A DNA stretch of 64,000 nt from Myxococcota bacterium. GTDB taxonomy: Bacteria > Myxococcota_A > UBA796 > UBA2385. Made by a program: the position numbers and the translations under genes. Within the stretch, counting starts at the first letter, position 1; each line of letters begins with the position of its first letter. Positions 1-64,000 of the stretch are shown piece after piece. The stretch covers positions 52,477 through 116,476 of the forward strand of contig JBIJDH010000025.1 of assembly GCA_044344255.1 (NCBI GenBank). The letters run 5' to 3'. Below the pieces are notes generated by a model. It saw nothing but the letters and a program-made list of their open reading frames with translations, did not search any database and was not told the DNA's origin.

Positions 1-1371
1 GAGGCCGGAGGTCGGGTCCTCTTCGCCGACGGCGACATGGTGCAGGTGTCCGACGACGGGATGGTGAGCTGGGGCTGGACGCTCGTGGGCACGGTCGGCC
101 TCGGTGGCCGCTCCCTCCGCCGCGATCCGCTCGACCCTGACCACATCCTCATCGGGGCCGAGGATGGGCTCTACGAGTCCTTCGATGAGGGCGACACCTG
201 GGCGCGCCGCGATGAGCTCGGCCCCGCCTTGCAGATGGGCGCCTGGGCGGAGGACGGCAGCTGGCTCGCGTACGCCTCTGCGGACACGCTCTACGTCTCG
301 ACCGACTCCGGTGCGACCTGGGTGGCGCGCGCCCTGGACTGGCCCATGGTGGAGGCGCTCGCGATCGTCGGCGATCGGTTGATCCTGTCCTGGAATGACG
401 GCCTCGTCTCCTCCGACGACGGGGGCCTCACCTGGTCGGACGACGACGAGGGGCTCACCGATCCCGGCATGGCGGTCCTCGCGCCGCACCCGGTCTGCGC
501 GAACCGCCTGTTCGCCGCCAGCCGCTGCTCGGGCGGGGTGTATCGTTCAGACGACTACGGCTCGACCTGGAGCCACGTGGAGGCCTACTTCCACTACGTG
601 ATGGGCCTTCACTTTGACCCTCAGGACCCGGAGACCGTCTGGGCGATCTCCGACGACAGTCTGCTGGTCTCTCGTGACGGCGGCAGCTCCTGGAGCCAGG
701 CGGTGCGGAAGTACCACTTCCACGGCTTCGCCGTCCACCCCGATGACTCAGACACGCTGCTGCTCGGCAGCGTCGGCAGCGGCGAGTGGGCAGACGACAC
801 GATGCGGGTCTACCGAACGGAGGACGGCGGCGAGTCCTGGACGGACGCGAGCGCCGGGTTGCCGACCTCGGAGGCCTCCGCCCATACGCTGCTCTACTGG
901 CCCGACAACCCGGAAGTGGTGCTGCTCGGCACCTACAAGGGGGAGGATCCTTCACACTTCTCCGGGTTCGGCGTCGGGTTGTTCCGCTCCGAGGACGGCG
1001 GTCAGAGCTGGACCGAGAGCCCCCTGCCGGCGGTGGACGTCGCCTGGCTCTCTCCCTGTCCCGGCGGCGTGGTGGCCACCACCGAGGATGGGCTCTATCG
1101 CTCGCGCGACGAGGGGCGGAGCTGGGAGCGCCTCCTGGGGCCGGAGGGGCTGCTCCTCTCGGCCGACTTCGCGGGGGAGCTCGGCCTCACGCTCGGGCAG
1201 GACGGGCGGGTGTGGCGCAGCGATGATGGGGGAGACACCTGGGCCCGCTTCGACATCGGGCTCACCTCGAACCCGACCTCCTTCCTGGCCTCGATCGCCA
1301 TCTCGGCCGATGGTGAGACCGCCTGGGTCACGGTCTTCGACGACGGGGTCTATCGGATCGCCCTGGAGTGA
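1..1371 (+). CDS. BNR/Asp-box repeat beta-propeller protein (VPS10/YCF48-like), 5' partial
   Basis: Frame open from base 1; many S/T-x-D-x-G-x-S/T-W Asp-box repeats (SFDEGDTW, STDSGATW, SDDGGLTW, SDDYGSTW, SRDGGSSW, SEDGGQSW). Confidence 0.85.
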   Translation, partial: EAGGRVLFADGDMVQVSDDGMVSWGWTLVGTVGLGGRSLRRDPLDPDHILIGAEDGLYESFDEGDTWARRDELGPALQMGAWAEDGSWLAYASADTLYVSTDSGATWVARALDWPMVEALAIVGDRLILSWNDGLVSSDDGGLTWSDDDEGLTDPGMAVLAPHPVCANRLFAASRCSGGVYRSDDYGSTWSHVEAYFHYVMGLHFDPQDPETVWAISDDSLLVSRDGGSSWSQAVRKYHFHGFAVHPDDSDTLLLGSVGSGEWADDTMRVYRTEDGGESWTDASAGLPTSEASAHTLLYWPDNPEVVLLGTYKGEDPSHFSGFGVGLFRSEDGGQSWTESPLPAVDVAWLSPCPGGVVATTEDGLYRSRDEGRSWERLLGPEGLLLSADFAGELGLTLGQDGRVWRSDDGGDTWARFDIGLTSNPTSFLASIAISADGETAWVTVFDDGVYRIALE

Positions 1372-1403
1372 CCGTCGAAGTGGGCCGGCCCGTCGCTCGG
1401 GCC

Positions 1404-2912
1404 TCAGGGGGTGTGGAGGTCGAGGAGGTAGACCCGCCCCGCGTAGAGGCCCCCGCTGTTGTTCCAGCGGGCGCCTACGGCGAGGCGGTCGAGGCCGAAG
1501 AGGCTGATCGCGCTCGCGAGGTTGTCGGCGTCGGCCTCCGCGTCGAGGGTGGCGGAGGCGGCGTCGACGGTGAGGGTCCCCGGAGACCAGGGGCCCTCCC
1601 AGAGATAGGCGGCGCCGCCCTCGTAGCGGCGTCGATCGCTGGAGGGGGCGCCGATGAGGAGCTCGAGCTCGCCGTCCCCGTCGAGGTCGATCGGGGCGTG
1701 CAGGCTGGCGCCGAAGAGGTCGCCGGTGGCCTCTCCCACGAAGGTGGTGCGGGCGAGCTGGTCGATGCGACCCTCGAGGAGGGGGCCGGAGAGGAGGTAG
1801 ACCCGGCCCGCCTCTTGGCCGTCCGCGGAGACGAGCAGGTCGTCGTAGCCGTCGTGATCGAGGTCTCCGGGCTCGGTGATCGGGGTCCCGGCGTAGCTGC
1901 CCATCGCCGGGCCGTGGAGGCGGACGTCGGCGTCGGCGACCCCGCCGGGGCCCGGGGCGAGCGGGCCCTCCCAGACGAAGACCCCGCCCGTGTTGGGGCC
2001 CAGCTCGACGTCGCCGCTCGCCCCGAGGGCGAGGTCGGTGAGGCCATCCCCGCTCCAGTCCGACCGCCCGGCGAGGGACTGGCCGATCGCGTCCCCCGAG
2101 CCATAGGCCCCGTGCGGGGGGGGCGCGGCGGCGGGAGGGGCGGCCCCGGTGAGCGCCGCGGTTGAGCCGCCGGAGAGGGCGGCCCAGGCGCTCGTGATCG
2201 AGCGGGCGCCGGCCTCGACCGGCCCCGCGACGAGGTAGGCGCGGCCCCCGCCGGCCCCCCCGTTGTCATTGCCGGGCGCCCCGAAGAGGAGGTCGCCCTG
2301 GCCGTCGCCGGTGAGGTCGCCGGTGGGGGCGAGGGCGGCGCCGAGGTAGTCGCCCGCGTCCTCGCCCGTCCAGGTGGCGAAGCTGTCGGCCAGCGGGGTG
2401 TCCGGCGCCCCTGCCGGGACGGGCCCGCTCACGAGGTAGACCTTCCCGCTGTTACCGCCCGCCTCCCGGTTGGCGATGGCGCCGATGAGCAGGTCATCGT
2501 AGGCGTCGCCGCTGCGGTCGTCGGTGCCGGCGGTGGCGTAGCCGGCGTAGTCGTACTCCACCTCCCCCTGAAGGGTGCCGAGGGGCCCGAGGTCCGCCCC
2601 GGACCAGAGGGTGGCTCGGTTGCCGAGGGGGCCCGAGACGACAAGATCGGTGAGGCCGTCGCCGTCGAGGTCAGCCCCCCCGTCGAGGCAGCCGCCGGCG
2701 CTGTCACCGTCCGTCCCGTCGAGCACGGCGAAGGGCTCGAGGTTCTGGCCCGGCGTCGGCCCGCCGCTGTCGTCCCCCTCGCCGCCTTCGCCGCCGCCCT
2801 CGCCGCCGGGCTTGCCCGAGAGCCCGGACTCCCCGTCGCAGGCGCCGAGCAGGAGGGGCAGGAGGGGCAGGAGGGGCAGGCGGCGGCGACGTCGGGCGGG
2901 GAGGGGGCGCAT
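1404..2912 (-). CDS. FG-GAP (integrin-alpha-like) repeat lipoprotein
   Basis: Lipobox LLGAC; repeated DxDGDGxxDLLxGAP...GxxYL units. Confidence 0.9.
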   Translation of the reverse strand: MRPLPARRRRRLPLLPLLPLLLGACDGESGLSGKPGGEGGGEGGEGDDSGGPTPGQNLEPFAVLDGTDGDSAGGCLDGGADLDGDGLTDLVVSGPLGNRATLWSGADLGPLGTLQGEVEYDYAGYATAGTDDRSGDAYDDLLIGAIANREAGGNSGKVYLVSGPVPAGAPDTPLADSFATWTGEDAGDYLGAALAPTGDLTGDGQGDLLFGAPGNDNGGAGGGRAYLVAGPVEAGARSITSAWAALSGGSTAALTGAAPPAAAPPPHGAYGSGDAIGQSLAGRSDWSGDGLTDLALGASGDVELGPNTGGVFVWEGPLAPGPGGVADADVRLHGPAMGSYAGTPITEPGDLDHDGYDDLLVSADGQEAGRVYLLSGPLLEGRIDQLARTTFVGEATGDLFGASLHAPIDLDGDGELELLIGAPSSDRRRYEGGAAYLWEGPWSPGTLTVDAASATLDAEADADNLASAISLFGLDRLAVGARWNNSGGLYAGRVYLLDLHTP

Positions 2913-2994
2913 CGCCGTCCCTTAACGGGGGAGGCGCGCACGCCGCCCGTTCGCGGGGTCGCCGCTGCCCCGGGCGGGGATAGGGCCCTGGGTC

Positions 2995-4506
2995 ATGAGC
3001 ACAGACTGCGACGTCCTGGTGATCGGCGCGGGCATGGGCGGCCTCGGCGCGGCGCTGTCCCTGGCCGAGGCGGGCGTGCGGGTCTCCCTGTCGGAGGCCC
3101 TCGCCTACCCCGGCGGTTGCGCCTCCACCTTTCAACGACGGGGCTACCGCTTCGAGGCCGGGGCCACCCTGTCTTCGGGCTTGGGCGCAGATCAGCTCTT
3201 TGGCCGGTGGATCGATCGGTATCAGCTCCCGGTGCGGGTCGAGTGGATGGACCCCCTCGTCGAGCTGCGAACGCCAGACCTTCGGCTGCCCGTGCTCCGC
3301 GATCGCGCCGCGTTCCAGGCCTCGCTGGCTGCGCTGCCGGGGGCGCCGGTCGAGGCGCTGCGCTCGTTCTTCGCCGATCAGCGGGCCGTCGCCGACACCC
3401 TCTGGCAGCTCTTCGACGATCCGGCGCTGCTCCCGCCCCTCTCGGCGGAGAGCCTCCTCCAGCACCTGCGCCGCCTCCCTCGGTACCTGCCCCTGCTCGG
3501 CCTCGTCGGCCGCCCGCTCTCGGCGGTGCTGGCGCGGTACGGCCTCGACCGCTGGCCCCCGCTGCGCAGCTACCTCGAGGGCCTGTGTCAGATCACGGTG
3601 CAGTGCGGGGTGGACGAGGCCGAGGCGCCCTTCGCGATGGCGGCGATGGACTACTACTGGCGCGGGACCGGGCATATCTGTGGGGGGATCGGCGCGTTGG
3701 CGGTGGGGTTGGTCGCCGCGCTCCGGGGCCTCGGGGCGGATGTCCGAATGGCCGACCGGGTGACCGCGCTGCGGTGGTCGGGCGACCACTGGCGCGTCCA
3801 GAGCCGCTCGGGCGAGCGGCGGGCGCGGCGGGTGGTGGCCAACCTCCTGCCCGGAGATCTCGGCCGGCTGCTCGCTCCGGAGGGCCCGGGCGAAAGCGCG
3901 GCGTCCCCTTGGCCGTGGGCGTCGTCGCTCTCGGAGCGGCAAGCCTCGGTCTCCCGAGGCTGGGGTGCGGTGATGCTCTATCGGGTGGTCCGCGCCCCGC
4001 CCGGCTCGGCCCACCACCTCGACCTCTGTCTCGACCCTCAGGCGCCGTGGACGGAGGGAAATCACGTCTTCGTCTCGCTCTCCGGGGCTGAAGATGCCCG
4101 CGGGGAGCGCCCCGGTGAGCGGGTCCTCACGGCCTCCACCCACGTCGCCCTCGAGCGCCTCCGCGAGACCGATGCGGCTCCTGAGGTGGAGCGGATCCAG
4201 GCCGCGATGCGCCGCACGGTCCGGGAGCTGGCGCCGGAGCTCGAGGAGGTGGCCTTCGAGATGACGGCCTCTCCCCGCACCTTCGCGCGCTTCACTCGGC
4301 GCGCGGAGGGCGCCGTGGGGGGGGTGCCCCGTCGGGCGGGCCTCGCCGCGTACGCCCAGCTCGGGCCGGTCTCACCCCGTCCGGGGCTCTGGCTGGTGGG
4401 CGACTCGGTCTTCCCCGGCCAGAGCACCTTCGCCACCGCGGTCGGCGGCACGAGGGTGGCCGCCGCGATCCTCCGAGCCGGGTTTGGCGGAGCGGGAGCG
4501 GGATGA
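2995..4506 (+). CDS. FAD-dependent oxidoreductase, phytoene desaturase/CrtD-like family
   Basis: N-terminal VIGAGMGG dinucleotide motif, PGGCASTF-x-R-x-GYRFEAGAT, C-terminal GLWLVGDSVFPGQ. Confidence 0.85.
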   Translation: MSTDCDVLVIGAGMGGLGAALSLAEAGVRVSLSEALAYPGGCASTFQRRGYRFEAGATLSSGLGADQLFGRWIDRYQLPVRVEWMDPLVELRTPDLRLPVLRDRAAFQASLAALPGAPVEALRSFFADQRAVADTLWQLFDDPALLPPLSAESLLQHLRRLPRYLPLLGLVGRPLSAVLARYGLDRWPPLRSYLEGLCQITVQCGVDEAEAPFAMAAMDYYWRGTGHICGGIGALAVGLVAALRGLGADVRMADRVTALRWSGDHWRVQSRSGERRARRVVANLLPGDLGRLLAPEGPGESAASPWPWASSLSERQASVSRGWGAVMLYRVVRAPPGSAHHLDLCLDPQAPWTEGNHVFVSLSGAEDARGERPGERVLTASTHVALERLRETDAAPEVERIQAAMRRTVRELAPELEEVAFEMTASPRTFARFTRRAEGAVGGVPRRAGLAAYAQLGPVSPRPGLWLVGDSVFPGQSTFATAVGGTRVAAAILRAGFGGAGAG

Positions 4507-4580
4507 ACGACCGCGTTGGGGCGACGCTCCGGTCGATGGTGCCGCGGACTTCGGGTAGAGTGCGGGGGAACGAGGTCGCC

Positions 4581-6722
4581 ATGTCTCCCCGCGCGCGTCG
4601 CCTGCACCTGCTCCTCGCGATCGCCCTCGGGTCTAGCGGCCTCGCGGGATGCATTGAGAACGGGCTCAGCCCCAAGTTCTTCCCGAACGCGCCCGCCGAC
4701 ACCGCCACCTCGAGCACCGACAGCGGCATCCCCACCGACACCGCCCTCACGGCGGACTGCCCCGAGGGCGACGGCCTCGCGACCTCGGTGTCCTTCGATG
4801 AGAGCTGCCAGCATGAGGCGGTCAGCGGGCCCTTGGAGGCGGTGGTCGAGTGGTCCTTCGACGTCTTCGGAAACTACGGGGAGTACAACGAGCTGCTCGG
4901 CACCCCGGTGGTCGGGCAGCTCTCAGATGACAACCTCGACGGCTTCATCGACGAGCAGGACATCCCCGACATCGTCTTCGTGGCCGATGATCACGGCACC
5001 CACAACCATCGGAAGGGCATCCTCCGCGTCATTCAGGGGGACGGGCTGAATTATGGCTCGGCCATCGCCGAGGCCGTCTCCGATGGCTGGCAGGTCTATC
5101 CCTATCGGTACTCGAACACCGCGATTGGAGACATCGACAACGACGGTGTGACCGAGATCGTCATCATCTCGCAGGTCATCGCCGACACCGGCGGCGGAGA
5201 TGGCGGCGGGGACGGCGGCGGCGGGGGCAGCGACACCGCTCCCCCGGCCGACGGCGGCGGAGACGGCGGCCCGCCCGGGGGCGGAGACACCGGCGGCTCC
5301 ACCGACAACCCGGTCGGCCCGCCGCCCCCCTTGGACGAGGGGCTCACGTGTCGGCTCTCGGCCTGGAACGCGTCGGGGGAGCTCGAGTGGCTCGCAGACG
5401 CCGTCGAGCTCACCTGCTCGGGCCACGCCCCCTCGATCGCTGATCTGGACGGGGACGGCGCGGTGGAGGTGGTGGTCGGCCCCTACATCTTTGACGGCGC
5501 CACCGGGGCGATCGAGGCCCAGGGCGCCGAGGGGCAGGGCTTCTACCCCTCCAACCTCGAGACGGGCATGCACTCCGTGGTGGCTGACCTCGACATGGAC
5601 GGCGCCCAGGAGGTCATCGCCGGGCCCACCCGCTACGACGCGACCGGGGCCGTGATCTGCACGGCCGCCGGAGTAGACGACGGCTTCGTGGCGGTCGCCG
5701 ACTTTGACCTCGATGGGGCGGGCGAGTGGGTGGTCACCGCGAACGGCCAGGTGACCGTGATGGACACCGACTGCTCGGTGATGGCCGTCTGGGCCCTGTC
5801 CGGCGGGGGGAACGGCGGGCCGCCCACGGTCGCAGACTTCGACGCCGATCTCGCCCCCGAGATCGGCATCGCCGACGCCGGCGCCTACGCCGTCTATGAG
5901 CCCAGCGGCGCGCTCCTGTGGTCGATGCCGGTCACCGACGCCTCCTCGCACACGACCGGCTCCTCCGTGTTCGACTTCGAGGGCGACGGCTACCCCGAGG
6001 TGGTCTACGCCGACGAGACGCGGCTCTGGGTGTTCGCTGGCGGCACCGGTGAGGTGCGGCTGGAGGACGATCGCCACGCCAGCCGCACGCTCCACGAGTA
6101 CCCCACCATCGTCGACGTCGATCGCGACGGCTCCTCGGAGATCGTGGTGCCCAACGGCGGCGGTCACCAGGACGAGGGCCTGACCGGCCTCTACATCCTC
6201 GGGCCTGCGTTCGGCTCCTGGAACATGAGTCGACAGGTCTGGAACCAGCATGCGTACAGCATCACCAACATCAACGAAGACTTGAGCGTCCCTGCGCACC
6301 CGGTCAGCAACTGGCCCACCCACAACAATTTCCGCAGCGGCGATCTCACCCCGCCCTCTGGCAGCGCGCAGCCGGACGCCGTCCCCCTCGCCGAGGTCTG
6401 CGTCGAGAGCTGCGGCGCGGGCACCTTCCTGGTCAACCTCCGCCTCGGCAACTCCGGCGCCGGCGGTCTGCGGGGGGAGCTGCCGGTCTCGATCTACAAC
6501 GAGCGCGCCGACGGGCTGCGCACGTTGATCACCACGGTCTGGACGACCGACTCGGCCGACAAGGGGCACGTGACCTCGCTCGTCACGGTCGAGATCGACG
6601 TCGCCTCCGTCCCCGACGGCACGCTCGTCTTTGTCGCCGACGACTTCGAGGGGCAGAGCTGGGTGTCGGAGTGCCGAGAGGACAACAACGAGCAGCGGGT
6701 CGAGGGCGTCGTCTGCCCCTGA
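4581..6722 (+). CDS. FG-GAP/VCBS repeat lipoprotein with C-terminal CARDB-like domain
   Basis: ATG 4581 after GAGGT; lipobox LAGC; DxDxDGxxE repeats; WNQHAYSITN motif; C-terminal ECREDNN. Confidence 0.85.
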   Translation: MSPRARRLHLLLAIALGSSGLAGCIENGLSPKFFPNAPADTATSSTDSGIPTDTALTADCPEGDGLATSVSFDESCQHEAVSGPLEAVVEWSFDVFGNYGEYNELLGTPVVGQLSDDNLDGFIDEQDIPDIVFVADDHGTHNHRKGILRVIQGDGLNYGSAIAEAVSDGWQVYPYRYSNTAIGDIDNDGVTEIVIISQVIADTGGGDGGGDGGGGGSDTAPPADGGGDGGPPGGGDTGGSTDNPVGPPPPLDEGLTCRLSAWNASGELEWLADAVELTCSGHAPSIADLDGDGAVEVVVGPYIFDGATGAIEAQGAEGQGFYPSNLETGMHSVVADLDMDGAQEVIAGPTRYDATGAVICTAAGVDDGFVAVADFDLDGAGEWVVTANGQVTVMDTDCSVMAVWALSGGGNGGPPTVADFDADLAPEIGIADAGAYAVYEPSGALLWSMPVTDASSHTTGSSVFDFEGDGYPEVVYADETRLWVFAGGTGEVRLEDDRHASRTLHEYPTIVDVDRDGSSEIVVPNGGGHQDEGLTGLYILGPAFGSWNMSRQVWNQHAYSITNINEDLSVPAHPVSNWPTHNNFRSGDLTPPSGSAQPDAVPLAEVCVESCGAGTFLVNLRLGNSGAGGLRGELPVSIYNERADGLRTLITTVWTTDSADKGHVTSLVTVEIDVASVPDGTLVFVADDFEGQSWVSECREDNNEQRVEGVVCP

Positions 6723-6733
6723 GGGGCGGGCCT

Positions 6734-6763
6734 CTCGACTACCCTCAACTACCCTCAGCCACC
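6734..6763. repeat. 10-bp tandem repeat x3 overlapping a stop codon
   Basis: ctcgactacc ctcaactacc ctcagccacc; tca at 6755-6757 is the stop of the minus-strand gene. Confidence 0.7.
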
Positions 6764-7861
6764 CTCGGCGCGGCGGGCGAGGTCGGCCTCGACCATCGCG
6801 TCCCGGAAGAAGCGCCCGAACTCCAAGAGCAGCGTCAAGGTCTCGATCATCTCCAGCCCGAAGGTGCCGTCTCGGAGCACCTGGACCCTGCCCCCCTCGA
6901 TGCGGGTCCCGGGCCAGCGCCGATACAAGGCCGTGAGCCGCTTCACCACCTCGGGCTCGGCGAAGAGCTGATTGACGAATTCTGCGTCCTTACAGTCCAC
7001 GGCCAGGGAGTCGCCGATCTGGGCGTCGGTGGGGTTGGCGCCGGCGGCGCCCAGCACGTCGAGGCGCTGGAGGACCCGCAGCGAGGCCGCGGCGCGCACC
7101 GGCAGCGAGACTTGGACGCGGCTCTGGGCGCTCCGCCCCGCGCCGGGAGGGGACTCGATCACGAGCACCTTGAGGCCGTCCACGGCGCCCTGGATGCAGC
7201 GCGTGCCGGTCGCGGTGGCGCCGGAGTAGCCGAGGGCGAAGCGGCTGGCCGTGGCACGCCAGGGGCGATCCCCGCTCTCGCTGATCGCCGCGGCGAGCAC
7301 CCCGCCGATCTCGAGGAGGTCGCCGAGCTCGGCGCCGACGATGCCGCGCCGCTCGAGCTCCACCGCCCGATCGGTCACGCGGAGGTAGTCCGAGCGCTGG
7401 AGGCCGAGGAGCAGGGCCGCGGAGACCGCCGGGTCGTTGACCACCTGGAGGGTGCGGGTCCGCTCCTGGCCGCGCACGCGGATGGCTCGATCGAGGGGCT
7501 CGGACCCGAGCGGGATCTCGTCGGGGAGCGCGCCCATGGCCGCGCCGCGCAGCAGCCGTCGGGGCAGGATCTCGAGGCCGGCCGGAGCCCCGCCGCTGAG
7601 CTCCATCCGCAGCACCGTCGACAGGCGCAGCGGGAGGCCCACCCGGCTGGTTCCTAAGGCGATGGAGACGGGCACGCCGTGGTACAGCCCGCGGAGGGTG
7701 GAGCGATAGGGGTCGGGATCTTCTTGGAAGGTGAGCTTGTAGCGGGCGGCGAGCTGACCCCATTGGGCGATGCGCGTGCGGGCCGCCCCTTGCACGAAGC
7801 GGTTGCCGACCCCGAGGAGGACGACCATCGACAGGAGCGCGAGGGCGAGGCCGGCCGTCAC
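6755..7861 (-). CDS. Hypothetical membrane-anchored protein with two internally similar halves
   Basis: N-terminal hydrophobic helix; WGQLAARYKLTF..LRGLYHGVPV resembles WRATASRFALGY..IQGAVDGLKV. Confidence 0.7.
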   Translation of the reverse strand: MTAGLALALLSMVVLLGVGNRFVQGAARTRIAQWGQLAARYKLTFQEDPDPYRSTLRGLYHGVPVSIALGTSRVGLPLRLSTVLRMELSGGAPAGLEILPRRLLRGAAMGALPDEIPLGSEPLDRAIRVRGQERTRTLQVVNDPAVSAALLLGLQRSDYLRVTDRAVELERRGIVGAELGDLLEIGGVLAAAISESGDRPWRATASRFALGYSGATATGTRCIQGAVDGLKVLVIESPPGAGRSAQSRVQVSLPVRAAASLRVLQRLDVLGAAGANPTDAQIGDSLAVDCKDAEFVNQLFAEPEVVKRLTALYRRWPGTRIEGGRVQVLRDGTFGLEMIETLTLLLEFGRFFRDAMVEADLARRAEGG

Positions 7862-7882
7862 GGGGTGCCCGTGCTCGAAGAG

Positions 7883-9382
7883 TCAGTATTCATCGATATT
7901 TGCGTCCATCCACTCAAGCCGCGCGCCCGCCCATTCGCGCACCCGGCTATCCTCTTCGGCGTAGCTCGCCACCGGGTAGAGGTACCCGCCGAATTGGATG
8001 GTGCCGATGGGCCAGAGGTCGAAGTTCTCGTCGATCGCGGCCTCGGTCATCGTGGCCTGGTAGCCGTCGATGCGGGCGTTGATCTCTGCCTCGTCGAAGG
8101 GGCCGCCGCGGAGCTCGGCCCAGCGCTCGGCGAGGCGGACGGTGAAGGCGGGGTCGGCGACCATCGTGGCGACCCACGCGGGCCGATAGGCGACCCAGGA
8201 GGCGGGGTTCTCGTTGTCGTTGTAGCTGGGCTGACCGAGAGAGAGATCGAGGTCCCACGGCGTGAAGTGGAGCTTCCCGTCCGCCGCCTTCCAGGCGTGG
8301 ACCGAGAGGAACCAGGCGTCGTTGTTCTTGGTGAGCTCCTCGATGAGGACCAGGTTGACGAGGCTGTCGAGGTCGACGTAGGTCCAGATGCCCGTCTCGG
8401 CGTTGTAGGGGTCCGCGCTCTCCAGGGCGCCGTAGAGGCCCGTGAAGAAATTCACCACCTCCGCCCGGGCCTCGGTGCTGAGCGACTCCTGGCTGGGGGA
8501 GACCACCCGCCAGCCGCCGGTGCCGAGGCGATTTGGATAGACAAAGTCGCTGTCGTGGAGCTTGACGACGAAGGCGCGGCCGCTGTCGCCGTCGAGGTCG
8601 ATCGCGACGCGGTCGTCGTCGGCCTTGACCCGCTCGACGAGGGCGTAGAGGCCCAGGACCCCGCCGTCCAAGGTCAGGCGGCAGTAGACCGACTGGGGCG
8701 CATAGTCGTCGGGTGACATGAGCTGGAAGAGGTCGTAGCCGAGCTTGTTTCGGAACAGCGCGCGATCGAAGTACATCCCATTCAACACCCAGTCGCTCTC
8801 GGCGCCCATCCCGAAGAGGTTGTGCGCGGAGGGCGCCCCCACCTCGTCCCTCAGCTCGACCGAGTATTGGGGCTTGGGCGCGCCGAAGGAGGAGCGCCCC
8901 CGCATCTCCATCCCGGCGGTCCCGTCAAAGAGCACGGCGCCGCCATCGCTCTCGGCGGCGGTCACCCGGAGCGCGCAGTCGAGCTTGGGCTCGTCGGGGA
9001 TGGACGAAGGGCAGGTGACCACCACCTCGCAGAGGGCGGGATCTCCGTCATTGAGGGGGTCCTCGGCCCCGCCGAGGGCCTCAACGGGCGCGTCTTCGGG
9101 GCCCCCGCCGTCGGTGCCGTCGGTGCCGTCGGTGCCGTCGGTGCCGTCGGTGCCGTCGGTGCCGTCGCTGCCCTCCGCGCCGCCGGAGTCTGCGGTGGGC
9201 ACCCTACCCTGCGCACCGATCACGCCCTCCGAGCAGCCGAGGAGGAGGCCGAGCGCAGTGAAGAGGACCGTGAAGAGGACCGTGGGGAGGACCGTGGGGA
9301 GGACCGTGAGGCGGAGCGGGAAGCGCCGCGCGCCCGATAGGGGGGGGGTGCGGAGGTCCGGTGCGGCGCGGGGCGTGGGCAT
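7883..9382 (-). CDS. CotH kinase family lipoprotein
   Basis: RGRSS..PKPQYSVEL, DWVL...DRALFRN, GLYALVERVK, PWDLDLSLG motifs; lipobox LLGC. Start position uncertain. Confidence 0.9.
   Translation of the reverse strand: MPTPRAAPDLRTPPLSGARRFPLRLTVLPTVLPTVLFTVLFTALGLLLGCSEGVIGAQGRVPTADSGGAEGSDGTDGTDGTDGTDGTDGTDGGGPEDAPVEALGGAEDPLNDGDPALCEVVVTCPSSIPDEPKLDCALRVTAAESDGGAVLFDGTAGMEMRGRSSFGAPKPQYSVELRDEVGAPSAHNLFGMGAESDWVLNGMYFDRALFRNKLGYDLFQLMSPDDYAPQSVYCRLTLDGGVLGLYALVERVKADDDRVAIDLDGDSGRAFVVKLHDSDFVYPNRLGTGGWRVVSPSQESLSTEARAEVVNFFTGLYGALESADPYNAETGIWTYVDLDSLVNLVLIEELTKNNDAWFLSVHAWKAADGKLHFTPWDLDLSLGQPSYNDNENPASWVAYRPAWVATMVADPAFTVRLAERWAELRGGPFDEAEINARIDGYQATMTEAAIDENFDLWPIGTIQFGGYLYPVASYAEEDSRVREWAGARLEWMDANIDEY
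9107..9169. repeat. 9-bp tandem repeat encoding a (GTD)n linker
   Basis: (gccgtcggt)n, about 6-7 copies, inside the CotH gene. Confidence 0.9.
9258..9305. repeat. 12-bp tandem repeat x4 encoding TVLP/TVLF in the signal peptide
   Basis: gtgaagaggacc x2 then gtggggaggacc x2. Confidence 0.85.
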
Positions 9383-9425
9383 CGTCGGAGTCTACGCCCG
9401 GCCCCTGGGCCTCCGCTACCGGCGC

Positions 9426-10046
9426 TCAGGCTTTCTCGGCCAGGGCCCAGACCACGACGGGGTAGTTGGGCTCGTTCACGAGCGAGCCGCCGAAGCCTCG
9501 ACGGGCCCATTGATCGAGGTTGGCCCGGACACAGGCGCGGTTGCCCCAGGAGCCGGTCACGATGCGATCGATCGGGAAGCCGGCCTCGGCGAGGAAGTGG
9601 CGGAGCCCGATCTCGGTCCACCGGGAGCAGTCGGTGGGGTTGGCGTGGACCCGGATGAGGAAGGGGGTGGCGATGAGGAAGCGGCCGCCGGGGCGGAGGC
9701 CGTCGAGCACGGTCCGCGCGGCCCGGTAGGGCCAGAGAAGGTGCTCCCAGACTTGATCGGCGATGATGAGGTCGACCGGCGCGGGGATGGGGTCCCGGCA
9801 GACGTCGAAGTCCGGGTACTGCAGCGAGCGGTAGGAGCGGAAGCCCGTGTCCTTGTAGCGGCTGCCCGAGATCTCGAGGCAGTCCCGTCGGCTCGGATCG
9901 AGCCCGGCGATGAGCTTGTCCATCTCCTCGTACATGACGACCCGGGCCCACGGGCTGTCGTCGTAGCCGATGCCACCGAGGGCGCGGCGGAGCAGGGCCC
10001 GGCGAGCCGGGCTGAGGAGCGAGCGGGCGAGGCGACGGGCGGACAT
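9426..10046 (-). CDS. Class I SAM-dependent methyltransferase-like protein
   Basis: CLEISG, DLIIADQVWEH, LRPGGRFLIATPF, HxxPxDxxRW motifs. Confidence 0.8.
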   Translation of the reverse strand: MSARRLARSLLSPARRALLRRALGGIGYDDSPWARVVMYEEMDKLIAGLDPSRRDCLEISGSRYKDTGFRSYRSLQYPDFDVCRDPIPAPVDLIIADQVWEHLLWPYRAARTVLDGLRPGGRFLIATPFLIRVHANPTDCSRWTEIGLRHFLAEAGFPIDRIVTGSWGNRACVRANLDQWARRGFGGSLVNEPNYPVVVWALAEKA

Positions 10047-10150
10047 CCCTCGCCCTTATTCTTCTGCGGCCCGCCCCGCCGCCGCGGAGTCGTGCTGACC
10101 ACCCCCGGGCGGGCGCAGGTTGAGATAGACAGTCCGCCCTCGGAGCGCTC

Positions 10151-10648
10151 ATGCCCTTCTCCACCGCCGACATCCGCGTCCTACAGACCTCCCCGCTCCT
10201 CCAGGGCATGACCCCCGAAGAGGTGAACCGCTTCTCCGACTACCTCACCGAGCAGACCTTCCAGAAGGGTCAGGTGATCATCTGGGAGAAGAGCGCCCAT
10301 CGCACCATGCACCTGCTCGTGGAGGGGCGCGCGGTGGTGACCAAGGTGGTCCGAGGAGAGGTGGAGAGCGTGCTCGCCACCCTCGAGCCGGGCGCCCACT
10401 TCGGCGAGCTTACCCTGATCGACGGGAAGCCGGCGGCGGGCAACGTCACCGCAGAGCTCCGCTGCCGGGTCTACTCGATGGACCGCGATCAGCTCCGGCG
10501 GATGTTGTCCAACGAGAGCCCCCTGTTCGGGAAGCTCTCCTGGGCCCTGCTGCGCGATCTCGCGGGGAAGCTTCGGGACACCAACCGAAAGGTCCAGGAG
10601 GCCGTGGCCTGGGGCCTCGACGCCGCCTCGCTCGATCCCGCCGAGTGA
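10151..10648 (+). CDS. Cyclic nucleotide-binding domain protein (no HTH)
   Basis: F-x-KGQVII-x-E and LEPGAHFGELTLIDG phosphate-binding cassette. Confidence 0.88.
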   Translation: MPFSTADIRVLQTSPLLQGMTPEEVNRFSDYLTEQTFQKGQVIIWEKSAHRTMHLLVEGRAVVTKVVRGEVESVLATLEPGAHFGELTLIDGKPAAGNVTAELRCRVYSMDRDQLRRMLSNESPLFGKLSWALLRDLAGKLRDTNRKVQEAVAWGLDAASLDPAE

Positions 10649-10803
10649 GCGGTCGGTTACCCGCTCCAGGGCGCTGAAGCCCGAGCGGGCGGCGGGGGTC
10701 TCGGTTTGGGGTGTCCAATCGCCCCGGCTCCGGCTATCCGTGGTCGGGCAGCGGCGGTGGGGTTCAACTGGGTATGCGGGCTTCGTGGCGGGGCGGGTCG
10801 TTC

Positions 10804-11604
10804 ATGTCTTCGAGTCTCTCGTTCTCCTCCTTCCGGTGGGCCTCGTTCGCCGGCGGGGCGCTCTGCCTCTGGGCGAGCGCCTGCGGCGGCTCCGACGCGG
10901 AGCGGGCGGAGGCGCCGAGCCCCTCGACCCCCGAGCTCGAGGAGGTCGCGGCCGGCTCGGCCGGCGTCCCCCTCGAGGAGGTGCCCCCTGCGCGCGCCGG
11001 CCGTCGCAGCCGGCCCCCCGAGGCCGGCGTGGTCTCGGCCTACCCGGAGGAGGATCGGCCGATCAGCGCGGAGCTTCAGCGGGTGCGCTACCTCGTGGAG
11101 GAGGGGCAGTGTGACGAGGCTCGGGCGCGGCTCGAGCCCATCCTCGTCGGCCCCGAGGGACAGACCGCGGACCCTCTGTATTGGCGCGGCCGCTGCGCCG
11201 CCTCCGAGGAGCGGTGGGGCGACGCCGTCCGCGACCTCAAGGCGGCGACCGAGATCGATCCCGCCTTCGTGGGCGCGCTCCAGCACCTCTCCGACGCCTA
11301 CGTCATGCAGCGGGACTGCCGCTCGGCCCTGCCCTACCTCGACCGCCTCGTCGAGCTGCGGCCCGAGGACGGCGTCGCCTACTACAATCGCGGGCATTGC
11401 CGGTACTACCTGAAGGACGCCGAGGGCTCGATCGCCGACGCCCACCGAGGCTGTGAGCTCGGCCACACCCCCTCCTGCAACCTGCTCCCCCGCCTCGAGC
11501 GCCGGTTGAGCTGGCAGAACGGCCTCCGCGAGCGCGGCGGGGAAGAGGAGCGCGCCCCCAATGAGGAGGTGCCGGCCGTTGAGCGGAGCAACGAGGGGGG
11601 TTAA
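10804..11604 (+). CDS. TPR-repeat lipoprotein
   Basis: Lipobox-like WASAC; TPR patterns YWRG..A..DLKAATEIDP and AYYNRG. Start uncertain. Confidence 0.8.
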   Translation: MSSSLSFSSFRWASFAGGALCLWASACGGSDAERAEAPSPSTPELEEVAAGSAGVPLEEVPPARAGRRSRPPEAGVVSAYPEEDRPISAELQRVRYLVEEGQCDEARARLEPILVGPEGQTADPLYWRGRCAASEERWGDAVRDLKAATEIDPAFVGALQHLSDAYVMQRDCRSALPYLDRLVELRPEDGVAYYNRGHCRYYLKDAEGSIADAHRGCELGHTPSCNLLPRLERRLSWQNGLRERGGEEERAPNEEVPAVERSNEGG

Positions 11605-11640
11605 GGCGGGCCGCCGCTGGGGCCCCTCTGCGGGACCCCT

Positions 11641-11705
11641 CCCTTCGTTATTTGCTCTTCGTTCTTCGTTATCTGTTTATGTCTCTCTCTTTACGCATTA
11701 CTGTC
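11641..11705 (+). promoter_or_regulatory. AT/pyrimidine-rich tract upstream of valS (putative promoter or leader)
   Basis: ttcgttatttgctcttcgttcttcgttatctgtttatgtctctctctttacgcattact stands out against the GC-rich background. Confidence 0.4.
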
Positions 11706-11724
11706 CAAGTCGCCAGGAGCCCCC

Positions 11725-14280
11725 ATGAGCGGGACCGCTGAATCCCCCCCTTCCCGCATCGCCGAGCTTCCCCCGCAGTATGACGTGGTGGAGGTCGAGA
11801 AGCGCTGGCAGAAGTTCTGGGAGGAAGAAGAGATCTACGCCTTCGATGCGGACGGCACGGGCCCGATCTTCAGCGTCGACACGCCGCCGCCCTACGTCAG
11901 CGCCGCCCACCTCCACGTCGGCCACGCGATGAGCTACTCGCAGGCCGAGTTCATCATCCGCTACCAGCGGATGCAGGGCAAGCGCATCTTTTACCCGATG
12001 GGCTTCGACGACAACGGCCTCCCCACCGAGCGCTTCGTCGAGAAGACGTACAACATCAACAAGAAGCAGACCACCCGCGACGCCTTCCGCAAGCTCTGCC
12101 TCGAGGAGACCGCGAAGGGCGCCACCGTCTACGAGGAGCTCTGGCGCTCGCTCGGCCTCAGCGTCGACTGGCGGCAGCGCTACTCGACCATCGATGAGCA
12201 CTGCCGCCGCACCGCGCAGGCGAGCTTCATCGACCTCTTGAAGAAGGGTCGTGTCTATCGGTCCGAGGAGCCCGTCCTCTGGGACACCCACTTCGAGACC
12301 GCCCTCGCCCAGGCTGACCTCGACACCCTCGCCCGCAAGGGCAAGATCCACGACGTCCAGTTCAAGGCGGCCGACGGGCAGCCCCTCGTCATCTCGACCA
12401 CCCGCCCCGAGCTCATCCCGGCCTGCGTGGGCCTCTACTGCCACCCCGACGACGCGCGCTACGCCGCCCTCCGCGGCGGCACGGCCATCGTGCCCCTCTA
12501 CGGGCACGAGGTGCCCATCCTCACCGATGAGGACGTCGATCCCGCCTTCGGCACCGGCCTGATGATGGTCTGCACCTTCGGCGACGGCGAAGACGTCAAG
12601 CGCTGGAAGCGGGACGGCCTCGCGCTCCGCCTCGTGATCGGCCGCGACGGCCGGATGCTCGAGTCGGCCGGCAAGTACGTGGGCAAGACGGTGGACGAGG
12701 CCCGCAAGTGGATCGTCAAGGACCTCACCCAGGACGGCGCCCTCCTCCAGAGCCGCGACATCGACCAGAACGTGAGCATCTCCGACCGCTCCGAGGTGCC
12801 GGTCGAGTTCATGACCGCGCCCCACTGGTTCATCCGCGTCCTCGACATGAAGGACGAGCTCAAGGCCCGCTCGGCGCAGCTCGAGTGGCACCCCGAGTGG
12901 ATGAAGGTGCGCCTCGACCACTGGATCGAGGGCCTCAAGTACGACTGGAACATCACCCGCCAGCGCTTCTACGGCGTGCCTTTCCCGGTCTGGTACTGCG
13001 AGGGCTGCGGTGAGGTCGTGCTGGCCGACGCCGCCTCGTTGCCGGTCGATCCCCTCGAAGACCCTTGCCCCGTCGCCGCCTGCCCCGCCTGCGGCGGCTC
13101 GGCCTTCAAGGGTGAGCCCGACGTGATGGACACCTGGATGACCTCCTCGCTCACGCCGCTCGTCAACGGCAACTGGGTGGGCAGCCCGGGGCGGCAGGGC
13201 TCGATGGAGCTCTACCCGATGTCGGTGCGCGTCCAGGCCTTCGAGATCATCCGCACCTGGCTCTTCTACACGGTGGTCAAGTCGCACATCCACATGGACG
13301 GCATCCCCTGGAAGACGGTGATGATCTCCGGCTGGGGCCTCAACGAGCAGGGCAAGAAGATCAGCAAGCGGGACCTCGAGAAGTCCACCGACGCCACCGG
13401 CTACAACCGCTACGAACCCTCGCAGGTCATCGCCAAGTACGGCGCCGACAGCCTCCGGTACTGGGCGACGAGCGCGATGCTCGGCCAGGACCTTCGTTAC
13501 AACGAGAACGAGGTCAAGCTCGGGCGCAAGCTGCTCGTCAAGCTGTGGAACGCGAGCCGCCTGCTCCTCATGTACCTCGACGTGGCCGACCTCTCCGACG
13601 ACATGCCCCTCGCGGAGCGCTCGATCACCGACCGCTGGATCTGGCACCACCTCAACACCACCCTCGACACCGCCACCCGGTCGCTCGAGGCCTGTGAGTT
13701 CGCCACCGCCCGCGAGGCGACCGACCGCTTCTTCTGGCACCACTTCTGCGACAACTACCTCGAGATGGTGAAGGACCGCTTCTGGTCGCAGGACGTCTAC
13801 ACCGACGCCGAGCGGCGCAGCGCTCGAGTGACGCTGGCGCAGGTCTATCGGCGACTGCTCGGGATGTACGCCATCTTCATCCCGCACATCACCGAGGAGC
13901 TCTACCACCGCACCTTCCAATCGGTGGAGGGGGCGAAGAGCCTGCACCGCACGGCCTGGCCCACGGTAGACGCCGCCGCCCTCAGCCCGGCCCCCGAGGG
14001 TGAGCTCGTGCTCGGCCTCCTCGCCGGTGTGCGCCAGCAGCGGAGCGCGCTGCGCATGCGCAACAGCCAGCGCATCCAGGTGCTCACGCTGGAGGTGAGC
14101 CCCGAGCGGGAGGCCGAGGTGCGGGCCGTGGAGCGCGACCTCCGGGCCGCCGTGCGCGCCTACCACATCGTCTACGGGCCGGCCGAGCACGAGAGCGGCG
14201 TCACCGGCGTGCGCCTCACGGTCGAGCCGGCGCCGATGGAGGAGCTGCTGGACGCTGGCGCCGCCCAGGCCGCGCCCTGA
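11725..14280 (+). CDS. valS: Valine--tRNA ligase, type 2 (archaeal-like)
   Basis: DTPPPYVS..HLHVGH (HIGH motif), MGFDDNGLPTER, TTRPEL, FGTGLMMVCTFGD, DWNITRQR, DVMDTW, KISKR (KMSKS variant); AGGAG RBS. Confidence 0.95.
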   Translation: MSGTAESPPSRIAELPPQYDVVEVEKRWQKFWEEEEIYAFDADGTGPIFSVDTPPPYVSAAHLHVGHAMSYSQAEFIIRYQRMQGKRIFYPMGFDDNGLPTERFVEKTYNINKKQTTRDAFRKLCLEETAKGATVYEELWRSLGLSVDWRQRYSTIDEHCRRTAQASFIDLLKKGRVYRSEEPVLWDTHFETALAQADLDTLARKGKIHDVQFKAADGQPLVISTTRPELIPACVGLYCHPDDARYAALRGGTAIVPLYGHEVPILTDEDVDPAFGTGLMMVCTFGDGEDVKRWKRDGLALRLVIGRDGRMLESAGKYVGKTVDEARKWIVKDLTQDGALLQSRDIDQNVSISDRSEVPVEFMTAPHWFIRVLDMKDELKARSAQLEWHPEWMKVRLDHWIEGLKYDWNITRQRFYGVPFPVWYCEGCGEVVLADAASLPVDPLEDPCPVAACPACGGSAFKGEPDVMDTWMTSSLTPLVNGNWVGSPGRQGSMELYPMSVRVQAFEIIRTWLFYTVVKSHIHMDGIPWKTVMISGWGLNEQGKKISKRDLEKSTDATGYNRYEPSQVIAKYGADSLRYWATSAMLGQDLRYNENEVKLGRKLLVKLWNASRLLLMYLDVADLSDDMPLAERSITDRWIWHHLNTTLDTATRSLEACEFATAREATDRFFWHHFCDNYLEMVKDRFWSQDVYTDAERRSARVTLAQVYRRLLGMYAIFIPHITEELYHRTFQSVEGAKSLHRTAWPTVDAAALSPAPEGELVLGLLAGVRQQRSALRMRNSQRIQVLTLEVSPEREAEVRAVERDLRAAVRAYHIVYGPAEHESGVTGVRLTVEPAPMEELLDAGAAQAAP

Positions 14281-14298
14281 GTCCGTCCTCGCGCTGAG

Positions 14299-15333
14299 TC
14301 AGTCTTCGATGTAGGCGGGGTCCTCGATGGCCTCCGAGGTGCAGCCCTCGGCGGCGCCGAGGGGGTTGCAGCGCGAGGGCGTACCGCCGGGGATCTCGAC
14401 GACGTAGCCGGTCCCCGGCTGGGGCTCCGGCCAGTCGGTGGTCACGAAGTTCGCCCCGCTGGCCAGCGCGAGGTCTCGGCCGGCCTCCCCCTCTCCGTCG
14501 GCCATCGTGCGCACGAGGTGCCCGGCGGCGTGGGCGGCGGAGATGGCCTCGGCGCCGCCGACCGCGTCGTTGATCGAGTGCACCGCCGCGAAGGGGAGGC
14601 TGAGGTCGCCAAACGCGTCCGGGAAGAGGGCCCGCCCGGCGCTGGTGCTCAGGCCGTCGGTGTAGACCTCGCGGTACTCCTCGTGGTCATGCAGTACGAA
14701 GAGGGCCTGCCCGCGCAGCTCCCCGAGGGTGGGCCAGCCGTAGGCGAGCAGCCCCTCGCGGACGCTGGTGGTGTCTCGCTGCAGGTCATCGGGGGTGAGC
14801 AGGCGGTCCTCGGGCCAGACGCTGCGGAGGTCTTCGTCCATCTGCGTGAGGAAGTCGGGCCCCCAGTCAGGGTTCCAGACGTCCTTCGGCTCCACGAGGG
14901 TCACGAGCAGGTGGTGGGCCGGGTTCGAGTCCGACCAGTCCTTCATCACCTGCAAGCAGTCGATGAAGCGGGCGCAGGTGGTGCCCTCGTCGAGGAGGGG
15001 CAGGTGATAGACCGGGAGCGGGTCGCCGGGCACCGCAGGGGGGTGCAGGTCGAGCTCGAACTGGCGGACGCCCAGCAGGCCGAGCTGCTCGTCGAGGGGG
15101 CGGTGAGTGTAGTCCCAGTCCTCGAGGACGTTGTCGGGCATCTCGACGTGGTAGCTGTTGTGCGTGCCGAGGGCCTGGAGGTCTGTCGGGCGGAGCGTGT
15201 CGTCGAGCGGATAGGAAAATGAGTCGCCTGCGTCCTTGGGCTTCCCGTCGCCCCCTCCCTCCGCGCAGGCCGCGAGGGAGAGCAGGAGAACGAGGCCCTG
15301 CCGAAGCGGAGGCGGGAGCCTCCGGGCGCTCAT
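14299..15333 (-). CDS. Ca2+-dependent phosphoinositide phospholipase C-like lipoprotein
   Basis: Q-x-x-GTHNSYH, GVRQFELDLH, WSDSNPAH, WPTLGELRG, GANFVTTD; lipobox LAAC; ATG 15333 overlaps upstream TGA (ATGA). Confidence 0.88.
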   Translation of the reverse strand: MSARRLPPPLRQGLVLLLSLAACAEGGGDGKPKDAGDSFSYPLDDTLRPTDLQALGTHNSYHVEMPDNVLEDWDYTHRPLDEQLGLLGVRQFELDLHPPAVPGDPLPVYHLPLLDEGTTCARFIDCLQVMKDWSDSNPAHHLLVTLVEPKDVWNPDWGPDFLTQMDEDLRSVWPEDRLLTPDDLQRDTTSVREGLLAYGWPTLGELRGQALFVLHDHEEYREVYTDGLSTSAGRALFPDAFGDLSLPFAAVHSINDAVGGAEAISAAHAAGHLVRTMADGEGEAGRDLALASGANFVTTDWPEPQPGTGYVVEIPGGTPSRCNPLGAAEGCTSEAIEDPAYIED

Positions 15334-15842
15334 CGCGAGAGCTCCCAGGCCACCGTGTACCCGCCGCCGGCGGCCGTGTCGGTGCCGACGGTGCCCCACT
15401 CGGGCGGCGGCGCGGCGGACTCGGACCGCAGCGTGACGTGATTGACGGTCCAATCGACGATGTCGTAGGTGTAGGCCCCGAGCAGCACGGTGAACTCCTC
15501 GCCGTCGGTCGCGTAGGCCTCGATGAAGTCGCTCTGCGGCCCGCTGTCGGTGGGGACCTCCCAGGGGCCGGTGGGCGGCGTGGGCACGAGGGCGCCGCCT
15601 TCCCAGGCGCAGCGCAGCATCACGTAGGCCTTGCTGTCCTTGTGAAACTCGATGGTGCCGACGTCGTCGATGAGGTCGGCCTCGCCGCCGGCGGGCCCCA
15701 CCTCGAGTGAGAGGATGTCCCAATAGCCGAGGAGGACAGGGTCGCGCTTGCAGCCGATCAGCAGGGGCAGCGCGAGGAGCGCGGCGAGCGGGCGTGTTGC
15801 GGGACTCAGCATGTCAGGACACAGCATGTCAGGAAACAGCAT
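15330..15842 (-). CDS. Hypothetical lipoprotein (three alternative in-frame ATGs)
   Basis: Lipobox LIGC; ATGs at 15842, 15827 and 15812 come from a tandem repeat; coupled to neighbours. Confidence 0.75.
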   Translation of the reverse strand: MLFPDMLCPDMLSPATRPLAALLALPLLIGCKRDPVLLGYWDILSLEVGPAGGEADLIDDVGTIEFHKDSKAYVMLRCAWEGGALVPTPPTGPWEVPTDSGPQSDFIEAYATDGEEFTVLLGAYTYDIVDWTVNHVTLRSESAAPPPEWGTVGTDTAAGGGYTVAWELSR

Positions 15843-15850
15843 GTCAGGAC
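15807..15850. repeat. 15-bp-period tandem repeat x3 containing TGA-C-ATG on the minus strand
   Basis: cagcatgtcaggac at 15807, cagcatgtcaggaa at 15822, cagcatgtcaggac at 15837. Confidence 0.9.
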
Positions 15851-17199
15851 TCCATGCCGATCGAGCTGATGGCGAGCTTCAACGAGAGCGCGTTGGTCGC
15901 GAAGGGGAAGAGGGCGAGCTGCTCGGGATCGTTGAACAGGGCCTGGAAGGTGAAGGGCATCGCCCGGTACTCCACTCGCAGCGCGGCGAAGCGCCCCCCC
16001 GCCACGCCGAGGGTGTACCGCGGCGGCAGAGAGACCACCCCGGCCTTGAAGAGAAAGCCCGTAGGGGCCACCCGCTTGCCCCCGCCGCCGCCCTTCAGGC
16101 TGCCGCGGTCGCGGTAGAAGTCCTCGCTGTGGAAGCCGAGGTGCCCCTCGAAGAGGCCGCCCGCCTCCCCGAGGGCTACGGTGGCGTCCACCTCGCCGTG
16201 CCCGGCGATGCCCCGCTGGAGGGCGTGGACGGTGCGGAGCCGGTCGCCCTCGTCTTGTGTCAGGGCGGAGCCCTCGGGCGCGGCGCCGGCCACGGGCAGG
16301 TCGCGGAAGAAGAGGCTGGTCATCCCCACCTTGTCGGCCGTCTTCCCGGCGCCGAAGCGGCGCACGGAGAAGTCCTGCACGCCGGCGCGCACGTAGTCGA
16401 ATGGGTGGGCCTTGGCGCCGGCCACCTGCTCCTTGGCGCTGGCCGACAGGGTGCCGAACAGGCCCACCACCCGCTCGTCCACCGAGCCATAGACGCCGCG
16501 GGCGCCCGTGTAGCCGGCCCGGGCCCCGATGTAGGGGCTGTCGACCCAGGCGCCGCCGATCCAGTCGACCGTGTAGCTGGCCACGCCGTCGCCGCGGGAG
16601 GTGTTGCCGATGAGCGGGGCGAAGGCCACGGGATAGAAGTTGATGAGCTGCGTGGGCACCACCCAGATCCGCTGGCCGAGCACGCTCTGGGTGACGCTGG
16701 CCGAGTAGAAGGCCCCCACCGAGCGGAGGCCGAAGCCGAAGACCACGTTGGTGGCGTAGAGGTCGAGGGGCTGGTCATAGACCCGCTCCTTTCTCTTCCA
16801 CCGCGCCTCGGGGTCCAAGCCGTAGGAGCCCTCCCCCTCGGGGCGGGGGTCGTCACAGAAGGCGGGCACGCGGGCCGCCCCGAAGGTCCAGTTGGCCTCG
16901 GCGGAGACGAAGCCGTAGCCCTCATTCTTGGACCAGCTCGTGGGCGCGCTCTCCGAGACCTGCTTGGCGGCGCGCTCGGCGAAGGCGGCGGCGCCGTAGG
17001 TGCTCACGTTGGTCTTGCGCGCCGCCTGGGCGTTGGCGAAGCCCGCCGAGCCGGCGATCGGGTAGTTGAATTCGCAGCTGAGCGGCCGAGCGGCGGCGAC
17101 CGGGGAAGCGGAGAGACCGATGAGGCCGAGGGCGGCGCCGAGCAGCGTCGCCGCGAGGGAGCGGCGAATTGGATGGGTGCGTGTGGAGCCGGCGCTCAT
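15844..17199 (-). CDS. Hypothetical secreted protein, beta-rich (possible outer-membrane protein)
   Basis: Sec signal ending VAAA; Gly/aromatic alternating strands; ATG 17199 overlaps the upstream stop. Confidence 0.75.
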   Translation of the reverse strand: MSAGSTRTHPIRRSLAATLLGAALGLIGLSASPVAAARPLSCEFNYPIAGSAGFANAQAARKTNVSTYGAAAFAERAAKQVSESAPTSWSKNEGYGFVSAEANWTFGAARVPAFCDDPRPEGEGSYGLDPEARWKRKERVYDQPLDLYATNVVFGFGLRSVGAFYSASVTQSVLGQRIWVVPTQLINFYPVAFAPLIGNTSRGDGVASYTVDWIGGAWVDSPYIGARAGYTGARGVYGSVDERVVGLFGTLSASAKEQVAGAKAHPFDYVRAGVQDFSVRRFGAGKTADKVGMTSLFFRDLPVAGAAPEGSALTQDEGDRLRTVHALQRGIAGHGEVDATVALGEAGGLFEGHLGFHSEDFYRDRGSLKGGGGGKRVAPTGFLFKAGVVSLPPRYTLGVAGGRFAALRVEYRAMPFTFQALFNDPEQLALFPFATNALSLKLAISSIGMES

Positions 17200-17600
17200 C
17201 CGGAGTCCCGGCTGCCCGAGGGCGAGGTGAGGTAGAGGCACATGTCGGAGACGGCGAGCCAGGCGTCGAGGTCGTCGCCGTACTCCTCGACCAGCGCGCA
17301 GGGGATGTTCCGCAGCGCCAGCGGGCAGGCGTAGACGTCTTGCGGCGCCACGAGGGCGGCGGTGTCCTCCCCGAGCGGCTCGACGGGGACCTCCTCGCAG
17401 GTGTAGTCCTCGAAGAAGCGCTCGTAGCGCGCCTCGGCGAGGTCGGTGTCGCCGGTGCACTCCTGAGTGCGGCCGGCGATGGCCGACCCCACCTCGAGGC
17501 AGAGCTGATCTTCAGGAAGCGACCGGATACAGCCGCCGGAGAGCAGCCCGGCGAGGAGGGCGGCGAGGCCCGAGGGGCCGGCGCGGCTCGGCGCGGTCAT
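17196..17600 (-). CDS. Hypothetical Cys-rich lipoprotein
   Basis: MTAPSR...LLSGGC lipobox; six further Cys; ATGA overlaps at both ends. Confidence 0.78.
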   Translation of the reverse strand: MTAPSRAGPSGLAALLAGLLSGGCIRSLPEDQLCLEVGSAIAGRTQECTGDTDLAEARYERFFEDYTCEEVPVEPLGEDTAALVAPQDVYACPLALRNIPCALVEEYGDDLDAWLAVSDMCLYLTSPSGSRDSG

Positions 17601-18007
17601 GGGACCTCCTCGGTCCAAGGCTGTCCGTCGTTGTCGGGGACGCGGAACCAGCCGAGGAGCGCGCCAGCGGCGTCCCGATAGGCATAGACCGCCCCCGGGT
17701 TCGACGGCGCGGCGAAGCTGCTCCCCCCCTGGATGGTGCCGAGGCCCATCTCTTCGCAGGTCTCCGTGATCAGGCTGAGCTCCACCGTCACGCTGGCGAA
17801 GACGGTCAGCTCGACCGGCATCGCGCCGAGCAGGACCGTGCAGGGCAGCTCGCTCTCTCCGGTCAGGCCGTCGAGGGGGCCCCCGTTTCGGGTCTGCGCG
17901 ACCGGGTAGTACGAGGGGTAGCCGCAGCCGCTTGCCAGGATGCAGCCGAGGACGGCCGCCGGCCATGCAGGGGAACGACGGTGACCGGCGCGGAGGAGCG
18001 GGAGCAT
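17597..18007 (-). CDS. Hypothetical lipoprotein
   Basis: Lipobox LASGC; stop overlaps the next ATG. Start uncertain. Confidence 0.7.
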   Translation of the reverse strand: MLPLLRAGHRRSPAWPAAVLGCILASGCGYPSYYPVAQTRNGGPLDGLTGESELPCTVLLGAMPVELTVFASVTVELSLITETCEEMGLGTIQGGSSFAAPSNPGAVYAYRDAAGALLGWFRVPDNDGQPWTEEVP

Positions 18008-18126
18008 GCCCTGGTTGTGCCCCACGGCGCGGGGAAGCGCAAGCGGCGTCGGAGCATGGCGGGGGACGGGGGCGGACGGGATAGGCGGAGGGGCGCCTCG
18101 CACACACCCGAACCCCCCGGTCCCGC

Positions 18127-18939
18127 TTGCCCCAACAGACGGCCCCGGCGCCCCCCTCGCCGCCGGCTTCGGCGGAGGCCTCGCCTCGCCGCTGGCTGCG
18201 GGTGGGGCTGGCCTACCTCGCCCTCGTGGCCCTCACCGGGGCGGTCCTGCTGTGGCTCTCCCGGCCGCCGCTGCCGCCGCTGCCCCCTCAGCAGGTCCTG
18301 TTTATCGAGGTCGTGGGGGCGAGCTGGGCGGCGCTGGGGCCGCAGATCGAGGCCGGAGCCCTCCCGGCCCTCGGCCGGCTGGTGGCCGAGGGGGCGGTCG
18401 AGACCGCGCTCGAGCCCCTCGGCGGCGAAGATCGCCTGTCCCGCTCGGCGGCGCTCCGGGCGGGCCGTACGGCCGAGGGCGCGGTGGCGGGGCCGAGCCT
18501 GTGGGCGGTGGCGCGGGCGGCGGGGCTCACGGCCGAGGAGCTCGCAGCCAGGGAGCTCGCAGGGACGGGCATCCCCGCCGTCGACGTCCCCACCCCGCAG
18601 CTCCTCGGCCTCCGCCTCGACCCCGCCGCGGGAGAGGGCTGGCCGGCCCTCGACACGGCGCTCGGCGGCTGGCTCCTCCGCCCCCCGGCCGACACCACCC
18701 TCGTGCTGGTGGGGGACGCGGGCCCCGCCGCGCCGGGCCTGCTCATCCTCTGGGGCCCGGGGGTCAAGCCCGGTCACCTCGAGGGGTTGGAGGCTCAGGA
18801 CGTCGCCCCCACGATCGCCTGGCTCCTCGGCCTGCCCGTGGCCATCGACCTCCCCGGGCGGGTGGTCGACGACGCCTTCCGCGACGAATTCGCCGATCGC
18901 CGCGGGCTCTCGCTCGTCCCCTCCTACCTCACTCCCTGA
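18127..18939 (+). CDS. Membrane-anchored degenerate alkaline phosphatase/phosphodiesterase-superfamily protein
   Basis: N-terminal TM; GALPALGRLVAEG; C-terminal GLLILWGPGV...DVAPTIAWLLGLP..LPGRV; metal-binding residues not evident. Confidence 0.7.
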   Translation: MPQQTAPAPPSPPASAEASPRRWLRVGLAYLALVALTGAVLLWLSRPPLPPLPPQQVLFIEVVGASWAALGPQIEAGALPALGRLVAEGAVETALEPLGGEDRLSRSAALRAGRTAEGAVAGPSLWAVARAAGLTAEELAARELAGTGIPAVDVPTPQLLGLRLDPAAGEGWPALDTALGGWLLRPPADTTLVLVGDAGPAAPGLLILWGPGVKPGHLEGLEAQDVAPTIAWLLGLPVAIDLPGRVVDDAFRDEFADRRGLSLVPSYLTP

Positions 18940-18997
18940 GGTCCGTCGGGTCCGCCGCGCGTTCGACGGGGCTCCCGCCGTTGGGATAGGGTCGCGG

Positions 18998-20455
18998 ATG
19001 CGCGCCGCTCTTCCCCTTCGGTCGCCTGAGCCCCTCGGCCTCCCCGTTGCGCGGGCGACGAGCTCCCCGCGGGGGTTCGGCTTCGCCCTGGCGCTGATCG
19101 CCGGCCTCGGCGCCATGGCCTGCCACCGCCCGGTGGAGCGGTCGGTTCACCCCGAGAAGCCCGACGTGGTCTTGATCGTCGTCGATACCCTCCGCATGAG
19201 CGAGATGAATCAGTACGGCTACGCGCGGCCCACCGCCGTCGCCCTCGATCGGTTCGCCGCCGAGTCCACCCGCTTCACCCGGGCCTGGGCGCCTGCGCCC
19301 TGGACCCTCCCCAGCACCGCGACGGCCCTCTCCGGTCTCCTGCCGGCCTCCCACAAGGTGAGGCACCTGGGCGACGTGCTGCCGGACGAGGTCACCACCC
19401 TCGCGGAGCGCCTCCAGGCGGCGGGCTGGACCACCGGGGGCTTTTCGCACAACCACCATGTCTCCCCGCTGACCGGCTTCTCCCAGGGCTTTGAGACCTT
19501 TGAGGCCTATCAGGGCAGCGCCCTCGACGCCCCCTTCACCGGCGAGCTGGTGGACATGATGGAGGGCTGGCTCGATGAGAAGGTGGATGAGCGGCTCTTC
19601 CTCTACAGCCACCCCCTGTCCTGCCATGGCCCCTATGAGGTGCCCTGGACCCGCCGGCGCACCCTGCTCGGCGAGGCCCCGAGCGACGCCTTCGTCTACG
19701 GCGAGGCCCCGATGAAGCCCATCATGAATGGGCGGCTCAAGAGTCGGGAGCGGGTGAAGAAGCGGCACCTGCAGAGCCACCGTGACCAGTACGACACGGC
19801 CATTCGATACACCTTGGACGAGGTGGGCCGGCTGCTCGAGGGGCTGCGGGAGTCCGGCGTCTATGACGACGCGCTGATCATCCTCACCGCAGACCACGGC
19901 GAGGAGCTCTATGACCACCAGGGCTTCGGCCACGGGTACTCCCTCTACGACGAGGTGCTGCGGGTGCCCCTCTTCGTGAAGCTGCCGGGTCAGAAGGAGG
20001 GCGCGGTCTCCGACGTGACCGCCAGCCTCGCCGACATCGTGCCCACCGTGCTCTCGCTCGTGGGCGAGCCCGTGCCCGAGGGGCTGCCGGGGCGCTCGCT
20101 CCTCCCCGCCCTCGCTGGCGCACCCGACGACCCCGACCGCGTCCTGCTCTTCGACGTCGATTGGCCGAACCGCTGCCAAGGGCGGGGTGTCCTGCGGGGC
20201 TCCTGGAAGCTCATCACCCTCGACGCCTGCTACGACCAGCCCGCGGACGCTCGGATGTTGTTCAACCTCTCGGAGGACCCTGGTGAGCGCCGCGACCTCG
20301 CGAAGGACGCCACCCTCCTCGAGGCGCAGCTCCGCGCCGAGCTCCTCCGCGCCGACGAGGAGGCGCGGGCGCTCGGCCTCGCCTTGCCGCCGCCGGCCAA
20401 CGTCGCTGGCAGCATGAACACAGAGCTGCTGCGCATGCTCGGCTACGTGCAGTAG
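18998..20455 (+). CDS. Sulfatase-like hydrolase/transferase (Thr at nucleophile position), probable lipoprotein
   Basis: PDVVLIVVDTLR, PWTLPS, TADHGEE, GHGYSLYDEVLRVPL, C-terminal LRMLGYV. Confidence 0.9.
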   Translation: MRAALPLRSPEPLGLPVARATSSPRGFGFALALIAGLGAMACHRPVERSVHPEKPDVVLIVVDTLRMSEMNQYGYARPTAVALDRFAAESTRFTRAWAPAPWTLPSTATALSGLLPASHKVRHLGDVLPDEVTTLAERLQAAGWTTGGFSHNHHVSPLTGFSQGFETFEAYQGSALDAPFTGELVDMMEGWLDEKVDERLFLYSHPLSCHGPYEVPWTRRRTLLGEAPSDAFVYGEAPMKPIMNGRLKSRERVKKRHLQSHRDQYDTAIRYTLDEVGRLLEGLRESGVYDDALIILTADHGEELYDHQGFGHGYSLYDEVLRVPLFVKLPGQKEGAVSDVTASLADIVPTVLSLVGEPVPEGLPGRSLLPALAGAPDDPDRVLLFDVDWPNRCQGRGVLRGSWKLITLDACYDQPADARMLFNLSEDPGERRDLAKDATLLEAQLRAELLRADEEARALGLALPPPANVAGSMNTELLRMLGYVQ

Positions 20456-20509
20456 GGGCGGGGGCTACGCTGGCCCTGCGGGGCGGCCCCGTGCTACGTG
20501 CCCGCCGCA

Positions 20510-22657
20510 ATGTCCGAGCCCCTCGATCCGACCGCTGTCGCGCCTGCTCCTGCCTCGCTGGGAGGCGCGGCGCTCCCCGACGGCCTCCCCCTCCGGCGCA
20601 GCGTCGGCCTCGGCGTCGCCACGCTGGTGGTCCTGTTCGTCATCGACGCGATCGAGACGTCGGACACCGTGCGTCGGGCGGTCAATCGACTGAACGCTGG
20701 ACAGACCGCAGACGACGCCATGCTCGAGTCTGTGTCCTACTATGTGGTCGGCAACGCTGTCTCCTACCTGCTGATCGGCCTCGTGGCCGGCCTCGTGCTG
20801 CACTTCTGGCTGAGGCTGCTGCGCCCGGCGCGCCCCCTGCGCGCGGCGGTGATCGCGCTGCCCGTCGCGGTGCTGCTCGCGTATGGCCGACAGGCCATCC
20901 TGCACCCGGGCCTCCACGACTGGTTCCTGTTCCTCGACCTCTGGGCCTCCCACGTGCCGCCAGAGGCCATGCTGGCCCTGATGGTGCTGCCCGTCTGTGT
21001 CAGCCTCGTGGTCGGCTATCACCGCTCGGCCGGCCTCGGGGACTGGGGGCGGCGAGTGGCCCCCCTGCTCGCCCTCGCCCTCTCGATCGGCGCCCTCTGG
21101 CGGGTGTCTCCAGCGGACCCTGCGGTGAAGAACGACGGTCCGAACATCCTCGTCTTCAGCTTCGATGCGATGCGGACCGACCACATCCACCATTTTGGAT
21201 ATGAGCGGGACATTACCCCCAACCTCGATCGTTTCCTGTCCGAGTCGACGGTCTGGGAGAACGCTTACACCCCGCTGGCCCGCACGCAGCCGGCCTGGAC
21301 CGCGCTGCTCACCGGCACGCTGCCGATCACCAATGAGGTGCGCGACCCCCTGCCCGAGCCCTCGAAGCTCGTGCCGAAGGTGCCGATGCTGCCTCAGGTC
21401 TTGAAGGAGCGTGGCTACCACACCGCCTTCCTGACCGACGACTCCCGCTTCAACTACATGGTCCCTGAGCATGGCTTCGACACCATCGTCCAGCCGCCGC
21501 CCCACATCTCCAACTTCGCGATCTCGGGCTCCGAGCCGAGCTTCCGCGCCTTTTACGGACTGCTCGACAACCCGCTCGGCTGGTTCCTCGTCCCCGCGGT
21601 GCGGATGAACCAGGCCTTTGGCCGGAGCTACGAGAACAAGCGCTTCAACGAGGCCACCCTGCAGGCCATCGCCGACGCCTCGGCCCACGAGCGCTTCTTC
21701 CTGGCGATCCACGACTGCAGCCTGCACTCGCCGGCGGATCGGTATTATCCGTACACGCTCCTCTTCGATCAGGCGTCCTATCAGGGCAAGAATCGATTTC
21801 GGTACGCCTCGCTCGGCTCGGCCTCGCTCTTCGATGACATGAACGAGGAGGAGGAGCGCGCCGCCGCCCAGCAGAACATCAACCTCTACGACGCCGGCAT
21901 GGTGATGATCGACGAGACCTTCGCCGGCCTCCGCGCCCAGCTCGAGGACAGCGGTCTCTGGGAGAATTCGATCGTCGTCTTGATGAGCGACCACGGCGAG
22001 GACTTCTACGAGCCCGATCTCCGCTACTCCTTCGTCGGTCCGAACCACGGCTTCCATCCGTGGGGGCGGGCTCAGCACAACGTGGTCCTGGGCATCCACT
22101 GGCCGGCCTCGATGGCCGCCGCCCACCCGCCCGGCCGCGAGACGCACCTCACCAGCCTGATCGACGTCGTGCCCACCCTCGCCGAGGCGCTGGGCATCCC
22201 CTGGAAGGGCGACGGGCGCTCGCTCTTCGACCGGAGCGAGCGCGTGCTCTACGTGGAGACGGGCCTGTCCGAGAAGAGCTACTGGAGCAAGGAGCACAAG
22301 CGGTACCCCTTCAAGCACAACTCGGCCTACTTCACGGTGGAGGAGGGCTCCGGGCGGGTCTTCGGGCGCACCGAGTTCGCCTCCGCGGTCATCCGCAACA
22401 AGGACCGCTTCGTGATGGACGAGCGGTACAAGCTCATCTGGTACCCGAACGACTCCGGCACCAGCGTGGAGCTGTTCGACTGGGTGGCCGATCCGAACGA
22501 CCGCCGAAACGTCGCCGCGCGCTACCCGGGCCAGGTCGCCAAGCTCTGGGCGGCGCTCCAGCCCCGCCTCGCCCAGGACGGCATCATCGCCCCCGAGCTG
22601 CTCCCTTTCGTTCGGCCGACCACGCCAACTCCGGCGGCCGCGCCCGCCCAGCCCTGA
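20510..22657 (+). CDS. Membrane-bound sulfatase-like hydrolase/transferase
   Basis: About 5 N-terminal TM helices; PNILVFSFDAMR, RTQPAW, SDHGEDF, IDVVPTL. Confidence 0.88.
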   Translation: MSEPLDPTAVAPAPASLGGAALPDGLPLRRSVGLGVATLVVLFVIDAIETSDTVRRAVNRLNAGQTADDAMLESVSYYVVGNAVSYLLIGLVAGLVLHFWLRLLRPARPLRAAVIALPVAVLLAYGRQAILHPGLHDWFLFLDLWASHVPPEAMLALMVLPVCVSLVVGYHRSAGLGDWGRRVAPLLALALSIGALWRVSPADPAVKNDGPNILVFSFDAMRTDHIHHFGYERDITPNLDRFLSESTVWENAYTPLARTQPAWTALLTGTLPITNEVRDPLPEPSKLVPKVPMLPQVLKERGYHTAFLTDDSRFNYMVPEHGFDTIVQPPPHISNFAISGSEPSFRAFYGLLDNPLGWFLVPAVRMNQAFGRSYENKRFNEATLQAIADASAHERFFLAIHDCSLHSPADRYYPYTLLFDQASYQGKNRFRYASLGSASLFDDMNEEEERAAAQQNINLYDAGMVMIDETFAGLRAQLEDSGLWENSIVVLMSDHGEDFYEPDLRYSFVGPNHGFHPWGRAQHNVVLGIHWPASMAAAHPPGRETHLTSLIDVVPTLAEALGIPWKGDGRSLFDRSERVLYVETGLSEKSYWSKEHKRYPFKHNSAYFTVEEGSGRVFGRTEFASAVIRNKDRFVMDERYKLIWYPNDSGTSVELFDWVADPNDRRNVAARYPGQVAKLWAALQPRLAQDGIIAPELLPFVRPTTPTPAAAPAQP

Positions 22658-22702
22658 GGCGGCGCGCGCGAGCGGGAGGGTGAGGCCAAAGGCCAGCCGC
22701 GC

Positions 22703-23509
22703 TCAGCGGGCGGCGAGGGCCTGCTCGTCCTGCTGATCGAGGGCGGTGAGCAGCGAGCTGCGGACGCGGTGGGAGAGCTCCTCGACGTCGTCCTTGGTGA
22801 GGCCCGCGCAGTCGATGGGGTCGCCGAAGATCATCTCGACCGTCCCGCGCTTGATCCGCCAGCCGAGGTTCGGGTTTGTGCAGTCCCAGAGGCCCTTCAT
22901 CGCGAGGGGAAGGATCTGGCCCTGCGTCTCGATGGCCATGTGGAAGGGGCCCTTCTTGAAGGGGCCGAGCTGGCCGTTGCGGGTGCGGGTGCCCTCGGGC
23001 ATGACGCCGATGTTGACGCCGGAGCCCAGGCGCTCGCGCGCGAGGCGATAGGACTCCTTCGCCGAGCTCAGGTTGGCCCGGTCGATCGGGATGTTGCCCC
23101 AGGCGTACAAGAACCAGTTGTAGACCGGGATCTTGAAGTTCTCCTTCTTCTCGATGGCGACCGAGTATCGGGAGAGCACCGCCTGGGCGATGAAGGGATC
23201 GAGGAAGCTGACGTGGTTGCAGTACACGAGGTAGCCGCGGGAGGGATCGACCTTGTGACCGTTGACCACCTTGAGCCGCATCCCGAGGAGGCCGAGCCCG
23301 AGCTTCATCATGAAGTTCGTGTAGGGCAGGAAGCGCTGGGGGTTCATCAAGAAGGCCAGCACCACCACCGAGAGCAAGGCGGGGAAGAACACGCTCCAGC
23401 CGACGACGAAGCGGCTGAGGTCATCCACCGTCTCGATCACGCCGTATCGGCGGCGGAGGCCGGTTTGGGTGTTGGCGGGGACCAGCGCTGTGCCCGTGTC
23501 GGTTCCCAT
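22703..23509 (-). CDS. plsC: 1-acyl-sn-glycerol-3-phosphate acyltransferase (AGPAT)
   Basis: NHVSFLD (HX4D), IDR, PEGTR, FKKGPF; AGGAG upstream of ATG 23509. Confidence 0.92.
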   Translation of the reverse strand: MGTDTGTALVPANTQTGLRRRYGVIETVDDLSRFVVGWSVFFPALLSVVVLAFLMNPQRFLPYTNFMMKLGLGLLGMRLKVVNGHKVDPSRGYLVYCNHVSFLDPFIAQAVLSRYSVAIEKKENFKIPVYNWFLYAWGNIPIDRANLSSAKESYRLARERLGSGVNIGVMPEGTRTRNGQLGPFKKGPFHMAIETQGQILPLAMKGLWDCTNPNLGWRIKRGTVEMIFGDPIDCAGLTKDDVEELSHRVRSSLLTALDQQDEQALAAR

Positions 23510-23600
23510 CTGCTCGCTCCTGACGGGGCCACTCGGAGGATGGAGGGCCTCCGGGGGTGTCCCCTTAGAGCTTAGCGGGCAGACGGGCGAGTTCCACGCC

Positions 23601-26600
23601 TCAGCCAAAACGTGGAAGAGTGGTGACCGAACTGTGACCGGGCCCGAGCGGACCGGGGGCTTGGTAGGCGAGGCCGAGCTCGCTGGCCTCGTAGATGCGC
23701 TTGCCGTCGATCCACAAGGAGGCCCCCCCGCGCACCCAGCCGCGCTCGGCGTCACCGCCGAAGGTGAGGCCGGTCGCGGTGATCACCACGTCGCCGTCGC
23801 CGGGCCGCACCTGCCCCCGGTACCGCCACGAGAGGCTGCCGGGCACGAGCGAATAGCCGCCGGCCGGGGCACCGCAGAGGCCGAAGTGCAGGCGGTGGGC
23901 GGCCTCGAGGGCCTCGAGCATCGCCTCCACGCCGAGCGAGCCCGGCTGGACCGGGTCTTGGAAGAAGTGAGCCTTGAAGTACCAGGACAGTGGGTCAACG
24001 GCCTTCTCGGCTCGCAGCTCCCCCGCCTCGGGCCACCAGCCGGTCACCCGATCGAGCAGGCGGAGCCGGCCGTCGCGGCGGAGCGCCCCCTCGCCGACGG
24101 GCGCCGAGGCCGCGGAGAGGCGCGCGCGCTCGGCGGGAGGGCAGGGGAGGCCCGCCTGGTTGGCCAGGGCCGCGGCCGGGAAGAAGCCGAAGACCGTGCT
24201 CATCGAGCCCACCGGGTGCGGGCCCACCCGGAGGCTGACCGTGAAGGCGACGAGGATCATCCCGGCGCTGCGGCTCAGCCGTTCGAGGCCGAGCTCGGCC
24301 GTGAGGGGGCCCTGGCCGGGGCGCAGCGTCCGGGAGGGCTCTCCGACGAGGGTGAGCTGCCCGTCGAGGTTTCGGAAGAAGAGCTCCTGCTCGGCGCCCA
24401 GGGTGCAGCCGACGAAGGTGGCCAGCCAACCGCAGGGCTGGAGGGCCGCCTCGAGCAGGACGGCGAAGGGCATGGCCCCGGAGTCGTCGAGGTACCAGGC
24501 GCCTTGGGGTATGTCGTACTCGGTGACCGCTCGGATCCCAGCCTGCATCGAGCCGAACTCCCCGTGGATCTCGGTGACGCGGCTGATGAAGTGGTAGGGC
24601 GGCCCGGGCAGGCGGGGCGCACGCTCCGGGCCGTCGAATCGGGCATAACCATGGCCGAAGGCCGCGGAGGGGCGGCCGATGGCGCTGGCGATCAGCGCGT
24701 CCTGGTCAAAGCGGTGGCCGTTCGGTAGGGTCGCGGCCCGCGGGTCGGGGGCGGTGAGGAGGAGCTCGGGCTGGGCGCCGAGCGGCCAGTCGGGCACGAG
24801 AGAGAGGCCGAAGCGCTTGGCGTGAAAGGCCTTGAGCCCGTCTACGGTGCAGAGCAGGTCGGCCCGCACGGTGGGCAGGGGGCCGCTGATGAGCTCCTCG
24901 ATGAAGACCTCGTAGACGAGCCGCTTCGAGCTGGGGGTCACCTGTCCGCGACAGCGCATCGGCACGGTCTCGCCGGTCACCGGCTGGAAGCGCCAGCCGT
25001 CTCGCTCGACGGTGAAGCCGAGGGCCGCCAGCGTGAAGGAGAGGGCCTGGACAGAGCCCTCGAACATGAGCGTCCCCGGCATGCAGGGGTCGCCCTTGAA
25101 GTGACCGGCGAAGTACCAGTCGTCGGGATGGATCTCCGTCTCGGCGCGGAGGTAGCCTCGGCGCCAGGGCCCGCCCGTGGGCTCGAAGGCGGTCACGGCC
25201 TCGAGGAAGAGCATCTGCCCGCCCTGGATGTTCGGCGTACGGACGTGGGCCTTACAGGGGGCCCAGGCCGGCCCGAAACACTCCCACGGCCGCCCCTCCG
25301 CGAAGGCCCGCAGGGCCTCGGGGCCGTAACGAGCGGGGGCGCCGGTGATCGCGGGCGGGTCGAGGCGGGCGTCCGGCGCGGCGACCGCGGTGGCGGGGTC
25401 CCAGAGGATGCCGGCGGAGGCCGCGAGCTCCTCGGTGGTGAAGAAGCCGGCCTGTCCACCGCGCACCCGGATGCGGGGGACACCGTTCACGGTGCAGTCG
25501 TAGTGAAAGAAGAACAGTCGCACGTCGCCCTGCCGCGCGTGCCCATCGACATGGATCTCGTAGCGGAGCGTCTCTCCGGGGGAGGGGAGGTCTCCGAGGA
25601 TCGTCATATCGCAGCCGAGCAGGCGATAGACCCGCTCCCCTCTATTTAGCAGATCGCAGCCGAGGTAGGAGATGAGCAGCAGGTCAGCCTGCCCGGACTC
25701 GATGAGGATGCCGGTGGGCATGCGGCCTTGGTGGAGGTACCAGGAGTCTGCGCGCACGTCCGTCTCTGTCCAGACCACCCCGCGGCCCATCGAGGCCGGC
25801 TCGGCGACGAGATCGGTGACCCGATCGGCGAGAAGGAGGGGAGGCTCGGGCATCCGGCACTGGCGAGGGTAAGCGTCCTGCTCGGCGAAGCGGGGGCCGA
25901 AGACGGTGGAGATCTGCCCCCCTGCGTGCACCGCGAGGGCGGCGCGGTCCATCGTGAAGGCCGCCCCGCGCTCTCCCGTCGGGGCCACCGGCGGAGGGAC
26001 CGGCAGCGCCGCAGGGGCCTGCTCCTCCGCGACGCCCATCGCGGCCAGGAGCCGCGCCTGGCCCCGGGCCTGCTGCTCGAGGAACTGGCGGTGGAGCGCC
26101 GACTGACCGCTCAGGTAGTCGAGGTGCACGCGGTGCACCCGCTCGAGCATCTCCACCGCACCGGCGAGGAGGGGCGCGACCGGGGCGGCCTCCGGTTCGG
26201 CGAAGGTCGGCGCTTGCGCGGCGGGGGCGGCCTCCGGCTCGGCGAGGTCGACTCCCTCCAGGAGGGGAGGGAGGCGGGGCGCGGGGGGCATCGCCGCCGC
26301 TCCCGTGGGGGGAGGAGCCCAGGCGGGGAGGGGCCGCTCGGCGGGCTCGGCCGCGGTCGGGGCCGGGTAGCGCGGGGCGGTCGGGTGGGCGGGGTAGGCG
26401 CGGGTGGGGCCGGGCAAAACGGCGGGCCGGGGGCTGAGCAGCGTGAGGAGCCGCTCCCACGACACCTCGACCCCGGCGGCGAGCAGCGCCCCGGCGGCCT
26501 CGACGAGGGCCTCGACAGGGTGGGCCTTGCGGTCGAGGCTGAGGGCGAGGTGGGGCTGGTCGCCGAGCAGCTCGTCGATCCACCGGCTGCAGGAGCCGCC

Positions 26601-29600
26601 CGGGCCGAGCTCGACGAAGACGCGGACCCCGTCCTGCCAGGCCTGGCGCATCGAGGCCCGCAGGTCGACCGGGCCCGTGGCCTGGGCCCAGAGCTGCTCG
26701 ATGGCGTCGAGGCTGTGCGGATCGTAGGGAGCGGGGCGGGCGCCGCCGTAGACCCGGGGGCCGACCGCCTGGGGTTCGGCCTCGGCGGCCCAGGCGTGGA
26801 CCCGACGCCAGTCGGCCTCAGCGCCCTTCGCCTCACCGACATGCGCCACGACGGGGTAGTCGAGGTTGTTGCAGCGGCTGCGGTCGAAGCGCGCCGCCAC
26901 GCGGCGGAGGGCTGCGGCCTCCCCGGCCACGACCACGTCCTGGTCAGTGTTGTAGACGGTGATGCGGGCGCGAGCCCCCTCGGGTGCGAGCGCGGCCTCC
27001 ACTTCGGCCACCGGGGCCCGGAGGTTCCAGACCGCCCAGTCCACCGAGGAGAGGCCCCAGGCCTCGGCCACCGCTCGACAGGCGCCGCCGAGCTGCTCGG
27101 TGAACAGGTGGGACCGCTCCGCCGCCGCGAGGCTCGGCCCCCAGTCGGCGGGCTGGCGGGCACAGATCAAGGCCGCGGTCTCGCCCGAGGAGTAGCCGAG
27201 CAGGGCGTCCGGCTCGAGGCCGAGGGCGCGCTGGGCGAGCGCGGTCCACATCGCCGAGAGCGCGAGGCTGCCGGTGAGCTTCTGGCGGGTGTCGAGCCCG
27301 TCCAGGCCCCAGCCCTCGGCGAGGACCGCGGCCCACGGCGCCTCGCCGCTCGCCCCGGAGAGCTCGGCGAGGGCAGGGGCGTCTTGCAGCAGGGCTCGGC
27401 CCATGTTCGGGTAGGCGGCGGCGGCCCCGGAGTAGACGAAGGCGAGCGAGCCGCCGAGGGGGGAGGCCGAGACCGACACGCCGGGCCCCCCCGGCCGCCC
27501 GAGGGGCAGGGCTTGACGGGCGTGCGCGAGGCGGCGCGCGAAGCTGGGGCCATCGGCCGCGGCGATCACGATCCGGGCGGGGCCCTCGCCGCCGGGGGGG
27601 CCGGCGAGGCGCTCGATGGCCTGCTCGACGGTGTCCCCGGCCCAGCGCCCCAGGATGGGGGCGGGGCGGGTGCCGTGGACGGCGCCGGGCAGGGCGCGGA
27701 GGCTCACCCGGCCGGGGCGGGCGTCTGTGGGCGGCGCGTCCACCCCGGCCCGTCGCTCCAGCCCGAGGGGCCAGGGCGCCCCGCCCGGAAGGCGGCGGTG
27801 GTGCAAGCAGAGGGCGGCGCTGGCCACGTCGAAGAGTGCGGCGGCGGCGTGCGGCCGGCCGAGGCGGGAGGCGGTGTGGAGGGTCACCTCCCCGGCGGGG
27901 GAGGCCTCCTCCGGCCCTGCGAGGCGGAGGGCGGCGTAAGGAGCGGCGAGGGCGGGATCGTCGCGGCGGCGGAGCAGGAGGGCCACCGCGCCGTCCGAGG
28001 CCTCCGACGAAGGCAGGCCCATGGCCTCGAGGGCGAGCTTGTGGAGCGGCTCGTCGGAGAGGTCGACCGCGGCGACGAGGGCGGCGTCGATCTCCCCCGC
28101 CTCGAGCGCGCGGAGGGCCAGCTCCAGGGCCCGCAGCCCGGAGCCCTCCTCGGCGGAGACCGTGAAGCTGGGGCCGGCGAGGTCGTGCTGGAAGGAGAGG
28201 CGGTTCGCCACGAGGTTCGGCATCGTGCCGAGCACCCCAGCGGCGGGCAGCGGCGGGGCGAAGCTGTCCTGGGCCTGCTGGATGGCCTCGGGCTCGGCCC
28301 CCCAGGCGCGGGCGAGCGAGGGGAGGCGCCAGCGGGCCCCCCAGCGGGCGACCTCGGGATCGGCCCCCATGCCCACATAGACGCCGGTGCGCTCGCGGGG
28401 GAGCCGACCCACTTCGGCGAGGGCCTCGGCGCCAGCCGCCAAGACGAGGGTGTGCTGGGCGAGGGCGAGCTCGAGGTCGCGCGGGGGGAAGCGTGTGTCG
28501 TGGAGGGGGAGGGCGACCGTGCGGAGCCCGGGGAGGGGGCCGGGCGAGGCCGCGAAGAGCCGCTCGGTGAGGGCGGCGCGGTCGGCCCCGAAGCTGCCCG
28601 CGGCGCCCAGACCGACGACGCAGGCCTCGGCCCGCGCCGCCCCGCCTCGGCCCTCGCCGCCTCGCCCCGCGTGCTCGGGGGTGGGGCCTTCGGACCGGTC
28701 GCCCGACAGGCCAGGGGCCTCGAGGAGGAGGTGGGCGTTGTTGCCCCCGAAGCCGAAGGCCGAGATCGCGGCGCGCCGGGGGCCATCCCAGGCCTCGGCG
28801 GCGTGGAGGAGGCGGAAGGGGCCGTCGGCGAGGGCGGGGTTCGGGGCCTCGGCGTGCAGCGTCGGGGGGCGGATCCCGGCCCGCAGGGCCTCCGTGACCT
28901 TGATCACCGCGGCGATGCCGGCGACCGTCACGAGGTGGCCAAGGTTCCCCTTGAGCGAGCCGATCGGCACGTCGTGGAGCCCGGCGTAGAGGCTGCCCAT
29001 GCTCCGGAGCTCGGTGCCGTCCCCCACGGGGGTGCCGGTGGCGTGGCACTCGACCAGCCCGATGTCGGCCGGGCTGAGCCCCGCCGCCGCGTAGGCCGCC
29101 TGGAGCGCGCGCCGCTGGCCCTCCTCGGAGGGGGAGAGCATCCCGCCGCCGCGCCCGTCGTTGGAGAGGCCCACCCCGCGGATGACCGCGTGGATGCGGT
29201 CCCCGTCGCGGAGCGCGTCGGCCTCGCGCTTGAGCACGAGCGCCGCGCAGCCCTCGGCCGGCACGAGCCCGTCGGCCTCCTTGTGGAAGGGGCGGCTCCG
29301 GCCGCTGCGGGAGAGGGCCTGGAGGGCCGCGAAGCCCATGTGGATGAAGAGGTCGTCGGCGCGGTTGACCGCCGCGGCGATCATCACGTCGGCTTCGTGG
29401 TCTTGGAGGCGCTCGGCCGCGAGCTTGATCGCGTAGAGCCCGCTCGCGCAGGCGGCGTCGATCGCGGTGCCGCCCTGGCCGAGGCCGAGGGCCTGCGCGG
29501 CGAGGCGGGCGGGCAGGCCGGACATGAAGCGGTTGCGGCGGTCGACCGGCGTGAGGCCAGCCCGGCGGAGCTCGACCTCGGGCAGGCCGGCCGCGCGGAG

Positions 29601-30041
29601 CCACTCCCACTCGGCCATCCGTGCCATCCCGGTGGTCGGGAAGGACAGGTTGCCGAGCACGAGGCCGGTCCGCGGCCCACCCGGGGTGCCCGCGTCCTCG
29701 AGCGCCTGACGAGAGACCTGGAGCACCCAGTGGAACAGAGGGTCGAGCCCGTCGAAGGTCTCGGCGGGCAGCGCGTAGCCGTGGGCTTCGAAGGCGAAGT
29801 CGGTGACGTAGCCGCCCCGATCGCTCCAGGTGTGATCGGGGCTCGGCTTGGTCGAGAGCACCTGGGCGCGGGGCAGCCCCCAGCGGCCCGCAGGCGCCCG
29901 CCCGAGGAGATCTTCGCCCGCCACCACCGCGCGCCAGAGCGCCTCGGGGCTCGCGGCCCCGGGTAGCAGGCAGGCCTGTCCGACGATGGCGATGGGCGCG
30001 AAGGGGCGCGCGAGCGGGAGGGGGTCAGCGGGGCGGAGCAT
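23601..30041 (-). CDS. pfa3: PUFA synthase subunit, Pfa3/PfaBC-like (KS-CLF-AT-FabA-type DH domains)
   Basis: KS triad DAACASG, ECHATGT, GNLGH; CLF VSAEEGS (Cys to Glu); AT GYSSG; DH motifs FAGHFKGDPCMPGTL and FKAHFFQDPVQPGSL. Confidence 0.9.
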   Translation of the reverse strand: MLRPADPLPLARPFAPIAIVGQACLLPGAASPEALWRAVVAGEDLLGRAPAGRWGLPRAQVLSTKPSPDHTWSDRGGYVTDFAFEAHGYALPAETFDGLDPLFHWVLQVSRQALEDAGTPGGPRTGLVLGNLSFPTTGMARMAEWEWLRAAGLPEVELRRAGLTPVDRRNRFMSGLPARLAAQALGLGQGGTAIDAACASGLYAIKLAAERLQDHEADVMIAAAVNRADDLFIHMGFAALQALSRSGRSRPFHKEADGLVPAEGCAALVLKREADALRDGDRIHAVIRGVGLSNDGRGGGMLSPSEEGQRRALQAAYAAAGLSPADIGLVECHATGTPVGDGTELRSMGSLYAGLHDVPIGSLKGNLGHLVTVAGIAAVIKVTEALRAGIRPPTLHAEAPNPALADGPFRLLHAAEAWDGPRRAAISAFGFGGNNAHLLLEAPGLSGDRSEGPTPEHAGRGGEGRGGAARAEACVVGLGAAGSFGADRAALTERLFAASPGPLPGLRTVALPLHDTRFPPRDLELALAQHTLVLAAGAEALAEVGRLPRERTGVYVGMGADPEVARWGARWRLPSLARAWGAEPEAIQQAQDSFAPPLPAAGVLGTMPNLVANRLSFQHDLAGPSFTVSAEEGSGLRALELALRALEAGEIDAALVAAVDLSDEPLHKLALEAMGLPSSEASDGAVALLLRRRDDPALAAPYAALRLAGPEEASPAGEVTLHTASRLGRPHAAAALFDVASAALCLHHRRLPGGAPWPLGLERRAGVDAPPTDARPGRVSLRALPGAVHGTRPAPILGRWAGDTVEQAIERLAGPPGGEGPARIVIAAADGPSFARRLAHARQALPLGRPGGPGVSVSASPLGGSLAFVYSGAAAAYPNMGRALLQDAPALAELSGASGEAPWAAVLAEGWGLDGLDTRQKLTGSLALSAMWTALAQRALGLEPDALLGYSSGETAALICARQPADWGPSLAAAERSHLFTEQLGGACRAVAEAWGLSSVDWAVWNLRAPVAEVEAALAPEGARARITVYNTDQDVVVAGEAAALRRVAARFDRSRCNNLDYPVVAHVGEAKGAEADWRRVHAWAAEAEPQAVGPRVYGGARPAPYDPHSLDAIEQLWAQATGPVDLRASMRQAWQDGVRVFVELGPGGSCSRWIDELLGDQPHLALSLDRKAHPVEALVEAAGALLAAGVEVSWERLLTLLSPRPAVLPGPTRAYPAHPTAPRYPAPTAAEPAERPLPAWAPPPTGAAAMPPAPRLPPLLEGVDLAEPEAAPAAQAPTFAEPEAAPVAPLLAGAVEMLERVHRVHLDYLSGQSALHRQFLEQQARGQARLLAAMGVAEEQAPAALPVPPPVAPTGERGAAFTMDRAALAVHAGGQISTVFGPRFAEQDAYPRQCRMPEPPLLLADRVTDLVAEPASMGRGVVWTETDVRADSWYLHQGRMPTGILIESGQADLLLISYLGCDLLNRGERVYRLLGCDMTILGDLPSPGETLRYEIHVDGHARQGDVRLFFFHYDCTVNGVPRIRVRGGQAGFFTTEELAASAGILWDPATAVAAPDARLDPPAITGAPARYGPEALRAFAEGRPWECFGPAWAPCKAHVRTPNIQGGQMLFLEAVTAFEPTGGPWRRGYLRAETEIHPDDWYFAGHFKGDPCMPGTLMFEGSVQALSFTLAALGFTVERDGWRFQPVTGETVPMRCRGQVTPSSKRLVYEVFIEELISGPLPTVRADLLCTVDGLKAFHAKRFGLSLVPDWPLGAQPELLLTAPDPRAATLPNGHRFDQDALIASAIGRPSAAFGHGYARFDGPERAPRLPGPPYHFISRVTEIHGEFGSMQAGIRAVTEYDIPQGAWYLDDSGAMPFAVLLEAALQPCGWLATFVGCTLGAEQELFFRNLDGQLTLVGEPSRTLRPGQGPLTAELGLERLSRSAGMILVAFTVSLRVGPHPVGSMSTVFGFFPAAALANQAGLPCPPAERARLSAASAPVGEGALRRDGRLRLLDRVTGWWPEAGELRAEKAVDPLSWYFKAHFFQDPVQPGSLGVEAMLEALEAAHRLHFGLCGAPAGGYSLVPGSLSWRYRGQVRPGDGDVVITATGLTFGGDAERGWVRGGASLWIDGKRIYEASELGLAYQAPGPLGPGHSSVTTLPRFG

Positions 30042-30073
30042 GGGCCGCCGCCTATCCCGAGCCGGCCGGGGTC

Positions 30074-30120
30074 GTCTCGGCCGGAGGTCTCGGCCGGAGG
30101 TCTCGGCAGAAGGTCTCGGC
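30074..30120. repeat. 13-bp direct repeat x3.6 in a divergent intergenic region
   Basis: gtctcggccggag x2, gtctcggcagaag, gtctcggc. Confidence 0.85.
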
Positions 30121-30186
30121 GGGGGAGGGCAGCGCCGGGCCGCCGCGGGCGCTACGCTGTCACCGAGGTGCCGGTTGCCCCGCCTG

Positions 30187-31842
30187 GTGATCGAGTCGTC
30201 GTCCTGTGGCCCCGGTCTCGGCGCCCCGCTCACCCGCTGGGCTCGCCTCGGCGGCGCCCTCGCCGTGGGGCTCGTGGGCTGCGGCGAGGCAGGCCCCGAC
30301 TGTGTGCTCCCCGCATCGACCACCGCCGACGACAGCGCGGAGGGCGAGGGCGCTGAAGACGGCTGGATCTCCGCTGGCCCGGTCTCTCCCTGCGCCGATC
30401 CCGCGCCGACCGCCGCTTACGCCGACCGCGCGGCCGAGTGGGGGCTCGTCGGCACCGTCGATCCCGACACCCTCCACCTCGACGGCGGCGGGGCCGCCGT
30501 GGCCGACTTCGACGGCGACGGCGCTGTTGACCTCGTGCTCGCCAACCGCGACCGCGACCCGCTGCTCCTCCGATGGACCGGCGCCGGCTTCGCCGCCGAG
30601 CCGCTCGCCGGGGGCGCGAACGGCACCTCCACCGCGGCGATGCCCCTCGACGGGGATGGCGACGGCGACCTCGACCTCGTGGTGACCGCCACCGCCGAGC
30701 TGCTCTGGTACCAGAACGAGGGGGGCACCCTCGTGCTCGATCCGGGTCGAGTGAGCGGCCTGCCCCCCGACGCCTTGCCCGGCCTCGCCCCCGCCGATCC
30801 AGACGGCGACGGCGACGTCGACCTCCTGGTCGCGGTGTATCAGGCGACCAGCACCCTCCGCGGAGATCGCCTCCTCGTCAACGACGGCGAGGGCCGCTAC
30901 ACCGCCGCCGAGCTCTTTGCCGGTGGTGAGGGCGGGGCCACCTTCCAGCCCCTCTGGCTCGACGCCGACGGAGACGGCGACAGCGACGCCTACTTCGTCA
31001 ATGACCGCGGCCCGACCTCCGGTGGCAACGCCCTGTTCCACAACGAGGGGGGCGCCTTCGTCGACCGCAGCGTCGGCTGCGGCTGTGCGCCGACGGTGGG
31101 CGGCATGGGGGGCGACGTGGGGGACGTCAACGGGGACGGCGCGGTCGACCTCTTCCTCGCCAACTCGGACGCCTGCGCCCTGCTCCTCAACATGGGGGAG
31201 GGGACCTTCTTCGACGCCGCCGTCGCCCGCGGCGCTGCCCAGTCGGTCACCCCCGGCGACCCCGACATGGTCTGGGGCGCCGCGCTCTTCGATCGCGACA
31301 ATGACGGTGACCTCGACCTCTTCGCCGCCCACGGAGACCTCTACGACCCCGCCGACCCCGCCTCCACCCTCATCGACGTGCCCGACGCCCTCCTCGATCA
31401 AGGACAGGACGGCACCTTCCACGACGTCGCCCCCGCCCTCGGCCTCGACGCCCTCGACTCGAGCCGCGCCGTCGTGCCCTGGGACTGGAACGAAGATGGT
31501 CTGCTCGACCTGCTGGTCACCGGCATCCACACCGACCCTCACCTCTGGGTGAGCGAGGCCTGCACGGCCAACGCCTGGGTCGAGCTCGACCTCGTGGGGC
31601 GGCGGTCGAACCGCTACGGTCTCGGCGCGAAGGTGGAGCTCACCGCGGGGGGCCGCACCCTCACCGCCTGGTCGCGCGCCTCGGCCGGCGTCTTCGCCGG
31701 CCGCGACCCGCGCATCCACCTCGGCCTCGGCGACGCGACGCGCATCGAGCACCTCCGCGTCACCTAGCCCTCGGGGCGGGTCACGGAGGCGGAGCTCGAC
31801 ATGGAGCCGCGGCGAAGGCTGATCCTCACTGAGCCCGATTGA
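30187..31842 (+). CDS. CRTAC1/ASPIC-UnbV family FG-GAP lipoprotein with in-frame TAG at 31765-31767 (truncated allele or sequence error)
   Basis: Lipobox GLVGC; DxDGDGDxD repeats; SNRYGLGAKVEL...HLGLG; LRVT*PSGRV where xVxWPSG is expected; frame continues to TGA at 31842. Confidence 0.85.
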
Positions 31843-31846
31843 GTCC

Positions 31847-31892
31847 GAGGTCCACTATGCCCCCCCCTATTTTCCGCACGCCCTCCACCATG
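31847..31892 (+). repeat. ~46-bp direct repeat, left (degenerate) copy
   Basis: gaggtccactatgcccccccctattttccgcacgccctccaccatg matches 32735-32781 with a few mismatches and a 1-nt deletion. Confidence 0.9.
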
Positions 31893-32342
31893 CGCCCCCT
31901 CCCACTTCCCATCGTGCTGCTCGCTCTTGTGTCGTGCGGACAACCGGCGCGGCGGGACAAGACCCCCGATGGGGAGAACCCGCCGGACCACTCGGCTGCG
32001 GGGAGCGACGGCTCGGCCGATGTTGGCGACACCGGCGACACCGGAGCGGGCGAGGCCGAGGACACGAGCGGGATCGACAGCTGCGACTGGCCGGATATCG
32101 GTATCTGCTTCGAATTCGTGGACTATGACGACACGGAGGGCTGGTGTGAGGCGATCGGCGCGATGTATGGGGTTTCGGTGCGGTATCTTCCTGACCCCTG
32201 CGCCACGGACTGGGTCGGCGCCTGTGCCCTGCCGGCGGAGGGTGACTTGCCGGTCGAGTCTATCGCCTATTATTACCCTCCTGGCTTCGATCCGGCGAGC
32301 GCAGAGGCGACCTGTATGAGCGCCGGGGGTGCGCCGATCTGA
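31890..32342 (+). CDS. Small six-Cys-domain lipoprotein (paralog of 51784-52299)
   Basis: Lipobox LVSC; acidic linker; GIDSC..CFEF..Y.DT.GWC...C...CALP...YYY...A...C...GG. Confidence 0.85.
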   Translation: MRPLPLPIVLLALVSCGQPARRDKTPDGENPPDHSAAGSDGSADVGDTGDTGAGEAEDTSGIDSCDWPDIGICFEFVDYDDTEGWCEAIGAMYGVSVRYLPDPCATDWVGACALPAEGDLPVESIAYYYPPGFDPASAEATCMSAGGAPI

Positions 32343-32734
32343 TTTGCCCGGTGCCTGCGTGAAGGGGCAGCCATGGATGCTGTAGTCCCGATGCGCTCCC
32401 TCGTTGACGAGGGCCTCACGGTGCGCCCTCTGTGGGGCGATCCATCGATCGTCTCGGAGCCATTCGCTGTTTCGCTCCGCCCTGCCCAGTCCGATTACCT
32501 GGTCGTCGGCTTACCTGGTCCTCGGCGAGGGTCACCCGCTCTACTCCCTCGTCATCGGCGCCAATGGTTGCGTGGTCTCGGCGAGCGGGAAGGAGAGCGA
32601 CTTCCCGGTCAACACTGTGCCCTCCTGTGGGAGCGCTCGGCGGATGCGGGTGCAGGTTCTACCACCCAAAGGGGCCTTCGGGATCCTCGATTGGCCCTTC
32701 ACCTTCGTCCCGGGGTAGAGGTGCTGCCGAGCTT

Positions 32735-32781
32735 GAGGTCCACCATGCCCCGCCCCTATTTTCCGCACACCCTCCACGATG
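32735..32781 (+). repeat. ~46-bp direct repeat, right (intact) copy = RBS and first codons of the downstream gene
   Basis: gaggtccaccatgccccgcccctattttccgcacaccctccacgatg. Confidence 0.9.
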
Positions 32782-32999
32782 TGACCCACGCGGTCGACGG
32801 CGGTCTCGGCCTCGTCGTGGGTGACATGCCCGACGGCTCCATCTGGGTGCTCAAACGAAACCGGAAGGAGCCCGGCTACGTCCTCACCCACTTCCAGGAT
32901 GCGCAGCGCAGCGCCGTCCTCTCCACCGAGGTGTTCGGCGAGCGGCGAAGCGCGGTGAACGCGATGGCGGCCGCGATCGGGCTCGACGAGCGCCTCTGA
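32745..32999 (+). CDS. Small hypothetical protein (84 aa)
   Basis: GAGGT RBS, ATG 32745, host-like GC-ending codons; MPRPYFPHTLHDVTHAVDGG... Confidence 0.75.
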   Translation: MPRPYFPHTLHDVTHAVDGGLGLVVGDMPDGSIWVLKRNRKEPGYVLTHFQDAQRSAVLSTEVFGERRSAVNAMAAAIGLDERL

Positions 33000-33090
33000 A
33001 CCTCGGACCCCACGCGGTTCGTTGGTTGAGCCGAGACTTCAGCCCGGCGAGGTGAGGAGTGAAACCGGCTCACCCTGGTCGATGAGCGTC

Positions 33091-34047
33091 TCAGCCCTCC
33101 CAGAGGAAGCCGTCGCTCGACTCGACCACCTGACAGGCGGCCGTCACGCTGAAGGGCGTGAAGACGATGGCCATGTTGCACATCTCGTCGGTGGCGCTGG
33201 TGCCGTAATTCACCGTCTCTTCGGACTCGTTGACCCAGGTGCAGGAGAACTCGAAGCCCTGGCCGGCCGGCACGAACATCCCCGGGTTGTACTGCTCGAT
33301 CTTGGGATCGTGCCAGTCCTCGTTCGTATAGAAGACCTCGCCGGTGGTCGTGCCGTCAAAGGGGGCGATGGTGAACCGCGTGGCCCGGGCGTGGGCGTGA
33401 GAGGCGAGGAATTGGACCTCGACGTCCTCGTTCATCACGCAGCGGGTCCACTCGGTGGCCTCGCTCGCGGGCGGGAGCACGATGTGCTCGTCGCGGACGC
33501 TGCCGCCCCAGATGCCGTCCACCACCTCGTCATCGGGGATCGTATAGGCGTTGAGATAGGAGTAGAGCGGCACGTCCTCGCTCGTCGGGTTGACGTAGTG
33601 GACCTCTTGCATGACCTGGATGCCGGCCGGGAGCTGCGCCGCCACTCCATCGGGCAGGGCGAGGGTGCCCTCGGCGTCGCCCTGGTTGCCGAACATCATC
33701 ACCATGTCCTGCATGATGGAGGAGTCGGCGTAGAGGTCTTCGCAGTCGTAGGTGCCGGGCGCGATCGGCGTCTCGGCGAAGGCCGTGGTGGAGAGGGTCA
33801 TGTGGTGGGTGCCGGCGTTCTGCAGGTACTCCACAGAGTTGACGGAGGCGGTGGCCGTGGTGGGCAGGTCATAGACCGAGCAGAGCCAGGTCTCGGCGTT
33901 GGCGGGCGCCAGGCCGAACATCGACACCTGGAATCCTGCGCCCGCCTCTGGGGGCGTGAGGGTGGGGACGTCAGCCTCGGAGCCCTCGCCGGGCTCGGCC
34001 TTCTGGCTGTCGCTGCAGGAGAGGGCGCTGAGGACGAGGAGGATCAT
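33091..34047 (-). CDS. Copper type II (PHM/DBH-like) monooxygenase lipoprotein
   Basis: GTHHM (CuH), EVHYVN, ASHAH and DEMC (CuM ligands); lipobox ALSC. Confidence 0.88.
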   Translation of the reverse strand: MILLVLSALSCSDSQKAEPGEGSEADVPTLTPPEAGAGFQVSMFGLAPANAETWLCSVYDLPTTATASVNSVEYLQNAGTHHMTLSTTAFAETPIAPGTYDCEDLYADSSIMQDMVMMFGNQGDAEGTLALPDGVAAQLPAGIQVMQEVHYVNPTSEDVPLYSYLNAYTIPDDEVVDGIWGGSVRDEHIVLPPASEATEWTRCVMNEDVEVQFLASHAHARATRFTIAPFDGTTTGEVFYTNEDWHDPKIEQYNPGMFVPAGQGFEFSCTWVNESEETVNYGTSATDEMCNMAIVFTPFSVTAACQVVESSDGFLWEG

Positions 34048-34159
34048 CGGGACTCCGATCGGCGGGGATGGGGCGGTGCGCGGCCCTGGGAGGGTACCAC
34101 GCCCCTTCGGTCGAGCCAGCCTCGACCCCACCGCGCTCGACCTGTGGGATACTCGGCCG

Positions 34160-35323
34160 ATGCTGCCCCACCCCGCCTGTACCCTCCGCGCCGACCTCCC
34201 CGGCCGGTCCCCTTCGGCCTTCGGTTTGTGCTGCCTCGCTCTCGCGGTCGCCTGCAGCGGCGGGTCGGAAGGAGAGAGCGACAAGGGCGCAGGTGACCCG
34301 GGCGGAGACAGCGGGGGCGCCGGCCCGGCCGCCAATTGCACGCCCGTCGCCCCGACGGTCGATCTCGCCGATGGGCTCGCCGGCCACCGCGAGGACAGCG
34401 TCACCCACACGCCGGCCTGGGCCGAGACGCGCACGGTCCCGCTCCACATCTGGTACCCCACCCAGGCCACCACGGGGGAGGCGGTGAACTACCTCGACTT
34501 CATGCCCGATCCCGACAGCCTGGGCGGCGCCTCGGTCGACCTGCCCGCTGACGGCTGCAAGCTCCCCCTCGTGCTCTATTCGCATGGGTACCAGGGCTGG
34601 GCCGGCAACGAGACCGACGTGCTGCGCCAGTTCGTGCGCAACGGCTGGATCGCCGCCGCCCCTGACCACACCGGCAACACGCTCACGGGCAACGTCGAGC
34701 CCGTGCCAGTGGGCTTCGACCTCACCCGTGTGGCCGACCTCCAGCGGGTGATCGACCACCTCGCCGACCTCCCCGAGGGCGACCCCCTCCGCGGGCGGAT
34801 CGACACCGACCACGTGCTCGTCCTCGGGCACAGCTACGGCGGCCAGACGGCCTGGCTCCTCGCCGAGCCGGACTTCGATCCGGCCCTCGTCGACGCCGAG
34901 TGCGCGGGGACGGAAGGGGGCTGCACCGAGGCCGAGCGCGCGGCCTTCGAGAGCCCCGTCTCCGAGCCGCGGGTGGTGTCGGTCGCCCCCCTCGACGGCG
35001 CGGCCAACTCCCTCGTCTCGGCGAGCGGATGGGCGCGTCGCACCAAGCCCGTGCTCTTCATGAGCCGGGAGAGCGACGACGCCGCCGAAGCCTATGCGCG
35101 GGCGGCGGGGGAGGGGGTCATCTGGATGATGCTCTCGGGCTCCTGCCATGAGTCCTTCACCAGCACCCCGGTGGCCTGTGACCTCTCCAAGGAGGTCAGC
35201 CTGCCGATCGTGAGCGAGTGGCTGCTCGCCTGGGGGGCGACGACGGTGCAGGGGCAGAGCGGCTACGCGGACCTGCTCGCCGGGGACCGCCTCGTCTCCG
35301 AGCTCACCGTGGTCACCCCCTGA
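34160..35323 (+). CDS. Alpha/beta hydrolase lipoprotein (PAF-AH/dienelactone hydrolase-like)
   Basis: IWYP, PLVLYSHG, APDHTGN, GHSYGG nucleophile elbow; lipobox AVAC. Confidence 0.88.
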   Translation: MLPHPACTLRADLPGRSPSAFGLCCLALAVACSGGSEGESDKGAGDPGGDSGGAGPAANCTPVAPTVDLADGLAGHREDSVTHTPAWAETRTVPLHIWYPTQATTGEAVNYLDFMPDPDSLGGASVDLPADGCKLPLVLYSHGYQGWAGNETDVLRQFVRNGWIAAAPDHTGNTLTGNVEPVPVGFDLTRVADLQRVIDHLADLPEGDPLRGRIDTDHVLVLGHSYGGQTAWLLAEPDFDPALVDAECAGTEGGCTEAERAAFESPVSEPRVVSVAPLDGAANSLVSASGWARRTKPVLFMSRESDDAAEAYARAAGEGVIWMMLSGSCHESFTSTPVACDLSKEVSLPIVSEWLLAWGATTVQGQSGYADLLAGDRLVSELTVVTP

Positions 35324-36624
35324 GCCGCCACCTCCGCCAGGGGCCGCCGGGCGCGGGGCGGGGAGCGCTGGGCGGGGCGCTCCTCGCCCTCTCCGTGGCG
35401 TGGGCGAGGCCCGCCGCCGCCACCTGCGAGGCCGCGCGCAGCGAAGAGCCGCAGCGGGCCTTCCTCCTCACGACCTACCGCGGCGAAGGGGCCGAGACGG
35501 CGAGCGGCCACAGCGCCCTCTGGATCTCCGGCGGGGGCCTGCCGAACGGGGTGGTCTTCAACTGGGGGGCCTACGACGGCTCGCAGCCGACCTGGTGGTG
35601 GCACTTCGTGAAGGGAGACCTTGACTTCTGGGCGGCGGACGAGCCCATCAGTAAGGTCTACAAGCGATCGAAGGCCCGGAACCGGAAGATCCTCGCCCAG
35701 CGGCTCGACGTGCCCTCGGGCGACCTCGCCCGCCTCACCCGCGAGCTCGCCCACCTCTCGCTCCCGGAGAACCGGCACTATCGTTACGACTGGTTCACGG
35801 CGAGCTGCGCCACGAAGACCCGCGACGCGATTGACCGCCTGCTCGGCGGGGCGCTGCAGGCGGCCACGCAGGGTGAGGCCGAGAACACGCGCCGCGACGA
35901 CATGCTCCGCCACATGGACATTTATTATCCGGCCTGGTTCGGATTGAATTTCCTGTTGTCGGGCTATCACGACCGGCCCATCTCTCGCTGGGACGCGATG
36001 TTCGATCCGGAGCACCTCGTGGAGGAGGTCGCGGCGCTGCAGGTGCAGCGCTCGGGCGGGCTCGGCCCCCTCGTCTCCGAGACCTGCACGCTGCGCGAGT
36101 CGGACTGGCCGGCCACCCCGGCCAAGCCGCCCGATCGGCGCCTGGCCCTCTGGGCGGCGGGGGCGGGCGTCGGGGGGCTGCTCTACGGCCTCGGCCGGGC
36201 CGGTCAGCGGGTGGCGGCGCTGCGCTGGGTCGTCGGCGGGCTGGTCGCGGCCTGGGGCCTCCTCGCCGGTGGGCTCGGGCTCGCCGTCCTGGTGATCTGG
36301 CTGAGCACCACGCTCCCCGGCCTCGGCCCCACCGAGGCCTGGTTCCAGGCGAGCCCGCTCACCTTCGGCCTCGTGCCGGCTGGGCTCGCCTTCGCCAGAC
36401 ACGGCGTCGCCGCGCCGGCCTGGGCAGGGAGGATCGCGCGGGCCCTGCTGGGGCTCGGGCTCCTCGGGCTGGCCCTCGACCCCTTGCCCTTCTTCGAGCA
36501 GGAGAACTTCGACCTCATCGGCCTGCTCCTCCTCCCGCTGGTCGGGATCGCCGCGCTCTTCGGGCCCTGGGGGCGCGCCGCCGCCGCCGCGACGGCGGTG
36601 GCCGGTGAGGCCCCCGCTCGGTAA
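35320..36624 (+). CDS. DUF4105/Lnb-like membrane protein (lipoprotein N-acyltransferase family)
   Basis: GHSALWI, VFNWGAYD, YRYDWFTASCAT-x-x-RD, four C-terminal TM helices. Start uncertain (CTG overlapping the previous stop). Confidence 0.8.
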   Translation: MSRHLRQGPPGAGRGALGGALLALSVAWARPAAATCEAARSEEPQRAFLLTTYRGEGAETASGHSALWISGGGLPNGVVFNWGAYDGSQPTWWWHFVKGDLDFWAADEPISKVYKRSKARNRKILAQRLDVPSGDLARLTRELAHLSLPENRHYRYDWFTASCATKTRDAIDRLLGGALQAATQGEAENTRRDDMLRHMDIYYPAWFGLNFLLSGYHDRPISRWDAMFDPEHLVEEVAALQVQRSGGLGPLVSETCTLRESDWPATPAKPPDRRLALWAAGAGVGGLLYGLGRAGQRVAALRWVVGGLVAAWGLLAGGLGLAVLVIWLSTTLPGLGPTEAWFQASPLTFGLVPAGLAFARHGVAAPAWAGRIARALLGLGLLGLALDPLPFFEQENFDLIGLLLLPLVGIAALFGPWGRAAAAATAVAGEAPAR

Positions 36625-36651
36625 GCTCCGGGTCTCCCTTCGTGAGCTGCC

Positions 36652-37572
36652 TTGCCCCGCCTCCCCCTCCCGCTGTTGCCCCTGCTCATCGCCTGCGCTT
36701 CGGCCGAGGGCGTGGGGGAGCCGCGACCGTCCCTCGCTGAGCCGCTCGTGGCGGTCACTCCCGCAGCCCCGGCGGTCGCGCCAGCCGCTCCGGCGGTGGT
36801 GCCTGCGGCCCCGGTGTTGGTGCCAGCGGCCCCAGCGGTCGAGCCTGCGGCCCCGGTCGCCGCGCCGCCGCCCGCGCCGGTCGCCGCTGCCGTGAGCGCG
36901 GGAAAGTGGGTCCGCCCGACCGAGGCCTCGGTCCCCAACATCGCGCCCGGCGCCGCGACGGCCGGCCTCCCCCCGGTCACGCGCCCGGGCCTCAATCCTG
37001 CCATCCTCGACCTCGTGCAGCACTACCCCCTCGGCGCCGCCAACCCTTACGACTGGAAGCGGGGGATGAACACCGACGGGGTGAGCCGCGACCTCCTCTG
37101 GCGCGGGGTGCCGCTCGCCCTCGCCGCGGGGGACGCGGGCGTTCACTGCTCGGGCATCACCTGGGAGGTCTACATCCAGGCCCTCCGCGACGCCGCCGGA
37201 GAGGGCGCCGGCCCGAGCGCCGAAGAGCTGCTGGCGGTGAAGGAGACCTGGTACATCCGCACCCCCGACGAGACGGGCCCGGTCGGCGCCTTGGCGGGCC
37301 ATGGCCTCGGCGCGCTGGTGCCCGACGTCGCCTCGCTCCGCCCCGGTGACATCGTCCAGTTCTGGCGGAACAGCGGGAAGGGGCACAGCGCCGTCTTCAT
37401 CGAGCACCGGCGCAACCGCGACGGGTCGATCCGCGGCCTCGTCTACTGGAGCGCCCAGGGCTCGTCAGGGGGCATCGGTCGCCGCATTGTCTCTTTCGGT
37501 GAGGACGTCAATCAGGTCACCCGCCTCTACGCGGTGCGCGCCACCGCCCCGGCCGCCGCTCCCGCGGGGTAG
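36652..37572 (+). CDS. Lipoprotein with Pro/Ala linker and NlpC/P60-like Cys-His domain
   Basis: Lipobox LIAC; VHCSGIT..., PGDIVQFW...GHSAVF. Confidence 0.75.
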   Translation: MPRLPLPLLPLLIACASAEGVGEPRPSLAEPLVAVTPAAPAVAPAAPAVVPAAPVLVPAAPAVEPAAPVAAPPPAPVAAAVSAGKWVRPTEASVPNIAPGAATAGLPPVTRPGLNPAILDLVQHYPLGAANPYDWKRGMNTDGVSRDLLWRGVPLALAAGDAGVHCSGITWEVYIQALRDAAGEGAGPSAEELLAVKETWYIRTPDETGPVGALAGHGLGALVPDVASLRPGDIVQFWRNSGKGHSAVFIEHRRNRDGSIRGLVYWSAQGSSGGIGRRIVSFGEDVNQVTRLYAVRATAPAAAPAG

Positions 37573-37601
37573 TCTGCCGGCCTCCGCTCCGAGGCCGCCT
37601 G

Positions 37602-40600
37602 ATGCTCCTGCTCACCCTGCTCCTCCCGCTCCCTGTCGCCCTCTCGAGCGAGCCCGCCCCGGCCTCGCCCTCCAAAGAGGAGAAGTCGGAGAAGGAGGAG
37701 CCCAAGTGGGACATCTCGGCGGCGCACGGGCCGGTGCACACCGCCCGCATCGACGTCACCGAGGGCACCTGGATGAGCCTCTCGGCGCACGACGACACGC
37801 TCGTCTTCGACCTCCTCGGCGATCTCTGGACGCTACCCCTGTCCGGCGGAGAGGCCCGGCGCTTGAGCTCGGGCCCCGCCTGGGACTCCGAGCCTCGCTG
37901 GAGCCCCGATGGGCAGTGGATCGCCTTCGTCTCCGACCGCGACGGCAACGAGCAGCTCTGGCGCATGAAGGCCGACGGCAGCGAGGCCGCCCAGGTCACC
38001 CACGAGGAGGAGGCCCGGGTGACCGACCCCGTCTGGGACCCCGCCGGGGACTACCTCATCGGCCGGCGGCGCACCGTCGACACGCGCAGCATCGGCGTCA
38101 CCGAGCTCTGGCAGTACCACCTCGACGGCGGCAAGGGCTTCGCGCTCACGAGCCTGGACGAGCACCCCCACGCCGGCGAGGTCACCACGGACGGCCGTTA
38201 CCTCTGGTACTCCGATCGCCACGGTCGCTTCGAGTACGGCGGCAACCCGGTCGCCGGCCTGTGGGACGTCTGGCGCCTCGACCGACAGACGGGCCAGGAC
38301 CTCCCGGTGATCAGCGGCGCCGGCAGCGCCTTCCGCCCCACCCGCTCGCCGGACGGCAGCCGCTTCGCCTTCGTGTCGCGGGACCGCACGAAGACCCTCC
38401 TCGAGCTCTTTGACCCCGCCACCGGCCGGCGGACGGTGCTCGCCGACTGGCTCAGCCACGATCAGGCCGAGGGCTTCGCGCTCCACGGGGTCTATCCGAG
38501 CATGGCCTGGGTCGACGGCGGCCAGGCCATCGCGCTCTGGGCGGGGGGCAAGCTCTGGAAGGTGGGCCTCGACGGCAAACGGACGGAGATCCCCTTTCAC
38601 GCGGCGGGCGACTGGACCTTCCACGACGTGCCGCGCCCGGTCCTGTCCACCGCGGACACGGTGCAATCCAAGGTCATCCGCTGGCCGGTGTGGAACCAGA
38701 AGGGGGCCCTGGCCTTCTCTTCTTTCGGTCAGCTCTGGCTGCGGGAGCCCGGGGGGGCCGTCTCCCGCCTCTCCCCGGGCACCGGCTACTCCCCCGCCTG
38801 GAGCCCCGACGGGAGCGCGCTCGCCTGGACCTCTTGGAGGGACTGCGCGGGCGACGGCCGGCCCTGCGGCGGGGCGCTGCACATCACCCGCGGCAAGAAG
38901 ACCGAGACCCTGCCCCTCCAGGGCCAGCTCGTGGCGCCGGCCTGGAACGAGGATGGCACCGAGCTCGTCGTGCTCCGGGGGGTGGGCGGCGGCACCAGCC
39001 CCGACCTCGGCGCCGAGCCCTGGTTCGAGCTCGTGCACCTGAAGAAGGAGAAGAAGGGCTGGACGAGCCGGGTGGTGACCTCGATGGTCAATCGCGGCAG
39101 CGCCAGCCGAGCCCCCCACCTCGCGTTGCGGGACGGCCGAGTGTGGTTCCTCGAGGACATGCCGGTGGAGGGGCGGAAGCCGGCGGAGGCCGGGCTCTCC
39201 TCGGTCGCCCTCGATGGCAAGGACAAGCGCACCCACCTCATCTTCAGCGCCGCCACGGAGCTCGTGCCCTCGCCCGACTGGCGGCGGGTGGCCTACAAGG
39301 AGGGCCACCAGGTGCGTGTCACCGCGCTGCCCACCGGGCCCGCGCCGGTGCGGGTGGGCGACGGCGCGCTGCCGAGCCGGGTGTACACAGACGTCGTGGG
39401 CGACTGGCTCTCCTGGACGCCCGACGGCCGCGCTCTGTCCTGGATCTCCGGCGCCACGGTCTATCGCCTCCCCATCCCCGACCTGAAGGAGCCCGCAGAT
39501 CCGAAGGTGCTGCCCAAGGCCGAGGCCCTGACCCTCGACGTCTCCCTCCCTCGTGCCCGCCCGGCGGGGGTCACCGCGCTGACGCACGCGCGCGTGATCT
39601 CGATGAAGGGCGATGAGGTGATCGAGGACGCCACGATCGTGGTGAAGGGGGACCGCATCGAGTCGGTCGTGAAGGGCGGCCCCGCGCCCGCCGGGGCCAC
39701 CGTGATCGACGGCACCGGCAAGACCGTCATCCCCGGCCTCATCGACGTGCACGCACACCTGCACTACACCGCCGGCGACATCTTCCCCGAGCAGGAGTGG
39801 CGCTACCTCACCGCGCTCGACTTCGGCGTCACGACGGTGCACGACCCCTCCGCCTCCACCGACCTTGTCTTCACCCAGGCCGAGCGGGTGGCCGCCGGGC
39901 TCGAGCGGGGGCCGCGGGTCTATTCTACCGGCTACATCCTCTACGGCGCCCTCGACGGACAAGGCGCGCCCACGCCCGATCGCGAGGCGGCGCTCCACGC
40001 GGTGCAACGCCAGAAGATCTCGGGTGCGCGCTCGGTGAAGGTCTATCAGCAGAGCCGCCGCGATCAGCGCCAGTGGTACATCGAGGCCTGCGTGAAGGAG
40101 GGGATGGTCTGCGCGGCCGAGGGCGGCGGCGACCTCTTCATGAACCTCAACATGGTGGCCGACGGCATGACCGCCATCGAGCACGCCCTGCCGGTGGCCC
40201 CGCTCTACGCCGACGTGCGGGCCTTCATGACCGCGAGCCGCAGCCCGGCGACGGGCGCCCTCGGGAGCGCCTACACGCCGACCTTGCTCGTCGCGTATGG
40301 CGGCGCCGAAGGGGAGCATTATTTCTATCAGCACGGCAACCCCCTCAACGACGCCCGTCTGCTGCGGCATCACCCCCGCCGGGAGCTCGACGCGCGCACC
40401 TGGCGGCTGCCCACCTTCAATCAGGATGACGACTGGAATTTTCAGGAGGTCGCCCGACAGGCGGCCAAGATGAAGCGGGACGGCCTGCTCGTGACCCTCG
40501 GGGCCCACGGTCAGCTCCAGGGCCTCGGCGCCCACTGGGAGCTCTGGGCCTTGGCCGGGCCGGGCGCGATGACCCCGCTGGAGGCGCTGCGCTCCGCCAC

Positions 40601-40760
40601 CCTCGACGGCGCGCGCTACCTGGGCCTCGACGCGGAGCTCGGCAGCATCGAGGCGGGCAAATTCGCTGACTTCATCGTGCTCAACGCCAACCCCCTCGAC
40701 GACATCCGCAACAGCACGAACATCGAGCTGGTGGTCAAGAACGGGGAGGCGTGGCGCTGA
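37602..40760 (+). CDS. Secreted amidohydrolase with N-terminal PD40/TolB-like propeller
   Basis: EGTWMSL..FDLLGD, PRWSPDG..IAFVSDRDG, PGLIDVHAH, GAHGQLQG, GSIEAGKFADF. Confidence 0.93.
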   Translation: MLLLTLLLPLPVALSSEPAPASPSKEEKSEKEEPKWDISAAHGPVHTARIDVTEGTWMSLSAHDDTLVFDLLGDLWTLPLSGGEARRLSSGPAWDSEPRWSPDGQWIAFVSDRDGNEQLWRMKADGSEAAQVTHEEEARVTDPVWDPAGDYLIGRRRTVDTRSIGVTELWQYHLDGGKGFALTSLDEHPHAGEVTTDGRYLWYSDRHGRFEYGGNPVAGLWDVWRLDRQTGQDLPVISGAGSAFRPTRSPDGSRFAFVSRDRTKTLLELFDPATGRRTVLADWLSHDQAEGFALHGVYPSMAWVDGGQAIALWAGGKLWKVGLDGKRTEIPFHAAGDWTFHDVPRPVLSTADTVQSKVIRWPVWNQKGALAFSSFGQLWLREPGGAVSRLSPGTGYSPAWSPDGSALAWTSWRDCAGDGRPCGGALHITRGKKTETLPLQGQLVAPAWNEDGTELVVLRGVGGGTSPDLGAEPWFELVHLKKEKKGWTSRVVTSMVNRGSASRAPHLALRDGRVWFLEDMPVEGRKPAEAGLSSVALDGKDKRTHLIFSAATELVPSPDWRRVAYKEGHQVRVTALPTGPAPVRVGDGALPSRVYTDVVGDWLSWTPDGRALSWISGATVYRLPIPDLKEPADPKVLPKAEALTLDVSLPRARPAGVTALTHARVISMKGDEVIEDATIVVKGDRIESVVKGGPAPAGATVIDGTGKTVIPGLIDVHAHLHYTAGDIFPEQEWRYLTALDFGVTTVHDPSASTDLVFTQAERVAAGLERGPRVYSTGYILYGALDGQGAPTPDREAALHAVQRQKISGARSVKVYQQSRRDQRQWYIEACVKEGMVCAAEGGGDLFMNLNMVADGMTAIEHALPVAPLYADVRAFMTASRSPATGALGSAYTPTLLVAYGGAEGEHYFYQHGNPLNDARLLRHHPRRELDARTWRLPTFNQDDDWNFQEVARQAAKMKRDGLLVTLGAHGQLQGLGAHWELWALAGPGAMTPLEALRSATLDGARYLGLDAELGSIEAGKFADFIVLNANPLDDIRNSTNIELVVKNGEAWR

Positions 40761-40843
40761 GGCGCCTGAGTACGGCCTGGCGCCCCCAGGTGAGGTGACG
40801 GTGCGAGTTGACGGCGGGGGGCGGAGTCTGGGAAGCTCCGCCG

Positions 40844-42364
40844 ATGCGAATCCAGCCCGCCATCGGCCTCGCGCTCGGGTGCGCCGGGCTCCTCGTCGCG
40901 ATCCTCGTCGGCGCCGCTCCTTCGGGTGCTCCGGCTGATCCGGTGGGTCCGCCGTCGATCGTGCTCATCTCTATCGACACCCTGCGGGCCGACCGCCTCG
41001 GGGCCTTTGGGGCGGCGGGCGGCCTCAGCCCGAACCTCGACGCCTTCGCCGCGGAGGCCACCGTCTTCACGCAGACCTACAGCCAGGCCGTGCAGACGGC
41101 GCCCTCCCACACGAGCCTGTTCACGAGCCGCTACCCGAGCGAGCAGGTGGGCTCCGATCGCCAGCCCTACGTGCCGCCGGGCATGCCGCTGCTCGCCGAG
41201 GTGCTGCAGCTCTATGGCTACCACACCGGCGCCTTCGTCGGCGGGGCCGATCTCTCGCTCTATCGAGCCCTCAACATCGGCTTCGACGCCTACGAGACCT
41301 CCATCGACTTCGGCTCGCTCTGGCACACGAGCCCGCTCGCGCTCCAGTGGCTCGACGCCCTCCCCGACGACGACGCGCCCTTCTTCTTGTTCGTCCACGG
41401 CTACGACACCCACTCCCGCTACCTCAAGCCCACCCCCTTCGGCTACGCGCACGCCGACCGCTCCTTTGAGGGGCCCGGCCAGCGCGCCGTACGCACCACC
41501 ACCGAGCGCATCATCGACGGGGTGCTCTATCGGGACTTCGCCCCGCTGCTGTGGTCCTACGAGATGTTCTTGCGGCCGCGGCTCCCCGAGAACCGGGAGC
41601 AGACGAAGAAGATGGCCTTGGCGATGACGGACGATCCCGATCCGCTGAGCGCCGAGGACGCCGCGGTCATCGCCGGGGTCTACGACGGGGCGGTCGGCTA
41701 CGCCGACACGATGTTCGGCCTCCTCATGGCCTCCCTGCAAGATCGCGGGGTGCTCGACGAGGCCTATGTGATCGTGCTCTCTGACCACGGCGAGCAGCTC
41801 GGAGAGCGCGGCATCTATGGGCACTGCTGTGAGACGAATGACGAAGAGACCCATGTCCCCTTGATGATCCGCGCGCCGCGCGGGGAGGGCGCCGGGCGAC
41901 GGGTGGACGGCTTCGTGGAGCTGGTGGACGTGATGCCCACCGTGCTCGAGCTCGCCCAGGCCCGAGAGCCCGCCACGATGCGCGGTCGGTCCCTCACCGC
42001 CGCCCTGCGTGGGGAGCCCTTCGTCGGGCGGCCCTACGCCTTCACCGAGGGCACCGAGACGATGCGGGTGGTGTCGATGCGGGCCCCAGAGGTCCGCCTC
42101 TCCTACGTGGGCCTGTCGGCGACCTCGGCCCTGCTCCCCGACCTCATCGCCGCGGCCCCCTTGGAGAGCCGAGGCTTCCAGCTCGACGGCGCTGGTGCGG
42201 GGGGCGTCCCGGCGGCAAGACAGGCCGAGCTGCGCGGGGCGCTGGTCGACTGGCTGCGGGGGCTCTCCCCGCCGCCCATTCAGGGCAAGGGCAAGAAGAA
42301 GGCGATGCCGAGCGAGCTCAAGCAGGCGCTCAAGGAGCATGGTTATTGGGACCTGCCCGAATGA
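40844..42364 (+). CDS. Sulfatase-like hydrolase/transferase (Thr at nucleophile position)
   Basis: IVLISIDTLRADRLG, QTAPSH, SDHGE, HVPL, LKEHGYW. Confidence 0.9.
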   Translation: MRIQPAIGLALGCAGLLVAILVGAAPSGAPADPVGPPSIVLISIDTLRADRLGAFGAAGGLSPNLDAFAAEATVFTQTYSQAVQTAPSHTSLFTSRYPSEQVGSDRQPYVPPGMPLLAEVLQLYGYHTGAFVGGADLSLYRALNIGFDAYETSIDFGSLWHTSPLALQWLDALPDDDAPFFLFVHGYDTHSRYLKPTPFGYAHADRSFEGPGQRAVRTTTERIIDGVLYRDFAPLLWSYEMFLRPRLPENREQTKKMALAMTDDPDPLSAEDAAVIAGVYDGAVGYADTMFGLLMASLQDRGVLDEAYVIVLSDHGEQLGERGIYGHCCETNDEETHVPLMIRAPRGEGAGRRVDGFVELVDVMPTVLELAQAREPATMRGRSLTAALRGEPFVGRPYAFTEGTETMRVVSMRAPEVRLSYVGLSATSALLPDLIAAAPLESRGFQLDGAGAGGVPAARQAELRGALVDWLRGLSPPPIQGKGKKKAMPSELKQALKEHGYWDLPE

Positions 42365-43410
42365 TCGCCGCTCGCCCCTGCGGTGCCCGCACGTGGCCCT
42401 TGCCGCTGCTCCTGCTGCTCGTCGCCTGCGGGCCCACCGGCCCCTGGACCCGCGAGCGGGCCCTCCGACCGGTCCACGACCGGCTGGACGCCGACAAGGA
42501 CGGGCGGGTGAGCGCTGCGGAGTACGACGAGGTGGCCTTCTACGCCCCCTCCTTCCCCGAGGCGGACGGCGACGGTGACGGCGCGCTCTCGGTCGAGGAG
42601 ATCGACGCGCTCGCCCTGTCTCAAGACCCGAGCACCTTCTTTGATCCGCGCACGATGCTCGGCCCACCGGGGCTCCCCCCGCCGCCCGGGGGACGCGAAG
42701 GGAAGGCGGGCGGCCCTGCGCGCGGTCGGGGCGGCGGTCCGGGCGGCGGTCCGGGCGGCGGTCCGGGCGGCGGGCCGGACTCGGCGCCAGGCGGCGGGCC
42801 CGTTCGGGGGCCCGGTGGACCCCAGGGTTCGAACAAGGACGACGCGGTCATCGGGATCCCCGCCGACTGGGCCCCAGCCACCGAGACCCGGCTCCCAGAC
42901 GACCCGGAGCGCGCGGCGCAGGGTCCGAAGGATGAGGCCGCGGCGCAGGATCCGAAGGATGAGGCCGCGGCGCAGGATCCGAAGGATGAGGCCGCGGCGC
43001 AGGATCCGGGGCCGCGGGGCAAGGCCGGCGGGCGACGGGGCGGTGCCCGAGGTGGTGGTGGGGCCGGGGGGCCCCAGGATGGCGGCCCCAAGCACCTCGG
43101 CGGGCCCTCGATGGGCGGTCCCTCGGACCGCTTTCGCCCGCCCCCTTCGCTCCTCGTGCTGGAGATCCTGCTCGCCGAGCTGCGGGCCAAGGACCCCTCC
43201 GTCCCGCTCCCTGACAAGGCGCGGGTGGAGCTCATCGGCCGCAGCGGGCGCCTCGACTCCATCGCCGCGCGCGAGCTGCTGGCCGAGCTCCAGGTGTCCT
43301 ACACGAAGGTCGGGCTCGAATTCCCTGCGGGGCTCCAGAGCCCCCCCGACGGCGCCACCCCCACCGCGCCGCTCGGCGGATCGACGGCCCCCGTGAACAG
43401 CGCCCCGTGA
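42361..43410 (+). CDS. EF-hand lipoprotein with Gly/Pro-rich repeats
   Basis: Lipobox LVAC; DADKDGRVSAAE and DGDGDGALSVEE loops; ATG overlaps the upstream stop. Confidence 0.8.
   Translation: MIAARPCGARTWPLPLLLLLVACGPTGPWTRERALRPVHDRLDADKDGRVSAAEYDEVAFYAPSFPEADGDGDGALSVEEIDALALSQDPSTFFDPRTMLGPPGLPPPPGGREGKAGGPARGRGGGPGGGPGGGPGGGPDSAPGGGPVRGPGGPQGSNKDDAVIGIPADWAPATETRLPDDPERAAQGPKDEAAAQDPKDEAAAQDPKDEAAAQDPGPRGKAGGRRGGARGGGGAGGPQDGGPKHLGGPSMGGPSDRFRPPPSLLVLEILLAELRAKDPSVPLPDKARVELIGRSGRLDSIAARELLAELQVSYTKVGLEFPAGLQSPPDGATPTAPLGGSTAPVNSAP
42913..43008. repeat. 27-bp tandem repeat x3.5 (AAQDPKDEA)
   Basis: gcggcgcaggatccgaaggatgaggcc repeated in frame. Confidence 0.9.
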
Positions 43411-43480
43411 CGACGGACCACCGAAGGGGTGAGCGCGCCTCGTCGGTGTGGCGCGGCGGGCTGGGTGCTACGACGGGGTG

Positions 43481-44713
43481 ATGCGCGTCCTCTCCCTGCA
43501 CAGCCGCCTCTCCGACCGCGGCGGCGCCGATCGCTGGCTGCTCGGCCACCTCGCCCGCCTCCAGGCTGAGCACGAGACCCGCCTCGTCGTGGGGCAGCTA
43601 GATCCGCGGCTCGATCCCGCCGAGCGCGCCCGCGTGGGGGCGGTGACGCGGGTGGCGGGCCTCGAGCTCGGGGGCCTCGGCCGCCCGACCCCTGCCCGCG
43701 CCCTCGCCGCGCTCTCGGCGGAGATCGAGCGCTTCGCTCCCGACGTGCTGCACCTCAACGACGTCGTCGATGTCGGTGTCCTCGGCCTCGCCGCGGCGAC
43801 CGGGCGGGCGGTGATGACCGTGCAAGACCACCGCTGCTTCTGCCCCGGCCGCGGCAAGGTGATGCCCGACGGCGCGCCCTGTCGGAGCTCAATGGGCCCG
43901 GCCTGCGCCGCCTGCAACCCGGACCCCGACTACGGGCCCCGGCTCCTCGCGCTCACCGGCGCCCGCCTCGAGGCCCTCTCGCGGATGGCGGCGGTCACGG
44001 TGCTCTCGCGGTACATGGCCGATGAGCTCGTCGCCGCGGGCCTCCCCGGTGAGCGTGTCACCGTCATCCCCCCCTTCGTCGACGCGCTCGGGGCGCCCGC
44101 CCCGTCGGGCCCCGCCGCCTATCACCTGCTGGCCGGGCGCCTCGCGCAGCACAAGGGCGTGGCCGTGGCGCTCGAGGCGGCGCAGCGGCGCGGAGGGAGC
44201 GTGGGCGCCCTGCCGCTCGTGGTCGCCGGGGCGGGCCCGCTGGAGGGGGCCGTCCGAGCGGCCGCCGCCGCCGCGCCCGAGGCCGTCCGCTTCGTCGGCT
44301 GGGCCGATCGGCCGGGGATGGAGGGCCTCCTGTCGGGCGCGCGCTCCCTGTGGCTGCCGAGCCTGTGGGCCGAGCCCTTCGGCATCATCGGCCTCGAGGC
44401 CCTGGCGGCCGGCGTGCCCGTGATCGCGACCCCAGTGGGCGGGGTGACGGAGTGGCTGGTTGAGGACGGGCTGTGTGTGCCCCCGGGAGACGCCCGCGCC
44501 CTCGCCGCCGCGGCAGACGCCCTCGACGCGCAGCCTGACAGGGCCCTGCGCCTGGGCGAGCGGGGCCGGCTGCGGGTCTCCGAGGGCTACGCGCCGGCCG
44601 CCCTCATCGACCGCCTCGTCCGTGTGCTCCAGACTGTCGCCCAGCGAGGATGCACAGCTCACCGTGATCCCCATGCACCCGATGCTCCCAGCGGAGGCCG
44701 CGGGCCTCGATGA
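43481..44713 (+). CDS. Glycosyltransferase family 4
   Basis: GRLAQHKG, PSLWAEPFGIIGLEALAAGVPVI; Cys cluster C..C..C..C in the N-terminal domain. Confidence 0.9.
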   Translation: MRVLSLHSRLSDRGGADRWLLGHLARLQAEHETRLVVGQLDPRLDPAERARVGAVTRVAGLELGGLGRPTPARALAALSAEIERFAPDVLHLNDVVDVGVLGLAAATGRAVMTVQDHRCFCPGRGKVMPDGAPCRSSMGPACAACNPDPDYGPRLLALTGARLEALSRMAAVTVLSRYMADELVAAGLPGERVTVIPPFVDALGAPAPSGPAAYHLLAGRLAQHKGVAVALEAAQRRGGSVGALPLVVAGAGPLEGAVRAAAAAAPEAVRFVGWADRPGMEGLLSGARSLWLPSLWAEPFGIIGLEALAAGVPVIATPVGGVTEWLVEDGLCVPPGDARALAAAADALDAQPDRALRLGERGRLRVSEGYAPAALIDRLVRVLQTVAQRGCTAHRDPHAPDAPSGGRGPR

Positions 44714-45125
44714 AGGGGTAGAGCGCGATGGGCTCGACGTGGTGGAGGACCCGGAGGGGGAGATAGCCCTCATCGAGCTTCTCGAGCACCTGCCGCACCG
44801 GCGCGGGGTGCTCGAGCCCGCGGAGGTCGAGGGTGCCAGGGCCCGCCGAGCCGGGGGTTGCCGGATGAGCGGCGGGCCGCGTCTCCACCGAAGGGGCGGC
44901 GGCGCCCGCGGCGCCGGGGCCGGGGCCGTTGAGGCAGTCGAGCAGCCGCTCCAGGGGCAGTCCGGTGAGGCGCGCGGCCCCGCGGGCGGTGAGGGCCTTC
45001 GCCAGCGCCCTCCCGAGCAGGGGGCCCCGCAGCCGCCGGAAGGCGGGGTGGAGGGCGGTGAGGCGGGGCTGGAGCTCCGGATGGGCCCGGAGCGCGTCGG
45101 ACAGGCGAGAGTCGGCGGTGAACAT
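44604..45125 (-). CDS. DUF1858 + DUF2249 domain protein
   Basis: N-terminal L..HPEL...L...HPAF..L..P (DUF1858-like); LDLRGLEHPAP...EPIALYP (DUF2249-like). Confidence 0.82.
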   Translation of the reverse strand: MFTADSRLSDALRAHPELQPRLTALHPAFRRLRGPLLGRALAKALTARGAARLTGLPLERLLDCLNGPGPGAAGAAAPSVETRPAAHPATPGSAGPGTLDLRGLEHPAPVRQVLEKLDEGYLPLRVLHHVEPIALYPFIEARGLRWEHRVHGDHGELCILAGRQSGAHGRGGR

Positions 45126-45137
45126 GATGCAGGTCAG

Positions 45138-45154
45138 TGCAAGGGGCGTACCAG
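45138..45154 (-). promoter_or_regulatory. Sigma54 (-24/-12) promoter
   Basis: Minus strand CTGGTACGCCCCTTGCA, GG-N10-GC, 13 nt upstream of ATG 45125. Confidence 0.7.
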
Positions 45155-45237
45155 CCACAAAGGCGCGGCCAGGGCGCCGATCGGGCCGCGGCCTGCTCCG
45201 ATTCGCCCAGGGCCTGTGGGATCTGGCCCAGGGTCGG

Positions 45238-47160
45238 TCAGGGCGCCCCCGGCTTCTGGAAGGGGCGCCCCGGACGGCGGTCGGTCTCGTCGAAGCGGGC
45301 CTCGCGCCGCACGTTCGCCTCGGCGCCGCTCTCGATGAAGCCACCGTCGCGGCTGAGCTCGCCCTTCCCGCAATTGACGCTCACGTCGGCGTCGAAGTTG
45401 TGCGGGTCGCAGGCGGTGATGAAGCCGAGGAGCAGGAAGCGGGGCGGCACCGCGCCGAGGTTCATGCCGGACTGGAAGAGGAGCTGCAGCTTGACGAGGT
45501 CCATCAGCATGCGGGCGCTGTCGCGGGTCACGCCGTGGCGGCCGAGCGCGGCGAGGAGGCTGGCCTTGGCCCGCACGGGGTGGTCCTCGAAGAGGGCGGC
45601 GTAGCGGTCGGTGGCGGCCTCGAGGGCCTTCAGGTCCATGAGCTCGGCCATCGGCCGGCCGTGGCCCTGGCCGTCGCGGGCGACGAGGTAATGCTGCACA
45701 TAGAGGCACTTCTTGACCGCGAAGGCCGAGAGGAGCGCGAAGTAGAGGCGGTTGAAACGGCGGATGTCTTCGCGGTGGATGCCGGGCTCCTGCGCGCAGA
45801 GGAGATCGATGATCTCGTCGGGCATCATCGCCATCTCCGAGAGGGGGTTGCCGCCGATAGTGCCGGCGTCCCGCGCGCTCCCGAGCACCCGCAGGCCAAG
45901 GAAGAAGACCTCGCGGATGTGGTCGTTCTCCGGCTGGAGGGCGAAGCGGTAGGTGGTGCCCACCTGGGCCTCGTTGAGCCCGCGGGCCACCACGACGATG
46001 AGGCTGGTGGCGATGCCGAGCTTGCGGAGGTTCTCGAGGGCCTTCATGCGGGCCTTCACGAGCGGCCGCCCGCGGAGGGCCTTGTTGGCGACCTCGTCAA
46101 AGCCGTCGAACTGGAGGAAGACCTCGTCCACCCCCGCGTCCTTGAGCGAGCGGGCGTAGTCGTAGTCGGCGAGCTTGAGCCCGTTCGTGTGGAGCGCGGC
46201 GATGTTCCCGGTGGCCTTGACCTTGCGGATCCAGTCGGCGAGGTCTTCCCGCAGCGTGGGCTCGGCGGCCATGAGATCGACCTTGATGCCGCGCCGCTCG
46301 GAGAGCAGGGCCTGGAGGCCGGAGAGGTCGAGGTCGGGGGTGTCCTCGGTGTTGGCCTTGGCGAGGCAGATGGGGCAGGCGAGGTTGCAGCGCTCCGTCA
46401 TGCGGAGGATGTAGTCCCGCTGCGGATAGGCGCGCTTGTTCACCTTGAAGTAGTAGCGGTCGAGGTCCTCCCAGTAGGCCGGCGCGCGGCTCAGGAGCTG
46501 GACGCTGCTGCCGTGGGTGGGGCAGTGCTTGACGAGGTTGACCTCGGTCTCCGAGCGGATGACCTCGGCGGGCACGGCCTGGAGGCAGGTGTGGCAGTGG
46601 CCCGAGGTGCGGCGCAGCACGGTGCCCACGGGCCCGGGCGTGGCGCTGGCGGCGGGCCCGGAGGTGGGATCGGCGGCGGCCGGCAGGGGGCCCGACGACC
46701 AGCGCTCGAGCAGCTCCATGGCCATCGGGAAGAGGCGCTCCTCCTCCTTCGTCGCGTGCTCTTCGAGCTCATCCAGCAGCGTGAGGATGCGGCCCTCGAG
46801 CGGCCCCGCCTCGCCGGCCGCGACCCGCAGCGCGTCGGCGATGGTGCGCATCTCGTCGAGCTCGTAGCGCATCCCGTGCAGCGGCTCCTCGTAGCCGGTC
46901 TCCGGGGTCTGGCCGGCCGCCATCGCCGCCAGGGCGGGGAAGACCGCCTCCTCCTCCACCGCGAGGTGGGACTCAAGGCTGCGGATGAAGTGGGCCCAGG
47001 GCGCCGTGAACCGAGGGGTGAGGGTGCGGGCCGCCAGCTCCGTGTCGAGGGCCTGGAGCTCTGTGCGCAGGTGCACATGGGCCGACAGGGCGAGCTCACA
47101 AGCGGCGAGGATCGGGTGGGGCGCGGGAGTCGCGACGGGGACGGCGTGATCGGCGGCCAT
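45238..47160 (-). CDS. Hemerythrin domain-radical SAM fusion (Tes/MJ0619-like radical SAM)
   Basis: HHE motifs H..., HLAVEE..VFP, HATKEE..LFP; then CHTC-x20-CPTHG, CNLACPIC, EPTLR, TNG, LQFDG, DxxNFD..C; GGAG RBS. Confidence 0.88.
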   Translation of the reverse strand: MAADHAVPVATPAPHPILAACELALSAHVHLRTELQALDTELAARTLTPRFTAPWAHFIRSLESHLAVEEEAVFPALAAMAAGQTPETGYEEPLHGMRYELDEMRTIADALRVAAGEAGPLEGRILTLLDELEEHATKEEERLFPMAMELLERWSSGPLPAAADPTSGPAASATPGPVGTVLRRTSGHCHTCLQAVPAEVIRSETEVNLVKHCPTHGSSVQLLSRAPAYWEDLDRYYFKVNKRAYPQRDYILRMTERCNLACPICLAKANTEDTPDLDLSGLQALLSERRGIKVDLMAAEPTLREDLADWIRKVKATGNIAALHTNGLKLADYDYARSLKDAGVDEVFLQFDGFDEVANKALRGRPLVKARMKALENLRKLGIATSLIVVVARGLNEAQVGTTYRFALQPENDHIREVFFLGLRVLGSARDAGTIGGNPLSEMAMMPDEIIDLLCAQEPGIHREDIRRFNRLYFALLSAFAVKKCLYVQHYLVARDGQGHGRPMAELMDLKALEAATDRYAALFEDHPVRAKASLLAALGRHGVTRDSARMLMDLVKLQLLFQSGMNLGAVPPRFLLLGFITACDPHNFDADVSVNCGKGELSRDGGFIESGAEANVRREARFDETDRRPGRPFQKPGAP

Positions 47161-47194
47161 GGGGGCTCCGGAGGCGGGAGGGTGCCCGGATCTG

Positions 47195-47211
47195 CGCAAG
47201 GCGCGTGCCAG
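47195..47211 (-). promoter_or_regulatory. Sigma54 (-24/-12) promoter
   Basis: Minus strand CTGGCACGCGCCTTGCG, near-perfect match to YTGGCACG-N4-TTGC. Confidence 0.8.
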
Positions 47212-47438
47212 GACCGATCGCCGCGGTGTCGTCCGTCCGCGGGCTCTCCAGCCTTCGAGCCGTCCCGAGGTGAACGACGGCGCACCCAAAGGAACGGTTC
47301 GGCGCGCGCGGGTGTGAGCGCGGCGCGCCCCGCTCCTGCCCCCACGCGGGCGCTCGGCCGCCGGCGGGAGCTCGCCGAGATAACACTAATAGAACGAGGA
47401 TATTTCAGACTCTTCGGGCGGCCGGCGACCGCCGGAGG

Positions 47439-47455
47439 TTGGCCCGGACCTTGCA
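47439..47455 (+). promoter_or_regulatory. Sigma54 (-24/-12) promoter
   Basis: TTGGCCCGGACCTTGCA, GG-N10-GC; AT-rich tract at 47380-47407 just upstream. Confidence 0.7.
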
Positions 47456-47528
47456 AAACCTCCGCTCGGTCGGGCGCGGCGGTCGGCGCCCCACGCCCGG
47501 CCGATCAGCCACTCAGGAGGGGAGCCCC

Positions 47529-48764
47529 ATGCAAGCTGAGCTCGAAGCGTTGATGGCCCGTGGCCGGGCCGCCGGTGTCACCCAACGATTGATCCGTGAG
47601 GTGGGGCGGGACGGCCGTTGCCTCCGACTGGAACCAGACGGGCACTCGGTGCTCTCTTTCGCGAGCTGCAGCTACCTGTCCTTGGAGCAGGACCCGCGGG
47701 TGGTCACCGGCGCGGTGGAGGCGGTGGTGCGGCACGGTGTGTCGTTCAGCGCGTCCCGCTGTTTTGCCACGAGCCCCCTCTACGCCGAGGTCGACCGCCT
47801 GCTCGAGCGGCTCTTCGGCCGCCCGGTGGTGCTCGCCGGCTCCACCACGCTCGCCCACGGCGCGGCGCTGCCCATCCTCCTCGCCCCCGACGAGCCCGTG
47901 CTCTTTGACCGACAGGTCCACCACAGCGTACAGACCGCGCTCACCGCCCTCGGCCCCCGGCCCGGGAAGAGACAGGCCCTGCCCCACAACGACATGGCGG
48001 CCCTCGAGGTGGCGGTCCGCGCGCACATCGCCAACGGCGCGCGTAAGATCTGGTACTGCGCGGACGGCATCTACAGCATGTTCGGCGACCGGCTGCCCCT
48101 CGCCGCGCTCCGAGCGTTGATGGACCGCTACCCCACGCTGCACGCCTACATCGACGACGCCCACGGCATGAGCTGGACCGGCACCAACGGAGCCGGCAGC
48201 GTGCTGGACGCCGGGCTCCCTCGCGCGCGCACCATCCTCGCCACCTCCCTCTCCAAGGGCTTCGGCTGCGGCGGCGGCGTGATCGCCGTCCCCGACCGCG
48301 AGACGAAGGAGCGCATCGAGAACCTTGGGCCCACGCTGATGTTCAGCATCCAGGTCCCGCCTCCGATCCTCGGCGCCATCGCCGCCACTGCGCGCATCCA
48401 CCTCTCGGCCGAGGTCGGCGCCCTCCAGGCCGAGCTGGCGGAGCGGGTCCGCCTCTGCCGGGCGTTGATCGCCGCCGAGCCGCTCCTCCACAACGCGCTG
48501 CCCATCGAGCTCGTCGAGCCGTCTCCGGTGCAGTACCTCGTGATCGGAGACGCCGACCGTGTCATCGCGGCGGCCGGCCGGCTGCTCGCCCGCGGCTTCT
48601 TCGTCAACCCCGTCGCCTACCCGGCGGTCCCCCGTGGGCAGGACGGGCTGCGCTTCACGCTCAACCGCGCCCACACCGTCGAGGACGTGCACGCGCTGAT
48701 CTCCGCCCTGACCGAGGTGATGGCGGAGGAGCGACGCCGGCCGATGGCCCAGCGCGCGGCCTGA
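47529..48764 (+). CDS. PLP-dependent alpha-oxoamine synthase family protein (BioF/Kbl/SPT-like)
   Basis: FASCSYL, HxS, DGIYSMFGD, DDAHG, SLSKGFG (PLP lysine), YPAVP..LRF; AGGAGG RBS. Confidence 0.9.
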   Translation: MQAELEALMARGRAAGVTQRLIREVGRDGRCLRLEPDGHSVLSFASCSYLSLEQDPRVVTGAVEAVVRHGVSFSASRCFATSPLYAEVDRLLERLFGRPVVLAGSTTLAHGAALPILLAPDEPVLFDRQVHHSVQTALTALGPRPGKRQALPHNDMAALEVAVRAHIANGARKIWYCADGIYSMFGDRLPLAALRALMDRYPTLHAYIDDAHGMSWTGTNGAGSVLDAGLPRARTILATSLSKGFGCGGGVIAVPDRETKERIENLGPTLMFSIQVPPPILGAIAATARIHLSAEVGALQAELAERVRLCRALIAAEPLLHNALPIELVEPSPVQYLVIGDADRVIAAAGRLLARGFFVNPVAYPAVPRGQDGLRFTLNRAHTVEDVHALISALTEVMAEERRRPMAQRAA

Positions 48765-48911
48765 CGGCCCGCCGCCGACGGCGAGTGAGCTCGGAGATGG
48801 GGATCCGTCGTGCGGGTCGAGCTGCTCTCCCCGCCGGCCCCGCCGCCGAGGGAGCGCCAAGCATGGAGCGATCCTATTCCATGTAGCGCTCGCCGGCCTC
48901 CCGCGCGATGG

Positions 48912-49370
48912 CGCCGCCGGGGTCGTGGCTCGGCTTGACGATGTATCAGGCCCGCCCCTACACTGACCACGATTGTTTGAAGACGGAGGCTCAGCGAGCT
49001 CGGCTTGAACGCGCTCGGTGAGACCGCCCGCGCCGCCCTGGAGGCCGCCTTGCTTCAAAACTATGAGTACAAGAGCGACTTCGCCAAGAAGTACATCGCC
49101 ATGGGCAAGGCCGAGGGCAAGGCCGAGGGCAAGGCCGAGGGCAAGGCCGAGGGCAAGGCCGAGGGCAAGGCCGAGGGCAAGGCCGAGGGCAAGGCCGAGG
49201 GGCTCGCCCATGCCTTGATCAAGGTCCTCCGATCGCGTGGCCTTCATCCAGACGCCGCCGCGGTCGTCCGCATCGAGACCACCGAGGAGACCGCCGTCCT
49301 CCTCGCTTGGCTTGACCGCGCCCTGACCGCCAGCTCCGTGGAGGAGGCCCTGGCCGACGGATCCGCTTGA
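48912..49370 (+). pseudogene. 3'-terminal duplicate of the Rpn-like gene; may encode a stand-alone C-terminal protein (TTG 49050-49370)
   Basis: 49004-49358 is nearly identical to 50296-50650; 48912-48968 is a degenerate homolog followed by a ~35-bp unrelated insert. Confidence 0.8.
49104..49199 (+). repeat. 12-bp tandem repeat x8 (GKAE)
   Basis: (ggcaaggccgag)8. Confidence 0.95.
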
Positions 49371-49723
49371 TGACCGGTGTCGGTCGCTTTGGCGGCCTCG
49401 GCCTCGCAGATGGACTCCGTTCACTCAGGCCAAGCCCCATCGCCCGTCACCGCTTTGCCCTGCCGCCGACCGGCGCCGCTTCGCCACGCCGACGGAGGCT
49501 CGTGTCGCCTCAACCTCATCGGGCGCCGCCCGTGGCCGCCGCCGGGCTCGCGTTCTCTCTTCGGAACAACGCTTGGAACATTGCGCTCCTCAGGCGAACA
49601 TCGAGGTCCGGGCCTATCGTTCGAGTCTCCGCCAACGGAAGTGGCTGGCCGATGTCCCTGGTCGAGCCGCTGGTTAAGCCGCGAACAACGCCCCTGTCGC
49701 GCCCCGTTCCCACCAGGAACCCC

Positions 49724-50653
49724 ATGCCCTCCTCCCTCCACGAGACGCTTATCGACCTCTTCCGGGCCGATCTACGGCTGGTCGCGGACCTCGCCGCGCC
49801 CTTCCTCGCCCCCGTCGCGGGCGGCATCGGGGGCCTCAAGCCCCTCGACTCCGCGCTCACCGACCCCAGGCCCATCGAGCGCAGGGCCGACCTCGGCGTG
49901 GTCCCCGATCGCGGCCCCGTCTTCATTCTCGAGGTGCAGCTCCGCATCGACCCCGACAAGCTCTGGACCTGGCCGAGCTACACCGTGATCACCCGCGATC
50001 GCCTGCGCCGCGAGGTCGTCCTCGTCGTGCTCACGCTCAGCCCCAGGGTCGCCGCTTGGGCCAATAAGCCCATCTCCCTCGGCCCCACCGGCTCCGTCCT
50101 GGTTCCGCTCGTGATCGGGCCGGCCAACATCCCGCTGCTCACGGACCCCGGTGAGGCCCTCGCTCATCCGGAGCGCCTCGTGTTGAGCGCGCTGGTCCAT
50201 GGCAAGGGGCCCTCCGGCGCTGCGATCGCCGCCGCCGCCGCCGGGGTCGTCGCTCAGCTTGACGATGATCGGGCCCGCCCCTACACTGACCTCATCTTGA
50301 ACGCGCTCGGTGAGTCCGCTCGCGCCGCCCTGGAGGCCGCCTTGCTTCAAAACTATGAGTACAAGAGCGACTTCGCCAAGAAGTACATCGCCATGGGCAA
50401 GGCCGAGGGCAAGGCCGAGGGCAAGGCCGAGGGCAAGGCCGAGGGCAAGGCCGAGGGCAAGGCCGAGGGCAAGGCCGAGGGCAAGGCCGAGGGGCTCGCC
50501 CATGCCTTGATCAAGGTCCTCCGATCGCGTGGCCTTCATCCAGACGCCGCCGCGGTCGTCCGCATCGAGACCACCGAGGAGACCGCCGTCCTCCTCGCTT
50601 GGCTTGACCGCGCCCTGACCGCCAGCTCCGTGGAGGAAGTCCTGGCCGATTGA
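49724..50653 (+). CDS. Rpn-like PD-(D/E)XK nuclease family protein
   Basis: HETLIDLF, RRADL, LEVQL..D..K..TWPSY, YEYKSDFA, (GKAE)8, C-terminal LxxWLDRALTA. Confidence 0.85.
   Translation: MPSSLHETLIDLFRADLRLVADLAAPFLAPVAGGIGGLKPLDSALTDPRPIERRADLGVVPDRGPVFILEVQLRIDPDKLWTWPSYTVITRDRLRREVVLVVLTLSPRVAAWANKPISLGPTGSVLVPLVIGPANIPLLTDPGEALAHPERLVLSALVHGKGPSGAAIAAAAAGVVAQLDDDRARPYTDLILNALGESARAALEAALLQNYEYKSDFAKKYIAMGKAEGKAEGKAEGKAEGKAEGKAEGKAEGKAEGLAHALIKVLRSRGLHPDAAAVVRIETTEETAVLLAWLDRALTASSVEEVLAD
50396..50491 (+). repeat. 12-bp tandem repeat x8 (GKAE)
   Basis: (ggcaaggccgag)8. Confidence 0.95.
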
Positions 50654-50949
50654 GCGCTCGGGAGGAGGGCAAAGCGGTCCACCTGCTTGGTGTCAGAGGA
50701 GGAACGCCCCCCCTTCGTCAAGCGGCGGCTCACGGGAGTCATGGGGGGATAGGGCGCATGAACGGCGGGGACCAGTCGTGGCGCCCGGCCTACCACAGGA
50801 CGGCTCTCCCCTCGCTCTCCCGCGGCACGGCCCCGAGAGGGCGTCTTTTGCCCGATCCCCGGTGCCCAACCAAAGCTCGCGCCCCCGTCCCGCTGCAACC
50901 CGCCCTCTGGTCATCGCCCTCAGGCCGCGGCGGAGGGTGGGTTCCGGGA

Positions 50950-51500
50950 GGCCGCCGCGCTCCGACGCAGGGTCGCCTCTTCGCTCGTCGTCGGGCCGCC
51001 ATCACACACGGTGCGGAGAGTCATGCGGCAGCCACAGCCCGGGCACCGCCGGCCATCCACCGCGAACACCCGCCAGCTGATGCCTGTGCGACGACCGCCG
51101 AGGGCGGAGGGAACAGCGCCACCAGTCGGGAGACGAGGTCCTCGGCGGTGGCGAGAGGGCCGCCGTCCCACCTTCAACGTCTGCGAGACCCGGGCCGCTT
51201 CATCGTGAAGCGCACCCGCCCATCCGGCTCCACCTCGACCCCGTCGTGAAGGTTCCAGCCGTCGCAGGAGGCGCAGAGTGGCGGGAGATCCCGCTGCTTC
51301 CCCCCGAGGCGCGGAACCCGGCGCGCCACCCTCGTCGGGGACCCTCTCGGCAAGGAGTACCCCGTCACGGCGGCGGTCTGGATGAGGCGCATCCCCTCAT
51401 CGTCGGCCTCTTCCTCCGCGTCCTCTGGCCCATCGCCCTGTCGTGCGAGCCAGTCTTCGCCGGCTGTCGCGACCTCCACGATCAGCGCGTTCACATCGGA
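50950..51500 (-). mobile_element. IS91/Y2-type transposase remnant (internally deleted, frameshifted)
   Basis: LCASCDGWNLHDGV, PDGRVRFTMKR and WRVFAVDGRRCPGCGCRM fragments in different frames resemble IS91-like transposase C-termini. Confidence 0.65.
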
Positions 51501-51502
51501 GC

Positions 51503-51537
51503 GAATCGGGAGAGACGAATCGGGTGAGACGAATCGG
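51503..51537. repeat. 14-bp tandem repeat x2.5 at the IS remnant boundary
   Basis: gaatcgggagagac gaatcgggtgagac gaatcgg. Confidence 0.75.
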
Positions 51538-51747
51538 TTCGATGAGGCGACTCGGCGACAGGCTCGGATCATTCTGGCGGATCCAGCGGGCCGCCGCTCG
51601 ACCCACGAGGTGTGCGCGGACAGGGAGGAGGTGGAGGGTTCGGACGGGCGGTGAAGGTGCGCGGCCGGGTCGCGACGTGGAAGATCATCCGCACGAGGCA
51701 GGACCTCCCGGGGTGATAGAAGGTGTCAAATGTCCTTCCCTGGCACG

Positions 51748-51786
51748 GATTCGGATCTCAGATTCGGATCTCAGATTCGGATTTCA
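51748..51786. repeat. 13-bp tandem repeat x3 ending on a stop codon
   Basis: gattcggatctca x2 then gattcggatttca; tca 51784-51786 is the minus-strand stop. Confidence 0.88.
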
Positions 51787-52299
51787 GCCCGGATTTCCGC
51801 CGGAGGAGCTGCAGGCGTCGGCCGCGTAGTCCACGTTCCAATAGGGGCTGTAATAATAGACCGTCGCGCTCACGGGCATCGAGCCCCCCGCGGGGAGAGC
51901 GCAGGTCAGCAGCTCTCCGGACGGACAGGGCCCTCCAGTGTAGCTCGTGGCGACGCCGCTGCTCTCGCTCGTCTGGTCGCACCAGCCGCGCGTATCATTG
52001 TACCCGCTGAACTCGAAGCACATGTCGTAGTCCACGAGGGAGCAGCTATCGATCCCGCCGCTGCCGCCGTCTGAACCGTCCGTGCCATCCGTGCCGTTCG
52101 TGTCTGTCGTCCCATCGGTGCCGTCGGCGCCGTCCGCGCCGTCTGTCCCATCAGCTCCGTCTGTCCCATCGGCGCCGTCTGTCCCATCGGTGCCGTCGGC
52201 GCCGTTCGACGCGCCGCCGGTGTCGCTCTTCCCGCTCCAGCCTCCACCGCAGCTCAGCAGGAGGAAGGTGGGGATCAGGGGAGAGAGGCGGGGTCGCAT
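51784..52299 (-). CDS. Small six-Cys-domain lipoprotein with (GTD/GAD)n linker (paralog of 31890-32342)
   Basis: Lipobox LLSC; GIDSC..CFEF..YNDTRGWC...CP...CALP...YYY...A...C...GG. Confidence 0.85.
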   Translation of the reverse strand: MRPRLSPLIPTFLLLSCGGGWSGKSDTGGASNGADGTDGTDGADGTDGADGTDGADGADGTDGTTDTNGTDGTDGSDGGSGGIDSCSLVDYDMCFEFSGYNDTRGWCDQTSESSGVATSYTGGPCPSGELLTCALPAGGSMPVSATVYYYSPYWNVDYAADACSSSGGNPG

Positions 52300-52550
52300 G
52301 GGCGTCTCCGGGTGTTGGGGTCGGGTGCTCCTGTAATGCACCTGACCCCGATTCGCCAGACGTGGTCTGACTGCGGCTCTGTCTTCAGTCCGGCCGCGCA
52401 CCCCGGAGGGCCCCGCTGCGGACGCGCGGATCCGGGAGTTGGGCGACGGGGAGGACAGTGGCGGTGCCGATCGGGGACGCACCTGGGTGGGCTCTTCCGG
52501 AGCGGGGGCTGCACCTTGCTCGGCGGGACCCCCTCCGGTACCATCGCCGC

Positions 52551-53342
52551 ATGATCCTCTTTCTGTTGGCTTGCGCGTCCTCCAAGTCTGGCTCCCACGG
52601 CTCGTCCGACACGCTCGACGAGACCTTCACGGACAGCGCCGGCCTGTCGGCGAAGGTCGCGCTGGTTTTGCCGGAGGAGGAGCCCGATGGGGCCGCCCCG
52701 GGTGTGCTCCTGTTCTTCACCTGGGACTTCGGCAACCAGGAGTACTTCGATCAGGCTGAGCTTCACGCGGAGCTCGCCCAGGAGCATGGGCTCATCGTGG
52801 CCTCGATGGCCAGCCCCAAGACGCCGGGGGACTCCGGGTGCTGGTGGGCGCCGAGGGTCGAGGACAATGCGGCCTACGTCGATGAGTTCGTGCAGGCTCG
52901 GCTCGTCGATGAGCTGGGCATCGACACCGACCGGGTGTTCACGACGGGGCTCTCCGGCGGCTCGGACTTCGCGGCGGCCTTTCACTTCCACACCGACTAC
53001 CGGTACGGCGGCGGGGCGGTCGCGCTGTGCGGGGGCGACATCCCGCGGCTCAACGGCGGCGGCTGCGAGCCGGACATCGACCCGGAGCCGGCGCTAACCC
53101 CCACCGATCTGTCCACGGACACCCTGGACGCGGTCCGATACGATCTGTCCCTCACGGCCGACGACTTCCTCCGGGAGCACGCGGAGGCGGCGGCCGCTTA
53201 CTACGACGACCTCGGCTTCAGCCATGTCCGTCAGCGGATCGTCGAGGGGAGCGGGCACTGCGGCTTTGACAGCGGCTGGGAGGGCCTCGATGTCTTCGCG
53301 GAGGGCCTCGACTACGTGGACCCGCGGACGAACCCGGGCTGA
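52551..53342 (+). CDS. Esterase/PHB-depolymerase-like alpha/beta hydrolase lipoprotein
   Basis: Lipobox LLAC; IDTDRVFTTGLSGG; C-terminal GSGH. Confidence 0.8.
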   Translation: MILFLLACASSKSGSHGSSDTLDETFTDSAGLSAKVALVLPEEEPDGAAPGVLLFFTWDFGNQEYFDQAELHAELAQEHGLIVASMASPKTPGDSGCWWAPRVEDNAAYVDEFVQARLVDELGIDTDRVFTTGLSGGSDFAAAFHFHTDYRYGGGAVALCGGDIPRLNGGGCEPDIDPEPALTPTDLSTDTLDAVRYDLSLTADDFLREHAEAAAAYYDDLGFSHVRQRIVEGSGHCGFDSGWEGLDVFAEGLDYVDPRTNPG

Positions 53343-53411
53343 GGGCCGCCGCCCGGGCGGCCTGCGGCGGATTTGGGCTACCATGGGCGCCTCGACCTGC
53401 CCCGGTGACCC

Positions 53412-56400
53412 ATGCTGCCGCCCGCCGCCCTCGCCCTGCTCGCGCTCTTCGCCTTCGCGCCGCCGGGGGCCCCCGCGCCCGCCGCGGCCATCATCCCGAC
53501 GGGGCCGCCGGCGCCGCACCTCTCGCGAGACCCGGGGCTCCAGGCCCGCCTGGCCAATCGTTCGAGCTGGCGGGCCTTCCAGGCGACCTGGGGGCCCGGC
53601 TGGGGGGCCCGCTGGGACGAGCGGACGGGGGCGCCGCGCTTCCTCTCGGCGCCGGGGGTGCCGGTGGGGCGGGCGAGCGCCCTCGTGGCCGACGTGGCGG
53701 GCCTCGCGGGCGTCGGCGGCGGTGAGCTCCAGCGCGCCCGCAGCCGTCAGGCGGGGCCGCGCCTGATCCAGCAGTGGACCCGCCGCTACAAGGGCGCCGA
53801 GGTGGTGGGCGACCAGGTCGTGGTCTCCTCGGTGAACGGGCGGGTGAACGGGGTGTGGGTGCAGCTCACGCCGATCGGGCTGGCAGGGGCCCCCGCGCCC
53901 GGGGAGCTCGTGCTGCCGATCCCCACCGAGAAGGGGTCGCCCGCCTTCTACGGAGCGAGCGACGGCCTCAGCGCCACCTGGGCCCGCCAGCGCACCGAGG
54001 GCCCCTTCGTCATCTACGCAGACCGACAGGGGGTGGAGCGGCTCCGCTACGACACCCGCCACTTCTCCACCGTCTCGGTCACCCACCTCGAGCGCACCGT
54101 GGGCGACGCCTCCGTCACCAGCCCGGCGCGCGGCATCAACGTCGCCGACGCGAGCGGCGGCGCGGCCGTGACCGACAGCGCCGGCAGCCATGGCCTGTCC
54201 GGCGAGCTGTCGGTGGAGCTCACCGGCCCCACCCTGGCCATCACCAACAACTACATGCCCTGGCCCCCCCTGCGCGGCAGCGGTGACCTCACCTACGCGG
54301 CGGGCACGAACATCAGCGAGGCGGGGGCGATGGTGCTGCACCACTACCCCGTCGTGCTCGACTGGCTCACCGCGGTCTGGCCCACCCACAGCCTGCTGTC
54401 GATGCAGATGAAGGCCGCGGTGGATCTCCCGAGCTCGTGTAACGCTTATTATTCGAGCGGGACCATCAACTTCTATTCTGCGGGCGGGAGCTGCAACAAC
54501 TTCGGCCAGATCGCCGATGTCATCTATCACGAGGTGGGGCACGGCATTCACCACTACATCCTCGCCGGCGGCACCTTCGCCGGTGATGTGTCGGAGGGCT
54601 CCGCCGACTTCGTGTCGGCCACCCTCCTGAACGACGCCATCGTCGCCCGCAACGCGACCACCAGCGGCGGCTACATCCGCGAGCTCGAGACCGACCATGT
54701 CTATCCCCGAGACGTGTCCGGCGAGGTGCACTACGACGGCCTCATCTGGGCGAGCTTCCTCTGGAACCTGCGCCAGCAGTGGGTGAGCGCCTATGGGGAG
54801 GCCACCGGCGTCGCGATGACCGACGCCCTCTTCCTCGGCGCCCTGTCCTACGGCCCCACGCTCACCGACCTCTATGAGGCGGTCATCCTCGCCGATGACG
54901 ACGACGGCGACCTCTCGAACGGCACTCCGCACGCCTGTGAGCTCGTCACCTTGTTGGACCAGCACGGCCTCGGCCCTGGGCCGATCGGGGTGGTCTATTG
55001 GGACCACGTCCCCCTCGGGCCCCAGGCCAGCGCCACGGTCGGCTATCCGGTCGAATTCTCGGTCTATGACCTCACGAGCGGCTGCGACCTCTTCGATCCG
55101 AGCTCGGTGCGGCTCTGGTACAGCACGGAGGAGAATGGCCTCCCGCTCGCGGAGTCGGCGACCGGGGACACCGGCGGCGCCGGGGACACGGCCGACTCGG
55201 GCGGCGCCGACACCGGCGGCGGCGCCGATCCCTATCCCGGCTGGACCTCGCTCGAGCTCACCCAGTCCGGAGACACCTGGACCGGGGTGATCCCCCGCCA
55301 GCCGGCCACCACGCACGTCCGTTACTTCATGGAGGCCAGCTCGACCGACGGGGCCGAGCACATCGACACCTACGGCGGCGCCGAGGCGGGCCTCTACAGC
55401 TTCTATGTGGGCGATCGACAGACGCTTTGGTGCGAGGACTTCGAGGCCGGCGCGCCGGGCTGGGTCCACTCCGGCGGGCTGCCCACGGCGCCCGGGGGCT
55501 ACACCGACCAGTGGGAGATCGGCGCCCCGGTGGGGGGCTCCTTTGACCCCAGCCTAGCTTATGGCGGGACTGCCATCGCCGGAACCAACCTATCGGGAGA
55601 CTACGCGGCGAACAACCAGCAGTACCTTCAGTCGCCGGTCGTGACGGTGGGCACCCCGGGCCCGATGTTCCTGCTCAGCTACGCCCGCTGGCTGACCGTG
55701 GAGGACGCCCTCTACGATCACGCCACGCTCTATGCCAACGGCGTGTCGGCCTGGTCGAACGCGGCGACCGACGGCGGCACCCAGCACCAGCTCGACACAG
55801 AGTGGGTGCTGCATGAGCTGCCCGGGCTGCCGCTGCTCGGCGGGGCGAGCACGCTCGAGCTCGCTTTCACCCTCGAGTCAGACCAGGGCCTCGAGTTTGG
55901 AGGGTGGAACCTCGATGATGTCTGTCTGGTGCAGCTCGACGACGTCGAGCGCCACTACCGCACGGAGGCGCTCTGGGCCTCCGATGACGCCCCCGAGGTC
56001 ACGATCACCTGGGAGCAGCCCTGGATGACGCCCCTCCAGGGCACCGTGCTCGTCCGCAAGGCCGAGGGGTACCCGACCGGGCCCACCGACGGCGTCGTGC
56101 TCGACACCGACGACGATCCGCTCCCCGGCGAGGCCCGCGAGGTGGTCGACGCCGAGCCGCTCCCGGGGGAGGTGTTTTATTACGCTCTCTTCGCCGCCGG
56201 CCCCAATGAGGCGGACTGGTACCTGAGCGTGGTGGAGGGGGAGAACGCTGATCAGGGCGGCGTCCCCGCGCCTGAGCCCCTCGACACGGGCGACACGGGC
56301 GGGGTGGCCGAAGACAGCGATCCGCCCGCGGTGGACAGCGATGAGCCCCTCGGGGAGGACCCGTCGGCGGACGGTGGTGGCGGCGGCGGCGGGGGCGGCG

Positions 56401-56516
56401 GGAAGGGCTGCGGCTGCGCTTCGCCGGGGCCGGCCCGGGGCGGCGCCCTGCTGCTCACCCTCCCTGCGCTCTTGCTGAGCGCCCTCCGCGCTCGCCGCCG
56501 GCGGTCTCGGGCATGA
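53412..56516 (+). CDS. Secreted Zn metallopeptidase (M36/M4-like) with MYXO-CTERM-like tail
   Basis: CNAYY, HEVGH, EGSADF, EVHYDG; GWNLDDV beta-sandwich; C-terminal GCGC + hydrophobic helix + RRRR. Confidence 0.9.
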   Translation: MLPPAALALLALFAFAPPGAPAPAAAIIPTGPPAPHLSRDPGLQARLANRSSWRAFQATWGPGWGARWDERTGAPRFLSAPGVPVGRASALVADVAGLAGVGGGELQRARSRQAGPRLIQQWTRRYKGAEVVGDQVVVSSVNGRVNGVWVQLTPIGLAGAPAPGELVLPIPTEKGSPAFYGASDGLSATWARQRTEGPFVIYADRQGVERLRYDTRHFSTVSVTHLERTVGDASVTSPARGINVADASGGAAVTDSAGSHGLSGELSVELTGPTLAITNNYMPWPPLRGSGDLTYAAGTNISEAGAMVLHHYPVVLDWLTAVWPTHSLLSMQMKAAVDLPSSCNAYYSSGTINFYSAGGSCNNFGQIADVIYHEVGHGIHHYILAGGTFAGDVSEGSADFVSATLLNDAIVARNATTSGGYIRELETDHVYPRDVSGEVHYDGLIWASFLWNLRQQWVSAYGEATGVAMTDALFLGALSYGPTLTDLYEAVILADDDDGDLSNGTPHACELVTLLDQHGLGPGPIGVVYWDHVPLGPQASATVGYPVEFSVYDLTSGCDLFDPSSVRLWYSTEENGLPLAESATGDTGGAGDTADSGGADTGGGADPYPGWTSLELTQSGDTWTGVIPRQPATTHVRYFMEASSTDGAEHIDTYGGAEAGLYSFYVGDRQTLWCEDFEAGAPGWVHSGGLPTAPGGYTDQWEIGAPVGGSFDPSLAYGGTAIAGTNLSGDYAANNQQYLQSPVVTVGTPGPMFLLSYARWLTVEDALYDHATLYANGVSAWSNAATDGGTQHQLDTEWVLHELPGLPLLGGASTLELAFTLESDQGLEFGGWNLDDVCLVQLDDVERHYRTEALWASDDAPEVTITWEQPWMTPLQGTVLVRKAEGYPTGPTDGVVLDTDDDPLPGEAREVVDAEPLPGEVFYYALFAAGPNEADWYLSVVEGENADQGGVPAPEPLDTGDTGGVAEDSDPPAVDSDEPLGEDPSADGGGGGGGGGGKGCGCASPGPARGGALLLTLPALLLSALRARRRRSRA

Positions 56517-56902
56517 GCCGCTACGACATCCTCGCCCTCTGCTGGCTGCTCAAGTCCTTCGCCGAGATGGCGCTCGGCGTGCTCTTCGGGCTGGTCTTCG
56601 CTGGCTTCGGCGTGCTGCCGATGGTGCTGCCCTCCCAGAGCGGGAGCCAGACCGAGGGCTTCGTGCTCGGGGGTGTCTTCATCTCGATCGGGCTGATCGC
56701 CGGGCTGCTCGTGTGCGTGTTCGCGCTCCCGGGGCTGCTCGTGTCCTGGGGGCTCTGGCGGCGGGCCGACTGGGCGCGCTGGATGGCGATGATCATGGGC
56801 GCGCTGCAGGTCTTTCATGTGCCCATCGGCACGATGATCGGCGTCTACAGCGTCGTGGTGCTCTGGAAGGGCGAGGGCTACGACGAGGGCCGCGCGCCCT
56901 GA
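56513..56902 (+). CDS. Hypothetical integral membrane protein
   Basis: Three to four hydrophobic helices; WAR..., PIGT motif; ATGA overlap with the peptidase gene. Confidence 0.8.
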   Translation: MSRYDILALCWLLKSFAEMALGVLFGLVFAGFGVLPMVLPSQSGSQTEGFVLGGVFISIGLIAGLLVCVFALPGLLVSWGLWRRADWARWMAMIMGALQVFHVPIGTMIGVYSVVVLWKGEGYDEGRAP

Positions 56903-57999
56903 CGGAGGCCCTCGTAGAGGGCGAGGTGGCGGTCTGCGGCGGCCTCCCAGGAGAAGGCGGCGGCGGCGTGCGCGGCGGCCGCGGCGCCCATCTGGTCAAG
57001 GGCCGCGTCGGGGGCGCGGGCGAGGTCGCGGAGGGCGGCGGCCCAGCCTGTGTCCTCGACGATCCAGCCGATCTTGCCCTCCTGCCCTTCGAGCTGCTCG
57101 TGGTGGGGGGCGATGTCACTCAGGAGCACCGGCCGCCCGGCGGACAGGGCCTCGAGCGGGGAGAGGGGGAAGCCCTCGAGGTAGCTCGGCTGCACGAGGG
57201 CGCGGGCGTGGTGCAGCAGGGCGTCGCGGGCGGGGCCGAAGAGGGGGCCGGTGAAACGAACCCCCGGGGGCGCCGCGCTGCGGAGGCGCTGGCCGAATTC
57301 GAGCATGTGGGTGTCGCCGCCGACGATGAGCAGCGGCAGCTCGATGCCGCTCTCCCGATAGGCGGTGAGCAAGCGGTCGAGGCCCTTCTCGGGGACGAGG
57401 CGGCCGAGGTAGAGGAGAAATTGTTTAGACCGCAGCCCCGGCACGCCGGCCCGCTCGAGGGGCTCAAAGGGGATCGGGGACACACCGTTGGGGATGAGGG
57501 TGGAGTCCACCCCCATGTGCGCGCGGAACCAGTCGCGGAGGTGGCTGCCCACGGTGATGAGGCGGTCGGGGAAGCGGGCGGCGGCGGTGGCGCCGGCGCG
57601 GAGCACGGCGCGGGCGACGGGCCCCCATTTGTCCCGCTTCCAGTCGAGGCCGTGGATGGTGACGACGCTGCGCGAGCCCAACAGGCGGGGGAGCCAGGAG
57701 AAGAGGGCGGGGCCGGCGGCGTGGATGTGCACCACGTCGGCGCGGAGGCTCGCGCGGGGGGTGGTGAGCAGCGTGTGGACGAAGGCCTCGAGGCTGCGGG
57801 TGTAGACCGTGTCGGTGTCGATCAGGCGCATCCCGCGCACCATCCCGGGCCCGAAGCGGTTGTATCGCCGCCGGCAATAGACGGTGACGGCGCAGCCCCG
57901 CGCCGCGAGGCGGGGGCCGAGCTCCCCCACCGAGAGCTCGACGCCGCCCTCCACCTCGTAGGGGGCGCGGAGGCCAAGGATCGCGACCCGCAGCGCCAT
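56878..57999 (-). CDS. Glycosyltransferase family 4
   Basis: GGVE, TIHGLDWKRDKW, GRLVPEKG, PSYLEGFPLSPLEALS. Confidence 0.92.
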   Translation of the reverse strand: MALRVAILGLRAPYEVEGGVELSVGELGPRLAARGCAVTVYCRRRYNRFGPGMVRGMRLIDTDTVYTRSLEAFVHTLLTTPRASLRADVVHIHAAGPALFSWLPRLLGSRSVVTIHGLDWKRDKWGPVARAVLRAGATAAARFPDRLITVGSHLRDWFRAHMGVDSTLIPNGVSPIPFEPLERAGVPGLRSKQFLLYLGRLVPEKGLDRLLTAYRESGIELPLLIVGGDTHMLEFGQRLRSAAPPGVRFTGPLFGPARDALLHHARALVQPSYLEGFPLSPLEALSAGRPVLLSDIAPHHEQLEGQEGKIGWIVEDTGWAAALRDLARAPDAALDQMGAAAAAHAAAAFSWEAAADRHLALYEGLRQGARPSS

Positions 58000-58000
58000 C

Positions 58001-58984
58001 TCAGGGCCCTTCACCCGGCATCCAGAGGGGAGCATGGAGGCCGACCGCGGCCAGCCGCTCGCCCATCTCGTGGAGCACCTTGAACTGGAAGTCGTGGAGC
58101 ATGTTGGTGGCGAGCTCGGGGCGGCGCTTGAAGCGCTGCTTACGGTCGTCGGCGTGGAGGTAGGCGTACTTTCGCTCCCAGAAGGCGTCCCAGGCGCGGA
58201 GCGAGGCCCGCTCGACCGGCGCCTGGGCGACCGAGGGCACCGCCCACTCGAGGCGCGGCCAGTGCGCGGGGGCGGGCGCGGTGTGGCGGGCCCGCTCTTC
58301 GACCCAAGACCAGCCCGGCACGAAGCGGGCGGCCCAGGCGTTCTCGCGCATGAGCGCCACCACGGCGTCTCGGCCGTAGATCGGCACCGCCGTGGCGAGC
58401 TCGATGGCCGTGTAGAGGTTGCGATCGTCGATGCGGCTGTGCGCGGTGTCGAGCAGGTAGTTCGTGCAGAAGAGCTCGCGCGCAGGGTCGGGCAGCACGC
58501 GCCGCCCGGCTTGGAGGAGGGTCTTCAAGGTCCAGACGCGGCCGGGCTCGACCAGCACCATGAAGTCGACGTCACCGTCGGGGTCGACGCTGTTCTTCGA
58601 CAGGCTCCCGGTGACGAGGAGGCCGCGCACATAGGGCAGGCGGCTCAGGAGGGCGGCGGCGCGGCGGGCGCTCGGCCAGAGGCGCTCGGCGGCGCGCTCC
58701 CGCTCGGCCCGGCGCACGACGAGGCCCTCCTGCCCCGGGCGGTGCACCCAGGGGGGCGCGCCGGCGACGAGGCCCTCCTGCCGCAGCCCCTCGACGGCGG
58801 CGAGGACCGGCCGCTCGTCACCGGGGGTGATCAGGCGCACGAGCTCGCTCAGGCGGAGGGGGTGCTGGAAGAGGTCGAAGTACAGGATCAGGCGGAGGAC
58901 GTGGCCCCGGACTCCCTCCTCGTGCTCACAAGCGGTAGTATCCGCGCCGTGTCGGCTGCTGTCCGCGTTCCGTTGTCCGAACAA
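58001..58984 (-). CDS. Nucleotidyltransferase-domain protein (Pol-beta fold)
   Basis: YFDLFQHPL N-terminus; GLLVTGSLSK...DGDVDF (GS-x-DxD); FCTNY; NLYTAIE. Start uncertain (TTG 58984 is the nearest standard start). Confidence 0.8.
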   Translation of the reverse strand: MFGQRNADSSRHGADTTACEHEEGVRGHVLRLILYFDLFQHPLRLSELVRLITPGDERPVLAAVEGLRQEGLVAGAPPWVHRPGQEGLVVRRAERERAAERLWPSARRAAALLSRLPYVRGLLVTGSLSKNSVDPDGDVDFMVLVEPGRVWTLKTLLQAGRRVLPDPARELFCTNYLLDTAHSRIDDRNLYTAIELATAVPIYGRDAVVALMRENAWAARFVPGWSWVEERARHTAPAPAHWPRLEWAVPSVAQAPVERASLRAWDAFWERKYAYLHADDRKQRFKRRPELATNMLHDFQFKVLHEMGERLAAVGLHAPLWMPGEGP

Positions 58985-58993
58985 GGAGTCTCC

Positions 58994-60013
58994 ATGGCCC
59001 GTGCGACCCTCCCTACCCTGGTCTTCCTCCTCGCATGCGGCAATGGGAAGCTCGCTGGCGAAGATGAGGGCGGCGGCGACGGCGGGCCGGCGCTCGATGA
59101 CACCGGCGGCGACGAGGAGGTGGATCGATGGGCCGCCGCCGGCAGCGGCGTCGCCTACCTCCTCGACGGCAGCACCGACAATTCGTTGTTCCACCTGGAG
59201 ATCAGCGCCACCATCCCGCCGCGGGAGGGGGAGGTCTACGTGGGCTGGCTCTCGGGCGGCGCCGATGGGCCGGTGGAGCTCGGGGAGATCGCGGTCACGA
59301 GCGGCTCGGTGCTCTTCGAGGCGGAGATCGGCGTTAATGGGCTGCTCGCCGGCTACGACACGCTCGACGTCTACGCCGGGCCCCCGGGGGTGACGGCAGC
59401 CACCGGCGAGCACCTCTGGACGGGGCAGATCGATCCCGACCTCAAGGGGGCCTACGAGCGGCTGCTGATCACCAACCCCGCCACGCCGGACACCGAGGGC
59501 TCCGGCCGGGCCATCGAGAGCACCATCGAGGCGATCCAGGCCTTCACCCAGGCCGACATGGACGCCAGCACGCCGGTCGAGACGCTCCACGAGCACGCCG
59601 CGCTCATCCGCGACACGATCCGCGGCGAGGGCAGCGCCAGCATCGACGGCACGATGGCGATCCTCGGGGACGAGGGCCTCGTCGAGCTCATCCTCGCAGA
59701 CCTCGACGTCGCGAGCGCCGCGGTCGAGCCCGGCAACCCCGTGAAGGACCTCGCCAACTTCGCCTACGACTGCGTGCAGCGCATCGAGACGCACGCATCA
59801 GAGGCCGCCCGCAAGGCCGACGTCGCCACGGTCTGCGCGGGGGAGGACAGCTGCGACAGCGTACTCGCCACGGTGGTCGAGAACCTCCAGTACGCGCTCG
59901 ACGGCTACGATCTGAACGAGGACGGCACGGTAGACCCGACCACCGAGGGCACGGTGGAGTGCGCCGTCTACAACATCTCGCAGATGGCCTACATGGAGGT
60001 CGCGGTCCCTTGA
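58994..60013 (+). CDS. Hypothetical acidic lipoprotein
   Basis: AAGGAG RBS; lipobox LLAC; EF-hand-like DLNEDGTVD near the C-terminus. Confidence 0.82.
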   Translation: MARATLPTLVFLLACGNGKLAGEDEGGGDGGPALDDTGGDEEVDRWAAAGSGVAYLLDGSTDNSLFHLEISATIPPREGEVYVGWLSGGADGPVELGEIAVTSGSVLFEAEIGVNGLLAGYDTLDVYAGPPGVTAATGEHLWTGQIDPDLKGAYERLLITNPATPDTEGSGRAIESTIEAIQAFTQADMDASTPVETLHEHAALIRDTIRGEGSASIDGTMAILGDEGLVELILADLDVASAAVEPGNPVKDLANFAYDCVQRIETHASEAARKADVATVCAGEDSCDSVLATVVENLQYALDGYDLNEDGTVDPTTEGTVECAVYNISQMAYMEVAVP

Positions 60014-60054
60014 GCCTCGCGGCGGGGCGGCGCCGCTCCCGCTCTCAGTGTGCT

Positions 60055-60099
60055 CGGCCTCCGGGCGCGGCCTCCGGGCGCGGCCTCAGGGCTCGGCCT
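60055..60099. repeat. 13-bp tandem repeat x3.5 overlapping a stop codon
   Basis: cggcctccgggcg x2, cggcctcagggct, cggcct; tca 60086-60088 is the minus-strand stop. Confidence 0.8.
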
Positions 60100-60820
60100 T
60101 GGCCGGGCGGAAGGCGGCGTGGCAGGCCGCGCAGGTCTGGAGCACCTCGCCGTAGGCGCGGCCTCGATCGAGGGGGGTCTGTGCGGCGGCGACGGCGGCG
60201 ACGGCGGCGTGGACCCGCTCTACCCCCCGTGTGGCCTCGTCGGGGAGGGCCTGGCCGCTCGGCAGCTCACCGAAGACGGGCACGAGGGTGAGGACCAGGG
60301 CGGCCTCGGAGAGGGCAGAGGCCTTGGGCTCGATGAGGCCGACCTCGAGCTGGCGCGCGGCCCACTGGTGGCGCGCCATCCACTCGGTGGGCCCGGCGAT
60401 CCGCTCCGGCACGCCCGCGGCCACCTTCGGCTGGGCGCCGGCGGCGGCGTGGCACTCCCCGCAGGTGGCCATCGCCTCGCCCACCGCGGTCGCCGCCGCG
60501 CTCAGGTCGGGGGCGGCGGCCCCGCGCCGCACGATCGGCTGCAGGCGCTCGGCGTGGGGGCGGAGCGCGGCTGGGAGCCCCTCGACGGGGAGGCGGACGT
60601 CGATGGCTTGGAAGGCCGCCTTCGCCGCCGGCAGGTCTCCGGCGACCACGGAGTCTCGCGCCCGCTCGATGTCACCGAGGTGGAAGTTCATCTCGAGCCG
60701 CACCTCCCCCCGATCGGAGCGCGACGGGCCGCCCTCGACGACCTCGGCGAGGGTCTCGGGGTCGAGCGGGCGGTCGTCCAGGCCCTGCTGGCGGCAGGAG
60801 AGGATCAGGATCAGCCACAT
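60086..60820 (-). CDS. Di-heme c-type cytochrome lipoprotein (helical, cytochrome c'-like repeats)
   Basis: CGECH and CAACH, each at the end of a helical repeat that begins MxxH; lipobox ILSC. Confidence 0.85.
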   Translation of the reverse strand: MWLILILSCRQQGLDDRPLDPETLAEVVEGGPSRSDRGEVRLEMNFHLGDIERARDSVVAGDLPAAKAAFQAIDVRLPVEGLPAALRPHAERLQPIVRRGAAAPDLSAAATAVGEAMATCGECHAAAGAQPKVAAGVPERIAGPTEWMARHQWAARQLEVGLIEPKASALSEAALVLTLVPVFGELPSGQALPDEATRGVERVHAAVAAVAAAQTPLDRGRAYGEVLQTCAACHAAFRPAKAEP

Positions 60821-60930
60821 CGCGGCACCCCCGTCGCCCCCGCGGGGGCGCCCGGAGAAGATAGGCGATCGGCCGCGCCCTGACCAACGGGCCACCCCCG
60901 ATCTAGCCCCCCTGACCCCGGCGACCCGCC

Positions 60931-61452
60931 ATGGTGCTCCTCGAGCTGCTCACCGCCTGGACTCGGATCGGCCTCGTCGGCTTCGGGGGCGGGCCCTCGA
61001 TGATCCCGCTGATGAAGGCGGAGTGTGTGGATGGACACGCCTGGATGAGCGAGGCGGAGTTCCTCGACGCCCTCGCTATCGGCAACACCTTGCCGGGGCC
61101 GATCGCGGCCAAGATGAGCGCCATCGTCGGCCTCAAGGCCGGCGGCGCCGCGGGGGCGGCGGTGGCCTTCTTCGCGGTGATGCTCCCCCCGGTGGCCCTG
61201 ATGATCGGGCTCTCCGCCCTCATCACCCGCTACCGAAGCACGCAGGCCGTGCAGGGGGCGATGGCGGCCGTCAAGCCGGTCGTGGTCGCGATGCTCGCCT
61301 GGACGGTGGTCGACCTCGGCCCCGAGGGCCTCCGCGGCGGGCCCTCTCGCTGGTTGCTCGCCGCTGCGGCCCTCGTCGCCCTCGCGCTGAAGGTCAACCC
61401 CGTCATCGTGGTGGTGGTGGCGATGGGCGTCGGGGCGCTCTGGCTGCGCTGA
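60931..61452 (+). CDS. chrA: Short-chain chromate transporter (CHR family)
   Basis: IGLVGFGGG, WMSEAEFLD, LPGPIA motifs. Confidence 0.9.
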   Translation: MVLLELLTAWTRIGLVGFGGGPSMIPLMKAECVDGHAWMSEAEFLDALAIGNTLPGPIAAKMSAIVGLKAGGAAGAAVAFFAVMLPPVALMIGLSALITRYRSTQAVQGAMAAVKPVVVAMLAWTVVDLGPEGLRGGPSRWLLAAAALVALALKVNPVIVVVVAMGVGALWLR

Positions 61453-61481
61453 ACACCGGGCGCGGTCGGGCAGGGCCGGCC

Positions 61482-61498
61482 TTGGCGCGGCGCTTGCA
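61482..61498 (+). promoter_or_regulatory. Sigma54 (-24/-12) promoter
   Basis: TTGGCGCGGCGCTTGCA, GG-N10-GC, followed by a GGAGGAGG RBS and ATG 61522. Confidence 0.65.
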
Positions 61499-61521
61499 GG
61501 GGACAGGGGGGAGGAGGCACC

Positions 61522-62202
61522 ATGCGCCTGCTCGCCCTGCTCGCCCTCGTCGCTTGTGACCACCAGTACATCGCCATCCGCGACGCGGAGGTGATCGATG
61601 GCACGCCGCAGTACGCCTATGACCAGCTCTGGGTGGGGGATATCACCCCGACCTACGCGGTCACCGCGGGCGGCCTCGACCTCTCGGCCGAAGGGAGCGT
61701 CACGGTCGAGGTGAGCTTCGCCGGGACCTATGAGTTCACGGTGACCGAGCTCGTGTTCCTCACCTTCGACAATGGGTACTCTGACGTCGGCGATCATTGG
61801 GTCTACATCCTCGACGACGACGAGAAGGCGTTGCAGAAGGCGGAGATCACGCTGGAGCTGCTGACGGAGCGGCCGACGAAGGAGTGGTGCACCCCCAAGC
61901 GCGCCGGCACCTGGACCTGCTTCGCCAAGGTGGACGACGGCCTCGACGGGCTCGGCCTCGCCGCGGCCGGCGGGGACAGCGTGGGGCTGTACTTCGACTT
62001 CCCGGTCACCGTCGACGCTATGGACGGTGATGGGGGCGATGGCGGTGTCTGTGACGGGTACACCGTCGACGACTGCTGCGGCGGTTCGGCGGGCGTGAGC
62101 GTGGTGGAGTGCGCGTGGGATCCGGCCTGCGACTGTCCGGAGGGCACCACGGACGTCGGCTACTATGGCGACGGAAACCGGCGCTGTGACTGTCCGGGTT
62201 GA
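61522..62202 (+). CDS. Hypothetical lipoprotein with Cys-rich C-terminus
   Basis: Lipobox LVAC; C..CC..C..CxC..CxC tail. Confidence 0.82.
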   Translation: MRLLALLALVACDHQYIAIRDAEVIDGTPQYAYDQLWVGDITPTYAVTAGGLDLSAEGSVTVEVSFAGTYEFTVTELVFLTFDNGYSDVGDHWVYILDDDEKALQKAEITLELLTERPTKEWCTPKRAGTWTCFAKVDDGLDGLGLAAAGGDSVGLYFDFPVTVDAMDGDGGDGGVCDGYTVDDCCGGSAGVSVVECAWDPACDCPEGTTDVGYYGDGNRRCDCPG

Positions 62203-63874
62203 CCCCCCGGGGCTGCTGACCCCGGGGCTGCTGGCCCCGGGTATGCTGACCCTCGGGCTGCTGACCCCGGGGCTGCTGACCCCGGGGCTCCCGGGACCCT
62301 CGCCTGACGGGTCGCCGAGCTCGCATGCGCAAAGTTCAACGCCAGATCGAGCACACCGATGAATTCGCGCACGTTGATCGGCTTCGTGAGGTAGTTGAAG
62401 AACCCGGCCTCCAGGCCCTTCCGGATGTCGCCCAGCATGGCATTTGCGCTGATGGCGAGCACAGGGATGTGCGCCGTGAGGGGGTCATCCCGCAGGAGCT
62501 TCAGCGCTTGCATGCCGCTGATGCCGGGCAGGTTGATGTCCATCAAGATGACGTCGGGCTGTTGGTCCCGTGCGATCTCGATGCCGAGAGTCGCAGTGGT
62601 GGCGCTGAGCAGGCGCAGCTCGGGCCGACGTGCGATCAGGCTGGCGACCAGCTTCATGTTCGCCGGGTTGTCTTCGACATAGAGCAGGGTGTGCAGCACT
62701 TCATCCGTCGGGCGGGGATCCGCGCCGGGGTCCACGCCGCTGACGTTGACCTGGTCGGCCTTCTGGACCTGTGCAGGCGCTGTGCTCAGCTCAAACCAGA
62801 ACAGGCTGCCCATGCCTACCGTGCTCTCCACGCCGATCGTGCCGCCCATCAGCTCGACCAACAGCTTGCTCATCACCAAGCCGATGCCGGTGCCCTCTTC
62901 TCCGCTGCCCTCTTGTCCGAGGCGGTTGAACGGCTGAAAGAGCTGGGCCAGCTTCTCCGCAGGCAAGCCGAAGCCCGTGTCCCTGACCGTGATGCGCGTG
63001 ACGTTCGCCGTGGTGGTGACACAGTCCACCACGACCAGTCCCCCCATGATGTTGTACTTGATGGCGTTGGACAGCAGGTTGATGAGGACCTGCTTCAGCC
63101 GCGTTCGATCCGCAAGGACAAAGGGAGCCGAGGCGAAGGTGGGCAGCGTCAAGCGCAGCCCCCGCTTTGCCATCAGCGGCTCGATCATGGCCTGGCACTC
63201 CAACAGGACGTCGGTCAGCGATACCGGCTCTACAGACAGGGACAATTTCCCTGACTCGATCACCGCCAGATCCAGGATCTCATTGATCAACTCAAGCAGG
63301 TACCACCCTGCATGAAGGATCTGGTCAATGTTCGCCTTCTGTGCCAGTGTTGCTGGCGGCGAGTCGGAGTCCATCAACTGCGCGAACCCGAGGATCGCAT
63401 TGAGGGGGGACCGCAGCTCATGGCTCATGCTGGAGAGGAAGTCCGACTTGGCGAGATTGGCCTTCTCTGCCACCGACTTGGCACTCTCCAGCTCGTGATC
63501 GAGGCGTTTGCGCTCGGTCACGTCCCGTGCCGCGGCGAACACGCCCTGCAGCTTCCTGTCCCGATCATAGAAGGTGGTCGCGTTGTACGAGACGACGGTC
63601 TCTTTCCCGTCCCGGGCGTGGGCGGTGAGCTCATAGTTGGTGACCTTCCTCTCCCGTAGCACCAGCTTGATCGCCGCTTCAGCGCGTTGTGGATCGGTAA
63701 AGCAGTTCTTGAACGGTGCGCCGATCAGCTCGTCACGCGTACAATCAGTGAGAGCCTCCATCTGCTTGTTGACGTCTGTGATGATGCCGGATGGATCGGT
63801 TGTTATCAGCGCGTCGATGTTCGATTCGATGAGAGAACGGGTATAGAATTGTTGGTCCCGAAGCCGCTGGTCGA
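62163..63874 (-). pseudogene. PAS-HisKA-HATPase-REC hybrid histidine kinase, 5' end interrupted by an IS
   Basis: MSHELRSPLN, NLLSNAIKY, DTGFG, GTGIGL, LLYVEDN..MDINLP..KP; the frame runs DQRLRDQQFYTRSLIESNIDAL up to the IS end at 63875. Confidence 0.85.
62200..62291. repeat. 15-bp tandem repeat x6 with palindromic CCCCGGGG core
   Basis: Consensus tgaccccggggctgc; the first unit begins at the TGA stop 62200-62202. Confidence 0.9.
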
Positions 63875-64000
63875 CAGGGCAATCGCATCTTGACGGGGCA
63901 AGAGGTTAGCATGTGTTGATCTCTTACCGCCGGGCATCTGCCGCGGCCTCGGAGGTCGCCATGGCGACGCTGCTGGAGCACTTCGACAACCTGCCAGACC
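63875..64000 (+). mobile_element. ISAs1-family insertion sequence, left end
   Basis: Terminus CAGGGCAATCGCATC resembles ISAs1-type inverted repeats and is followed by a transposase-like start. Confidence 0.75.
63961..64000 (+). CDS. ISAs1-family transposase, 3' partial
   Basis: GGAGG RBS; MATLLEHFDNLPD matches the usual L..HF..L.DPR N-terminus. Only 13 codons are visible. Confidence 0.7.
   Translation, partial: MATLLEHFDNLPD

Follow-up and report, generated by a model that had tools for sequence, protein, structure and literature searches.

The hemerythrin-radical SAM fusion gene at the core of this locus may encode an enzyme with the fold of tetraether synthases that is driven by a sigma54 motif as part of a low-oxygen and denitrification regulon together with a DrpB-like gene. 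The enzyme is predicted to perform radical chemistry on a lipid-like chain while its hemerythrin domain shields or repairs its clusters, and the neighboring alpha-oxoamine synthase (AOS) would be unrelated. We give this reading as a whole somewhat less than an even chance. The locus lies in a 64,000-nucleotide stretch of a Myxococcota bacterium genome (contig JBIJDH010000025.1), here called the window, and its features are listed in Table 1. A preliminary description had reported three GG-N10-GC 17-mers in front of a hemerythrin-radical SAM gene, a DUF1858-DUF2249 gene and an AOS gene, and we recovered both the motifs, at the same positions and strands, and the genes as it describes them.

Table 1. 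Features of the locus, with positions in the window and the strand where one applies.
Feature	Position	Strand	Details and evidence
DUF1858-DUF2249 gene	44604..45125	-	173 aa; Pfam matches at E 1e-5 and 7e-5, neither reaching the cut-off
sigma54 -24/-12 box, DUF1858-DUF2249 gene	45138..45154	-	score 17.9, rank 82; 29 nt 5' of ATG
Palindrome, weak second copy	45194..45209	.	score 6.4; 21 nt from strong copy
TGTGY-N6-RCACA-type palindrome, predicted regulator site	45215..45230	.	score 14.2, genome-wide rank 24
Hemerythrin-radical SAM fusion gene	45238..47160	-	640 aa; model pLDDT 87
GDGT-MAS/Tes-fold part, residues 179-626	45283..46626	-	structure comparison, profile alignment, conservation
YtfE-like hemerythrin domain, residues 14-151	46708..47121	-	Z 15.2 to YtfE 5fnn; ligand conservation
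Exact TGTGY-N6-RCACA, predicted downstream regulator site inside fusion gene	47062..47077	.	genome-wide copy count and codon cost
sigma54 box, fusion gene	47195..47211	-	score 16.8, rank 103
AT-rich tract 5' of AOS promoter	47378..47407	.	30-mer, 30% GC
sigma54 box, AOS gene	47439..47455	+	score 16.3, rank 111
AOS gene, PRK07505-like subfamily	47529..48764	+	411 aa

Sigma54 boxes and the DrpB-like gene

All three boxes combine GG at -24 and GC at -12 with the fixed 10-nt spacing and consensus flanks. Their earlier assignment as sigma54 promoters held up when we scored them with a weight matrix built from 124 other intergenic sites, which placed them far above background among the 234,322 GG-N10-GC cores of the genome (ranks in Table 1). 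Genome-wide, TGGCACG-N4-TTGC occurs in 38 copies, compared with 1 at spacing -1 and 0 at spacing +1, and 109 of the 117 sites scoring at least 16 fall outside called genes, which cover ~85% of the genome. On these sequence statistics, the three boxes qualify as real sigma54 promoter motifs within the set of ~120 true-looking promoters of this genome. A shuffle test yielded 3 matches with 0.01 expected but is not independent because its pattern was fitted to the same three sites. Sigma54 promoters are common in this genome (123 promoter-like sites, with 5 back-to-back pairs), and three boxes inside 3 kb are found at only two places, the nap/nos cluster and this locus, where they span 2.3 kb. 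The host genome contains one rpoN match and 35 sigma54 activator domains at E < 1e-25; a local activator was sought, and none of these ~35 is encoded on this contig.

The message of the DUF1858-DUF2249 gene is predicted to be leaderless or almost so, and a purine-rich, ribosome-binding-like stretch precedes the ATG of the fusion gene. The AT-rich tract that had been pointed out between the back-to-back promoters is real and one of the four most AT-rich near sigma54 promoters of the genome; an IHF consensus is absent from it even with one mismatch allowed, no second genomic copy exists at 6 mismatches, and the tract was rejected as an IHF, FNR, CRP or NmpR site at the mismatches tested. A sigma70 scan of the locus returned one promoter-like and one terminator-like match, neither of them informative, and three contig-only runs from one study gave a single exact 153-nt match at 45238-45390 that has no bearing on transcript starts or levels.

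DrpB of Thermus thermophilus consists of an N-terminal DUF1858 followed by two DUF2249 and is tied to nitrate respiration genes (PMC6282519). The protein encoded here likewise begins with DUF1858 followed by DUF2249 but has a single DUF2249 and is thus a short DrpB-like protein: in an alignment with the nap/nos-cluster paralogue (C29), which is the full three-domain form, and with L037, the middle DUF2249 of the paralogue is missing. Since a homologue search at E 1e-12 found only the protein itself, the range of this gene was taken from relatives and locus surveys.

The fusion protein and its possible substrate

The fusion gene is one reading frame with a GC3 of 0.86-1.0 throughout, and Pfam arranges its product as hemerythrin, HMPTM zinc ribbon and radical SAM domains, a fused architecture found in 75 of 120 homologues among the matches listed. 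The predicted model aligns with GDGT-MAS (7tol) over 429 residues (VIA Z 32.7, rmsd 3.7, 21% identity; Foldseek TM 0.71 by target), the next-best family reaching Z 18.7, and contains the overall four-part GDGT-MAS fold. The alignment includes the helical region 504-564; in GDGT-MAS, amphipathic helices make up the second lipid pocket.

Like GDGT-MAS/Tes (PDB 7TOL/7TOM; PMC9433317, PMC8941075), the modelled fusion protein possesses the whole fold, a rubredoxin-like CX2C..CX2H site (C189/C192/C213/H216), the CX3CX2C motif (C258/C262/C265) and three C-terminal cysteines (C485, C584 and C597) that are invariant across the 120 listed homologues, in which the metal ligands are invariant or almost so. 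Unlike GDGT-MAS/Tes, it carries the N-terminal hemerythrin domain and has lost the loop of the N-terminal auxiliary [4Fe-4S] cluster (C73, C77, C80 and a His), which is deleted in the profile alignment; between H216 and C258, 112 of the 120 listed homologues have no cysteine and 8 have one. Furthermore, I581 aligns with Met439 of GDGT-MAS, a ligand of the C-terminal cluster beside three cysteines, and E601 pairs by ungapped extension with Tyr459, neither of which is required for catalysis according to the GDGT-MAS paper. Position 611 is a cysteine in only 7 of the 120 listed homologues. The missing N-terminal cluster and a C-terminal cluster site that appears altered place the fusion enzyme outside Tes, and it scores 122 bits with the NCBIfam model for Tes (NF045702; cut-off 450) and 157 bits with that for TrsS (NF045646; cut-off 490). 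The invariance of K484, Q489, K599 and E601 among the listed homologues suggests a more polar site than in GDGT-MAS.

The hemerythrin domain of the predicted model superimposes on YtfE (5fnn) over 131 residues with an rmsd of 2.8. It shares with YtfE/RIC the four-helix fold and a context of N-oxide genes, and the full ligand motif H-HxxxE-H-HxxxE (PMC12753109), meaning all six di-iron ligands, is present in 61 of the 75 fused homologues. It differs from YtfE/RIC by being fused to an enzyme, by having no Pfam match to ScdA_N anywhere in the fusion protein, and by the replacement of one histidine: with H28, H65, E69, H135 and E139 in place and the third histidine changed to L101, five of the six ligands remain, and the hemerythrin of this particular copy may be weakened. 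With TIGR03652 (YtfE/RIC), it scores 31 bits at a cut-off of 205.

All six sister-clade genes that were examined (43-46% identity) have B12-binding and small radical SAM genes clustered around them, and one of these clusters also encodes an enoyl-CoA hydratase and a type III polyketide synthase. The small radical SAM partner is common to these sister clusters and the N-oxide loci (46% identity; 6 of 58 loci). Most likely, the fusion enzyme is an oxygen-sensitive tailoring enzyme for a lipid-like chain that came out of biosynthetic clusters rich in radical SAM genes and was taken into a low-oxygen regulon. No lipid genes were found as recurring neighbors within the order. The substrate could also be a small polar compound or the precursor of a cofactor, with the enzyme serving, for instance, as an oxygen-independent stand-in for an oxygen-dependent step that anaerobic respiration needs, as HemN does in regulons of this kind. 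Such a role would suit the polar residues that are invariant next to the C-terminal cysteines, the recurrence of the small radical SAM partner and of an MBL-fold protein as neighbors, and the presence of the palindrome at one promoter (in L097) of a gene that we take to be hemN-like from its N-terminal sequence. However, the enzyme retains the full GDGT-MAS fold including the helical subdomain, and the sister clusters resemble clusters for lipid or polyketide tailoring; we consider a polar substrate rather unlikely.

In the literature searched, which took in few subscription papers, we found no publication on a hemerythrin-radical SAM fusion with denitrification; family members may appear in PMC8941075 (homologue tables) and in PMC9433317 (similarity network).

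Gene neighborhoods and the predicted regulon

Neighborhoods were compared at 58 loci of related radical SAM genes (duplicate L088 left out). Neighboring genes were called with a codon-score gene finder, so that starts may be off and small genes missed, and Pfam was run on two selected sets of 94 and 87 neighbors. The homologue tree, from which L088 (duplicate) and L089, L095 (truncated) were excluded, was built by a quick method that leaves its backbone open. Of the fused homologues that head a unit, 17 of 23 retain the sigma54 box, versus 0 of 18 unfused ones; the background in this genome is 114 of 3,684 unit-heading genes. Genes of the nos, nor, nar, nirK, nnrS or RIC type lie within 8 kb at 18 of the 58 loci, in varied arrangements and several clades, where the background is 139 of 6,218 genes (2%) in this genome; the other 40 loci have no N-oxide gene in the sequence surveyed, and a protoglobin kinase is nearby in 4 further loci. 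At the genome level, norB or nosZ was detected in 29 of 50 genomes with the radical SAM gene versus 21 of 77 without it (21 of the 50 carriers having no match), though such counts are overstated because kin are not independent.

These neighborhoods would also fit an enzyme whose target is a metalloenzyme of denitrification that it matures or repairs (Nor, Nos, Nap or their clusters), or else a partner protein that it modifies, with the hemerythrin as iron donor as in YtfE, its nearest relative; RIC, SufT/DUF59, Rrf2, nnrS, nor and nos are indeed among the neighbors. Yet one family (f3) has the gene in 9/9 genomes with norB and nosZ both at 0/9, another (f4) has norB in 11/40 and nosZ in 8/40 genomes and the gene in 0/40, and no one reductase is a constant neighbor, which makes this role improbable.

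A matrix for the palindrome TGTGY-N6-RCACA, derived solely from 21 sites in other genomes, ranks among the highest in this genome the promoters of type II DMSO-reductase-family, nap/nos, cco, nirK and Crp/NtrC genes, and hemN-like, Usp and regulator genes have palindrome-marked promoters as well. At the locus, it matches in the promoter of the DUF1858-DUF2249 gene at 45215, where the sigma54 box follows ~69 nt downstream, and at 47062 within the fusion gene, 134 nt downstream of that gene's box and ~370 nt upstream of the AOS box. Homologue promoters have palindromes in tandem at 20-23 nt spacing, and the palindrome is present at one mismatch in 7 of 19 fused-homologue promoters, which were also its source. 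Exact copies number 6 in the genome including the one at 47062, with 3/6 within 250 nt of a sigma54 promoter, and the copy at 47062 uses two rare codons (0.107 and 0.026; recoding probability 0.0007). No palindrome scoring at least 6 lies in the fusion/AOS intergenic region (47212 to 47438), and the fusion gene's own palindrome is a single copy inside the reading frame. In Myxococcus xanthus, unbound predicted NmpR sites are mostly intragenic (NmpRSTU; PMC11841059).

The NmpRSTU system is an oxygen regulon with hemerythrin and hemN among its published targets (PMC11841059), and it resembles what we find here in its sigma54 promoters with tandem palindromes and in the pairing, by domains only, of a protoglobin kinase with an NtrC-type regulator: genes for these two stand side by side in this genome, adjoined by a Crp-family gene. 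In contrast to NmpRSTU, the site here is TGTGY-N6-RCACA, the predicted regulon reaches denitrification, and the binder could be the Crp-family protein. The NmpR consensus GCGCA-N5-TGCGC was rejected as activator site of the fusion and AOS promoters, as it is absent at two mismatches from 47212-47438; two 2-mismatch matches, 141 nt apart, occur in 45155-45400.

The three promoters could be real but answer to different activators, with the fusion gene here no longer under low-oxygen control. This would accord with the many activators encoded away from this contig, the lack of upstream palindromes at the fusion and AOS genes, the degenerate hemerythrin of this copy, and the absence of both a sigma54 box and an N-oxide neighbor from L041 and L044, the two homologues of known context that are most similar. 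The strong palindrome at the DUF1858-DUF2249 promoter and the exact, codon-costly copy in the fusion gene argue otherwise, and we regard such a loss of control as quite improbable.

The AOS residues H131, D210, H212, K243 and R375 are invariant or almost so in 21 sequences, and we take them to be the His/Asp/His/Lys of the PLP site and the carboxylate-binding Arg. The best match among solved structures is 8xha (E 6e-42), identified as Alb29 in PMC11906848. While the PLP-enzyme fold and the conserved site residues are shared with Alb29, BioF, KBL, SPT and ALAS, the protein falls under every curated NCBIfam cut-off (bits/cut-off: PRK07505 256/342, BioF 166/426, SPT 121/640, ALAS 113/339) and belongs to a separate subfamily with no fixed neighborhood.

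The preliminary description had joined all three genes into one lipid module responding to low oxygen or NO, and its linkage did not survive the synteny comparison: AOS and the radical SAM gene are within 8 kb of each other at 0/58 related loci, and the DUF1858-DUF2249 gene is near the radical SAM gene at only 4/58. The observation that the description itself had named as refuting, a lack of linkage in other genomes, was thus made for AOS and in part for the DUF1858-DUF2249 gene. Conversely, radical SAM, hemerythrin, DUF or N-oxide genes are found at 0/80 AOS loci, a set with 9 close homologues and many short contigs, and relatives with a weak AOS match and a radical SAM gene have them on separate contigs in 6/6 cases. 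This lack of linkage led us to reject AOS as a likely pathway partner of the radical SAM enzyme. No AOS match above 40% identity exists in 40 relatives, and those at 62-66% come from genomes named as other myxobacterial groups. Promoter conservation, which holds for the fused homologues, does not extend to AOS: upstream of its close homologues L100-L106 there is no sigma54 site scoring at least 13 (one at 12.4), and the regulon palindrome is missing from the region of the AOS promoter. The low-oxygen or NO setting thus stands for the fusion and DUF1858-DUF2249 genes through N-oxide linkage and palindromes and falls away for AOS, which is likely an unrelated bystander; similarly, a lipid-type substrate remains plausible for the radical SAM enzyme from its fold and sister clusters, and its supply by AOS does not. 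That AOS makes an amino-lipid which the radical SAM enzyme modifies is, given these absences, highly improbable despite the density of boxes equalled only by the nap/nos cluster, the lipid-enzyme fold of the radical SAM protein, and the exact palindrome at 47062 that could act on AOS from its position 5' of the AOS box.

Proposed mechanism and significance

In the reading that we prefer, falling oxygen would probably switch on the promoters through a protein that binds TGTGY-N6-RCACA and is either the Nmp-like NtrC-type regulator encoded next to the protoglobin kinase or the adjoining Crp-family protein. SAM cleavage at CX3CX2C would then generate a substrate radical, and the cluster at C485/C584/C597 would hold or oxidise it as in GDGT-MAS, leaving an acyl-type chain cross-linked, cyclised or desaturated; we lean only slightly toward this chemistry. 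With somewhat greater confidence, we expect that the hemerythrin takes up O2 or NO or donates iron, so that the enzyme could work amid traces of O2 and NO.

Bacterial Tes homologues are proposed, not proven, makers of membrane-spanning lipids (PMC8941075, PMC11868695), and one acidobacterium makes such lipids under oxygen limitation. The fusion protein might be a bacterial synthase of membrane-spanning or ring-forming lipids that has its own O2/NO shield and is turned on with denitrification. An aquatic myxobacterial order would then cross-link acyl or ether tails at low oxygen, making its membrane tighter during NO production, and be an overlooked source of branched tetraether-type lipids that is under redox control and missed by Tes similarity cut-offs, a proposal that we hold to be unlikely.

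The locus reveals a divergent Tes-fold subfamily with a genomic signature of oxygen control, consisting of the YtfE-like fusion, a sigma54 box that comes and goes with this fusion, and a palindrome that genes of anaerobic respiration have as well. It offers a single-gene route to the role of Tes-fold enzymes without the N-terminal cluster as well as a naturally occurring iron-sulfur enzyme that may bring its own protection or repair domain, and it outlines, as a prediction, the low-oxygen regulon of an order represented here by assembled genomes alone. Should the product prove to be a cross-linked lipid, the finding would bear on who makes branched tetraethers, and when.

Domain architecture and fold of the fusion protein

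The radical SAM (rSAM) gene of the window encodes hemerythrin, HMPTM zinc-ribbon and radical SAM domains in a single frame. A homologue search returned 235 matches; 75 of the 120 matches listed are fused, with identities of 52-71% and source names Myxococcota, Deltaproteobacteria, Oligoflexia or Pseudomonadota. We detected the gene in 50 of 127 genomes from the order, and in 30 out of a phylum-wide sample of 401. The predicted model of the protein (pLDDT 87) matched GDGT-MAS at Z 32.7 across 429 residues, with the next family at Z 18.7, while its residues 14-151 matched YtfE at Z 15.2. Rubredoxin and CX3CX2C ligands are kept, whereas the N-terminal cluster loop is deleted, compared with GDGT-MAS (PMC9433317). 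Met439 of GDGT-MAS aligns to I581; Tyr459 falls on E601 once the alignment is extended, ungapped, by four residues; three C-terminal cysteines are invariant among the listed homologues. Since the fold and these two ligand sets are shared but the N-terminal loop is lost and scores fall far below both the curated Tes and TrsS cut-offs, we place the enzyme, judging from its sequence and predicted fold, on a Tes-like chassis outside the Tes family. All six hemerythrin di-iron ligands are present in 61 of the 75 fused homologues; in this copy, the third His is replaced by Leu.

This genome also encodes a second hemerythrin fusion behind a sigma54 box, whose partner domain has no Pfam match (a metallo-beta-lactamase-like fold serves as a lead only); in 6 of 58 loci, this domain has a gene of its own in the vicinity of the rSAM gene. 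Three more Tes-like genes, one with a doubled zinc ribbon, retain the N-terminal cluster cysteine loop; their clusters include several genes that we name, from N-terminal sequence, as short-chain reductases.

Features of the window and of further loci (L, numbered loci from this or related genomes; G000:C, contigs of this genome; bare coordinates, window)
Feature	Position	Remark
Hemerythrin-rSAM fusion gene	47160-45238 (-)	640 aa
DUF1858-DUF2249 (DUF) gene	45125-44604 (-)	shares 110 nt (44604-44713) with 3' end of a convergent GT4 glycosyltransferase frame
Alpha-oxoamine synthase (AOS) gene	47529-48764 (+)	
GKAE-repeat genes	49005-49370; 49724-50653	tandem copies bordering AOS; first truncated
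sigma54 box, DUF gene	45154-45138	
sigma54 box, fusion gene	47211-47195	
sigma54 box, AOS	47439-47455	
Fourth strong sigma54 box	61482-61498 (+)	score 18.2; ahead of gene at 61522
Palindrome	45215-45230	rank 24; weak partner 21 nt off
Palindrome, exact copy	47062-47077	within fusion gene; requires two rare codons
Palindrome match	near 61022	score 15.5; ~460 nt upstream
Boxes 28-30 nt before ATG	window 45125-45154; L046, L047, L049, L051, L053, L055-L057, L060, L064, L066, L086, L092	
Second hemerythrin fusion	L180:1453-2718 (G000:C51:51452-52717)	
Further Tes-like genes	G000:C2:132665-134146; C52:97730-99196; C52:103113-104774	
Fatty-acyl-reductase-type frames	G000:C24:58076; C24:61623; C52:171307	1,400-1,650 aa
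nirK-nap-nos locus	L182 (G000:C29:158000-177900)	
norCBQD + nnrS	G000:C27:50368-56900	
envC-linked unfused genes	L067-L069, L075, L077, L078, L080, L091, L098	
rSAM-dense cluster	L184-L189	other myxobacterial families

Gene neighbourhoods in relatives

The preliminary description had joined the fusion, DUF and AOS genes in one module, which we reject: AOS lay within 8 kb of the rSAM gene at none of 58 loci (one duplicate removed; 24 with less than 10 kb of flank), and rSAM, hemerythrin, DUF or N-oxide genes occurred at none of the best 80 of 444 AOS loci. Among 40 relatives, AOS found just 35-40% matches in far longer frames in 7 genomes, 6 of which carry the rSAM gene, each time on a different contig; the nine close ones among the 80 AOS loci have no neighbourhood in common. 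With some 45 proteins at 54-66% identity, AOS forms a subfamily, and it scores below every curated family cut-off. The GKAE-repeat genes beside it, without a Pfam match, resemble Rpn-type recombination-promoting nucleases.

For the DUF gene, linkage to the rSAM gene is partial: the two lie near each other in 4 of 58 loci (three from close kin), and each of the 7 relatives that have the DUF gene has the rSAM gene, too. By alignment, the DUF product is a short protein like DrpB (compare PMC6282519); genes with DUF2249 are switched on when haloarchaea denitrify (PMC11218638).

The genes that recur near the rSAM gene are those for N-oxides: nos, nor, nar, nirK, nnrS or RIC was found at 18 of 58 loci, two of them solely through a norE-like COX3 match, and at 13 of 34 loci with long flanks; the identical test gave 139 of 6,218 genes of this genome. 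The linked loci spread over several clades of a quick tree. norB or nosZ is present in 29 of 50 carriers (19/26 with fused genes) versus 21 of 77 other genomes, a contrast inflated by kinship. Family f3 has the unfused gene in 9/9 genomes and neither reductase, and family f4 has reductases and never the gene; these distributions speak against an obligatory role.

Nine unfused genes lie directly behind envC (M23 peptidase), eight of them also with ftsX, and have no sigma54 box; an envelope housekeeping role is possible for this clade. Of this genome's own denitrification genes, nirK, napA with NrfC/NrfD-type partners, full DUF1858-2xDUF2249, SufT, Sec-type nosZ, Rrf2 and Crp share one locus, with norCBQD and nnrS on a separate contig; sigma54 boxes occur at nirK, nap, DUF1858 and nosZ.

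Sigma54 promoters and an associated palindrome

The three GG-N10-GC 17-mers of the preliminary description are all present at the given positions, and a matrix trained without them ranks them 82, 103 and 111 among 234,322 cores, with scores for which 109 of 117 sites fall between genes. The strict consensus has 38 copies in the 8.18-Mb genome versus 1 and 0 at shifted spacing. The genome encodes rpoN and 35 strong sigma54 activator domains (0 on contig JBIJDH010000025.1). Because sigma54 is commonly used here (123 promoter-like sites, 5 back-to-back pairs), the boxes by themselves are no proof of co-regulation; three inside 3 kb occur at only two places genome-wide, this locus and the nap/DUF1858/nos cluster.

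Among relatives, a box precedes 17 of 23 unit-heading fused genes versus 0 of 18 unfused ones (controls: 114/3,684 unit-heading genes of this genome, and 31/317). It starts 28-30 nt upstream of ATG in 13 of 20 cases, so that leaderless sigma54 transcripts are predicted as a conserved trait of the rSAM gene family; the DUF gene of the window gives the same prediction.

Enumeration upstream of the homologues' boxes yielded the palindrome TGTGY-N6-RCACA. Allowing one mismatch, it occurs near 7 of 19 fused promoters, a circular count given that the motif was derived from such promoters, and at 1 of 13 box-less fused genes but none of 26 unfused ones; its frequency in random windows is 0.9%. Out of sample, we scanned this genome with a matrix built on 21 sites from other genomes. 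Of its top 45 matches, 14 lie no more than 400 nt from a sigma54 promoter; the promoters so marked include those of a type II DMSO-reductase-family operon, nap/nos, cco, nirK and a Crp/NtrC pair beside a protoglobin kinase, where cco and some other targets are named from N-terminal sequence. In relatives, the palindrome is present at 11 of the 36 other sigma54 promoters of these loci, including those of the NtrC-type regulator, Crp, Usp and a hemN-like gene. It also resembles a CRP box, so that its binder could be a Crp-family protein or an NtrC-type regulator. The predicted regulon resembles the NmpRSTU oxygen regulon (PMC11841059, PMC12753109), from which it differs in that the NmpR consensus itself is absent here. 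A shared low-O2 or NO response, as initially proposed, is supported in part: N-oxide linkage of the rSAM gene and the palindrome at 45215 favor it, but AOS drops out and no palindrome scores between 47212 and 47438. Taken alone, the low-oxygen regulon is likely.

Origin, substrate and proposed role

Each of the six sister-clade genes that we examined (43-46% identity) has B12-binding and small radical SAM genes in its cluster. Most of these clusters also contain a flavin oxidoreductase, and one has, in addition, an enoyl-CoA hydratase and a type III polyketide synthase. Between their small rSAM and that adjoining the fusion in N-oxide loci, identity is 46%. Remoter look-alikes (163 representatives, E 1e-30) are uncharacterised proteins, and their clusters have many members from Omnitrophota or Spirochaetota. 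A lipid- or polyketide-chain tailoring enzyme may thus have been recruited into a low-oxygen regulon, acquiring hemerythrin and sigma54 box together. A soluble substrate is also possible: polar residues are among the invariant ones, and no lipid gene recurs near the rSAM gene.

A radical-SAM-dense cluster is conserved in other myxobacterial families; next to the Tes-fold gene, it holds small rSAM genes and as many as three B12-binding ones, along with genes for a flavin oxidoreductase and an rSAM-SPASM-TPR protein of 2,300 aa. Three large frames of this genome with a fatty-acyl-reductase-type domain could, by size, be ElbD-like ether-lipid enzymes.

In GDGT-MAS, it is the C-terminal cluster that holds the first radical (PMC9433317, PMC13459092, PMC11186832); on this model, the three invariant cysteines of the putative chain-tailoring enzyme would be ligands of a cluster that leaves one iron open. 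The predicted task of the hemerythrin is to buffer O2/NO or to replenish iron. Each part has known relatives (Tes, YtfE, DrpB, Nmp and Alb29; for the last, PMC11906848), and the function of bacterial Tes homologues is still unproven (PMC8941075, PMC11868695). A literature search largely confined to openly available papers found no description of the fusion, its promoter coupling or the palindrome. We read the gene as coding for a hemerythrin-fused enzyme on a Tes-like chassis within a predicted low-oxygen regulon; the overall reading, at slightly under even chances, is that a Tes-fold enzyme for a lipid- or polyketide-type chain was recruited into it.
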